Assembly (NCBI GenBank): GCA_963720265.1
Contig: CAVRET010000002.1
Coordinates: forward strand, 1,072,069 to 1,108,292
Source of the DNA: an uncultured bacterium
GTDB lineage: Bacteria > Patescibacteriota > Saccharimonadia > UBA4664
Direction: 5' to 3'
DNA length: 36,224 bases
Part shown: positions 1-36,224 of the stretch, piece by piece
Numbering within the stretch: the stretch's first letter is position 1
How the letters are laid out: each line of letters starts with the position of its first letter
Notes under the pieces: model-generated
What the model was told of the DNA's origin: nothing
The model's input: only the letters and a program-made list of their open reading frames with translations
Database searches by the model: none
Position numbers and translations under genes: made by a program

Positions 1-1
1 G

Positions 2-3000
2 GCTGAAGAAACCACCGGCACCGCCGCCGGCAACGGCATCGAGGAGGTTATTGGCACGATTCTCGCTACCAATACCACCTATACCTTCTCGTTCTACGCC
101 AAGGCTGACACCTCTACGCCCGACATCACCGACCTGCAAGCCGGCTACTCGAGCGCCGGCACGACAGGCGGCGAGGCCAACTGCACCCTCAACTCCACCA
201 CCGTCATCACAGCCGGCTGGATGCGCTACATTTGCACCTTCACCACTTCGGGCACCGCTCCGGTCGCCGGCGCCTTCATGTACATCGACCATAGCGGCGG
301 CGTCAACGATGTCTTCTACATCGACGCCGCCCAGCTCGAAACCGGCAGTTTTGCTTCTCCCTACGGCCAGGGCCAGCTCAACCTCAACGCAACCATTAAT
401 TCGCCGGTAAATTTCCAGGAGACTGCCAACTCCACCACCGCTTTCCAGATCACAAACACTATTGGCACGAACATCTTGGACGTCGACACCTTCGATAATA
501 ATCAAAATAACCAGGCCACAAACCCAAGCTTCGAAACCGGCATGACGGGCTGGGCGGCCAAAACCGGCTGTACCCTCACGCAAGACAACACGACCGCCTA
601 CAACGGCTCATCATCAGCCAAATGCGTAAACACCGCCACAGCCAGCGCCGGTATGAACATGACCGGCATCAGCCCTGTTATGGTCAGTGGCACTACTTAC
701 ACGCTGGCACTTTATGCCAAGGCCTCGGCCAATATGACAACCTTTGAAATCGGCTACTCCAACAACGGCACCACCGACACTCCGTGTCTCACCGCCCAGA
801 GCCTGACCTCGCTCGGCTGGAAACGCTATACTTGTACCTTCACTGCTGCCGCGCAATCCGGCACGCCCTATGTTTACGCCAAGCAAACCGATGCCACTGT
901 CCGCACTATCTGGGTTGACGCAGTCACGCTCGAAACCGACGCCAACGCCTCCACCAACTATCGCGACGGCCGCATATCGCTCGGCAACGCCACCATCTCG
1001 AGTCCGGCCGTCTTCCAGACTAATACCAACTCATCAACCGCCTTCCAAGTCCAAAACGCCGGCGGGATCCAGGTCTTCGACATCGACACCGCCAGCGACC
1101 CGGATCTGGTGGCCAACTCCGGCTTCGAAGTGAACTCGGTCGGCTGGGCCACGATGGACGGCGCCACCAACCTTATCCGCGATACATCCAAATCCTACGT
1201 CGGCATCGCTTCTGGAAAGGTTCAAACCGCCGCCACGGCCAACTCCGGCATGCGCTACACGTTCTCCACTCAGCTGCCGGCCGTGGCCGCTACCTCCTAT
1301 ACGCTCTCAGCCTACGTTGAGGTTAGCGCTGCCGACGCTACCCTTACGCTGGGCTACAACAACGGCACTACCGACGCCGACTGCACCACCACACCGACAC
1401 CTTCAGCCACCGTGCCTGCGACCACTGGCTGGACCCGCTTCGTGTGCCAAACCCCGGTCAACACGGCCATTAGCTCGATCTTTGTCAGCTCCGGCACTAC
1501 CGCTGTTACTGCCGTGAACGTCGACGGTGTGCAAATGGTGCTTGGCTCGACCGCCGTCGCCTTCGGCAACTCCAACATCACCTTCAACGGCATCTTCACC
1601 TCGCCCATCGACATCCGCAATCCCAATGACAACACTACTGAGTTCCAGGTTCAAGACGCCAACTCGGTTAACCTTCTCGCAATTGATAGTCTCAACTCAA
1701 TCGTCAGCCTCGGCATTACCGGCGCCACCGCCATCGCCGGCACCGATAACATTGGCACCGGCACTGGTGCGGCCCAAACCGTTAATATCGGAAGCACCGA
1801 CGGCACCGGCTCCGTCAACATTAGCTCCGGCTCGGGCGCCATTAATATCGGCGATGACGCCGGCACCGAAGAGATCGACATCGGAGGTGTCACTAATACC
1901 GGCATCCACGCCGTCAAGATCGGCACCAACGCCACAGACACCGGAGCCATCACTATTGGCAACAACACAGCCGCCACCGCCGTCAGCATCGATGCCGGCA
2001 ACACCGGCCTGCTCCAGATCGGTAACTCCACTGCCGCCCACACCATCGACATCGGGGACGCCGGCGCCGCGGCGGGCAACGCTCAAAACATCCTTATCGG
2101 CTCAGACACCACCACTACAGCCAGCAAGCTCATCCTCGACGCCGGCAACAATGCCACTGCCAGCGGTACGTCGGGTGTTATCATCGGCTCCGCCACCACC
2201 GATGCTAACCAGGTCAATCTCCAACTTGACAGCTCATCAAGCTACACTGAAACTGCCAGCACCTGCTCCACCACTGTCAACCAGGGGGCCATGTACTACA
2301 ACACCGCTTCCCAAAGCATTCGCACATGCGACGTCGGCGGCAGTTGGGACGATGTGCTCACCACCCAGGGATTGGGCCTCATGCTCTTCGGCATCCTCTC
2401 CGATAGCGGCGCCGCTCCCGGTGACCTGGCCTCGCTCGAAACTGCGGGCGTATCTGGCCCGTGCAAAGTTTCGTGGAACTCCGCCACTACCATCAACATT
2501 TCTGCCTGCACGGCCTATTCCGGCGGCCGGAAAGTCGTTGTCGCCGCGCAGGCCGCCGTCGCTATTACCACCACCACGGCCGATCGCTGGGAAAACGTCT
2601 GTCTCACCGGCACAAGCAACCAGCCCGCCCTCGTCGGCGGCGGCTCCGGCGCTGCACAAACCACCGCGGCCATCGCCCCGACCTTTAGCCTGACTGCACC
2701 AATACTTTGCCTGGCCACAATCGAGAACGGCACGGCCACCAGTGGCTCGATGGCGACCGGCGGTGAAATCTACGATACGCGGACATTCATTGAAACCACC
2801 AAGGAAGCCGTCACGGCCACTGTCGCCGATCCTATCGGAGACATGGCGCAGGTCGACGGCTCGGGCATCGAGCCGTCCACTGGCGTTGGTGTCGCTAACC
2901 AAGAGGGGGTAGTAGTGGCTAGCAATAACACGGCAGTTACCGGGGGCGTACCCGATGCGATCATTGCCACCAATGGGCCGGCTTGGGTCAACCAGGTCTT

Positions 3001-3196
3001 TGCGACGGCGTCGGTCCTCGGCGACGACGTTGAAGCCGGAGCCGGCGGCTTTGCCGAAGCCCCAAACGCGACCTTTGCCACTGCCAACTATCAGTTCATA
3101 GGTGTAAGCCACCAGGCCTGGACCGCCAGCACTGCCTGCGCCTCGGCCATCACCTGTCAGCTCTCACTATTTGTGAACTTAACCATCGGCCCATAA
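2..3196 (+). CDS. Large repetitive surface/adhesin-like protein (5'-truncated) with tandem CBM4/9-like domains, IxIG repeats and a fibre-like C-terminal region
   Basis: The frame of ORF 221..3196 is open back to position 2. It has repeated N(P/S)xFE...GW...YT(L/F)SxY...C...GWxRxxC...DxVQ units joined by NSTTAFQ(I/V)xN linkers and is T/G/A/S/N rich. Confidence 0.85.
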   Translation, partial: AEETTGTAAGNGIEEVIGTILATNTTYTFSFYAKADTSTPDITDLQAGYSSAGTTGGEANCTLNSTTVITAGWMRYICTFTTSGTAPVAGAFMYIDHSGGVNDVFYIDAAQLETGSFASPYGQGQLNLNATINSPVNFQETANSTTAFQITNTIGTNILDVDTFDNNQNNQATNPSFETGMTGWAAKTGCTLTQDNTTAYNGSSSAKCVNTATASAGMNMTGISPVMVSGTTYTLALYAKASANMTTFEIGYSNNGTTDTPCLTAQSLTSLGWKRYTCTFTAAAQSGTPYVYAKQTDATVRTIWVDAVTLETDANASTNYRDGRISLGNATISSPAVFQTNTNSSTAFQVQNAGGIQVFDIDTASDPDLVANSGFEVNSVGWATMDGATNLIRDTSKSYVGIASGKVQTAATANSGMRYTFSTQLPAVAATSYTLSAYVEVSAADATLTLGYNNGTTDADCTTTPTPSATVPATTGWTRFVCQTPVNTAISSIFVSSGTTAVTAVNVDGVQMVLGSTAVAFGNSNITFNGIFTSPIDIRNPNDNTTEFQVQDANSVNLLAIDSLNSIVSLGITGATAIAGTDNIGTGTGAAQTVNIGSTDGTGSVNISSGSGAINIGDDAGTEEIDIGGVTNTGIHAVKIGTNATDTGAITIGNNTAATAVSIDAGNTGLLQIGNSTAAHTIDIGDAGAAAGNAQNILIGSDTTTTASKLILDAGNNATASGTSGVIIGSATTDANQVNLQLDSSSSYTETASTCSTTVNQGAMYYNTASQSIRTCDVGGSWDDVLTTQGLGLMLFGILSDSGAAPGDLASLETAGVSGPCKVSWNSATTINISACTAYSGGRKVVVAAQAAVAITTTTADRWENVCLTGTSNQPALVGGGSGAAQTTAAIAPTFSLTAPILCLATIENGTATSGSMATGGEIYDTRTFIETTKEAVTATVADPIGDMAQVDGSGIEPSTGVGVANQEGVVVASNNTAVTGGVPDAIIATNGPAWVNQVFATASVLGDDVEAGAGGFAEAPNATFATANYQFIGVSHQAWTASTACASAITCQLSLFVNLTIGP

Positions 3197-3240
3197 AGTA
3201 CATTCAGTCCAAGCGCCCCAAAACCCGATATAATAACCTC

Positions 3241-3732
3241 ATGCGTAAGTGGTATTGGCGAGTAGTGGGGACGGTGGTGGGAATTGGCGCGGTCGCAGCA
3301 CTGGTGCTCGTGTTGCTGCCCAAGCCAATGGTACCAAGCAAAACCAGGCAGCAACTAGCATCCACGTTGATCCTGCCCACCGGCAAGCAATTCGCGGTCA
3401 ACCGTGCCACCGTGAAGTACGACAGCAACCTCAAAGTGCTAAGCTTCACCACTCATGCGTTTGGGGGCACGCTCATTATCAGCGAACAGCCCACACCGGA
3501 AAGCTTTACCGATGTACCGGCCGTTTACCAAAAAGTCACCGATCAAATGAACGACTACTATGATTTCGCCACTAGCCTTGGCACCGTTCACCTGACGACA
3601 CCGACGCAACTCAGCGGCAAGCAAACCGCTGTCATTAATGCCGCTGGTACGCTGACGTTCATAAAGCCATCAAGTAATCTATCAGCCACCCAATGGCGTC
3701 AATTCTTCACCAGTTTCCAGGTTGTAAACTAG
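3241..3732 (+). CDS. Hypothetical protein with N-terminal membrane anchor
   Basis: 163-aa ORF with a hydrophobic N-terminus; TATAAT at 3229-3234. Confidence 0.8.
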   Translation: MRKWYWRVVGTVVGIGAVAALVLVLLPKPMVPSKTRQQLASTLILPTGKQFAVNRATVKYDSNLKVLSFTTHAFGGTLIISEQPTPESFTDVPAVYQKVTDQMNDYYDFATSLGTVHLTTPTQLSGKQTAVINAAGTLTFIKPSSNLSATQWRQFFTSFQVVN

Positions 3733-3817
3733 CCATAGTGGCTACTTGCATGTTCGCAAAGCGTTCGGTACAATCAGATCAGAAATAAGGGGTATACTAA
3801 CCAAGAAGGGGATCGCT

Positions 3818-4012
3818 ATGTCGCTCACGAAAGATGATCTGAATCAAATTAGTCAAATTGTAAGGACCGAGGTTTCAGGTTTGAGATCCGATATGGACCG
3901 CATGGAAAGCCGTATAACCACGGCTATCAGCTTGCTGCAGCGCGATACTTATTCCCGCCTCGATGATCATGAGGTCCGTATCACCAAACTTGAACAGGCG
4001 ACTCCTCGTTAG
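3818..4012 (+). CDS. Small coiled-coil hypothetical protein
   Basis: MSLTKDDLNQISQIV...HEVRITKLE heptad pattern; purine-rich AAGGGGA upstream of ATG 3818. Confidence 0.7.
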   Translation: MSLTKDDLNQISQIVRTEVSGLRSDMDRMESRITTAISLLQRDTYSRLDDHEVRITKLEQATPR

Positions 4013-4091
4013 GAGCCGCGTCCAGTATTGAAAAACCGCCTGGCCTTAGGTACAATTTGCCAGTACCTTTTTAGACCGGCCGGCAAACCGT

Positions 4092-4167
4092 GGCGAGATA
4101 GCTCAGTTGGTAGAGCAGTGGCCTGAAGAGCCTCGTGTCCTCGGTTCGAGTCCGAGTCTCGCCACCA
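4092..4167 (+). tRNA. tRNA-Phe(GAA)
   Basis: 76-nt cloverleaf with GGCGAGA/TCTCGCC acceptor stem, loop CT-GAA-GA, TTCGAGT T-loop and CCA end; one U-U mismatch in the anticodon stem. Confidence 0.95.
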
Positions 4168-4191
4168 TAGCATTTATCCGTTCAACCCCAT

Positions 4192-4267
4192 GCGGGTGTA
4201 GCTCAGTTGTTAGAGCGCTTCCTTGCCAAGGAAGAGGTCCAGGGTTAGAGTCCCTGTACCCGCACCA
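4192..4267 (+). tRNA. tRNA-Gly(GCC)
   Basis: GCGGGTG/TACCCGC acceptor stem, CTTCC-TTGCCAA-GGAAG anticodon arm and CCA end; atypical T-loop TTAGAGT. Confidence 0.95.
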
Positions 4268-4477
4268 TTGAACTTATGCTTAAATATTGGACCTCTTCCC
4301 GGCAAGGGGAAGCCAAAAACGCAAAATCAATGATTTTTGCACTAATCTGTAAAAACGCTCAGAAATGAGTGTTTTTACTTTACATAAGCCATTATCAGAA
4401 GTTTGATTCCCCGAAGGGTCCTTCGGGGACGTCTTCAGAACCCTACAGGTAGCGGGCCAACTGGGCCTCCTCCTGGA
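4262..4477 (+). repeat. 216-bp non-coding repeat R1, copy 1 (putative att arm)
   Basis: GCACCATTGAACTTATGCTTAAAT...CTGGGCCTCCTCCTGGA; colinear with 5727-5942 and with the reverse complement of 12093-12308. Confidence 0.95.
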
Positions 4478-4530
4478 TATAGGTGTGGTCTATCGGTTAT
4501 TGTTCGCAAACGATATATAATGAAGGAGTT

Positions 4531-5214
4531 ATGGCTTATATAATCGTAGCCGACGAGATAAAGAAGACATTACCCGGCTATACTCCAGACCAAGCGGAGA
4601 ACTTTCATGAAGCTTCAGCCAAGCTGGCAGATAAAGCTTACTCACAAGCACTGAAAGAGCGGCCTGAGAATGCCGTAATATTGATGAGTGGCGGGGCTGC
4701 TTCAGGTAAATCAGAATATATCTCCGTTTATCTCGCAAACACTGAGGCTATAGTGCTAGATGGCACATTGCCGACATTTGAAGGTGCCAGCATTAAAATA
4801 CGCAATGCCCGTAAAGCTAATAAATCTGTTGAAGTTCATGCGATCCTGCCGTCGAGCCTACCCGTCGCATTCACAGCCTTTCTGAACCGAGACAGGAAGT
4901 TTCCAGTCGAGCATTTTTATCGGACGCACAGCAGCTCACGCAAAACCCTACTAGGGGTAGCTGGAGAATTTGTCGATGTCCCTGTAACAATAGTTATTAG
5001 CAATGGAGAGCCAACTTCGGGAATGACATTTATTAAACAAGAATTTGCAGATCGGCAACAACTCGTTGAATTCGTCAAGACCCAGCAGTATACTGAAGAT
5101 GCAATTAGAGATCTATTATGGCCAGCAGGACACTTCCAAAACCACCAGCATCTAACACCCAAGTTCAGGAGTATATGGCGGCTGTGCGTAAAGGCGCAAA
5201 CAGTGTATTTGTGA
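4531..5214 (+). CDS. Zeta-toxin-like P-loop kinase
   Basis: Walker A GGAASGKS, IVLDGTL and ADEIKKTLPGY motifs; AAGGAG before ATG 4531. Confidence 0.75.
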   Translation: MAYIIVADEIKKTLPGYTPDQAENFHEASAKLADKAYSQALKERPENAVILMSGGAASGKSEYISVYLANTEAIVLDGTLPTFEGASIKIRNARKANKSVEVHAILPSSLPVAFTAFLNRDRKFPVEHFYRTHSSSRKTLLGVAGEFVDVPVTIVISNGEPTSGMTFIKQEFADRQQLVEFVKTQQYTEDAIRDLLWPAGHFQNHQHLTPKFRSIWRLCVKAQTVYL

Positions 5215-5390
5215 TGCAAAAAAATGAAGGCTGGAGCGTGCGACCAGCAATCGAACCCGCCAAGGCAGTCATTTTTGCCTCGAAGGACGAGGCACTTCAA
5301 AAAGCCAAATCGACCGCTGAGTCGAAACATGGTGAGGTCTTCGTATTTGACCAAGCTGGTTCCCTGATTGGCCACGAGTCAGCAACCTAA
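5118..5390 (+). CDS. DUF2188-like small protein
   Basis: Pattern EGWSVR...FASKDEALQKAK...EVFVFDQAGSL. Confidence 0.7.
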   Translation: MASRTLPKPPASNTQVQEYMAAVRKGANSVFVMQKNEGWSVRPAIEPAKAVIFASKDEALQKAKSTAESKHGEVFVFDQAGSLIGHESAT

Positions 5391-5406
5391 CCTCCTGGCG
5401 TACGTA

Positions 5407-5733
5407 TTACGCTAAGGGCCCTACATTCACATTGCATGCCGGCAATCTCAGCTCCACGCCTGCTTTACGCAGTTGTAGAGCCACCGTCTTTCTATCAACC
5501 CCATACTTCGCGGCCAACTCTCGCAACGATCGGCCGGCCGCATAGTCAGCCGCTACATTCTTAATATCCATCTTCCTTCGAGCAGGCGAGAGTCGATGTT
5601 TGGGCTTCGGCTTATTCCATCGTTGATCATATTTAGCTACAACTGGGTCTTGCATCCCGTGTAGGCTCTGGTATGCTCTCTGTACTCTCGCCGCGCCTGA
5701 AAAGTTCTGAAGCTGAAGATGAAGGTGCACCAT
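5407..5733 (-). CDS. Helix-turn-helix protein, copy 1 (cassette-end gene; start codon at the att core)
   Basis: DYAAGRSLRELAAKYGVDRKTVALQLRKAGVELR HTH; paralogous to 6853-7185, with many synonymous differences. Confidence 0.75.
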   Translation of the reverse strand: MVHLHLQLQNFSGAARVQRAYQSLHGMQDPVVAKYDQRWNKPKPKHRLSPARRKMDIKNVAADYAAGRSLRELAAKYGVDRKTVALQLRKAGVELRLPACNVNVGPLA

Positions 5734-5942
5734 TGAACTTATGCTTAAATATTGGGCCTCCTCCTGGCAAGGGGAAGCCAAAAATGCAAAAACAACAAAT
5801 TTGACGTTAATCTGTAGAAACACTCAGAAATGAGTGTTTCTACTTTACATAAGCCATTATTAAAAGTTTGAGTCCCTGTAGGGTCCTTCGGGGACGTCTT
5901 CAGAACTCTACAGGTAGCGGACCAGCTGGGCCTCCTCCTGGA
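5727..5942 (+). repeat. 216-bp repeat R1, copy 2
   Basis: Same length and colinear with copy 1; contains a perfect internal 15-bp direct repeat TGGGCCTCCTCCTGG (5753-5767, 5927-5941). Confidence 0.95.
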
Positions 5943-6012
5943 GGTCAAAATATGCTACTGAGCTGTGCCCCCTAAATTTCCTGAAACACTCATTTTCTGC
6001 TATAATATACTC

Positions 6013-6189
6013 ATGCATTCTACGTCACAAAATCGAGAGAAGAACGTCAGACAAGCTGTAGCCAATGAAAAGCTTGAAGGTTTAGAGGTATCTCGCGAGG
6101 CGCTCAAGATTGCTGACAGTTACGTAGTTGGAAAAGCCTCGGCAAAGACGGTTGCAGACAAAATTCGGGCTCGTTACGGAGCACTGTAG
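6013..6189 (+). CDS. VbhA-family antitoxin of a Fic toxin
   Basis: AVANEKLEG resembles the inhibitory (S/T)xxxE(G/N) motif; lies directly upstream of fic; TATAAT at 6001. Confidence 0.8.
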   Translation: MHSTSQNREKNVRQAVANEKLEGLEVSREALKIADSYVVGKASAKTVADKIRARYGAL

Positions 6190-6785
6190 TTGGCGATCGT
6201 CGATCCATATTTCGACGATACTATTGACGACCTCAGGAACCTATTAGGCGCCAACTCATCAGAAGAACTCAAGAAGCTAGAGCCTCAAGTTGTTTTTGCG
6301 AACGAACTTGAGCTCGATTCGATAGGTATACCACGCACAAATGATCTTACTGAACTGCTATTAATCCATCGTCAGCTTTTCAAGGGCGTCTATGATTGGG
6401 CAGGTAAAATCAGGACTGTTGATATCAAGAAAAATGCCGAGGGGGCCAAATACTTCTTGGTTGTTTCGAAGATTAATGATGCAGCCAACTATGTCTTTGG
6501 TGAACTCACCAAAGAGAAGCACTTACGAGGTTTATCTAAAGAGGAGTTCATCAATCGGTTAGCTTACTTTTACGACCAATTAATTACATCCACCCATTTC
6601 GCGAAGGCAATGGTCGGGCGCAACGAGTACTGTGGAATAGGATTGCTAAAGACTCAGGTTATGAGCTTGATTGGACGCTTGTAGTGGGTAGTGAAAATGA
6701 CGAAGCCTCTCGGGTGGCCTCTGAACAGATGGATTTATCCGGTCTCGTTGCAATGTTTACGAAAATAGTTCGATCTTTAACCTAG
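6190..6785 (+). pseudogene. Fic-family toxin, frameshifted
   Basis: The N-terminal part has IHRQLFKGVYDWAGKIRTVDI. After a 1-bp deletion near 6582 the other frame reads NYIHPFREGNGRAQR...KIVRSLT* (stop 6783-6785). Confidence 0.9.
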
Positions 6786-6852
6786 CGCACAAAAGGCATG
6801 TGACCGTGTATACGAGTTGCTTTGTCAAGGGAGAGAACATGGGCTGAAGCTC

Positions 6853-7185
6853 CTATTGGCCGAGCGCACACACCCACACATTACATCCCGGCAATCTCAG
6901 CTCCACGGCTGCTTTGCGCAGTTGTAGCGCCACTGTCTTTCTATCAACTCCGTATTTTGCAGCCAACTCTCGTAGCGATTTACCGGCCCCATAATCAGCC
7001 GCCAGGTCATCAATATTAATTTTACGACGATAGAGGGAAAGACGGGGTTTGTGTAGCGGATCATCATTCCAGCGTGCAAGATATCTAGCCTCAAATGGGT
7101 CTTGCATCCCATGCAGGCTCTGGTAAGTTCTCTCCACACGCATCTTGTCTGAAAAGTTCTGAAGCCGTAGACATAGGTGCACCAT
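6853..7185 (-). CDS. Helix-turn-helix protein, copy 2
   Basis: MVHLCLRLQNFS...SLRELAAKYGVDRKTVALQLRKA; roughly 70% identical to copy 1 by eye. Confidence 0.75.
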   Translation of the reverse strand: MVHLCLRLQNFSDKMRVERTYQSLHGMQDPFEARYLARWNDDPLHKPRLSLYRRKINIDDLAADYGAGKSLRELAAKYGVDRKTVALQLRKAAVELRLPGCNVWVCALGQ

Positions 7186-7359
7186 TAGGGAATTATCGGA
7201 CGCTTCGGCGTCCTTTTCCGTGCCCGCTAATCTATAGAGAATACTCACTTCAGGGATGTGAACTTTATTCTCCTTAGTCCAAAAAAATCCGCCTGGAAAA
7301 ACGATCTGTTCACACCTAACTCTATGCTCCTGTGATATTTTGAGGAACCTGCTACCCAT
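7186..7359 (-). pseudogene. Probable C-terminal remnant of a large serine recombinase, in frame with HTH copy 2
   Basis: RCEQIVFPGGFFWTKENKVHIPEVSILYRLAGTEKDAEASDNSL-MV resembles, from recall, the C-termini of Patescibacteria recombinase-family proteins that run into tRNA 3' ends; no catalytic domain is present. Confidence 0.6.
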
Positions 7360-7407
7360 GCTGCGTGCACCGTTGTCTCAATAAACATTGGAAGCTACAA
7401 TATAGCT

Positions 7408-7707
7408 ATGAAAGAAGTACAGCCAACAAATCAAGAGCGACTAATTGCCAATATTCTCCGAGCGCATGGCGTGGTTAAGGCTGCCCTATTTGGCTCGTAC
7501 GCACGTGGCGAAGCTGGCCCTCGCAGCGACATTGATCTTCTGGTAGGCTTCCCTGAAGGAACCACTCTATTTGATGTGGTGAACATTCAGGATGACCTAG
7601 AACGGGCACTTGGTTGTAAGGTGGATCTTGTTTCGCAGCGGCATCTGAGCCCGCGACTCGAGAAACGTATCGAGCCTGATCTTAAACCGCTGGCTCTTAA
7701 TCAATGA
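7408..7707 (+). CDS. Minimal nucleotidyltransferase (MNT/MntA-type antitoxin)
   Basis: LFGSYARGE...SDIDLLV...KVDLV motif. Confidence 0.92.
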   Translation: MKEVQPTNQERLIANILRAHGVVKAALFGSYARGEAGPRSDIDLLVGFPEGTTLFDVVNIQDDLERALGCKVDLVSQRHLSPRLEKRIEPDLKPLALNQ

Positions 7708-8027
7708 CAAAACGCGACGATTCGTTTCACCTTGAAGGAATCCGAGAACACGTTCTGGCTATTCGTCAGTACTTGCCGTCCACTAAAGGAGCATATCTAG
7801 CGGACGAGAAAACGCAAGACGCCGTTCTGATGCGCTTATTAGCTTTGGGTGAAGAGGTTGACCGGCTTAGCGACGAATTTAAGGCCGATCATCCAGAGCT
7901 TGATTGGTTCAAGATAGTTGGGCTTAGAAATCGCATCGCGCATGGCTATTTTCAGGTCGACCCCGAGATTGTTTGGGAGACGGTAACAGACGATTCACTT
8001 AACCAGCTATTCAAAGTCACGGAGTGA
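7704..8027 (+). CDS. HEPN/DUF86 (HepT-like) RNase toxin
   Basis: GLRNRIAHGY (Rx4H) motif; ATGA overlap with MNT. Confidence 0.92.
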   Translation: MTKRDDSFHLEGIREHVLAIRQYLPSTKGAYLADEKTQDAVLMRLLALGEEVDRLSDEFKADHPELDWFKIVGLRNRIAHGYFQVDPEIVWETVTDDSLNQLFKVTE

Positions 8028-8242
8028 GCGCTCTAGTCTGAGTGACATTCATAGATCGAACACGGCTGACCAAGTACGTGGAAACACCGCTCTACGAGGG
8101 GGTCTTGTTAGCTGCGAACCACATTACGGACACAATACCGTACGATTGACGGCAACATGCTCTCACAATAACGCACCTGAACGGTCATAATACCGTGTCG
8201 CCACAGATACGAACATAAATAATTCGCTTGCCAAAGGTATTC

Positions 8243-8285
8243 GCCAAGGAAGAGGTCCAGGGTTAGAGTCCCTGTACCCGCACCA
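8243..8285 (+). repeat. Exact 43-bp duplicate of the 3' half of tRNA-Gly (attR-like)
   Basis: GCCAAGGAAGAGGTCCAGGGTTAGAGTCCCTGTACCCGCACCA is identical to 4225-4267. Confidence 0.95.
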
Positions 8286-8301
8286 TTTTAGATTTACAGA
8301 T

Positions 8302-8331
8302 AAGAAGGCGTCTCATTTTGGGCGTCTTTTT
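8302..8331 (+). terminator. Probable intrinsic terminator after the tRNA fragment
   Basis: Imperfect hairpin AGGCGTCTCA-TTT-TGGGCGTCT followed by a T run. Confidence 0.5.
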
Positions 8332-8431
8332 GTGTTTTCCAACTTCCATATCTGGAAGAGAGTTCGACTCCTCTCTGGGTCCTAACTTAGTAGTTCTTGA
8401 CTGCCGGTATAACCAAAGTTATACTTTAGAC

Positions 8432-8668
8432 ATGAAGACAGCAATTTCACTTCCAGATGAAGTATTTGAATCAGCCGAGCAGCTTGCAAAACGGCTAGGA
8501 AAGAGTCGCAGCGAATTGTATGCGCTTGCAATAAACGACTATCTAGATCGAAATAATGAGAGCGTTGTTCAGGAATCGTTGGATCAAGTCTATTCTCAAA
8601 ACAAAAGCCACGTTGACTCAAATCTAGGGACCATGCAAATGAAGTCAATTGCCCGCGAAGAATGGTGA
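8432..8668 (+). CDS. Ribbon-helix-helix antitoxin (ChpI/MazE-like)
   Basis: MKTAISLPDEVFESAEQLAKRLGKSRSELYALAI; overlaps the toxin start. Confidence 0.88.
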   Translation: MKTAISLPDEVFESAEQLAKRLGKSRSELYALAINDYLDRNNESVVQESLDQVYSQNKSHVDSNLGTMQMKSIAREEW

Positions 8669-9003
8669 AACGTGGAGATATATGGTGGGTAGATCTGTCG
8701 GAGCCAAGTGGATCGGAGCCTGGCTATGCGCGGCCAGTTCTGGTAATCCAAGCGAACTCTTTTAATCACAGTAGGATTTCGACTGTGATCGTAGTTGCCT
8801 TAAGTTCGAACATGGCACTCGCCGACGCACCTGGCAATGTTGTGCTCACGTCCAGACAAACCGGTCTATCAAAGGATTCAGTGGCCAACGTATCTCAGAT
8901 CCTTACCTTGGATAAGCAATTTCTTCGCGACAAATCATCCGATCTCAGCTCTAAACTCGTGCGCCAAATCGATCAAGGCCTGCACCTCGTGCTTGATCTG
9001 TAA
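8662..9003 (+). CDS. mazF: PemK/MazF-family endoribonuclease toxin
   Basis: KRGDIWWVDL...GSEPGYARPVLVIQ...DSVANVSQILTLDK. Confidence 0.93.
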   Translation: MVKRGDIWWVDLSEPSGSEPGYARPVLVIQANSFNHSRISTVIVVALSSNMALADAPGNVVLTSRQTGLSKDSVANVSQILTLDKQFLRDKSSDLSSKLVRQIDQGLHLVLDL

Positions 9004-9008
9004 ACACC

Positions 9009-9061
9009 TGATCTCAAAAGCTTGACATAAGCTCATACAGCCACCTTAAAAGGTGTTCGAC
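9009..9061 (+). repeat. 53-bp repeat R2, copy 1
   Basis: Ungapped match to 10424-10476 (38/53 by manual count), ending AAAAGGTGTTCGAC. Confidence 0.7.
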
Positions 9062-9102
9062 TGGAGACCTCTCTCGCGCACCAAGGAATTATTCAGGATG
9101 CG

Positions 9103-9133
9103 AAAGTGTTCCAGATTGGAGCACTTTATTTTT
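9103..9133 (+). terminator. Probable terminator hairpin
   Basis: AAAGTGTTCCA-GAT-TGGAGCACTTT followed by a T run. Confidence 0.55.
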
Positions 9134-9296
9134 GTGCCATACACAACGGCTTTCTCTGGGAACTTATTGCGGGCTCAGGTCAGTTGGTATGGTACAATAC
9201 TTATGCATAAGCATTAACCAAAAATAATGATAAATTCACCATACGAGATTCTTGCGTATGGCGGGTAAACTGAGTTAAGGGAGGAGCGGTATATCG

Positions 9297-9881
9297 ATGT
9301 CAGCGCAGGAGCGATACGACAACTACGCTCAAATGGCCCAGAAAATTATAACTCAGCAGCCTGCTGCAACTCCCGGTGAACAGGCTATATCACTTGCTGC
9401 GCCACAAAACCAGATTAAGGAAAAAAATACGATCCTGGTCGGAGTGCTTTTTGGGGTTGCCGTGGTGGTACTCACGTTCATCAAAGTAATCCCGGGCATA
9501 TTATTCATCCCGCTCATATTCTTTATAGTTATGCTTATTAAGTTTTACAGCATACGCCGCTATCTAGTGGTGGCAACGGACCAGCGTGTATTGTTCATCG
9601 GACTGTCTAAGGTTAACAACAAAAAGATTACTAGTATCGAGTCATTCCCGTACTCATCGGTACGTTTGGGCGACGTACAGCAACGAGGCAAGAGGAAAAT
9701 CGTTACAATTGCGACGTCGGCTGGCCGGTATGTATTTCAATTTTTTCCAACCATACTTGATCTGAACTTAGACCCGGTCCTTGCCTGCATCCAGCAGCAA
9801 CAAGCTAAGACACCAGCTGCCGTCGCGCCGACGGAAGTACCCACAAACCCACAAGCCAATGGAAATCAAAACCAAAACTGA
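9297..9881 (+). CDS. Membrane protein (2 TM plus a PH-like beta domain)
   Basis: GGAGG upstream; hydrophobic hairpin followed by YLVVATDQRVLF. Confidence 0.75.
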   Translation: MSAQERYDNYAQMAQKIITQQPAATPGEQAISLAAPQNQIKEKNTILVGVLFGVAVVVLTFIKVIPGILFIPLIFFIVMLIKFYSIRRYLVVATDQRVLFIGLSKVNNKKITSIESFPYSSVRLGDVQQRGKRKIVTIATSAGRYVFQFFPTILDLNLDPVLACIQQQQAKTPAAVAPTEVPTNPQANGNQNQN

Positions 9882-10398
9882 CAACATACTCGTGGCGACA
9901 GCCAGGCCACGATATATTTTCTTCGGTATTTATGTGCTCGCGTTTACGGGCCTTGCCATACCGTTTATCATCTACGGCCCATTTCTATTTGCCCTTTTCT
10001 TTATACTCTTGGCCATCGGAATGCTGGCATGCATCTGGGGTTATCGGCTGACGATCGACAAGCAGGCAGGCACAATAACGATTAGAAGCTGGGGTGTAGT
10101 GAGGCCATGGCCAAAAGATAGGACGATATTAATAAGCGATGTGTCTCACCTCGATACGGGCCTCGCACCCAGTGCGCCCAGTACTGAATCTCGTATTGTG
10201 TTCTACCTTGCGAACAACAAGTCCATAAAGTTCGGAATTAGCAGGGGGCATTACTATAAGACCTTTAGATGGTTTTTGTCCATAGCCACCGGTCATAGAG
10301 AATCAGGGGGTGAGTATATCATCGGTGAAGTTGCCCAGTTTATTGGGTTTAACAATCGAGACGGCCTCGGCTACACCTGGTTTCGGCCACAACTCTGA
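9859..10398 (+). CDS. Membrane protein (2 TM plus a PH-like domain)
   Basis: Two TM segments then RLTIDKQAGTITIRS; overlaps the upstream gene end. Confidence 0.72.
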   Translation: MEIKTKTDNILVATARPRYIFFGIYVLAFTGLAIPFIIYGPFLFALFFILLAIGMLACIWGYRLTIDKQAGTITIRSWGVVRPWPKDRTILISDVSHLDTGLAPSAPSTESRIVFYLANNKSIKFGISRGHYYKTFRWFLSIATGHRESGGEYIIGEVAQFIGFNNRDGLGYTWFRPQL

Positions 10399-10423
10399 GC
10401 TATCTTTTAATCCTTATCAACTT

Positions 10424-10476
10424 TGACCTCGAAAAGTTAATATAAGGCTATCAAGCCATTGTAAAAGGTATTCGAC
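10424..10476 (+). repeat. 53-bp repeat R2, copy 2
   Basis: Matches 9009-9061 and ends AAAAGGTATTCGAC. Confidence 0.7.
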
Positions 10477-11039
10477 AAGGCTAGTTAAACTCTCAGCAAT
10501 GCGGCAGCGCGGAAGGCCGCCAGTTTGTGCCGGTCCCTATGCCGTTATTGATAATGTACCTTTGGTTACTATATGGATTCGGTCCCCAGGTCGTGAAGAA
10601 GCCCAGATAGTTATTCTGATTCGAGGGGCAAGTCTCGCGGGCGGTTCGCCTTCAATTCTTGGCTGCACCGCTAGGCGTATTAGCTCCCTTAAATCGGGTT
10701 TTCCCGAAACTTTGGGATCGCCAAATCGGAATCTATTGTCACTGAACTCCTTCGATAGGGGGCGAGAATTACTATTACATTGTTTATGTAATAAGTCAAT
10801 CGTCCCTGTGTATAGAAGTACATGAGACTCTCACCCATTTTCAGATTTAGGCGACGTCAAGAAATGATTACCTTAGCGGATTGACGCTTTCTCTATCTGG
10901 GATAATTCCCGGTGCAAGCAGATGGGTAAAAGCTTACCCCTTATCAGGGATGAAATCACTCGCTCGCAAGAGATTTTAGCTATTCCTTTCCGAGACCATC
11001 AGCTCACGAAGTAAGATATGGGAGTTACAATGACCAAGA

Positions 11040-11411
11040 GTGGAGATAACTTATATCGTAATCGATGAGGTAGTTTGTTCCAGATTCGAATGCGGTCGTA
11101 GCTTTGGAGCTTATCCAAGTGGAATGGAGTCGGAGAGTGAAAGGCGCTTATGCCCCGAGTGCGGCGACTATGCTCGTACTGTGCGTAATGGCCCGATTAA
11201 ATTGATTGTAAAGATTGGCAGCGAGAAATCGTTTATATGGTTTAGAGCTTTCGATGAGTTGACCTGCGCGTATGAGCGTCTGTTCACGGTTGGCTACAAT
11301 CTTTTTGAGACTATGCCAGTAACTCCGGGTAAGCCGCGGCGGGATCTCTCTATCTGGCGCAAACCTAGCTTCAACAAAGCTCGCCGCTTTTTGAAGGCGT
11401 TTGTCGAATAG
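11040..11411 (+). CDS. Hypothetical protein with a possible Zn ribbon
   Basis: CSRFECG...CPECG cysteine pairs; GTG start. Confidence 0.5.
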   Translation: MEITYIVIDEVVCSRFECGRSFGAYPSGMESESERRLCPECGDYARTVRNGPIKLIVKIGSEKSFIWFRAFDELTCAYERLFTVGYNLFETMPVTPGKPRRDLSIWRKPSFNKARRFLKAFVE

Positions 11412-11511
11412 CTTGTGTTGATATCTCGTCTCTCTCATCACTGCTTCCATGGGTTGACACACGTGCCATTGAAGTGATTTACATTTTCATTAAAGTAGCG
11501 TATAGTTAGGT

Positions 11512-11603
11512 TGTACTTGTGGGGCTTGCCCTAGAACCGGCCAAGGTTAATGTCCTAAGTCGGAAGCAAGTACACTAAAGTACGTCCCTCTGGGGCGTTT
11601 TTT
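11512..11603 (+). ncRNA. Putative ~90-nt structured small RNA
   Basis: Promoter TTTACA(11478)-17 nt-TATAGT(11501), closing stem TGTACTTG/CAAGTACA and terminator ACGTCCC-TCT-GGGGCGT-TTTTT; no ORF. Confidence 0.55.
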
Positions 11604-11994
11604 AGTATTTCATAATGCTCTGAAAGTAATGCTGGCCTTTATCTCCAACTTTGCGAGTTACGACTCGGACACGCACGCTATCTTTTCCCACACGTGCCTC
11701 CAGGGCATGATAGGTGACTTCTATCTTCTTACCGTCGATTACTTCTTTACGAATTCGTGTCTCGAGGACCTCGTCACAGTTGTGAATGACCGGTGCGATC
11801 AGCGGCACCAATACGAGCCGATTAAAGATAGCGGCCGTCTCACGACGGTGCTGGCCCTTGAATACCAGATGCTTGAAGCCAGGCATATTGAAGTGTACTT
11901 TTGCACCAATAGCTTTTGACTCGATAGGTCGTAAAGCCATGTAAATCACCTTATATTTCGCGATTAGCTCAGCAGTCGATATTCGCTCTGTCAT
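11602..11994 (-). CDS. Putative BECR-fold (LPD3/PBECR-like) RNase
   Basis: Basic 130-aa protein with VHFNMPGFKHL and a C-terminal beta meander VRVRVVTRK...YFQSI; TGGTATAAT 6 nt upstream. Confidence 0.6.
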   Translation of the reverse strand: MTERISTAELIAKYKVIYMALRPIESKAIGAKVHFNMPGFKHLVFKGQHRRETAAIFNRLVLVPLIAPVIHNCDEVLETRIRKEVIDGKKIEVTYHALEARVGKDSVRVRVVTRKVGDKGQHYFQSIMKY

Positions 11995-12092
11995 GCACTT
12001 ATTATACCACTTTGCCAGATGAGACGAGCAACTTGCAGATTCTAGCAAGTCCACCCGTTGGAAGATTACTTATTTTTTAAAGTCACAACCCC

Positions 12093-12308
12093 TCCAGGAG
12101 GAGGCCCAGCTGGCCCGCTACCTGTAGAGTTCTGAAGACGTCCCCGAAGGACCGTATGGGGAATCAAACTTTTAATAGTGGCTTACGTAAAGTAAAAACA
12201 CTCATTTCTGAGCGTTTTTACAGATTAGTGCCAAGATGATTGATTTTGCGTTTTTGGCTTCCCCTTGCCGGGAAGAGGTCCACTATTTAAGCATAGGTTC
12301 AATGGTGC
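12093..12308 (-). repeat. 216-bp repeat R1, copy 3 (inverted)
   Basis: The reverse complement aligns with 4262-4477 over its whole length. Confidence 0.95.
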
Positions 12309-12327
12309 ACCATAGCTCTTATGCATA

Positions 12328-12353
12328 AAAAGAGACTCAGCTGAGTCTCTTTT
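12328..12353. terminator. Perfect 26-bp palindrome (bidirectional terminator or operator)
   Basis: AAAAGAGACTCAGCTGAGTCTCTTTT. Confidence 0.6.
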
Positions 12354-12414
12354 GTTATTGAGTGCGCCGCATACCTATTCGTACGTGCAACCCTGGCAGG
12401 TGTATAATTAAGCC

Positions 12415-12591
12415 ATGAAAGACCATGTATACACAGCAGTAATTGAACTTGACACCGCGACGGGTTTTTATGTAGCCTATGTTCCCGACCTCCCAGGCGC
12501 TCATACTCAGGCCGAAACCCTCGAGGAACTTCAAGAGAACTTGTTGGAAGTCGTTGAGCTTGTTGGGGTAGGAGAAGAATATGAAGAATAA
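12415..12591 (+). CDS. hicB: HicB-family antitoxin (short; absent from the ORF track)
   Basis: Manual translation gives MKDHVYTAVIELDTATGFYVAYVPDLPGAHTQAETLEELQENLLEVVELVGVGEEYEE*. Confidence 0.85.
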   Translation: MKDHVYTAVIELDTATGFYVAYVPDLPGAHTQAETLEELQENLLEVVELVGVGEEYEE

Positions 12592-12826
12592 CAATCTCGA
12601 ACTCGAATACCAGGCCGTCTTCCAGGAAGAGACTGACGGCGGATTCTCTGTCTGGGTGCCCGACCTGCCGGGGTGTGCATCTCAAGGCGAAACCCTTGAG
12701 GAGGCGCTGGAAAACATCAAGGAGGCGATCGAACTCTACCTTGAAGATTCGGATGTCGAATTCGAAAAACAGGATTTCGACTATAGGCGCCAATTCGTAG
12801 TGCCCGTCAAACTGGCCCATGCCTAA
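12581..12826 (+). CDS. hicB: HicB-family antitoxin
   Basis: GGFSVWVPDLPGCASQGETLEEALENIKEAIELYLE. Confidence 0.92.
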   Translation: MKNNNLELEYQAVFQEETDGGFSVWVPDLPGCASQGETLEEALENIKEAIELYLEDSDVEFEKQDFDYRRQFVVPVKLAHA

Positions 12827-13046
12827 ACTTCCGCAGCTTTCAGGAGCAGAGCTGATGAAGGCATTACGACGACTTGGTTTTGAAGTTGTTAGCCAAAAGG
12901 GGAGCCATGTGAAGATGAAACATGCTGATGGTCGAGTCGCAATTGTCCCAAACCACAAGCTCATAAAGCCTGGAACTCTGAAAAAGGGAATACTAAATCC
13001 GCTAGGAATAAGCGTGGAGCAAATAGTGGGAGCCATCAAAAAGTAA
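12819..13046 (+). CDS. hicA: HicA-family mRNA interferase toxin
   Basis: LGFEVVSQKGSHVKMKH...VPNHKLIKPGTL. Confidence 0.92.
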   Translation: MPKLPQLSGAELMKALRRLGFEVVSQKGSHVKMKHADGRVAIVPNHKLIKPGTLKKGILNPLGISVEQIVGAIKK

Positions 13047-13234
13047 CCCCCTCACTGGCGGCGAAATACACGATGTCTCCGTTTACAGGAGCAAGTCCAA
13101 GATCCGCCAATTTCTCGTGCATCAGGTACAAACTTAAGCATAAGCGGTTCCACTTATAATCCAGTAGGCACACCAGGAATAATCAGCGTTCGCAAATACG
13201 GGGCCAAAGGGCTTCGTTTTGATATAATTTGGCC

Positions 13235-13534
13235 ATGCAAGACGCTCCCATATTACCGCAGCAGTTGGACTATACTTTTAAGGCACCAATCGGTGTGAAC
13301 GTCAAAGGCTCTATCTGGTCCTGCGTGGAAATGCCTAATTCGGCAGAGTTTTTTGGGACAAGGAGATCGGTAAGGGGTGATATTGAAATCGATGGGATTG
13401 AATTGCCCAACGTAGGATTCATGGTCACTGGCACTGGGGGACATATGATATCTATAAGCCAAAAGTTACGGCAGCAGTTGAACAAGGACATTGGTGACGA
13501 GGTAACAGTCCTTCTTATACGCCGTGTCAAATGA
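13235..13534 (+). CDS. DUF1905-like protein
   Basis: FFGTRRSVRGDIEIDG...MVTGTGGHMISISQKLRQQLNKDIGDEVTV. Confidence 0.75.
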   Translation: MQDAPILPQQLDYTFKAPIGVNVKGSIWSCVEMPNSAEFFGTRRSVRGDIEIDGIELPNVGFMVTGTGGHMISISQKLRQQLNKDIGDEVTVLLIRRVK

Positions 13535-13555
13535 TAATCTCGTCAAATATAATTC

Positions 13556-13990
13556 ATGGGTAAAATGACTGCTCAAAACGACAATTCAGTCAAAGACTAT
13601 GTTACTTCACTTGATGATGAGCAAACCGTAAAAGATTGCAGGGTGCTCATTGAAATGATGCACCGCATCAGCGGGCATGAGCCAAAGCTGTGGAATGTGG
13701 GCACGATCGGCTTTGATACCTACCATTACAAGTACGACAGCGGGCGCGAAGGCGATGCCGCAACCATTAGTTTTTATCCAAGAAAAGGCAAGATAACAAT
13801 ATATTTAATGGACGGCACGGTCCGTTACTCCGAATTACTGGCTCGCTTAGGCAAACATACTACGAGCCGGGTTTGCTTATACATCAAGCGGCTCAGTGAT
13901 ATAGAGCCGCCAATACTTGAACAAATCGTGCAGCAATCTTATGCGTACGTAAAGTCCCAAGATGGGCACATGCACCGAGCATTAGAGTAA
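13556..13990 (+). CDS. DUF1801-like protein
   Basis: PKLWNVGTIGFDTYHYKYDSGREGD...LGKHTTSRVCLYIKRL. Confidence 0.85.
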   Translation: MGKMTAQNDNSVKDYVTSLDDEQTVKDCRVLIEMMHRISGHEPKLWNVGTIGFDTYHYKYDSGREGDAATISFYPRKGKITIYLMDGTVRYSELLARLGKHTTSRVCLYIKRLSDIEPPILEQIVQQSYAYVKSQDGHMHRALE

Positions 13991-14022
13991 ACGGCTGAGG
14001 CCTTTTGTCTTATAGTATGGGC

Positions 14023-14574
14023 ATGAATCTGATACTAATATACGGCCCGCCGGCGTCCGGAAAGCTCACTGTCGCCAAAAAGTTGGCGACCATAACCGGT
14101 TACACGCTGCTAGATAATCATCAAGTAACAGACTATCTGCCCCAACTATTTCCGAGTGGGCTGCCGGACCTTGAAGTCGCGGGGGCAAAGCTAGGAAGAA
14201 AGATAAGACTGCTCATATTCGAAGCCGCAGCAGCAAACAATGTAAGTTTAATCACAACCTTTGCCCCATTAGTTGATGGCGCCCATGATTTCATTCGAAG
14301 CATTAAATCGAGCGTAGAGGATGCGGGCGGTAAGCTCTACTTGGTACAACTCATTCCGAACCAGCAGGCGCTGGATAGTAGAGTGGTTGGCGAGTCTAGA
14401 GAAGGAGGAAAGGCGCAGACGGTTCAACGACTACGCGAATTAGCCGACCGTTATCCGGTGATGTTTGAAAGATTTCCAGATTTAGAGCATTTAGTTATCA
14501 ATAACTCGAGTATGCAGCCAAATGAAGTAGCTCGGCTAATTTACGAACATTACAGCTTAGCCAAGTCAGCGTAA
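14023..14574 (+). CDS. P-loop kinase (shikimate/NMP-kinase-like)
   Basis: LILIYGPPASGKLTVAK...LLDNH. Confidence 0.82.
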   Translation: MNLILIYGPPASGKLTVAKKLATITGYTLLDNHQVTDYLPQLFPSGLPDLEVAGAKLGRKIRLLIFEAAAANNVSLITTFAPLVDGAHDFIRSIKSSVEDAGGKLYLVQLIPNQQALDSRVVGESREGGKAQTVQRLRELADRYPVMFERFPDLEHLVINNSSMQPNEVARLIYEHYSLAKSA

Positions 14575-14608
14575 CGCCCACCGGCCGGTCCACTGGTATC
14601 ATATGGAT

Positions 14609-15553
14609 ATGCAAATTGGGCTGAAACAGCTAATTAACCCGGAATTACAATCGCTTGTAGATGAAAGCAAGCAATTTTATGAAGCCAAGAATGCCGCTGC
14701 CGAAGACAAAAAGCAGCCTGATCTAACCACGCATGACGGCCTGCTAAAAGCCCGAAATTCCCGTAAACTGGCCGTCGTATTGACGGACCGCCAAGTTACC
14801 CAAAGTATTGCTGAGGCAGATGGCAGAAAAGTTCCTGTACGAATTATCCAGCCCAAGAAATCCAAGCCGCGGGGCGTGTACCTGAATATTTCTGGTGGTG
14901 GTTTCTACCTTGATGAAGCTACCAGAAACGATATCCAAAATGCCCATCTTGCGGACGCTCTCGGGGTAGCAGTCGTGAGCGTTAACTATCGACTAGCGCC
15001 GGAAAACCCCTGGCCCGCGGCACCTGATGACTGTGCGACCGCAGCCTTTTGGTTGGTGGGGCAATCAAAAACGCTGTTTGGAACGTCACGCCTCCTCATC
15101 GGTGGCGCGTCGGCCGGTGCCAACTTAGCCATGACTACATTGCTTAGGCTGCGCGCCAACAAGCTTATAACGCCGTTTATTGGCGCCGTTTTACAATTTG
15201 GGGCCTACGATTTGAGCGGCCAAACCCCGGGTGGCCGGCTCTATGCTGACGAATATTTTATTCAGGCCTACGCCAGTCAGGTTGCCGACAAGGCCCAACC
15301 TGGCTTATCGCCTCTGTATGGCGACTTGAAAGGCTTGCCGCCGGCGTTAATGGTGGTAGGTACGGCAGATATTTTAATGGAAGATAATTTTGCCATGGCC
15401 GCCCGGCTTGCGGCCGCCGGTTGCGAAGTGGATTTACGGGTTTACCCAGAGGCCGGACATGGTTTTACATTTCATCCCACAAAAATGGCCGCGGCTGCAT
15501 CGGAAGACATGAAAGATTGGCTCAAACAACGCATCGAAAACTCTGTCGAGTAG
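14609..15553 (+). CDS. Alpha/beta hydrolase (HSL-family esterase)
   Basis: SGGGF oxyanion motif, YRLAPE, GASAG nucleophile, catalytic D and HGF. Confidence 0.9.
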   Translation: MQIGLKQLINPELQSLVDESKQFYEAKNAAAEDKKQPDLTTHDGLLKARNSRKLAVVLTDRQVTQSIAEADGRKVPVRIIQPKKSKPRGVYLNISGGGFYLDEATRNDIQNAHLADALGVAVVSVNYRLAPENPWPAAPDDCATAAFWLVGQSKTLFGTSRLLIGGASAGANLAMTTLLRLRANKLITPFIGAVLQFGAYDLSGQTPGGRLYADEYFIQAYASQVADKAQPGLSPLYGDLKGLPPALMVVGTADILMEDNFAMAARLAAAGCEVDLRVYPEAGHGFTFHPTKMAAAASEDMKDWLKQRIENSVE

Positions 15554-15616
15554 ACAAACGGCACCTTAAGTGACATAATAACTCAGCATTCCGCACCTAC
15601 GAAGTGGGGGAGTTAC

Positions 15617-15943
15617 TTGAAAGTAGGCAGAGTTACGTTCGAGATCGTGGTGACAGATGAGAGCGCCGAGTGGGTTTACGAACACATCCTTGACACGCCC
15701 AGGAGGGCGCCCGGAGTTACGCTCGTTGCCGAGCCGGAGGTTGAGCGCATTCCCAGCGACCCGGTCAGCTTTCGGATCAAGGGCACCTTCGAGCTTCCGT
15801 TCATTGAACGTGAGATAAACGCCACGAAGAGCCACATCGAAACTGCGCCCACGCGGCGCGCAGGCATCACCATCATTAGCTGCGAGGCCGCCATAGTCGA
15901 TATCTTCGAAGAAGGGCAAAATGACGAGCACCATGAGCCCTAG
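15617..15943 (+). CDS. Hypothetical protein
   Basis: GGGGAG before a TTG start; followed by a strong hairpin. Confidence 0.5.
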   Translation: MKVGRVTFEIVVTDESAEWVYEHILDTPRRAPGVTLVAEPEVERIPSDPVSFRIKGTFELPFIEREINATKSHIETAPTRRAGITIISCEAAIVDIFEEGQNDEHHEP

Positions 15944-15972
15944 GCCTCGGGACCTCCCGAAGCCTAGGGCTC
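15935..15972. terminator. Hairpin between convergent genes
   Basis: GAGCCCTAGGCCTCGGGA-CC-TCCCGAAGCCTAGGGCTC. Confidence 0.6.
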
Positions 15973-15997
15973 GTTCCGTGCCAAAGCTCCCTAGTAT

Positions 15998-16189
15998 TTA
16001 GTCTTCGTCACTGGTGTGGTGCTTATTCGGCAACAGATATGCCAGCAACAGCGCCAAAATAAACGATATGAACCAGCTCAAGATCAGGAACAGCCAAAAG
16101 CTATAACCCCGGCTCTTGGCCACTCGCGCCGGCCAAAGCGCCACCAAAATCCACAAGATAATTCCGATAATAAACAAACCAAAATACAT
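15998..16189 (-). CDS. Small 2-TM membrane protein
   Basis: WPARVAKSRGYSFWLF pattern; GGAGG upstream. Confidence 0.8.
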   Translation of the reverse strand: MYFGLFIIGIILWILVALWPARVAKSRGYSFWLFLILSWFISFILALLLAYLLPNKHHTSDED

Positions 16190-16296
16190 ATTCCCTCCAC
16201 GCTTATGCTTATCTTACGCGCCCGGTGCGGGTCAAACAAGACGTGCGGTCCGACTTGAATTAGGGCTTGATTGCGGGTTAAATAGAAAACTATCCC

Positions 16297-16938
16297 ATGA
16301 ACAGCTTGACCAATTCCAAAACACTTGGTGTCGCGATCTTTGCCTTCATCCTGCTGGCACTAGCTGGCATCTTCTATTACGTCAACTATCAGGCCACGAG
16401 CGACATGCAGCCCAGTTATCACAACTCCAACTGGAAGACCGCTACGCTTGAGTACGAAAAAATCACCTACCAGTACCCGCCCAGCTGGAGCGTGACCAAT
16501 CAGTCCCGGGCCATGCCCAAGGCCGAAAACTACTGCTCATATCCGGGCGAAGATAGTATTACCCTGACGAGCCCGACCAAAGCCCAAGTTTTCTTGGAGG
16601 CCGGTCAAGTCTGCCCCGGCCCTGAACAATCCAAAACCTGGGGATCGGTGCCCACGACCGCTTTTGGCAGTAAAGCCTACCTTGTTTTTCAGGCCCCGTT
16701 GGACGTTCAAAAACTCGGCCCAACGCGGCCAACCAGGGCCTGCCTGTCAACCGCTACAAATCCCAAAACCGCCTCCGGCTATGAGAGCAAAAACATTTTC
16801 GTAAACCACAGCGTCGTGGGCAACGCCCTAGCCTACAATATGTTTTGCTACATTCCGCCCCAATCGTCGTCACAGCAAATTGAACGCTCAGCCGACTGGA
16901 ATACCGCCAAACAGATCTTTGAGACAATGCATTACTAG
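16297..16938 (+). CDS. Membrane-anchored extracytoplasmic protein (PsbP-like start motif)
   Basis: N-terminal TM, WKT...ITYQYPPSW and four Cys. Confidence 0.75.
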   Translation: MNSLTNSKTLGVAIFAFILLALAGIFYYVNYQATSDMQPSYHNSNWKTATLEYEKITYQYPPSWSVTNQSRAMPKAENYCSYPGEDSITLTSPTKAQVFLEAGQVCPGPEQSKTWGSVPTTAFGSKAYLVFQAPLDVQKLGPTRPTRACLSTATNPKTASGYESKNIFVNHSVVGNALAYNMFCYIPPQSSSQQIERSADWNTAKQIFETMHY

Positions 16939-17216
16939 GAGTCCAAAATCTCGAACAGCTCGGTGCTAAACGGCTGGTCAGACGCGTGGCTAGCGGCCAA
17001 ATGTCTGGACAGCTGTGGACCGATTACTCTCTTGCCCGCCTCCGCTGATTCCCATACCACGGCCATGCCATAGGCACCGGTCTTTGCATCACCGAAAGCC
17101 GTTATCCTGTTGCAGCCGGGTTGTGCCCGGATCTGCGGTACCAAGTCGGCAAAAATCGCTTGAGCATCGGAGAGCTTGTTCTCGCCAAGACTAAACTTTA
17201 CCAATCTAAGTAACAT
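16935..17216 (-). CDS. ABM-like (dimeric alpha/beta barrel) protein
   Basis: VPQIRAQPGC...VVWESAEA; TGCTATCAT 6 nt upstream of the ATG. Confidence 0.7.
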   Translation of the reverse strand: MLLRLVKFSLGENKLSDAQAIFADLVPQIRAQPGCNRITAFGDAKTGAYGMAVVWESAEAGKRVIGPQLSRHLAASHASDQPFSTELFEILDS

Positions 17217-17310
17217 GCCACCATGATAGCACGGTTGTGAGCCCATGTAAGTCGGGCATATAATGGTGAATAGCCGAACAAAAGCAGTAACAAAAAAACC
17301 GGGAGGGAGC

Positions 17311-17994
17311 ATGGCTAGATCGATTGAAATTGAACTCAAATACGAGGTACTTGATCGCACGGAGGTGATGCGCTTCGTGGACAAGCTCAAGCTGGTCGAG
17401 CGTAAGCGTATCCTTGACGTCTACCTTGATACGAATATCGCCGACCTGTTCAAGCGCGGGATCTTCATGCGCATGCGAAACGGCAAAAAATTCGACATCA
17501 AGTTCAACCTCGAAGACATTGCCAAGGGCCTGAACGACCGCATCGAACACACGCACTGCGACGAGGTGTCGATCGCGCTACCTTTTACACCCGACAGCAT
17601 GGCGGCCGCAAATCAAACACTGCACGCGTTGGACCTCGCGCCGATGACCGAGCCCAGCCTCGAAAACCTCAAGCAACGCAATCGTCTCATAGAGTCAATG
17701 ACCGTTGATAAGCTCCGCACCACCTATGCTGACGGCGACTTCCACATTGACCTCGATAAGGTAAAAGATCTGGGCGAATATCTCGAAATTGAGCAGATGG
17801 TAGATGAGCGCGCTGACCGCGATGCGGTTGTTGGCCGCATGCGCCAATACCTCACCGGCCTGTCATTAAAACACATCGACGTCGGCTACAATGAGCTCTA
17901 CTGGCGTGAGCACAACTTTGAACGCTATCTCGAAGGCAAGTACCTGCTCATCGAGGATCGCAGGAAGTACCGGCCGCAGACGCTCGGCTCGTAA
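17311..17994 (+). CDS. CYTH-domain protein (class IV adenylate cyclase/triphosphatase family)
   Basis: EIELK, DVYLD, MRMR, KLR and LGEYLEIE motifs. Confidence 0.88.
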   Translation: MARSIEIELKYEVLDRTEVMRFVDKLKLVERKRILDVYLDTNIADLFKRGIFMRMRNGKKFDIKFNLEDIAKGLNDRIEHTHCDEVSIALPFTPDSMAAANQTLHALDLAPMTEPSLENLKQRNRLIESMTVDKLRTTYADGDFHIDLDKVKDLGEYLEIEQMVDERADRDAVVGRMRQYLTGLSLKHIDVGYNELYWREHNFERYLEGKYLLIEDRRKYRPQTLGS

Positions 17995-18067
17995 CACCAC
18001 GCCGGTCTTCTAGTCGTTGTCGCAAGCTACTTTACAAAACCAAATACTAGGCATAGCATGGTACTCA

Positions 18068-18427
18068 ATGAACGAATCATTTGATCACCAAGAGTACGTC
18101 GACCAACTGGGCACCCAGATGCGCAAAGGCTTCCTCGTCTACTGCGTACTGCTCATTTGCGCCCGTGGCGATGTTTACAGCTCCGACATCATTGGCAAGC
18201 TCCAAGATGCATCACTCGTTGTTGTTGAGGGCACGATCTACCCGCTGCTCAGCCGCTTGCACAAGGACGGCTTGCTCTCATACCAATGGACCGAGTCGCC
18301 TCAGGGGCCGCCGCGCAAATATTACCGCCTCACAGCCGACGGCCAAAAAGTCTTAACCGAACTACGCAAGACCAATCAGCATCTGCAAACTACGCTAAAT
18401 AATATTGAGAGGACCGCCCGTGGATAA
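18068..18427 (+). CDS. PadR-family transcriptional regulator
   Basis: QMRKG...EGTIYPLLSRL...WTESPQGPPRKYYRLT. Confidence 0.93.
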   Translation: MNESFDHQEYVDQLGTQMRKGFLVYCVLLICARGDVYSSDIIGKLQDASLVVVEGTIYPLLSRLHKDGLLSYQWTESPQGPPRKYYRLTADGQKVLTELRKTNQHLQTTLNNIERTARG

Positions 18428-20078
18428 AATTACCCGCATCCACATTGCCCGCGTACCATACGAAATTAGTGCCGCCGGCCAGGAACGGCTGCACGAATAT
18501 TTAAGCGCCATCCGAAACGCTCTCGACCCCAGTCTGGCCGATGACATCATGGCCGATATCGAGGCCCGCATTACGGAGATTTTAAACGAACGGGGGATTA
18601 AGAAAAACGATGTTATAACCAGTAAAGATGTGAAGGCCGTCGAGGAACGGCTGGGATCGCCCGAGCAGTTTGCCGGCGGCAAAGAGCCGAAAGAGCCGGA
18701 CGACAAGCCAAAAAAACTGTTACGTGATATGGAGGGTGCCTACGTGGGCGGGGTGGCAGCCGGTCTCGGTCGTTATTTCGACATCGACCCGCTCTTCATC
18801 CGCCTGGCCTTTGTGGCGCTGACCTTTATAAGCGGCATCGGCATCATCGCCTACATCGTCTGCTGGCTGCTCATGCCTGCGGCCAAAACCAGCAGCGACA
18901 AACTGCAGATGGCCGGACGTCCTGTAACGATCGCCACCTTGCAGCGATACCGGGCCGTAGCCGCCGGGCAAGGCCCCGGCAGCCCAAGTCCGGGGCAAAA
19001 AGTTGTACACGCAGCGGCGAGGGCAATTCTCCTCATCCTTAAAATCGTTTTTAGCATCTGGGCCAGTCTCGCAATTCTCGCCCTCCTCGTGGGCCTGGGA
19101 ATAGCCACAAGCACGCTGTTTGTCGATCCGTTCCATGCCATCGTAAACAGTTACCGGCTCGATTACATAGCCGTAGGCTTGGTTTGGCTCACGGCAATTT
19201 CACTCATCGGCTTGCTCGTCACCGCGTTAGTAGCCGTTTGGAAGCAGCATGCGCGTGAGCTCAAATACGGTGTGCTCATCTTTCTACCGCTGACCATCGC
19301 CGCGCTCGCCGCCACCGGTGCTACTGGGGTCTTTGTAGCCAACCACTTCGGCAACGAATACGGCAATGGCAAACTCGTAAAACCACTAGCCGTAACGGGT
19401 GCCAACGCCCAGGCGGCGCCCACGAAGCTAAATGTCCAGGCCGACCGTGACCTCAACCTGACGTACGTAGTGTCAAACGGACCCATCCACGCAACTTACT
19501 TGGCCTATCCCGGCCTCGGCCGTCCGGATCTTACCATCACAGACGCGAACGGCACCTTCACCGTCTCGGCTGCCGATTTGGCCAAAGCCGCTCCCAATTG
19601 TTTCGGCCGGCTCTGCCGTCAGATCTACCTGCCCGTACAAGTCACGCTCTACGGCCCGGCGCCCACTGAAATAAACGCTCCAAATGGCGCTCAGGTAAAT
19701 CTGTCCAACGCCAACTTTAATCAGCCGCTCAGCGTCTCGGCCGCTGACGACGCCTCGGTCAGCCTGAACAATGACACTATGGTCGAACTCATGCTAAGTG
19801 CGTCAGGCGGATCAATAATTCAGGCCGGCAGCAGCAGTGCGCAGAACACCACGGCCGCGGTTGATAGTACGTCGCAAGTGGGTCTGCCGGCCACTGCCAG
19901 CTTATCCGCCACCATCCCATCAGATTGCACAGCGACCGGCAATCAGCCGCTATCGCTTACCAGCCAGCCCGGTCAAACCACGATCAACGGTGTACTCCAA
20001 ACTGCAACAAGCCTGTCCGCCAACAGCTGCGTCCAATTTCTCACCGCCCTGCCGCCGCCGCAGCCGCCCAAGCCATAA
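18420..20078 (+). CDS. PspC-domain membrane protein
   Basis: DIEARI...LGSPEQF, the PspC motif GGVAAGLGRYFDIDPLFIRL...YIVCWLLMP, TMs and a beta-rich tail. Confidence 0.88.
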   Translation: MDKITRIHIARVPYEISAAGQERLHEYLSAIRNALDPSLADDIMADIEARITEILNERGIKKNDVITSKDVKAVEERLGSPEQFAGGKEPKEPDDKPKKLLRDMEGAYVGGVAAGLGRYFDIDPLFIRLAFVALTFISGIGIIAYIVCWLLMPAAKTSSDKLQMAGRPVTIATLQRYRAVAAGQGPGSPSPGQKVVHAAARAILLILKIVFSIWASLAILALLVGLGIATSTLFVDPFHAIVNSYRLDYIAVGLVWLTAISLIGLLVTALVAVWKQHARELKYGVLIFLPLTIAALAATGATGVFVANHFGNEYGNGKLVKPLAVTGANAQAAPTKLNVQADRDLNLTYVVSNGPIHATYLAYPGLGRPDLTITDANGTFTVSAADLAKAAPNCFGRLCRQIYLPVQVTLYGPAPTEINAPNGAQVNLSNANFNQPLSVSAADDASVSLNNDTMVELMLSASGGSIIQAGSSSAQNTTAAVDSTSQVGLPATASLSATIPSDCTATGNQPLSLTSQPGQTTINGVLQTATSLSANSCVQFLTALPPPQPPKP

Positions 20079-20092
20079 CTCGTAAGCCCAGC

Positions 20093-20860
20093 CTATCGCC
20101 TGCTTAGCACACGGTCTCCCCCCGTGCGGTTAAGCATCATGTAGCTAACGCATAGCGCAATGGCGACAAACAATATCAGGCTCACGGTTCCGTCACCCCA
20201 GCCTAGGCCTCCAATTGCCTTGGATTTACCCGTCCAGTCGGCAAACGACGCTCCGAGTGGACGGGTCAGAATATAGGCCGCCCAAAACACTGCCACTTCG
20301 TTCAATCCTAACCATTTCCAGGCCACAAACGGCACCACAATCAAGCCGGCAAACACTAGCCCGGCTGAAAAATAGCCGAGCCCAGCCGTACTGGCAGCCA
20401 AATCACCGGCCGCCGTCCCGAGCGCAAACGTTGCCATTACCGTGGCCCAATAAAACAGCTCACGTCGCACGGTTGTAATTTTATGAATCGACAGCGTGCC
20501 TTCGGTCCGGTACCACAGCCAAAAAATAGCCACGAGAGCCAAAGCAAAGGCGGTCGTTGAAATGATATATGGCACACCAAAGCCCACGTGTACCACATCG
20601 GCTGCCATGGTGCCAAACACCGCCACCATCGCCACCGCCAGCCAATACACCCACGGGATGTAGCGCCGCACGGCAAACTGAAGTATGAGCGCAATCGCAA
20701 AGGCCGCCGCACCAATCGCTACGGCCACGTAGGGCGAAAGCCGAAACACTAAAAAGTCCGAGGTCGATTCGCCAAGTGCCGTGGTCAAAACTTTTGTTAC
20801 CCAAAACAGCGCCGTTACTTCCGGCACCTTGCGAAACGCGTAGTGGCGAGCGAGCTGCAT
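20093..20860 (-). CDS. DUF347-repeat (COG4705) membrane protein
   Basis: KVPEVTALFWVTKVLTTALGE, FALGTAAGD and LTRPLGAS. Confidence 0.88.
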   Translation of the reverse strand: MQLARHYAFRKVPEVTALFWVTKVLTTALGESTSDFLVFRLSPYVAVAIGAAAFAIALILQFAVRRYIPWVYWLAVAMVAVFGTMAADVVHVGFGVPYIISTTAFALALVAIFWLWYRTEGTLSIHKITTVRRELFYWATVMATFALGTAAGDLAASTAGLGYFSAGLVFAGLIVVPFVAWKWLGLNEVAVFWAAYILTRPLGASFADWTGKSKAIGGLGWGDGTVSLILFVAIALCVSYMMLNRTGGDRVLSRR

Positions 20861-20867
20861 TGCCCCC

Positions 20868-20884
20868 ATTATAGCGGGTATAAT
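20868..20884. promoter_or_regulatory. Back-to-back divergent -10 boxes
   Basis: ATTATA-GCGGG-TATAAT lies between the divergent ATGs at 20860 (-) and 20893 (+). Confidence 0.65.
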
Positions 20885-20892
20885 AACTGCGC

Positions 20893-22299
20893 ATGATGCA
20901 AACATTCTTCTTCTACGATCTCGAAACCACCGGATTCGACCCCAAGGTTCAACGCATCCTGCAGTTTGCGGGCCAACGCACAAGTTTGGAGCTTGAGCCA
21001 ATCGGAGAGCCGGTCAATTTCCTCATTCGCCTCAGTCCAGACGTGCTGCCCGATCCTTGGGCCATCGGCGTTTCCGGCATTACGCCGCAGCAAACACTCG
21101 AGCACGGACTCAGTGAGCGCGACGCGGTGGCCAAAATCATGCTTGAATGTTTCACGCCGGACACTATTGCCGTCGGCTTCAACAACATTCGCTTTGACGA
21201 CGAATTTATTCGCTACGCTGCCTACCGCAATTTCTGGGATGCCTATGTTTGGCATTGGCAGGACGGCCGCGGCCGTTGGGACCTGCTTGACGCCGCCCGA
21301 CTGATTCGCGCGCTGAGACCGGAGGGCGTCACCTGGCCGAACGACAGCGACGGCCGGCCGGTCAATAGTTTGGCAGCGCTCGCCGAAGCCAACCACATTG
21401 AGCATTATCCGGTCCACGATGCCTCAGGCGACGTGCGCGCGCTGATTGGCCTCACCAGGTTGCTGAAGTCGGCGCAGCCCAAAATGGTTACCTACCTGCT
21501 CGGAATGCGGGCCAAGAGTGCGATCACGCAGCTGGTTAACCTCGAGCAGCCGGCAGTCTTTGTGTATGCCTCAGGTAGCTGGGGCAACGACAGCCAGTAT
21601 GTAACCGCGGCCCTCCCCATTGGCGCCGGCACAAACGATAATATTGTGGTGTATGACCTGCGCCGCGACCCCACGCCGTTTTTAAATCTGAGCGTAAAAG
21701 AGCTCCGCGACCTCAAATTTGCTACTCGCGAACAGCGCGCCCAGCCGGGTTTCTTGTCGCTACCAGCCAAGGAGCTTGCACCCGGCCGCTGCCCGGCTGT
21801 GGCACCGTGGAGCACAGTCCGCCCGGACGATGCTGAGCGCTTGGGTCTGGACGCTGACGCCATCAAGCGCAATCTATCTATACTTGGTGAGCGCGATCTG
21901 CGCGACCGCCTCACGGCCGTCTTCCAGCCGCCGGCTCGCAAACCCGGCCTGGTCGACGTTGATGCAGCGCTATACGATGGCTTTATTAATCATCAGGGCG
22001 ACCGCACTGCCATGCGGCAGGTTCAAACTGCTACCGATGCTGAGCTCGCCCATCTCCGGCCGGCCTTTCACGATCCTAGGCTAGACGAGCTGTGGCTGCG
22101 CTACCGCGGCCGCAACACGCCCGAAGCTTTGAGCCCGGCGGAGCAATCTCGCTGGCAGCAATTTGTGGCCGAACGTAGGTCCGCCGGGTTGCCGGGCTTC
22201 AAGCGCGGACTGGCCATTGCGAAAAATGCCGGCCAGCTCACACCAGACCAAGTGTCTGCCCTCACCGAGTGGTCAACTCAGCCGGCCGGGCTAGCGTAG
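20893..22299 (+). CDS. sbcB: Exodeoxyribonuclease I
   Basis: FYDLETTG, QFAGQRT, GFNNIRFDDEF, HDASGDV, DVDAALYDGF and RYRGRN. Confidence 0.92.
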   Translation: MMQTFFFYDLETTGFDPKVQRILQFAGQRTSLELEPIGEPVNFLIRLSPDVLPDPWAIGVSGITPQQTLEHGLSERDAVAKIMLECFTPDTIAVGFNNIRFDDEFIRYAAYRNFWDAYVWHWQDGRGRWDLLDAARLIRALRPEGVTWPNDSDGRPVNSLAALAEANHIEHYPVHDASGDVRALIGLTRLLKSAQPKMVTYLLGMRAKSAITQLVNLEQPAVFVYASGSWGNDSQYVTAALPIGAGTNDNIVVYDLRRDPTPFLNLSVKELRDLKFATREQRAQPGFLSLPAKELAPGRCPAVAPWSTVRPDDAERLGLDADAIKRNLSILGERDLRDRLTAVFQPPARKPGLVDVDAALYDGFINHQGDRTAMRQVQTATDAELAHLRPAFHDPRLDELWLRYRGRNTPEALSPAEQSRWQQFVAERRSAGLPGFKRGLAIAKNAGQLTPDQVSALTEWSTQPAGLA

Positions 22300-22405
22300 C
22301 TGTGGAATGTAGGCTCGTCTCTGCTATGATGACAACAATGCACGCGCCTTCAGGAGCACTCTCAGCGTATCCTAAGGCCGGTCCCATTATGCTGATACCC
22401 GCGAT

Positions 22406-23506
22406 ATGAAGTCATGGTTCATAGATAAACTCAAAAGCACCGGCATCGACCGCGACCTCTGGCTTTCACTTGCGGCCGTGGCCGTCGTGGTGTGCGCTGG
22501 CCTTTATTTAGGCTGGGACAATAACCGCGTAATAACCCCGATGCCGGAAGCGCACGGTTTCCACTACACTGCCGAGCGGCACAATCCCTTAAGCTTTTTC
22601 TCGGAATGGGACAGCCCGGATTATCTGCAAATCGCCAAAGACGGTTACACGAACGATTTTTGGGTAAATTGGTTTCCGTTCTATCCCATCACCATCAATC
22701 TGGTCCATCGGATTATCCCGTCAGCACTCGACAGCGCGCTCATCATCGCGTGGACGAGCCTGGTGGCAGCAGTCTACGCTTATATCAAGATCGTTAGGCG
22801 AATATTTAAGATCGACAACACCTATGAGCCGCTACGCGCGCTCATCTTTTTCTTGCTGTTTCCCACTGGAGTCTTTCTGATCGCACCATTTTCAGAGAGC
22901 CTCTATGCGGCGCTGGCTCTCGGTGCAATTTACTTTGCGCTTGAAAAACGGTGGAAACCGGCCGCCCTTCTCCTGCTGCTGTGTACCGCCACACACATCA
23001 CTGGTCCATTGGTGGTAATACTTGTCGCGCTGATTTTGCTCGAAGAAAACGTACCCCGTCACACGGTCGCATTCACTGTCGCCATTGGCAGCCTGGGTCT
23101 TGTGACCTACATGAGCTACCTATACGATCGCTTCGGCCGGCCGTTCGCATTTTTGGAATCGCAGCAGATCTACCACCACTGGACCAGTTACGGCATTCTC
23201 AATCTCATCGTTACCGCCACGCCGTCGCGGGTGCTGAGTCTCATACTCGTCATAGCCGCCGGTGTTTACTGGTGGAATCGCCGCCGCAGCTTCGCTATCT
23301 ACTCATGGCTATTCCTGGCCATTCCTATCTTCGGCCGGCAGTATGGCGGGTTCAACCGTTACGTGCTGATGGCCTTTCCAATCATGTGGATGTTCTACGG
23401 TTGGCTGCGCCACAAATCAACGATTTTCCCCTACGCCGCCGCCATACTTGGCATACTCTGGACCTACTTTCTGCTCCAGTATGCCGCCGGCTATATTGGC
23501 AGCTAG
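22406..23506 (+). CDS. GT-C polytopic glycosyltransferase (PIG-V/mannosyltransferase-like)
   Basis: WDSPDYLQIAKDGY, FPFYP, FSESLY, RYVL; many TMs. Confidence 0.85.
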   Translation: MKSWFIDKLKSTGIDRDLWLSLAAVAVVVCAGLYLGWDNNRVITPMPEAHGFHYTAERHNPLSFFSEWDSPDYLQIAKDGYTNDFWVNWFPFYPITINLVHRIIPSALDSALIIAWTSLVAAVYAYIKIVRRIFKIDNTYEPLRALIFFLLFPTGVFLIAPFSESLYAALALGAIYFALEKRWKPAALLLLLCTATHITGPLVVILVALILLEENVPRHTVAFTVAIGSLGLVTYMSYLYDRFGRPFAFLESQQIYHHWTSYGILNLIVTATPSRVLSLILVIAAGVYWWNRRRSFAIYSWLFLAIPIFGRQYGGFNRYVLMAFPIMWMFYGWLRHKSTIFPYAAAILGILWTYFLLQYAAGYIGS

Positions 23507-24468
23507 TACGTTTTCGTCAGCGACGGACTGGCGGCAGCAGGTCCAGGTGTGCTAGCCGGTTCTGGTTCTATGGCCGCCTTGGGATCCGGTTGAGCACCAC
23601 CCCGGTAGCTTGAGAGTGAGAAAATCGCCCGGCCACGCGCTGCCAGTAAGATGGCAAAGATAATACCCAAAAATAGCAGGTAGGTTGTCCGGTCGAGTAT
23701 ATTTGCGCCTACAATGGCGGCATTCGAAATGTGGTGCAGACGTTGGCTAAAGATCAAGAATGACTCACGGATACCCACCGCCCCTGGCGTAACATTGACA
23801 AACAGTGCAAAATTCGCAGATCCCGTATAGCTCATAATCTGCCCAATCTTAGCGCCCGGCGCCACGCTCCGCAGCTCCGCCCAATAAATCAGTACCTGGC
23901 AAATAGCCTGAAAACAGGTCGCAAACAGCAGAAACGCCAGATTCTCAGCCGTTAAACTCAAACCCCGCCGGCTTAAATTGTGTCTGCGCGCATACAACCT
24001 TGCTCCCGCAAACGCCCCCACGCTCACGATCGTCACGCCGATCAATGTCTGCCACCACGCCCGCACTCCACCGATCAAAAGCAGCATGCTCACGGCCGCA
24101 TAGAAAATGTAGTACACCAGGGTGGCAAAAATATACCGGCGCAATGGCAGGCCGTGCCGGCCCTTCAAATATAGGCCCCTAAGCAGCACTCCCCCCTGAC
24201 CTGGCAGCAAGTAATTAACAAACGTCGAATAAGCGTTGAGGGTAAAGTTTTCCCCGTGCGGAATCTCGTGATTGCAAATTCTTAAGGTCGCCTGCAAGAT
24301 CAGCGCCAGTGCGCAAAACCAAAACGCAAATAGTACGAGCAGGGTCACAATTGTCAGTGGAGAAGTATGCATGAGCTGATGTTCAAGCGCCGTGTTATCG
24401 TCAGTCAGATACCAGAAAAAGATGCCCAGGGTAACCAGAGTGATACCGAGGCCTACCGCGACTCGCAA
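23503..24468 (-). CDS. LPG-synthase TM / flippase-like membrane protein
   Basis: NYLLPGQGG..LR, TPGAVGIRE and DR motifs; start uncertain. Confidence 0.85.
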   Translation of the reverse strand: MRVAVGLGITLVTLGIFFWYLTDDNTALEHQLMHTSPLTIVTLLVLFAFWFCALALILQATLRICNHEIPHGENFTLNAYSTFVNYLLPGQGGVLLRGLYLKGRHGLPLRRYIFATLVYYIFYAAVSMLLLIGGVRAWWQTLIGVTIVSVGAFAGARLYARRHNLSRRGLSLTAENLAFLLFATCFQAICQVLIYWAELRSVAPGAKIGQIMSYTGSANFALFVNVTPGAVGIRESFLIFSQRLHHISNAAIVGANILDRTTYLLFLGIIFAILLAARGRAIFSLSSYRGGAQPDPKAAIEPEPASTPGPAAASPSLTKTY

Positions 24469-24509
24469 CTGCTTCTTAACTGCTAACCGTTTAATGCGCT
24501 GAATGGTAA

Positions 24510-25481
24510 CTAATCCCCATGATTCTTAAGTTTATCAAATCTTGCCCGTTTGGCTTCAGTCAGTAAGTCTTCAAGTAACGCCCGATTTACGCTAATCAGG
24601 TCGGCCACAATCCCCAGCGTGAACGAAATAAACGCGGCCGTGAGCAATACGGCGCCGATAATGAGTGATTGCAAGTGGTGTGAGCCAAAGGCCGTCTTGG
24701 GCGCGATCAGTACCTCATAGAGATAGTGGATAAACGGAATCAGCCCGCAAATGAGCAGAAGTATGCCGAGCGTAAAAAACACCGCGTACGAGTTGTAGGT
24801 CACGAGCCCCCGCATAATGGTTATGCTCGATTTGCGGATATGCTGCCACTTCGACTTATAATTGCGCGATTCGCGCAACTTTGGGCCGGTTTGAATTGGG
24901 ATCACCATAATAGCTTGCCGCTTGCGCGACGCCTGGATCGTGGTCTCAGTGGCCCAACTGTAATTGGCGATTGGATTCAGCGCCATTGCTGCTTCTCTCG
25001 ACCAGGCCCGAAACCCGGTGATGGCGTCCGGCACATTCGTGCCGGCCACACGGTTGAGTACAAATGTGCCAAATTTCTGGAAAAACTTGGTAGTAGTAGA
25101 AAAGTGCTCGATCGTCTGTGTCTGGCGGTCCCCGATTACGACATCAGCTTCACCGGCCAAAATCGGCGCCACCAGGTCGGGAATCCGCTCTTGCGGATAT
25201 TGGTTATCGCCCTCGGTCATCACAATCACATCTGCGCCTAGTTCAAGCGCCCGATTCAGGCCATGCTTAACCGCCCGGCTCATACCCTGGTTTTTCGTGT
25301 GGCGCACGAATTGGGTCACGCCGAGCTCACGCGCCACCTCAACCGTCCGGTCAGTGCAGCCGTCGTCGATAATCAGGGTATCAATTTCATCAATGCCCGG
25401 CACAGATTTGGGCAACGTCTTAAGCACGAGCGGGAGAGTGTCCTCTTCATTGAGGCAGGGGATCATTATTATGAGTTTCAT
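24510..25481 (-). CDS. GT2 glycosyltransferase (polyprenol-phosphate sugar synthase-like)
   Basis: IPCLNEE, IDDGCTD, EGDNQY, TGFRA and two C-terminal TMs. Confidence 0.92.
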   Translation of the reverse strand: MKLIIMIPCLNEEDTLPLVLKTLPKSVPGIDEIDTLIIDDGCTDRTVEVARELGVTQFVRHTKNQGMSRAVKHGLNRALELGADVIVMTEGDNQYPQERIPDLVAPILAGEADVVIGDRQTQTIEHFSTTTKFFQKFGTFVLNRVAGTNVPDAITGFRAWSREAAMALNPIANYSWATETTIQASRKRQAIMVIPIQTGPKLRESRNYKSKWQHIRKSSITIMRGLVTYNSYAVFFTLGILLLICGLIPFIHYLYEVLIAPKTAFGSHHLQSLIIGAVLLTAAFISFTLGIVADLISVNRALLEDLLTEAKRARFDKLKNHGD

Positions 25482-25661
25482 AAAAGCTCCATAACCGATT
25501 ATCTAGGCCGACCTTTAGAATTTGCTGAAAAAGCTTACCACACAAATCAGTTGACTAAGGTTAATTATAACCCTCACGCTAAAATGCCGCCCCCAGCGCG
25601 GGCTTTAGCATTGGTGCCCTACATACCGTATAATCAAACAGTTATTGCTCATTTTACCCCT

Positions 25662-25735
25662 GGCACCTTGGCGGAGTGGTTACGCGCAGGTCTGCAAAAC
25701 CTATTACAGGGGTTCGATTCCCCTAGGTGCCTCCA
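25662..25735 (+). tRNA. tRNA-Cys(GCA)
   Basis: GGCACCT/AGGTGCC acceptor stem, CT-GCA-AA loop, TTCGATT T-loop and U73-CCA. Confidence 0.95.
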
Positions 25736-25807
25736 GGAATTATTAACCTAACAGCATGAGAGCCTCCGGGCGGGCCGGAGTTGAATGCTCTCAGCCGGCC
25801 CGAAGGC

Positions 25808-26410
25808 TCAGTTAGTCACGCGTCGAAGCGTAACGTACAGTAGCGCATCCAGCGCCAGTTCAGTCTGCCGGGCGACAAAGTCCGGGTCACCCTCACTGCT
25901 ACCTTCGATGGTGAGGTACCCCTCTCGTCCGTAGAATCCCAGCGTCACAGCCGTAAGGTCCCGGAAGTTCTTGAGCCGCGCCTGCTGAACGCCTGGATTG
26001 TCGTCCGCCCGGCTCGATGCTCCCTGTCTTTGCGAGGCACGAGCGAAACAGGTCTCGTCGCATACGGCCAGTCGGATCACGCCCACCAGCGGCCGGTCGA
26101 GCTCTTCCAGAAGGCGCAGGAGCCACGCGGGTTCACCGTCTCGGCGGGTAACACCGTCGAGAATGATCGGCTGATCGGGTGGGACCCGGCGAATCGCGGC
26201 TTCGAGCGCGTCCAGCAGGGGGCCCGTTGGAGATATGCCGCCCGCCGCCATGACGGCCGCGCTCCCGGCGTTACCGATGCCGCGCAGCAACTCGCCAGAC
26301 GAGATGTGCGCGGCATCGTGTACGCCGGCTGCACGCTCGGACTGAGTACTCTTGCCGGACGTAGGCGGGCCATGAACGATCACGACCCAGCCATGCCTGC
26401 CACTGGTCAC
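25808..26410 (-). CDS. Adenylate-kinase-family NMP kinase
   Basis: GPPTSGKSTQ, HISSGELLR, IILDG and RADD; GGAGGTG upstream. Confidence 0.85.
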   Translation of the reverse strand: MTSGRHGWVVIVHGPPTSGKSTQSERAAGVHDAAHISSGELLRGIGNAGSAAVMAAGGISPTGPLLDALEAAIRRVPPDQPIILDGVTRRDGEPAWLLRLLEELDRPLVGVIRLAVCDETCFARASQRQGASSRADDNPGVQQARLKNFRDLTAVTLGFYGREGYLTIEGSSEGDPDFVARQTELALDALLYVTLRRVTN

Positions 26411-26514
26411 AAACCCTCACCTCCAGTGAGTGGAACGATCCGGACGAACTGGAAGAACCAACTATAGCACAAAAATCACAAAAAGCAAACTACATCACTC
26501 ATCGGGCGCGTAGA

Positions 26515-26924
26515 CTACGGCGCCAGGTGTGCCAATCTCGGCCGAAAACTCAACTTACCAACGAGCGCCTGTGGATTATAAAGCTGCGATTGCCGGTCAC
26601 ACGGGTTAGGTCAACCATGCGTTTTGCAAACACGATCCGCTCCACCCGTGCGCACGACAGCGCGGCTAGGCACATCAAGCACAGCTCACAGCTGCAATAC
26701 GCTACCGCACCGGGCAGCGTACGTCCGCCGGTGGCATCATTGGCCGACATAATTACTTTGATCTCAGTGTGGTTTACAGCGCATTTGTCCGTCCACTGCG
26801 AATTTACCGCCTCAGCCAACACGCCCTAGCTGCGCACAATCACCGCAGCACAACCCACCGGTTGTTTAGACGTCTCTGCCAGGTGCACTGTGCATGCGAG
26901 GAATACCCGGTCCAGTTCAGACAT
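26515..26924 (-). pseudogene. Nucleoside/TadA-like deaminase pseudogene
   Basis: MSELDRVFL...VIVRS*GVLAEAVN has an in-frame TAG at 26826-26828. The motifs are degenerate (HTE, ELCLMC) and a second frameshift near the 3' end is probable. Confidence 0.8.
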
Positions 26925-26959
26925 ATCCACCCCAGTTACGTTACTGCTATTATAAGGCC

Positions 26960-27388
26960 ATGACAGGCCAACTCCGCCTCGCCGGCTGCATCATTCCGAA
27001 TGCCGAGGGCAAAATTCTGCTCATCCACCGCAATACACCCAAACGCACCCAATGGGAGATCCCGGGCGGCAAAATTGATCCAGGTGAATCCGAACAGGAA
27101 ACCGTGGTGCGCGAAATCCACGAAGAGGTCGCGGTCGACATTGAACTTATAAAACGCCTTGGCGCTCGCGAATTTCACGAAGACGCCTTTACCATGCATT
27201 ACACCTGGTATCTTGGCCGTATTACGCACGGCCAGCCCATGATCGGCGAACCCGCTCAATACAACGATTTGCGCTACTTTAGCCGGTCTGAACTCGAAAA
27301 AATCCGGTCGGAACTGTCTGGTAACACCAAAAACTTCCTCGATGCCTGGCTGACCGGCGAATTCAAGGTAGAGATATCTCGCCCCTAA
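26960..27388 (+). CDS. NUDIX hydrolase
   Basis: Nudix box GGKIDPGESEQETVVREIHEE. Confidence 0.92.
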   Translation: MTGQLRLAGCIIPNAEGKILLIHRNTPKRTQWEIPGGKIDPGESEQETVVREIHEEVAVDIELIKRLGAREFHEDAFTMHYTWYLGRITHGQPMIGEPAQYNDLRYFSRSELEKIRSELSGNTKNFLDAWLTGEFKVEISRP

Positions 27389-27431
27389 GACTGAACTTGC
27401 AGTTTCGGTTTTAGTTCGGTATTCTTGATTT

Positions 27432-27922
27432 ATGTTGGCAAGATCGAGAAGCTGGACAAATGAACAACTGGTGCTTGCCGTAAGAAACTCGCATAGCTAT
27501 AGATCGGTGATAATTGAGCTTGTCTTACGCCGGCGGGTGGCAACTACCGACAGGTAAAACAATGGGTCCGGCGACTCAATTTAGATGTTAAGCATTTTAC
27601 TGGCAAAGGATGGAACGTGGGCCCCAATTATGTCTCTCCGCGTCCGGCTCGTGCAATAGATTCAATTCTCATCGGAGATTCGGAAGTCCAAAGTAGTAAA
27701 CTAAAGCAGCGGCTTTTTCGAGCTGGCATGCTCCGACCCGCGTGTCAATTGTGTGGCTGGGCGGAGCGTTCTCCCGACGGGCGAATTCCTGTAGAATTAG
27801 ATCATATCAACGGCAACAGAAAGGATAATCGGCTCACTAACCTACGAATCTTATGCCCAAATTGTCACAGCCTGCAACTAACGCACAGAGGCTTGAACAA
27901 AGGAAAGTATACGAAGAGTTGA
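27432..27922 (+). pseudogene. HNH endonuclease, frameshifted near 27522
   Basis: The N-terminus RSRSWTNEQLVLAVRNSHSYRSVIIEL continues in another frame as LTPAGGNY...HFTGKGWN...CQLCG...LDHINGNRKDNRLTNLRILCPNCH. Confidence 0.85.
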
Positions 27923-27931
27923 TAAACACAC

Positions 27932-28017
27932 GCCCGGGTGGTGAAATGGTATACACTCCTGACTTAAGATCAGGCGCCTTCCAAGGCTTGCGGGTTCGAG
28001 TCCCGCCCCGGGTACCA
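27932..28017 (+). tRNA. tRNA-Leu(TAA)
   Basis: 86 nt with CCTGA-CTTAAGA-TCAGG anticodon arm, long variable arm, TTCGAGT T-loop and ACCA end. Confidence 0.95.
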
Positions 28018-28378
28018 GAGTCCTCATTGTAATTGAAATAGTATTTCGCTGCTACTATCACTATTTGTATAAAAGGACAAGTTGAGGCAAATCACACCAC
28101 ACTGGCATCGAAAAGGCCGAGTGCATGACTCCCCCGTGTATCGGCCGTTGCGATTAAGCTAGGTTGGATTACGTACCAATTTCGGAACACATAGCCTACC
28201 AATTAGCTACATTTATAAACTAGCCCCCAAGGTTGCTAGTTCTTGATCACTCACTCTCAGCCCAACTCTTCCAAAAATCATTGCAAAATGTTATAATATA
28301 CGTTTTAATACAGGGGCCGTCACGTGGCAACGCCTTAAGCTGGCAATTTGACAACTACCTAAGTCAAGGGAGTATACA

Positions 28379-29419
28379 GTGGACGAACCAAGCCACTGGC
28401 CGGACCTCAAACCCAACTATAAGGGCCGGCCTGACCAGCACTACCTCCTGTGCATTTGCGGCCGCCTCGGCGTGTTGCGGTCAGATTCGGATGATGAGCT
28501 ATTGGACGCCTTTACGCTTCACCTCGCGAAAGAGGGCGCCTCACTTAGTCAACTGGAGCTGACTGCCGTCCGGGCATTGTTGTCGCCCTCGGCCATCCGC
28601 AGGCGCCCCGACCTGAGAGTTGTAAAGTCCGCGGGTGGTAAGCGCGACTTTGCCACCGGCCACCTGTCGGAGATGGCTTTGCTCCTAATCTGGGACGTAA
28701 TTTGGCCCAAGTGTGCCGAAGGAACCGGGCTAAATGCTCACCAGTTGGCTCGGTCTCAGACCAAGCAGCCGAGGATCCTGGCACGTCGGTATGTGGCGCT
28801 CGTATTCTGCGAACATATACAACCAACGAGCCGGCAGGCGATGGCCGCCGAAATCGGCTGCGATCCCGCAAGCCTGGTTCGGGCTGGGTCCGAGTTGCCG
28901 CCATACCTGCACCGGTTCCCAGAACTGGTCGAGTTGGTCAGTGAACTCACGCAGCTGACCAAGATTCAACTCCCCGCCACAATCACTACGCCGGTCGCGG
29001 GATTTACTCGCCCCGTGCACGGCCGTGCCGTCGTTGTACCTATAGATAGCGACCGAGCTTTTAGGGTACAGGCAATACGGGACGCATACCAGGCAGCTAC
29101 AAAACTGCAGGCGGCGGAATCAAAATCGGCGCCGGCCGAGCAGGCACAGGCGCTCGAACGTACCCTCTACGCTCTGGCTTCCATACTGCCGGGCGAAGTG
29201 GTCGAAGACGCAATCAAGCACACTGTTGCGCCTTCGCGCGGCGTACACGCAAACAGCATACACCGCGATATCCGCCTCGTAGCTCGCCTGTTGCGAACGT
29301 ATCCGGTGCTGGCTGAACGCACCAATATGGCGCTGGCTATCGTGCGCGACCAAAGAATCGAGGTCACACTGCCGGACAAATGGCAGCAAGCCATTACGCA
29401 TGCACTCAGAGCACAATGA
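28379..29419 (+). CDS. Hypothetical protein with a DnaA domain-IV-like HTH
   Basis: GLNAHQLARSQTKQPRILARRYVALVFCEH...SRQAMAAEIGCDPASLVRA resembles the DnaA C-terminal pattern; GGGAG before GTG. Confidence 0.6.
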   Translation: MDEPSHWPDLKPNYKGRPDQHYLLCICGRLGVLRSDSDDELLDAFTLHLAKEGASLSQLELTAVRALLSPSAIRRRPDLRVVKSAGGKRDFATGHLSEMALLLIWDVIWPKCAEGTGLNAHQLARSQTKQPRILARRYVALVFCEHIQPTSRQAMAAEIGCDPASLVRAGSELPPYLHRFPELVELVSELTQLTKIQLPATITTPVAGFTRPVHGRAVVVPIDSDRAFRVQAIRDAYQAATKLQAAESKSAPAEQAQALERTLYALASILPGEVVEDAIKHTVAPSRGVHANSIHRDIRLVARLLRTYPVLAERTNMALAIVRDQRIEVTLPDKWQQAITHALRAQ

Positions 29420-29458
29420 GTCACCCCTGGAACCGACGCGGGATCCGGGGGTGACTCA
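29417..29458. terminator. Strong hairpin
   Basis: TGAGTCACCCCTGGA...TCCGGGGGTGACTCA. Confidence 0.65.
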
Positions 29459-29530
29459 ATCAAGCAATTATGACGTTAGCACGCACGTGAAAATGCTATC
29501 ATAACCACAAGCAAAAAAGGTTTGCACACT

Positions 29531-30103
29531 ATGCCGCGTACATCCAAACGACGTAAGTTCTATTTCATCCCCATCGTGCTGTGTCTGCTCGGACTAGGCG
29601 CAATCGGTTGGTCGCGCATGATGGTACGCCAGGGGGACCACACAACGGTAACCGCAAATTCCGGCAACATGTCGTACGTACTTACCTACAGCCCGGCCCA
29701 CCCGGAAGTTGGTCAGGAGGTTCATTTCACGCTCAAGATGACACCCGCATCAGACTTCGATCTGAACTGGCAGGCCCAGCAATACCTGGCCGAGGCGGCC
29801 TATGTAGGGCCAAATCATATCGCCGGCGCGCTGCCGGTTGACTTCGGGTTCGTCTCGGCGAGTGGCCAGGCGCAAACCAACTATGCCTTTCAGTCTACGG
29901 CCGGCAACCTCGACCTCGAAGTAACCCTGCCGTCCGCCGGCGGAAGCGTGGCGGACTCTGTCACCCTGCCGTTCCAGGTCTATGAGCGGCCGCTCGCGCC
30001 CACGAACGTTGCGTTACTCGGATGGGCTGCGGTTATCGGTGGCCTCGCCTGGCTACTATTTATGATCCAATCGGCGTTTCGTACGTCGCACCAGCGCCCA
30101 TAG
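29531..30103 (+). CDS. Membrane protein with an Ig-like extracellular domain
   Basis: N- and C-terminal TM segments; SPAHPEVGQEVHFTL. Confidence 0.7.
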   Translation: MPRTSKRRKFYFIPIVLCLLGLGAIGWSRMMVRQGDHTTVTANSGNMSYVLTYSPAHPEVGQEVHFTLKMTPASDFDLNWQAQQYLAEAAYVGPNHIAGALPVDFGFVSASGQAQTNYAFQSTAGNLDLEVTLPSAGGSVADSVTLPFQVYERPLAPTNVALLGWAAVIGGLAWLLFMIQSAFRTSHQRP

Positions 30104-30964
30104 CCCCAGGCCAAGCAGCAGCAGCACGCTTATCGCCACAATAACAAAGGTCAGCCTCGGGACCAGCAGCACCCACCCCGATTCATGCACCGTCCGCCCA
30201 AGATAGGTCACGGCAACGCTGGACTTAAAAATACCGATTGGTTTTGATTCCGGCATTGATACCACAAACCGACGCGTTGTTCCCGGCAACACTTCGCCCC
30301 GCCACTGTACTGGATACCCAATCTTGCCGCCAAACAATCCTGAAAGTTGCGCGCTGCCGGTTACCAGAAAATGAACGTTGCCGGTATTGTTCAACCGCAC
30401 ATAAGCCTGAATCGGCGGCAATGGTTGCAGCCACGGCAGGTCAAACGACAGTAGCTGCCCCTGCTGTTTAAGCGCGCCGCTCACCGTGATGTAAAACAAC
30501 GAGCCAATCCGGTCAACTCGGTTAATAATCGCAGCGCCACTGCTGGCCGGCGGAATCGTTTGAATAAACACGGCCCCGTAGTGCCCGCCTACGGCCGCCT
30601 GCTTCGGTGCCGTCAGCGTGTAAGAGAAGCTAGTCTCTTTCCGGGCCTTAACCACAAAATTACCGCTTGGCAAACCAAACCAACTGGCCACAGACGAATC
30701 CGGCCCGCTCCCAGCGTTTGTAAAAACACCTTCGTAGTCCTCGCCCTTCACCGCGAAATCGGTCGCATAAATACGGTAGGTTAAATCAGTGTCGCCGTCG
30801 TTGATAACGATGAGCTGGCCTTTGGTTGACGCGCCCGGTGCCAGCGTTACCGATTGTTGCGTGGGGGAGATGCCGAACCCCTGCAGGGCTGCCGCATGTC
30901 CAGGCCATAACCCAACAATTGCCGGAATAATCACCAGCAATAACGCAGTCCGCTTCCATCTCAT
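30056..30964 (-). CDS. DUF916/WxL-interacting-like surface protein
   Basis: Signal peptide, ISP...LAPG...NDG, P..AAVGGHYGAV, NTGNVH and a C-terminal TM. Confidence 0.8.
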   Translation of the reverse strand: MRWKRTALLLVIIPAIVGLWPGHAAALQGFGISPTQQSVTLAPGASTKGQLIVINDGDTDLTYRIYATDFAVKGEDYEGVFTNAGSGPDSSVASWFGLPSGNFVVKARKETSFSYTLTAPKQAAVGGHYGAVFIQTIPPASSGAAIINRVDRIGSLFYITVSGALKQQGQLLSFDLPWLQPLPPIQAYVRLNNTGNVHFLVTGSAQLSGLFGGKIGYPVQWRGEVLPGTTRRFVVSMPESKPIGIFKSSVAVTYLGRTVHESGWVLLVPRLTFVIVAISVLLLLGLGLWALVRRTKRRLDHK

Positions 30965-30992
30965 AGTACCTCTAGTGTATCAGGCCCTGGAT

Positions 30993-31607
30993 CTAAGGGT
31001 TGGTTGAGTACGTGTATAGCACCGTGCTCGAATAAGTGCCAACCGGCTGGGTGTTGTTGACGCGGGAGCTATACCATACAGTTGACGAAGTTGAGCCGTT
31101 GGTCGCGGTCGTATTAATCGTATACGGTGAGCCATTGGCCGGAATGCCCGCGTACGTTACGGCGCTCGGTGCAGCGTTGCTAATGGGCGCGCCCGTGCCG
31201 GTGAAGCTGGCCAAGCCATCCATGTGCCAGCCCCAAGTGCCGTTCGTGAGGGTGATCGGCGAGGCCGGCGTGCCCGTGCTCGCGGTAATGTTATTTGAGC
31301 CAGACGTCATCGAGGTCGTCGTAAGGCTATTTTCCTGCATCGTAATCGTGAGGCCGTCGGTATCGTTGGTGTTGGCGCTCACCGTGTCGCTGGCGGCCGA
31401 TTGCAGACCGGACGAGTTAGGCGTAATGGCGCCGAGCGTCACCGTCGGCCCACTCGAGTACGAGATAAGGACGGGGTTAACCGTCAGATTAACCTGAGTC
31501 GTGCTTGTTTCGGTATCGGCATTGGCTACAAACGGTAACGACACCGCCGCCAGATTGAGGCCAACCAGTGCCGCCCCAAACCAATATTTCTTGCTAAGCT
31601 TAAGCAT
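30993..31607 (-). CDS. Secreted WxL/pilin-like beta-sandwich protein
   Basis: Signal peptide, V.ANTNDTDGLTIT and C-terminal QPVGTYSSTVLYT. Confidence 0.75.
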   Translation of the reverse strand: MLKLSKKYWFGAALVGLNLAAVSLPFVANADTETSTTQVNLTVNPVLISYSSGPTVTLGAITPNSSGLQSAASDTVSANTNDTDGLTITMQENSLTTTSMTSGSNNITASTGTPASPITLTNGTWGWHMDGLASFTGTGAPISNAAPSAVTYAGIPANGSPYTINTTATNGSTSSTVWYSSRVNNTQPVGTYSSTVLYTYSTNP

Positions 31608-31760
31608 TACACATATGGTAGAACGACCGAGCACTCGCGTCAAATTGTAAAGCAATATTGAAGAATAGCTGAATAATATAGCAAAAGAGAATGGCCCGGA
31701 AGCGGGCGGCGGACGGGAGCGAACTCCCGGGCCATCCTCTCCCAGGCCGAGCGACCGCGG

Positions 31761-32417
31761 TTACGTGTCGACAGGGCTGGGACGCCGGGTGTGGCGCCAA
31801 ACCAGGACGTTGACGAGCGAGAGAAGTGTGACGATGATCAGGTTCCACCAAGCCACGAACCAGGCCGAAATCCAGGCGAAGAAGACGTCTGATCCCCACG
31901 GCTGCGGGGACAGGCCGTAGTACATACTCAGCGGCGTCTGGTGGCTCCCGATCGGTGCAACGAATACTCCGTCGTAGGACGGGTCGTTGTAGCCGTTGTC
32001 GTTGCCAATGTACCACCAGAAGAGCACGTGGCCCCGGTTGTGGATGGCCTTCATGTCCGCCGCCCACACGCCGGTAATCTGCCAGACTTGGCTGTGCTTG
32101 TCGGTCCACGAGTACGTCGCGTAGACATAACCCGGCTCCTGGTCCCGGCCGCTCACGTCGCTCGCGGTCGCAAGGACTGGGCCGGCCCAGTCCTTCGTGT
32201 CCGTGGCCAGGGCACTGCGGTAGGAGCTCCGGGCCGCGAGCGTGGCCTTGATGTCGCCAGTGTGGACGGCGCCGATGCCGGGCAGCGCCATGATGGCGAT
32301 GCTCGCGGCAGCCGTCAGGAGCCGAGTCGCCACCCGGAAGCTGAGTATGAGTCGGACTAGCAAGCCGAGCTTCCACAGCCCCAAGAGGGCAAGACGCCCT
32401 ATGGCGTAGCGTCGCAT
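31761..32417 (-). CDS. Hypothetical membrane protein
   Basis: GGAGG before ATG 32417; N- and C-terminal hydrophobic segments. Confidence 0.6.
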   Translation of the reverse strand: MRRYAIGRLALLGLWKLGLLVRLILSFRVATRLLTAAASIAIMALPGIGAVHTGDIKATLAARSSYRSALATDTKDWAGPVLATASDVSGRDQEPGYVYATYSWTDKHSQVWQITGVWAADMKAIHNRGHVLFWWYIGNDNGYNDPSYDGVFVAPIGSHQTPLSMYYGLSPQPWGSDVFFAWISAWFVAWWNLIIVTLLSLVNVLVWRHTRRPSPVDT

Positions 32418-32588
32418 GCAGACCTCCATCTCGTCGGTTGTCAGAATAGAATGGAAAGCAATCTACCGATAGGTCTTTATAATAATAGCATTGGGTTGTC
32501 AATTTGTCAATATTACGGACCGAGGCCGCACACGCGTCTCACGCTCATGTGCTATACTGTTACCCAAGCAACAAAAGGACTTTTAAGC

Positions 32589-33149
32589 ATGTCTGCCGGC
32601 GTAATCATATTAATCGTCATTGTCGTAGTGCTCATTATTGGGCTCATTGTCATATATAACGGCCTGGTGCGCGGACGCGTGCGCATCGATGAAGCCTGGA
32701 GTGACATTAACGTTCAGCTCAAGCGACGCTACGACCTCATTCCGAATTTGGTCGAAACCGTAAAAGGCTATGCCGCCCACGAAAAGCAGGTGTTTGAAGA
32801 TGTGTCGGCAGCCCGCTCGGCGGCCATGGGCGCCACCGGCATCGCCGGCAAGGCTCAGGCCGAAAACCAACTCGAAGGTGCGCTAAAAAGCCTGTTTGCC
32901 GTCGCCGAGGCCTACCCCGACCTGAAGGCCAACCAAGGCTTCCAGCAGCTCCAATCTGAACTCGTCGACACCGAAGACAAAATCCAGGCCTCAAGACGCT
33001 TTTACAACGGCGCGGTTCGCGACTACAATATTAAGCTCCAAGTCTTCCCGACCAATATCCTGGCAAGTTCGCTCGGCTTTACGCATCGTGACTTCTTTGA
33101 GGTCGAAAACCAGGCCGCAGTCGAGCAGCCTGTTGCAGTCAAATTTTAA
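32589..33149 (+). CDS. lemA: LemA family protein
   Basis: AWSDINVQLKRRYDLIPNLVETVKGY, EAYPDLKAN and SRRFYN. Confidence 0.95.
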   Translation: MSAGVIILIVIVVVLIIGLIVIYNGLVRGRVRIDEAWSDINVQLKRRYDLIPNLVETVKGYAAHEKQVFEDVSAARSAAMGATGIAGKAQAENQLEGALKSLFAVAEAYPDLKANQGFQQLQSELVDTEDKIQASRRFYNGAVRDYNIKLQVFPTNILASSLGFTHRDFFEVENQAAVEQPVAVKF

Positions 33150-33163
33150 CCGGGGAACCAACC

Positions 33164-33703
33164 ATGCCGCTTACTGATTTCCGCGCCGCCGCCAGCTGGA
33201 AAGCCGCTATTAACATAGGTCCCGGCCTGGTTCGCCTGGCCGAGGAATTACCTGCCTCAGAGCAGCTGGGTCTCGCCTGGCAATTGCAGCAAGTCATGGT
33301 CGACTTGCCGGCCACTGTTGCCTTTGATCTTCAGGACAACGATCGCGACACCCGTGTACCTGTGGTATTGCGTCTCATAGCTGCCCTGGATCTCATCGAA
33401 CGCGTGTATCCGGCTCTCGATACCACAGCGGTGCGCCAAGAGGCCGATGAGCTCGTAACAAGCCTTACCTCCGATGGGTTCCGCGGCACCGCAACCCCCC
33501 GGGCCGCCCAGCCGGCCGCGCGCGAGGCCGCTACCATGCAGACCGATGCCCAGCCGGCCCCGGCCGCCGAGCCTCACCGCGTCTCAATTCCGGTTGTCGC
33601 CGAGCACGCAGCTCCGGCTCCCAGCGTTATTATTGCCCCACCTCCGGCGGCCCAAGCCCAGCCGGATCAGGATGACCATGTACACACAGATAGCGTCCAA
33701 TAA
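33164..33703 (+). CDS. Four-helix-bundle (23S rRNA IVP-like) protein with a Pro/Ala tail
   Basis: W..AI...LAEELPASEQLGLAWQLQQ..VDLPATVA. Confidence 0.65.
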   Translation: MPLTDFRAAASWKAAINIGPGLVRLAEELPASEQLGLAWQLQQVMVDLPATVAFDLQDNDRDTRVPVVLRLIAALDLIERVYPALDTTAVRQEADELVTSLTSDGFRGTATPRAAQPAAREAATMQTDAQPAPAAEPHRVSIPVVAEHAAPAPSVIIAPPPAAQAQPDQDDHVHTDSVQ

Positions 33704-34553
33704 GCGCAATAGCCTCCTGCTCATATTCGGTTTCGTGCTGGTCATCGCAGCCCTTGATTACGTTATTGCACGGGCGTTTAACCAGCCATCATTCTTTTTT
33801 CCGATCCTGATAGTGGCCGTTGTTTATGCGCTTATCAACTATTTCTTTTCCGCCCATATCGCCCTCGCCATGAACCGCGCCCAGCCCATTGAACGCAGCG
33901 ACAACCCTGAGCTCTATAACCTGGTGGAAAATCTCTCGATTGCCGCCGGTCTGCCGATGCCCAAGGTCTACATCGTAAACGATCCCTCACCCAATGCCTT
34001 TGCTACCGGCCGCGATCCGAATCACGCGGTGGTTTGCGTGACCACAGGCATCCTGCCCCTGCTGTCGAAAACCGAACTGGAAGGGGTGCTGGCCCACGAG
34101 CTCAGCCACGTCGGCAACTATGACATCAAATTCATGGCCATCGTGGTCGGGTTGGTATCAATCGTCTCAATTATTGCCGACCTCTTCTTGCGCTTCACCT
34201 TCTTTAGCCGTGATGATCGCGAGCAGGGCAATCAAATCTTTCTCATCTTAGGCATCATCGGTGCGATTCTGGCGCCGCTGGTCGCGATGTTAATTCAGCT
34301 GGCGGTTTCACGCCAACGCGAATACCTGGCGGATTCATCCGGCGCACTGCTGACGCGCTATCCCGAGGGCCTGGCGTCTGCCTTGCAGAAGATTTCGTCA
34401 AACCCCACGCCCATGCAAAATGTCAGCAGTGCGACCTCGCCGCTCTACATTACGAGCCCGTTTAAGGGCCACAGCCTGGCTCACTTGTTTGACACCCACC
34501 CGCCGATTGAAGAACGCATTCGCCGGCTGCGCGACATGGAGGCGCACGCCTAG
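33678..34553 (+). CDS. htpX: HtpX-like M48 zinc metalloprotease
   Basis: PNAFATG, HELSH, SRQREYLAD and THPP. Confidence 0.93.
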   Translation: MYTQIASNKRNSLLLIFGFVLVIAALDYVIARAFNQPSFFFPILIVAVVYALINYFFSAHIALAMNRAQPIERSDNPELYNLVENLSIAAGLPMPKVYIVNDPSPNAFATGRDPNHAVVCVTTGILPLLSKTELEGVLAHELSHVGNYDIKFMAIVVGLVSIVSIIADLFLRFTFFSRDDREQGNQIFLILGIIGAILAPLVAMLIQLAVSRQREYLADSSGALLTRYPEGLASALQKISSNPTPMQNVSSATSPLYITSPFKGHSLAHLFDTHPPIEERIRRLRDMEAHA

Positions 34554-35539
34554 TGAAAAAGCTCAAATTCGCTAAGGGCGCTGATAGTAAGCATTCGAGT
34601 CACGCCAAACCGGCCCAGTCCAAAAACCCCAAGTCGGGCCTGCGCCGCTTGAGCTCAGGCTGGCAGCTGTATCTTACCAGCCTAAGAGCATATTTTGCCG
34701 ACTGGCGGCTCTATACCAAGGTTTTGGCAATCGTAGCCATCCCAACTGACTTATTGTCGTTGTCGCAGTCGTTGTCGGCCAACTCTTCCTTCACCGATTA
34801 CACCTCTATGGCAGCCATCGTGATGAACGTGGCGTCGCTATGGACGATCATCAGACGTCGTGAAGGCGGCCTAAGCTCTACGCTGGCTGAAGCCTATTAC
34901 GACGGCAATGTCGCGCTCATCCGGTACCTGCTCGTAAGCGTGCTCATCGTGCTCATGCTGATCCCCCTGGCCCTGGGGCTGGCGCTCTACGGTGCAAGCC
35001 TCTATGTGCCCGGGGCCGCACCGTTATCGCCGGTCGGCTTGCTCATTGCCGCCGCCGCCATTTTGCTCGCACTGCCCACGTTCTATATGCTGATACGGTT
35101 TGGGTTTGCGCCGATTATTGTCGTGCGCGACGGCCTCAGGCCGGTCGCCTCGCTCAGACGAAGTTGGCGCGTCACCCGCGGTCACCTTTGGGGTGTGGCC
35201 GGGCGTTTATTGTTGCTCATTGTGTTTCTCGCCATAACGTCGATCCCAGCTACGATTGTTACAGTTGTCTTTTCGCTGTTTGGGCAGTCCAATCTAGCCA
35301 CGGTCTCATTTGAAATACTAGCCACACTCACTGCCTTACCAATCCTCAACTTATATCAGCTCGAGCTCTACCGCGAACTTGAAGCCATCGCCCCGGCGGC
35401 ACCTACCGAAGCTGCCGCTGAGGCCGATTTTGGCGACAAACCCGAGGCAGCGCAACTAGAACCAATTCCCGAATCCGAAGGTGAATCCGGCGACCGCGAG
35501 CGTGAAAGCCCAGACGCCCCGGCCGGCGCACCGGCCTAA
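34553..35539 (+). CDS. Polytopic membrane protein
   Basis: About 6 TMs with the pattern SLRRSWRVTRGHLW; translationally coupled to htpX. Confidence 0.78.
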   Translation: MKKLKFAKGADSKHSSHAKPAQSKNPKSGLRRLSSGWQLYLTSLRAYFADWRLYTKVLAIVAIPTDLLSLSQSLSANSSFTDYTSMAAIVMNVASLWTIIRRREGGLSSTLAEAYYDGNVALIRYLLVSVLIVLMLIPLALGLALYGASLYVPGAAPLSPVGLLIAAAAILLALPTFYMLIRFGFAPIIVVRDGLRPVASLRRSWRVTRGHLWGVAGRLLLLIVFLAITSIPATIVTVVFSLFGQSNLATVSFEILATLTALPILNLYQLELYRELEAIAPAAPTEAAAEADFGDKPEAAQLEPIPESEGESGDRERESPDAPAGAPA

Positions 35540-35628
35540 ACAAGGGCCATAAACGCAAGTACCCCGCCGACCGCCCTGCAGCCGACGGGGTCGCTTGCGT
35601 GATGGGTGATCGGCAGGGTCATGGAGGG

Positions 35629-36219
35629 TCACGGCCGAGACGTCGGACGAAGTGCCATCTCTACGGCCTCGAGCGTCTGGATGTGGGTCATGGCTAGCGC
35701 CCGCTCCGACTGCGTTTCCGCGCTGTCCCAGATCGTTTCCCACCAGCCCACAAGGTAGGCGATGGCATCGTCGGTGGTAAGGCGTTGTTTGCCATGGTAG
35801 AGCACGACGGCCTGGATGACCAAGATCGTGAGCGCATAGAACTCGCCCAACGTGACCTCCCAGGTTTCGGTCAGACTCTCGCCGGCACCGAGCGCATCAA
35901 GGCGGCTGGCGAACCCTTGTATTGCCACCATGAACTCGTGAAGTGTTGCATTGTGCTCTCCAAGGAGAATACACAACTGGTTCTCGAGATCCGGCCACAC
36001 GATGGGCTGGTTAACATGGGGACCGCGAATCAAAAGACCGCAGGCCATGTCAACGGGTTCGCTCACGTCATCGCCGTGCAGCAGGAGCCCGGCATACTCA
36101 CACGCCTCGTCCGGCAGGGAGGACCACGTCGCTGCGCAGCCGGTCGACAGCCGCACGTCAATGGTGAACCAGCGCCCCTCGCCGTCGCCCGGCCGGTTGG
36201 TACCGCTCACTTCGATCAT
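35629..36219 (-). CDS. Hypothetical protein (start may lie outside the window)
   Basis: 196-aa ORF with no recognised motif. Confidence 0.5.
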   Translation of the reverse strand: MIEVSGTNRPGDGEGRWFTIDVRLSTGCAATWSSLPDEACEYAGLLLHGDDVSEPVDMACGLLIRGPHVNQPIVWPDLENQLCILLGEHNATLHEFMVAIQGFASRLDALGAGESLTETWEVTLGEFYALTILVIQAVVLYHGKQRLTTDDAIAYLVGWWETIWDSAETQSERALAMTHIQTLEAVEMALRPTSRP

Positions 36220-36224
36220 CGGAG

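What the first reader, a model, noticed from the sequence alone, without database searches (positions are those of the whole stretch)
4192..13175. Integron-like array of small toxin-antitoxin cassettes stacked at the 3' end of tRNA-Gly
Seen: the tRNA end GCACCA recurs at 4262, 5727, 7179, 8280, 9078 and 12303-12312, and each of the first four intervals holds one two-gene cargo module. The first two units are almost the same size (1465 and 1452 bp) and share one plan, [core][216-bp R1][cargo][HTH gene on the - strand][core], but carry unrelated cargo (zeta-like/DUF2188 versus VbhA/Fic). Inference: non-autonomous circles with attP = HTH arm-core-R1 arm integrate serially into the tRNA, regenerating its ACCA end each time and pushing older units away. 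This would be a cassette-capture system analogous to integrons but without IntI/attC, mobilised in trans. No intact integrase is in the window.
Basis: partly seen in the sequence, partly recalled or inferred. Interest (0 to 1): 0.92.

Follow-up and report, generated by a model that had tools for sequence, protein, structure and literature searches.

The report
Gene cassettes stacked behind tRNA-Gly
An 8.9-kb island behind a glycine tRNA gene is a stack of small, mostly toxin-antitoxin gene cassettes, each bounded by attachment sites of a serine recombinase that aims at tRNA ends, which shows how a small-genome bacterium collects accessory genes.

Summary
tRNA-Gly(GCC) (4192-4267) is followed by an 8.9-kb low-GC island (4268-13175). 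Junctions that repeat the tRNA's 3' end cut it into seven segments. The bare hexamer is not significant, but the extended repeats are. One relative (G005) has the empty site.

The 'HTH gene' is not a separate gene. It is the last ~110 codons of a large serine recombinase (LSR) gene, 87% identical to the C-terminus of a 579-aa LSR. In this LSR clade the attP core lies inside the recombinase ORF, so integration at a tRNA splits off the HTH tail. Five of 7 LSR ORFs in this genome, and 57 of 72 in other genomes, run antisense into a tRNA gene.

Cassette junctions carry the tRNA T-loop motif GTTC 5 bp further from the crossover than the tRNA does. That offset is the hallmark of LSR attP versus attB. 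The window's units lack the recombinase but keep a complete attP. Similar arrays, with up to 12 sites, sit at other tRNAs in this genome, and their site motif occurs in 24 of 26 genomes of the family.

This is serial LSR-type integration, closer to SCC elements or tycheposons than to integrons. Present mobility, circular forms and the helper enzyme are not shown.

The parts
4192..4267 (+). tRNA-Gly(gcc). It is the left (B) arm of the attachment site, with T-loop GTTA starting 24 nt from the 3' A.
4262..4477 (+). R1a. It holds the core GCACCATT, then the P' arm (N5-CTTATGCTTAAA), then ~190 nt of structured non-coding DNA. Junction A is of the attL type (tRNA | P').
4531..5214 (+). Cargo of unit 1: zeta-toxin-like P-loop protein
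   Evidence: PF06414, E 1e-7
5118..5390 (+). Cargo of unit 1: DUF2188 protein
5407..5733 (-). HTH1: a detached C-terminal piece (108 aa) of an LSR gene. Its start codon lies on the core.
5704..5754 (+). Junction B, an attP-like site. The P arm has GTTC 29 nt before the A of CCA, followed by the core and the P' arm of R1b.
5727..5942 (+). R1b, 89% identical to R1a
5965..6189 (+). Cargo of unit 2: VbhA antitoxin
6190..6785 (+). Cargo of unit 2: Fic gene, broken by one frameshift just upstream of its catalytic motif
6853..7185 (-). HTH2: a detached LSR C-terminal piece (110 aa), 96/110 identical to residues 470-579 of LSR P0004
7156..7199 (+). Junction C. The P arm (GTTC at -29) is joined to TTAGGGAATTATC, the type of flank that follows unoccupied tRNAs, so this is an attR-type junction.
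7408..8027 (+). Cargo of segment 3: nucleotidyltransferase (MNT) plus HepT ribonuclease pair
8243..8287 (+). Junction D. It is an exact 45-nt copy of the tRNA-Gly 3' half (B-type arm), joined to a flank 82% identical to the one after tRNA-Leu(cag) elsewhere in the genome.
8433..9003 (+). Cargo of segment 4: RHH antitoxin plus MazF/PemK toxin. It is 86% nt identical over 613 nt to a pair lying ~870 nt downstream of tRNA-Leu(gag) in G024.
9055..9093 (+). Junction E. It is a tRNA-Leu-like P arm (GTTC at -29, so not a tRNA remnant) joined to AGGAATTATT. The arm is repeated at four other places on contig C2.
9297..10398 (+). Cargo of segment 5: two predicted membrane proteins of unknown family
10416..10476 (+). 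Junction F: a truncated copy of the Leu-type P arm
   Evidence: (D12)
11602..12054 (-). 150-aa ORF with a weak LPD3 match. It is the cargo next to the inverted R1c.
12093..12308 (-). R1c: the inverted third copy of R1, 94% identical to R1a
12283..12332 (.). Junction G: two P' arms head to head around the palindromic core GGTGCACC
   Evidence: (I4)
12415..13046 (+). Cargo of segment 7: HicB, HicB, HicA
13147..13184 (+). Junction H, the distal end of the island. The P arm (GTTC at -29, A of CCA at 13175) is joined to GGAATAATC. A 45-aa remnant ORF (13036-13173, minus strand) starts on this junction's core.
13556..13990 (+). DUF1801 gene, the native flank. In G005 its 72%-identical homologue starts 48 bp after tRNA-Gly.

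Best explanation
The stretch 4268-13175 is a composite genomic island. It was built by repeated site-specific insertion at the 3' end of tRNA-Gly(GCC) by elements of a clade of tRNA-targeting large serine recombinases (LSRs).

How the clade works. The attP crossover lies inside the 3' part of the recombinase's own ORF. Integration therefore cuts the gene in two. The catalytic part ends up next to the tRNA and reads on into it antisense. The last ~110 codons, an HTH domain, end up at the far end of the element, starting exactly on the core. The attP arms mimic the tRNA: they carry the T-loop motif GTTC 5 bp further from the crossover than the tRNA does. The crossover lies at about tRNA positions 71/72.

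The window's units. The two R1/HTH units are recombinase-less derivatives. They keep both attP arms (the start of the HTH piece, and the first ~20 nt of R1) and carry unrelated two-gene cargo. They sit in tandem between an attL-type junction (A) and an attR-type junction (C). Older cassettes of other end types lie further out, up to the last junction (H).

Shown: the anatomy, the split-gene relation, the site geometry, the empty site, and the arrays elsewhere.

Inferred: that an LSR supplied in trans made the insertions, the order of events, and stacking by recombination of an incoming attP with an occupied site.

Open: whether the units can still move.
For: 1. HTH is an LSR tail.
- HTH2 is 96/110 identical to residues 470-579, the exact C-terminus, of P0004. 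P0004 is a 579-aa protein with Resolvase, Recombinase and Zn-ribbon domains.
- HTH1 is 72% identical to the same region.
- P0005 (657 aa) has the same domains plus the HTH.
- In alignment A2, the genome's own LSRs are collinear with P0004 and P0005 up to ...GS(D/E)xxx(L/M)V. After that point they read tRNA antisense (GLEPPT), while P0004 and P0005 read the HTH.

2. Split genes next to tRNAs.
- Five of 7 full LSR ORFs in this genome overlap a tRNA gene antisense.
- The 8.4-kb element at tRNA-Arg(cct) has the LSR at one end and an HTH piece starting on the core at the other.
- An N-truncated but unsplit LSR-HTH lies at C2:866029-867441.
- Of 80 related LSR loci in other genomes, 72 have at least 400 nt beyond the match. 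Of those, 59 have a convergent tRNA or tmRNA and 57 read into it.

3. LSR site geometry.
- In 12 of 13 tRNA-adjacent sites, GTTC starts 24 nt before the end of CCA.
- In 26 of 65 non-tRNA sites it starts at -29. The other positions each hold 1 to 3 sites.
- All four P arms in the window (B, C, E, H) have GTTC at -29.
- In 32 of 59 LSR loci, GAAC ends exactly 41 nt after T-loop G53. That is a mirrored T-loop at the attP register, and a control word shows no peak.
- A 5-bp outward shift of the zinc-ribbon-domain motif in attP relative to attB is the published LSR rule (PMC3783163, passages read).

4. Insertion shown by comparison.
- In G005, tRNA-Gly is followed by GGAATTATC, a terminator, and the DUF1801 gene 48 bp on. 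In the window that gene lies 9.3 kb away.
- G015 has a different 2.5-kb recombinase-less insert (a SEC-C protein) ending in the same kind of P arm.
- G024 has HicB plus an HTH remnant.

5. The same architecture occurs elsewhere.
- In this genome there are 12 sites behind tRNA-Lys(ctt), four HTH units with the tRNA-Val tail, and one unit behind tRNA-Met.
- The site motif CCA-N5-CTTATGCTTAAA is found in 24 of 26 family genomes, against a total of 1 hit for the reversed control. Arrays lie next to tRNA-Lys, Asn, Leu and Gln.
Against: - No LSR in this genome sits at tRNA-Gly or carries this HTH type intact, so the helper is hypothetical. P0004 comes from another sample and its DNA could not be fetched.
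- Canonical serine integrases recombine only attP with attB. Stacking needs attP with attL or attR, which is not shown for this clade.
- The P' arm of the recombinase-less cassettes (CTTATGCTTAAA) differs from the mirrored T-loop of the autonomous elements. It matches only in register and in 4 of 5 bases, judged by eye.
- G017 (100% complete) has arrays but no LSR hit. In all, 10 of 26 family genomes lack one.
- There are signs of decay. The Fic gene is frameshifted. Two of 4 HTH pieces in the tRNA-Val array are broken. Junction F is truncated and one R1 unit is inverted.
- R1 beyond its first ~20 nt is unique to this genome.
- The 45-nt B-type tRNA copy at 8243-8287 is not what an LSR attP arm would leave.
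- No read evidence exists for circles or empty sites in the population.
Confidence: 0.75

Rival explanations
1. The cassettes are moved by a host tyrosine recombinase of the Xer type, as IMEX elements or pdif modules are. On this reading each junction is a 28-bp site made of the tRNA tail (left arm), a 6-nt spacer and TTATGCTTAAA (right arm).
For: - The conserved right arm sits 6 nt after CCA and resembles a recalled XerD-arm motif (recall, not a tool result).
- The motif is family-wide, including in genomes without an LSR.
- The genome has one tyrosine recombinase.
Against: - No inner dyad or left-arm similarity to the right arm exists at any site.
- Left arms differ by tRNA yet stay conserved over ~30 nt. 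They show the -29 versus -24 offset, which Xer binding does not explain.
- The left arms continue into LSR coding sequence.
Confidence: 0.07
2. The two R1/HTH units arose by tandem duplication of a single unit. Their cargo was later replaced by homologous recombination. No serial integration took place.
For: - The unit sizes are nearly equal, at 1465 and 1452 bp.
- The ends are shared. R1 is more alike (89%) than the HTH pieces (76%), which fits gene conversion.
Against: - The cargo is wholly unrelated and the boundaries are sharp at the site arms.
- HTH2 is closer to a foreign LSR (87% aa) than to HTH1 (72%).
- Other genomes have other cargo at the same tRNA.
- The 12-site array behind tRNA-Lys cannot be explained this way.
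Confidence: 0.06
3. The junction motifs (CTTATGCTTAAA with a hairpin, and GGAATTATT) are host tRNA-flank signals such as terminators or processing signals. On this reading the array is inert debris of decayed integrative elements, with no cassette system behind it.
For: - Both motifs follow many ordinary tRNA genes in this genome and across the family.
- Hairpins with T-runs follow them.
- Several genes and arms are decayed.
- Some genomes have arrays without an LSR.
Against: - Sixty-five of 78 motif sites are not next to a tRNA, and many of these carry a conserved attP-type arm.
- Arrays of up to 12 sites with one or two intact genes each are not what random decay leaves.
- Recombinase-less units of one plan carry different cargo at tRNA-Gly in three genera.
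Confidence: 0.1
4. The repeats are an assembly artefact.
For: None found.
Against: - The copies are 76-94% identical, not identical.
- The contig is 1.1 Mb long.
- The island is bracketed by junctions that match an empty site in G005.
Confidence: 0.01

Closest known systems
Staphylococcal cassette chromosome elements (SCCmec, psi-SCC, composite islands) moved by Ccr large serine recombinases. This comparison is recalled. Only the title and abstract start of a related Enterococcus paper, PMC6222049, were seen in a search listing.
   Same: - Large serine recombinase.
- Insertion at the 3' end of one conserved gene, which is rebuilt.
- Recombinase-less cassettes that share the att repeats.
- Tandem stacking at one site.
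   Different: - The target here is the 3' end of tRNA genes, and many different tRNAs are used, rather than rlmH.
- The attP lies inside the recombinase ORF.
- The cassettes are far smaller (0.5-2.5 kb).
- Relatedness of these LSRs to Ccr was not tested.
Tycheposons of Prochlorococcus (bioRxiv 10.1101/2020.12.28.424599; passages read)
   Same: - Integrate at tRNA genes.
- Leave partial tRNA repeats.
- New arrivals push older elements further into the island.
- Carry cargo genes.
- A minority use a large serine recombinase.
   Different: - 910 of 937 tycheposons use tyrosine recombinases.
- The elements are larger and many replicate.
- The passages read mention no split recombinase gene, no minimal recombinase-less cassettes in 12-site arrays and no T-loop mimicry.
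- The supplements, which may describe the LSR cases, were closed.
Integrons (recalled)
   Same: - An array of small cassettes, mostly one or two genes, at one site.
- Rich in toxin-antitoxin pairs.
- Cassettes lack their own recombinase.
   Different: - There is no IntI. The only tyrosine recombinase is ~880 kb away.
- There is no attC or attI.
- The sites have LSR attP/attB geometry.
- The cassettes seem to bring their own terminator and promoter-like boxes (by eye).
SSV1-type integrases of archaeal viruses, whose gene is split by integration (recalled)
   Same: The attP lies within the integrase ORF. Integration into a tRNA gene therefore partitions the integrase gene into two pieces at the two ends of the element.
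   Different: - SSV1-type integrases are tyrosine recombinases of archaea, and the split removes a large part of the enzyme.
- Here the enzyme is a bacterial serine recombinase, and only a C-terminal HTH domain is detached.
Integration-dependent immunity of mycobacteriophages, and accretion of ICE/CIME elements in streptococci (both recalled, no call)
   Same: - An attP inside a gene, so that integration changes the product's C-terminus.
- Tandem accretion of recombinase-less elements beside autonomous ones at one att site.
   Different: - In those systems the genes affected are repressors, and the enzymes are tyrosine recombinases.
- No arrays of many small cassettes are known there.

Membership tests
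Large serine recombinase (serine integrase) integrative element | The element encodes a recombinase with Resolvase, Recombinase and zinc-ribbon domains. | tested here: not met
   No LSR hit lies in the window. The units keep only the last ~110 codons. Autonomous relatives do encode the recombinase.
Large serine recombinase (serine integrase) integrative element | The attP and attB half-sites carry the same outer motif, placed 5 bp further from the crossover in attP. | tested here: met
   GTTC starts at -24 in 12 of 13 tRNA arms and at -29 in 26 of 65 other arms, including junctions B, C, E and H. A mirrored motif lies 41 nt from G53 in 32 of 59 loci. The rule was read in PMC3783163.
Large serine recombinase (serine integrase) integrative element | Hybrid attL and attR junctions flank the insert, and an empty attB exists in relatives. 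| tested here: met
   Junction A is tRNA|P', and junctions C and H are P|GGAAT(T/A)ATC (for H). G005 has tRNA-Gly|GGAATTATC followed by the DUF1801 gene.
Large serine recombinase (serine integrase) integrative element | Strand exchange occurs at a central dinucleotide, and direction is set by a directionality factor. | not testable with these tools
   The crossover is only bracketed to GCACCATT and placed near tRNA positions 71/72 by symmetry. No directionality factor was identified.
Integron | An IntI tyrosine recombinase gene lies next to the array. | tested here: not met
   The genome has one Phage_integrase hit, at C2:194920-195447, and none in the window.
Integron | Each cassette ends in an attC site, an imperfect inverted repeat that is recombined as folded single-stranded DNA. 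| tested here: not met
   The junctions are a tRNA-like arm, a core and a conserved 12-mer. The hairpins after them vary in sequence and look like terminators. The definition of attC is recalled.
SCC-type cassette chromosome | Insertion into the 3' end of rlmH by Ccr recombinases. | tested here: not met
   The target here is tRNA-Gly, and other tRNAs elsewhere. Ccr relatedness was not tested.
Tycheposon | Integration at tRNA genes with partial tRNA repeats and tandem arrays. | tested here: met
Tycheposon | Membership of the Prochlorococcus gene-sharing network of integration and replication modules. | not tested
   No tycheposon sequences were on hand and the supplements were closed.
SSV1-type split integrase | The attP lies inside the integrase ORF, so the gene is split on integration. 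| tested here: met
SSV1-type split integrase | Tyrosine recombinase of an archaeal virus. | tested here: not met
   The enzyme is a serine recombinase with the Resolvase domain.
Xer-dependent element (IMEX, pdif module) | A 28-bp site with two 11-bp arms of inner dyad symmetry around a 6-bp spacer. | tested here: not met
   No such dyad was found at any site. The left arms are tRNA tails.
Type II toxin-antitoxin modules (cargo) | Adjacent small genes that match a toxin family and an antitoxin family. | tested here: met
   VbhA/Fic (Fic broken), MNT/HepT, RHH/MazF and HicB/HicA are all matched. For the zeta-like/DUF2188 pair only the toxin side is matched.

The most novel reading that the evidence does not exclude
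A whole bacterial family of small-genome organisms runs a working 'tRNA cassette platform'.
- Serine recombinases read the universal tRNA T-loop as their zinc-ribbon-domain motif, so they can aim at almost any tRNA 3' end.
- The attP lies inside their own gene. Integration swaps the C-terminal HTH domain for a tRNA-antisense tail, which acts as a built-in switch between the integrating and the resident form of the enzyme.
- In trans, the recombinases shuffle minimal cassettes into arrays a dozen deep. Each cassette has a ~30-nt arm, a core, a ~20-nt arm, a terminator, a promoter and one or two genes.
- Because the tRNA-side product keeps a competent site, capture can repeat without limit, as in an integron but with a different enzyme class.
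Probability: 0.3. Interest if true: 0.88.

Novelty: new variant of a known kind. Interest (0 to 1): 0.72.

Why it matters
Three things would matter if this holds.

1. It gives a concrete, testable rule for how one clade of serine integrases picks its targets. The tRNA T-loop serves as the outer half-site motif, the crossover lies at about positions 71/72, and the attP arm is the same motif moved out by 5 bp. Serine integrases are major genome-engineering tools. A clade that can be aimed at any tRNA gene by changing ~12 nt of core would be useful.

2. Placing attP inside the recombinase ORF means that the integrated and the excised element make different proteins, without and with the HTH tail. 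That is a possible new way of setting direction.

3. It shows how reduced-genome bacteria, with relatives of 0.6-1.7 Mb, stock toxin-antitoxin and other accessory genes. They do so through arrays of minimal recombinase-less cassettes at tRNA genes, which is functionally close to integrons or SCC but reached by another route.

No paper describing this was found in searches. That is weak evidence that it is unpublished, because most subscription journals are not in the library.

Tried and rejected
- Rfam: nothing in 3900-13600 besides the two tRNAs. One sub-threshold hit to R1c (17.8 bits against a 219-bit gathering score) is chance.
- R1 elsewhere: only three copies in the own genome, all in the window. 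In 26 family genomes only its first 23-35 nt match. A 22-nt invariant block has no hit in viral contigs.
- HTH in the order: 3 of 53 genomes including the own one. A genome-contig scan with the HTH alignment found nothing.
- P0004's DNA: not in JGI metagenome contigs. P0005's own contig was not returned either, so the attP inside an unsplit gene of this exact type could not be read. An N-truncated unsplit copy in the own genome (C2:866029-867441) was used instead.
- Fold of the HTH piece: mean pLDDT 67.9. It has a C-terminal three-helix bundle at pLDDT ~86. Foldseek against the PDB gave 0 hits at E<=0.001 and only generic HTH domains. A PDB sequence search gave nothing below E 0.2. The piece is a generic HTH with no assignable role.
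- Xer/dif reading: rejected (see the rival explanations).
- A promoter reading of CTTATGCTTAAA as an extended -10 box was considered, because one copy sits 17 nt after a TTGCCG near tRNA-Ile. It was rejected as the main role because a terminator hairpin follows directly at most sites.
- An IS200/HUH reading was considered, because IS200-like genes lie in two arrays. It was rejected because the hairpins at the junctions are not conserved in sequence.
- Five Saccharibacteria genomes outside the family that hold related LSRs were scanned with a pattern whose spacer was one base too long (N6). The motif was not enriched there, with 0-4 hits against 0-3 for the control.
- dN/dS of HTH1 against HTH2 is 0.28. 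This shows past purifying selection, but it cannot tell selection as part of a whole LSR from selection as a free piece.
- No complex-prediction job was sent, since the report makes no binding claim.

Full report
**What is there.** ARAGORN finds tRNA-Phe (4092-4167) and tRNA-Gly(gcc) (4192-4267). The extended repeats are.
- A 216-nt block, R1, starts on the last six bases of the tRNA (4262-4477). It recurs at 5727-5942 (89%) and, inverted, at 12093-12308 (94%).
- The minus-strand 'HTH' regions 5428-5734 and 6877-7186 are 76-78% alike.
- The last 45 nt of the tRNA, plus TT, recur exactly at 8243-8287.

Pfam confirms the cargo. Unit 1 holds a zeta-like protein plus DUF2188. Unit 2 holds VbhA plus Fic, with Fic frameshifted just before its catalytic motif. 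Then come MNT plus HepT, RHH plus MazF, and HicB-HicB-HicA at 12415-13046. The long minus-strand ORF at 12299-13039 is spurious. GC is 0.46-0.48 from about 3500 to 14500, against 0.58-0.62 upstream and 0.556 for the genome.

**The 'HTH gene' is the tail of a recombinase gene.** Both HTH ORFs start with ATG-GTG-CAC, which is the reverse complement of the core, so they begin exactly at the junction. A search among longer proteins found two hits. Both are large serine recombinases (LSRs) with Resolvase, Recombinase and zinc-ribbon domains. HTH2 is 96/110 identical to residues 470-579, the very end, of P0004. HTH1 is 72% identical to the same stretch. Among proteins of similar length there are 15 free-standing homologues. 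Many carry the same (M/L)V(R/H)L..LQN start behind unrelated leader residues.

**Integration splits the gene.** The window's genome has 7 full-length LSR genes and one truncated copy. Five of the 7 ORFs run antisense into a tRNA gene: Pro-cgg, Arg-cct, His, Val-tac and Leu-gag. A sixth lies 700 bp from a tRNA-Met.

In alignment A2 these enzymes are collinear with P0004 and P0005 up to ...GS(D/E)xxx(L/M)V. After that they translate tRNA antisense (GLEPPT), where P0004 and P0005 continue into the HTH. The (L/M)V codons are the reverse complement of CACCA(A/T). So the attP core lies inside the ORF.

The 8.4-kb element at tRNA-Arg(cct) shows both halves. The LSR lies next to the tRNA, and a 90-aa HTH piece starts on the core at the far end. 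Between them lie a Replic_Relax gene and an Mrr-type nuclease gene. A copy at C2:866029-867441 is N-truncated but unsplit.

The design is general. A scan of one genome per species returned 80 related loci, mostly Actinomycetota and Ca. Saccharibacteria by record title. Of these, 72 have at least 400 nt beyond the match, 59 of those have a convergent tRNA or tmRNA, and in 57 the frame reads into it. One locus, L122, has a 685-aa unsplit LSR with C-terminal HTH repeats. Four of 11 metagenome loci show the same neighbourhood.

**The sites have LSR geometry.** I took 78 sites with CCA-N5-CTTATGCTTAAA (up to 2 mismatches) from the own genome and 19 family loci.
- Thirteen follow a real tRNA. Twelve of these have T-loop GTTC starting 24 nt before the final A.
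- Sixty-five do not follow a tRNA. Twenty-six of these have GTTC at -29, against 1 to 3 at any other position.
- One site is counted twice because two loci overlap, and some of the 65 are chance matches.

In the window, junctions B (5732), C (7184), E (9083) and H (13175) all have GTTC at -29. On the other side, in 32 of 59 LSR loci from other genomes GAAC ends exactly 41 nt after G53 of the T-loop. That is a mirrored T-loop, and a control word has no peak. The three autonomous elements of this subfamily in the own genome show the same.

Symmetry then puts the crossover near tRNA positions 71/72. That lies inside the 8 nt (GCACCATT) shared by the window's junctions. A zinc-ribbon-domain motif placed 5 bp further out in attP than in attB is the published rule for serine integrases (PMC3783163, passages read).

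The conserved QN in the HTH alignment is encoded by this GTTC motif. It may therefore reflect a constraint on the DNA as much as on the protein (inference).

**Comparison proves insertion.** The tRNA-Phe/tRNA-Gly pair is conserved in 17 of 26 family genomes. Eight loci were fetched.
- In G005, tRNA-Gly is followed by GGAATTATC, a terminator, and 48 bp on a DUF1801 gene 72% identical to the window's. The upstream genes are the same. In the window that gene is 9.3 kb away, just beyond junction H, whose right side reads GGAATAATC.
- G015 has a 2.5-kb insert with a SEC-C-motif protein and no recombinase. It ends in a P arm like the window's.
- G024 has a HicB gene 83% identical to the window's, plus a broken HTH remnant.
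- In the other five loci no arm or HTH was found with these queries.

The flank GGAATTAT also follows about 14 of the genome's 46 tRNAs (counted by eye). It also closes the Arg and both Met elements, so it is most simply the native right arm. The same 12-mer also forms clusters in some relatives, so this reading is not certain.

**Map of the island.**
- A (4267): tRNA | R1a.
- B (5732): P arm of HTH1 | R1b.
- C (7184): P arm of HTH2 | native-type flank.
- D (8285): 45-nt tRNA-Gly copy | a flank 82% identical to the one after tRNA-Leu(cag).
- E (9083): tRNA-Leu-like P arm | AGGAATTATT.
- F (10416-10476): truncated arm.
- G (12303-12312): two P' arms head to head.
- H (13175): P arm | native flank.

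So A to C is a tandem pair of recombinase-less units between attL-type and attR-type junctions, with an attP-type junction in the middle. D to E is a complete RHH/MazF cassette of another end family. Its arm recurs at four places near the tRNA-Leu genes. Its gene pair is 86% identical over 613 nt to one lying ~870 nt downstream of tRNA-Leu(gag) in G024. G to H is a complete HicBBA cassette. The order of events is inference: older cassettes lie further out.

Two features are not explained. The first is the B-type 45-nt copy at D. The second is the head-to-head junction G with its inverted R1 unit. An inversion through the palindromic core GGTGCACC would give such a junction, but its partner junction is not preserved.

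**The wider system.** The same plan recurs in this genome.
- Twelve sites in 8.8 kb lie behind tRNA-Lys(ctt). Each has a ~30-nt arm, the 12-nt tRNA tail, the 12-mer and a hairpin, and none has an HTH ORF.
- Four HTH units carry the exact tRNA-Val(tac) tail. Their cargo is HicAB, BrnTA, a GNAT protein and a PIN/MazE pair, and two of the four HTH pieces are broken.
- One unit lies behind tRNA-Met.

The site motif (up to 1 mismatch) occurs in 24 of 26 family genomes. There are 25 hits in the own genome, 17 in G005 and 11 each in G009 and G022, against 1 hit in all for the reversed control. Arrays lie next to tRNA-Lys, Asn, Leu-caa and Gln. LSR genes are found in 16 of 26 genomes. G017 is complete and has arrays but no LSR. 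The own genome has one tyrosine recombinase.

**What remains open.**
- No LSR with tRNA-Gly specificity is in this genome.
- Canonical serine integrases do not recombine attP with attL or attR, which stacking requires.
- The 12-mer arm differs from the mirrored T-loop of the autonomous elements.
- R1 beyond its first ~20 nt is unique to this genome. It is strongly structured (MFE -73.5 kcal/mol, z -5.2), with one compensatory change in a hairpin. Its role is unknown.
- Decay is visible.

**Literature.** Tycheposons are the nearest described tRNA-island builders. SCC elements are the nearest LSR cassette system, but that comparison is recalled. Seven searches found no description of a split LSR gene, of T-loop mimicry in att sites, or of these arrays. 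Two further papers were checked by passages and held nothing relevant. Supplements were closed.

**Verdict.** The finding is real. It is better explained as LSR-driven accretion than as an integron analogue. It opens onto a family-wide system that appears to be undescribed.

Noticed in passing
G000:C2:530847-539643 (outside the window): There is an array of 12 junctions behind tRNA-Lys(ctt). Each junction has a ~30-nt arm, the tRNA's last 12 nt, CTTATGCTTAAA and a hairpin. They bound about 11 cassettes of 0.5-2.4 kb, most with genes on the tRNA's strand. It is the clearest example of the system in this genome.
   Followed up: partly
window 25736-25747 (after tRNA-Cys) and about 14 of 46 tRNAs genome-wide: GGAATTATT follows CCA directly at many tRNA genes. 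The exact 12-mer CCAGGAATTATT occurs in 20 of 26 family genomes, against a control total of 2, and sometimes forms clusters. It could be a native tRNA flank signal or a second type of right arm.
   Followed up: partly
L015:11510-11992 (C2:856510-856992) and C2:535930-536412: Two ORFs of the same 160-aa length share an identical start (first 70 residues printed). I read them as IS200-type transposase genes by eye, without a Pfam run. Each sits inside a different cassette array.
   Followed up: no
L016:6029-7441 (C2:866029-867441): This is an LSR gene that lacks its catalytic N-terminus but is still fused in frame to its HTH tail. It is an unsplit, attP-form copy lying inside the chromosome, within the stretch between tRNA-Val(tac) and the HTH array.
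   Followed up: partly
window 12283-12332: Two P' arms lie head to head around the palindromic core GGTGCACC, next to an inverted R1 unit. This would fit recombination of two sites aligned the wrong way round, but the partner junction is missing.
   Followed up: partly
window 4262-4477: R1 folds far better than shuffles (z -5.2 on the plus strand, -3.1 on the minus strand). One hairpin keeps pairing through a two-sided change between copies a and b. R1 also holds an inverted second copy of the CTTATG motif and, near its end, the reverse complement of the GTTCTGAAG arm motif.
   Followed up: partly
window 8243-8287: There is an exact 45-nt copy of the tRNA-Gly 3' half, running from the anticodon onward. 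Such long, tRNA-register copies are typical of tyrosine-integrase islands, not of the LSR arms seen at the other junctions. Its origin is unexplained.
   Followed up: no
L207 (G024:C1:512500-527000) and L158 (G024:C1:550000-568500): A genome of another genus has a HicB gene 83% identical to the window's and an HTH remnant behind its tRNA-Gly. It also has an RHH/MazF pair 86% identical to the window's, ~870 nt downstream of its tRNA-Leu(gag). The same cargo genes thus turn up at tRNA sites across genera.
   Followed up: partly
loci L058-L137: By record title, the LSR clade with the tRNA-overlapping ORF is shared by many Actinomycetota and by Ca. Saccharibacteria. Saccharibacteria are recalled to live on actinobacterial hosts, so exchange of elements between host and epibiont is possible.
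   Followed up: no
G000:C2:530860-537500 (array behind tRNA-Lys): After each junction hairpin there is a TATGAT- or TATCAT-like box 7-10 nt before an ATG. This suggests that each cassette brings its own promoter for a leaderless or short-leader mRNA (by eye only).
   Followed up: no

Follow-up and report, generated by a model that had tools for sequence, protein, structure and literature searches.

Can a recombination site that lies inside a reading frame switch an integrase between two forms? The question is raised by a 168-aa ORF (6853-7359, - strand) in the 36,224-nt stretch of an uncultured bacterial genome that we analyzed as a whole (C2:1072069-1108292; hereafter, the window). The original prediction was that recombination toggles the protein between a long form with a helix-turn-helix (HTH) extension and a short form with a tail read from antisense tRNA. 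Both forms do exist in relatives, but the window holds no catalytic or recombinase domain, so that nothing is toggled at this locus. We propose instead, with a probability of about 0.8 for the account as a whole, that large serine recombinases (LSRs) accreted a tandem array, that their core is embedded in the integrase gene at its 3' end, and that the reported ORF is a dead joint.

A shared core at four joints

The ORF translates as MGSRFLKISQEHRVRCEQIVFPGGFFWTKENKVHIPEVSILYRLAGTEKDAEASDNSL-MV-HLCLRLQNFS and runs on into the HTH, the fuller stretch before the core being AGTEKDAEASDNSL; across the 8-nt core GCACCATT it reads ...DNSL-MV-HLCL. The predicted ATG GTG C, open into the HTH as MVHL, was found on the - strand at 7185-7179. 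Core copies start at 4262, 5727, 7179 and 8280, each seen as GCACCAT on the + strand and numbered 0 to 3 below. The bare 7-mer is not enriched (10 in the window against 5.8 +/- 2.5 expected, a number reached by 8 of 100 shuffles), and the four cores are taken as real because of their flanking repeats, not because of 7-mer frequency. Cores 0 and 1 share a 216-nt repeat on their right (4262-4477 and 5727-5942, 89% identical), cores 1 and 2 an HTH gene on their left (76-78% identical as DNA), and cores 0 and 3 the same 45 nt of tRNA-Gly on their left, the copy at 8243-8287 being exact. The sequence common to all four joints amounts to 8 nt, and three of the four share no more. A further GCACCAT at 15928, within an ordinary coding region, was set aside as a chance match.

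The tRNA side of the prediction also agrees with the sequence. The - strand stop-to-stop frame 4245-4358 ends ...LSISSMVRVQGL-stop at tRNA-Gly(GCC), where it reads ATG GTG CGG GTA CAG GGA CTC TAA (MVRVQGL-stop).

A candidate cassette array behind tRNA-Gly

The features around the four cores are as follows.

4092-4167: tRNA-Phe (ARAGORN, Rfam)
4192-4267, + strand: tRNA-Gly(GCC), the proposed attachment target, whose CCA end holds the first core (ARAGORN; Rfam RF00005, 69.5 bits)
4262-4269: core copy 0 (GCACCATT), joint of tRNA and A-arm; the - strand reads ...SISS-MV-RVQGL-stop
4262-4477, + strand: A-arm 1, the 216-nt non-coding left end of cassette 1 (repeat family D1)
4483-5390, + strand: cargo of cassette 1, a zeta-toxin-like ORF (4483-5214; PF06414, 1.2e-07) and a DUF2188 ORF (5118-5390; PF09954, 1.3e-05)
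5407-5733, - strand: HTH gene 1 (HTH1), 108 aa, MVHLHLQLQNFS..., beginning at the core; right end (P' arm) of cassette 1
5727-5734: core copy 1, joint of HTH1 and A-arm 2
5727-5942, + strand: A-arm 2, 89% identical to A-arm 1 (repeat family D1, blastn)
5965-6684, + strand: cargo of cassette 2, a VbhA-like antitoxin (5965-6189; PF18495, 3.5e-09) and a Fic-domain ORF (6190-6684; PF02661, 4e-04, below cut-off)
6853-7185, - strand: HTH gene 2 (HTH2), 110 aa, MVHLCLRLQNFS..., forming the C-terminal two-thirds of the ORF in question; right end (P' arm) of cassette 2
6853-7359, - strand: the reported 168-aa ORF, an apparent in-frame chimeric joint of LSR tail and HTH2 (program ORF list)
7179-7186: core copy 2, joint of HTH2 and LSR tail, the recombination site within the reported ORF
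7186-7359, - strand: 58-codon remnant of the 3' end of an LSR gene (phmmer), the putative P arm of a dead third element
7408-8027, + strand: toxin-antitoxin pair of MNT nucleotidyltransferase (7408-7707; PF01909, 7.7e-16) and HepT (7704-8027; PF01934, 5.2e-22)
8243-8287, + strand: exact 45-nt copy of the 3' part of tRNA-Gly, ending in core copy 3 (8280-8287; repeat family D4, 100%)
8288-9003, + strand: next cassette, an "X" arm followed by RHH antitoxin (PF01402) and MazF/PemK toxin (PF02452, 2.3e-27)

Read in tRNA orientation, the tRNA is followed by an A-arm, the zeta-like and DUF2188 genes and HTH1; by a second A-arm, VbhA, Fic and HTH2; by the LSR tail, MNT, HepT and the 45-nt tRNA copy; and by another arm with RHH and MazF. 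The LSR gene body would be expected where the MNT/HepT pair now lies. A-arm 1 contains two hairpins (inverted repeats I1 and I2) and, right after the core, a TGCTTAAAT extended -10-like box; Rfam at its gathering threshold found four tRNAs in the whole window and no RNA family in the A-arms. G+C content is 46-48% between about 4000 and 15000, against 52-62% beyond these limits.

The X arm recurs at C2:956208-956303 and in two other genomes (G085 and G121), as a repeated element end. We had considered whether the sequence from 8288 onward is the native flank of tRNA-Gly; this was ruled out, since the same arm stands beside tRNA-Leu(CAG) in this genome and is also present in G085 and G121. As part of the overall account, and with the probability given for it, 4262-8287 would hold toxin-antitoxin cassettes, none with an integrase, lined up in tandem at the CCA end of tRNA-Gly(GCC). 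An LSR crossover should leave a shorter tRNA copy than the 45 nt at 8243-8287, which counts against this account.

The upstream part is the end of a large serine recombinase

We scanned the 168-aa ORF with HMMER against 1.84 billion representatives, which gave 435 matches at E <= 0.001, and examined the best 150 of the 435. In 35 of these 150, the alignment runs over query residues 1-62 and nearly always falls at the C-terminus of the matched protein, and with phmmer the remnant matches serine-recombinase C-termini at whole-library E values down to 1.5e-12. Full-length proteins among the matches listed are P0150 (521 aa), P0094 (518 aa) and P0101 (512 aa), all with PF00239, and the remnant matches their last ~60 residues. 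Over query residues 1-62, identity is 45-48% to these three proteins and reaches 58% to shorter fragments (P0024); G000:C2:1079245-1079427 aligns with residues 455-517 of P0150 (E 8.5e-11). The 58-aa upstream part is the C-terminal tail of an LSR of ~515 aa, in keeping with the recombinase identity that had been proposed for 7186-7359. It comprises only the last ~60 residues, beyond the PF07508 and PF13408 (zinc ribbon with coiled coil) domains of its relatives. Whole-genome searches gave no match within the window to PF00239, the resolvase catalytic domain with the serine nucleophile, or to the PF07508 recombinase domain.

The relatives end much as the prediction had suggested. After (L/M)V, 16 of the 35 listed relatives have exactly RVxxL-stop (RVRGL, RVQGL, RVRRL and others), two begin RV and continue, and one reads another tRNA antisense. 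A helical extension of 27-44 aa follows in five and a 134-aa HTH extension in one (P0018), while five have four residues or fewer and five something else. We then sampled 30 loci of the remnant's clade, found with P0150 in genomes of the same class. The LSR ORF ends within an antisense tRNA gene at 20 of the 30, namely Gly(GCC) at 10, Lys at five, Ala at two, Glu at two and Arg at one, and the tails at antisense tRNA-Gly(GCC) are RVRGL, RVQGL, RVKGL and similar. One more locus (L050), left unsettled by our script, is a probable tRNA-Gly(GCC) end beyond these 10, and at the other nine no tRNA was called at the LSR end.

The suggested pairing of this clade with the HTH did not hold: the HTH is absent from all 13 extended remnant-clade loci (tblastn, four HTH queries). 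In at least 10 of the 13, a conserved 32-aa ORF comes in frame after the distal core (for example, MV-QQVGKSLHLIRDEIARWRRILEKPYQEYLLSR-stop), with the motif ..EIARWRxILxVPYQEYL, a peptide that is fused to an integrase fragment in P0060. Since the remnant's clade usually pairs with the 32-aa peptide and not with the HTH, the joint in ORF 6853-7359 unites unlike elements. Such a union at 7179, on a site that a second LSR would have had to use, counts against the account that we favor.

The HTH module and its fusions to integrases

Comparison of HTH1 and HTH2 gave a dN/dS of 0.27 overall, 0.34 over the first 60 codons after the core and 0.17 in the HTH. From the core onward, then, the module is or was until recently truly coding, under purifying selection. 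All its Pfam matches fall below the gathering cut-off (HTH_58 with 19.8 and 18.3 bits, cut-off 23.8; HTH_28 with 19.6, cut-off 25). The structural model of HTH1 (pLDDT 72.8) has a long N-terminal helix (residues 2-24) and a putative three-helix HTH (57-65, 70-77 and 81-90, at pLDDT 80-90). Foldseek of this model against the PDB gave no match at E <= 0.001; its best rows are HTH domains (Mos1, DeoR, RcsB and Tn3 resolvase), all weak, with E 0.16-0.4. The sole viral-contig locus from the HTH alignment (L113) is a phage multi-HTH/endonuclease-like gene with no LSR adjacent and was discarded.

We looked for longer proteins containing HTH1 and found two. P0194 has 657 aa, a complete N-terminus starting MKRAVIYLRVST and the domains PF00239, PF07508 and PF13408; it reads ...GSDDNTLV-HLAG... 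into the HTH, this HTH being 75% identical to HTH1 over 51% of the HTH1 length. P0193 has 579 aa and reads ...GSDDDIMV-HLCLRLQNFSDKMRV..., with the first 17 post-core residues matching those of HTH2. It is 76% identical to HTH1 over 99% of HTH1, and its predicted N-terminus starts within the catalytic domain, the first ~70 residues being missing relative to P0194. The HTH of the window belongs with the GS....(L/M)V clade of P0193 and P0194. A complete LSR fused across AAACTTTTGGTGGGA (TTGGTG core) to a double HTH is found at L150, in a 749-aa open frame, and further LSR-HTH forms are P0018 and an N-truncated gene of the genome itself (C2:865981-867441). HTH-extended homologs, which the prediction had called for, therefore exist in nature.

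We sampled the HTH-associated clade at 29 loci of the same class found with P0194, not counting one locus from an unpublished genome. At 21 of the 29, the ORF terminates within an antisense tRNA, and the long form stands in the chromosome at only one, L150, in a genomic setting unlike a tandem array. Among the remainder, three run up to the contig end, L139 and L142 show neither a called tRNA nor a recognizable tRNA-like tail, L141 has such a tail (...WGFEPQ) but no tRNA call, and L157 is a spurious ORF picked by the script. The rarity of the chromosomal long form and the non-array setting of L150 both count against the favored account.

In genome contigs, P0194 found six distant loci, two of them with an LSR ORF running into an antisense tRNA: a Clostridiales MAG at tRNA-Leu and an Actinomycetota MAG at tRNA-Glu. 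The frames of the other four ended early from the match start. These two overlaps indicate that the self-crossing design extends beyond a single phylum. The 17 metagenome-contig loci found with P0194 (best identity, 43%) did not include the contig that encodes this protein. The LSRs related to the truncated copy at 866 kb are G+C-rich integrases ending MV-GATGFEPVTPRL-stop, MV-ELRGFEPLTP... and the like; the HTH is carried by only two of 41, the genome's own copy and the Nocardia protein P0192, the latter without PF00239.

Other integrases and site geometry in the same genome

Of the LSR genes in this 1.68-Mb genome (two contigs), seven are full length and one is N-truncated. Five of the seven full-length genes extend into an antisense tRNA (Arg-CCT, Pro-CGG, Val-TAC, Leu-GAG and His-GTG), with tails such as ...GSSEEASLV-PREGIEPPT and ...GSEHKLLV-GNEGLEPPT. 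The HTH module occurs in 11 copies; 10 of them begin at a core that reads (L/M)V in frame, and the other lacks its 5' part; in the same fraction (10/11), the 50-60 codons between core and HTH are open and in phase. The truncated LSR at C2:865981-867441 passes through the core into the HTH (...GSSKSAMV-VLTIALQNIS...). In the tRNA-Arg element, the integrase ends ...ASLV-PREG in the tRNA, and ~8 kb away an HTH ORF starts TAA TTT TTG GTG (FLV-RLICQ...) in the identical codon phase, so that excision would fuse integrase and HTH. The analysis turned up no excision product, circle, empty site or split read, which counts against the favored account; among public sequencing runs, one soil-metagenome run matched 8% of the sampled words.

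The att site of a serine integrase is an imperfect inverted repeat of ~40-50 bp around a central crossover, with few bases common to attP and attB. Around the core we found a highly regular geometry. The motif (G/A)GTTC starts 21 nt before GTG in all five LSR genes of the clade with GS....LV tails, and TCAGA(A/G) starts 20 nt after GTG in nine of 10 HTH arms, the tenth having TCAGGA. On the tRNA side, TCGAA of the T-arm/T-loop starts at +16 in two of three tRNA arms, and the third has TTGAA. Together these motifs form an inverted repeat around the core in which the tRNA-side motif lies 4 nt closer, an offset that we take to resemble the half-site offset between attP and attB of serine integrases. 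The conserved GS and QN residues may thus be conserved as DNA. At joint 7179, the P arm matches five of eight motif positions (manual count). The GGTTCTGA motif at -21 is absent from the A-arms, which are at most putative LSR-binding arms; this counts against the favored account.

Proposed mechanism

We propose that small elements were accreted at the CCA end of tRNA-Gly by LSRs, each joint keeping GCACCATT. In this family the attP core sits within the 3' end of the integrase gene and, on the integrase strand, always reads xTG GTG, the antisense of the tRNA ...CACCA. Its left arm (P) encodes the last integrase residues and its right arm (P') an extension module in the same frame. With the core inside the gene and the P' module in frame, integration would exchange the extension for a few junk codons read off the antisense tRNA (here MV-RVQGL-stop) and leave the extension gene at the opposite end of the element, next to a core that offers ATG/TTG and GTG as possible starts. 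An excised circle, or an integrase beside the right end of another element, would make integrase plus module, while the integrated copy would make the tail-less integrase and perhaps a free module from the core ATG/TTG-GTG. This tail swap presumably matters to the enzyme.

Between tandem elements, the tail of one integrase would read into the extension of its neighbor, and under the common phase rule any such joint would be an open frame. The first 58 codons of ORF 6853-7359 would be the sole remains of the integrase of what is, in the presumed order of insertion, the oldest element, and the last 110 codons would be the HTH extension module of cassette 2. The ORF is most probably a dead joint of two small mobile elements, the tail of one and the HTH end of its neighbor. 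It is presumably functionless now and best annotated as a pseudogene joint, not as a gene.

We also offer, as a speculation that we ourselves hold to be rather doubtful, a functional reading. In a large tRNA-targeting LSR branch, a C-terminal module (HTH or 32-aa helix) might be encoded across attP and removed by integration, so that the recombination state would set the form of the enzyme. This could act as a built-in switch of directionality or copy number with no separate directionality factor, and the detached HTH, restarted at the core ATG/GTG, might serve as a partner or repressor when integrated.

Alternative explanations

The closest rival holds that the HTH is a free-standing regulator of its cassette (repressor, excisionase-like or toxin-antitoxin) whose start merely lies in the core, the overlap being incidental and the fusions functionless. 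The shared frame would then simply follow from the tRNA CCA end, which always reads xTG GTG, and a dN/dS of 0.27 shows a coding constraint for which no fusion is required. At true right-end joints a stop stands just before the core, which itself gives ATG/TTG and GTG: in the copy at C2:187004-187279 a TAA precedes the core by two codons, in L084 a stop precedes it by three, and gene callers begin some relatives at MV (P0011 and P0014). Some of the fusions may be debris, given the incomplete catalytic domains of P0152 and P0192, which lack one in precomputed Pfam lists, and of P0193, which starts inside it. However, both P0194 and L150 are complete integrases in which no stop separates LSR from HTH, and the 50-60 codons from core to HTH stay open and in phase in nearly every genomic copy, as noted above. 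Unrelated P' modules in other clades (the 32-aa peptide and a WNQ-type helix) also share the phase, which is difficult to account for if the integrase is not read through into the extension. By eye, HTH1, HTH2 and the 187k copy show no Shine-Dalgarno motif within 5-10 nt of their start at the core, which leans slightly toward translation as a fusion. We consider a purely free-standing HTH unlikely, although it deserves real weight.

Two other readings fare worse than LSR accretion with a dead joint. The first is a working integrase at this locus, its tail switched between the long HTH form and the 7-aa form through the cores of the window. The frame is indeed open across the core, both kinds of tail are known in full-length relatives, and a promoter-like site (9/12) lies at 7426-7399 on the - strand, directly upstream of ATG 7359. 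But the integrase is down to 58 codons, with neither PF00239 nor PF07508 in the window; ATG 7359 aligns with an internal Met of full-length relatives (for example, MGSRFLE in P0075), and by eye no Shine-Dalgarno-like sequence precedes it. A working enzyme at this locus is already refuted, and this reading has next to no chance of being right. An integron-like or tyrosine-integrase cassette platform, with the cores and the 45-nt copy as tyrosine scars and the LSR tail as incidental, would account for the exact 45-nt tRNA duplication, which is typical of tyrosine-integrase islands, and for single-operon cassettes with a promoter-like box after each core. Against it, the sole PF00589 match of the genome (C2:194920-195447) is about 880 kb from the window and far from any array, with no IntI beside the array; three of the four joints share only 8 nt; and the arms match LSR tails and LSR-associated P' modules. 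Such a platform is very improbable here.

Comparison with known systems

Serine integrases are prized for genome engineering because they are one-way enzymes, and how their direction is set is an active question. A family whose integration rewrites its own C-terminus, with conserved modules beyond the site and both forms found in nature, is a ready-made test case, and this self-crossing family trait merits experiment. For the host, sites at tRNA ends are main places where toxin-antitoxin and defense cassettes build up.

Several of the features described here are familiar from other elements. SCC composite islands and cis-mobilizable elements likewise stack in tandem at one fixed site and include integrase-less cargo cassettes. 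In some temperate phages attP reportedly lies inside a reading frame, so that integration alters the C-terminus of a protein and hence its activity; the gene is said to be a repressor, not an integrase, and the recombinase a tyrosine integrase. This arrangement is the integration-dependent immunity of mycobacteriophage BPs and its relatives (PMC4557955).

Prochlorococcus tycheposons (10.1101/2020.12.28.424599) share with the present array the tRNA-gene targets, the tandem pile-up and the integrase-less cargo cassettes; unlike here, 910 of 937 elements have tyrosine recombinases, and the passages of that report that we consulted describe no integrase ORF crossing att. The SSV-type "suicidal" integrases of archaeal viruses and plasmids, as described in PMC7253208, also have the site within the integrase ORF, so that integration splits the gene. 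These are tyrosine recombinases that the split inactivates, whereas in the PF00239 relatives studied here the exchange is limited to a C-terminal add-on, and the catalytic and DNA-binding core remains intact. The nearest functional analog is artificial: in the engineered phiC31 integrase-RDF fusions, as presented by Olorunniji et al. (2017; PMC5737554), a C-terminal module sets the direction of recombination, while the HTH and peptide modules described here are only putative directionality factors.

The closest precedent is DsiB, the serine recombinase of the ssrA-specific genomic islands of Dehalococcoides. According to the account of these islands by McMurdie et al. (2011; PMC3146451), dsiB overlaps attL and is perhaps fully functional only on the circle or beside a neighbor carrying the requisite 3' fragment. 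Those islands form tandem arrays, as here, but their target is tmRNA instead of tRNA, and they are larger, with a six-gene integration module; the likeness to the LSRs studied here that we note is one of design. In the same account, the tails are called divergent, no conserved extension module is identified and no natural long form is shown. Beyond this remark on DsiB, the passages of the literature that we consulted, including PMC12455944 (supplements may hold more), contained no tRNA-targeting serine integrases with the site in their own ORF. A design with att in the integrase's own ORF, in which the attL and attP forms differ in their C-terminus, is found in these LSR clades and has in part been known since 2011. 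What is added here is the tRNA-Gly clade, the exact prediction of its tails, the diversity of the modules and the natural long forms.

Cargo and putative transcription signals of the cassette array

Every cassette of the array behind tRNA-Gly(GCC) carries a toxin-antitoxin-type pair (4483-9003), namely zeta-like/DUF2188, VbhA/Fic, MNT/HepT and RHH/MazF. All of these pairs are encoded on the tRNA strand, with either a box of the TGCTTAAAT type or a promoter-like intergenic site upstream of them. Further signals and element ends were located in and beyond the array.

Features in the window
7198-7213, + strand: terminator-like hairpin GGACGCTTCGGCGTCC with a T-run, directly past the core in the tRNA sense
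7399-7426, - strand: promoter-like site (TTGGCT, 16 nt, TATATT) directed into the 168-aa ORF
12093-12308, inverted: third copy of the A-arm, the non-coding left end of cassettes 1 and 2 (93.5% identity)
12581-13046: putative HicB/HicA-like pair, assigned by eye

The hairpin lies antisense within the integrase-tail codons for the conserved KDAEAS residues, and this putative terminator could end the tRNA transcript once integration has occurred. The minus-strand promoter-like site falls in the 48 nt that separate the MNT gene from the beginning of the 168-aa ORF, in which a large serine recombinase (LSR) tail is joined across the core to an HTH module.

Element ends in and beyond the array

At the inverted A-arm, two cores, one of them from this copy, stand head-to-head and form the palindrome ATGGTGCACCAT (12302-12313), followed by ∼25 nt similar to the A-arm start and then by a strong hairpin. 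This arrangement suggests an inversion, or the insertion of two cassettes in opposite directions.

Within 8243-8376, the 3' part of tRNA-Gly is duplicated exactly over 45 nt, rather than 8 nt. The arm that follows has 82-83% matches adjoining tRNA-Leu(CAG) in the source genome (C2:956208-956303) and in two others, G085 and G121; this recurrence rules out native flank, and the arm is therefore another element end. Read on the minus strand, the joint between the arm and the tRNA-Gly copy gives LLICKSKMV, where the core-coded MV ends, and then RVQGL and a stop. The database protein P0002 has the nearly identical LLICKTKMV, with an HTH coming next.

Elsewhere in the source genome, there is a row of four HTH copies (L012; C2:849630-856258) that read GNEA or GNEG directly past the core, resembling tRNA-Val(TAC) antisense. 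ARAGORN called no tRNA gene over C2:845001-875000, and the tRNA-Val that fits, together with its integrase, is ∼45 kb from the row (897811-899520). At L013 (C2:860001-868000), an N-terminally truncated LSR-HTH fusion adjoins a duplicated secreted GDSL-like lipase gene that is split by a transposase-like ORF. The integrases most closely related to this fusion, at 74-80% identity, are rich in G+C and of actinobacterial style, which hints at its acquisition from a host-like donor.

The 1.68-Mb genome encodes seven full-length LSRs, five of which overlap a tRNA gene, and a single tyrosine recombinase (PF00589) match (C2:194920-195447). Among the matches listed for the HTH part of the 168-aa ORF are proteins in which this HTH is repeated 5-10 times in tandem, such as P0007, P0017 and P0019, reaching 836 aa, plus one of 2823 aa; P0007 scores for dozens of HTH Pfam families.
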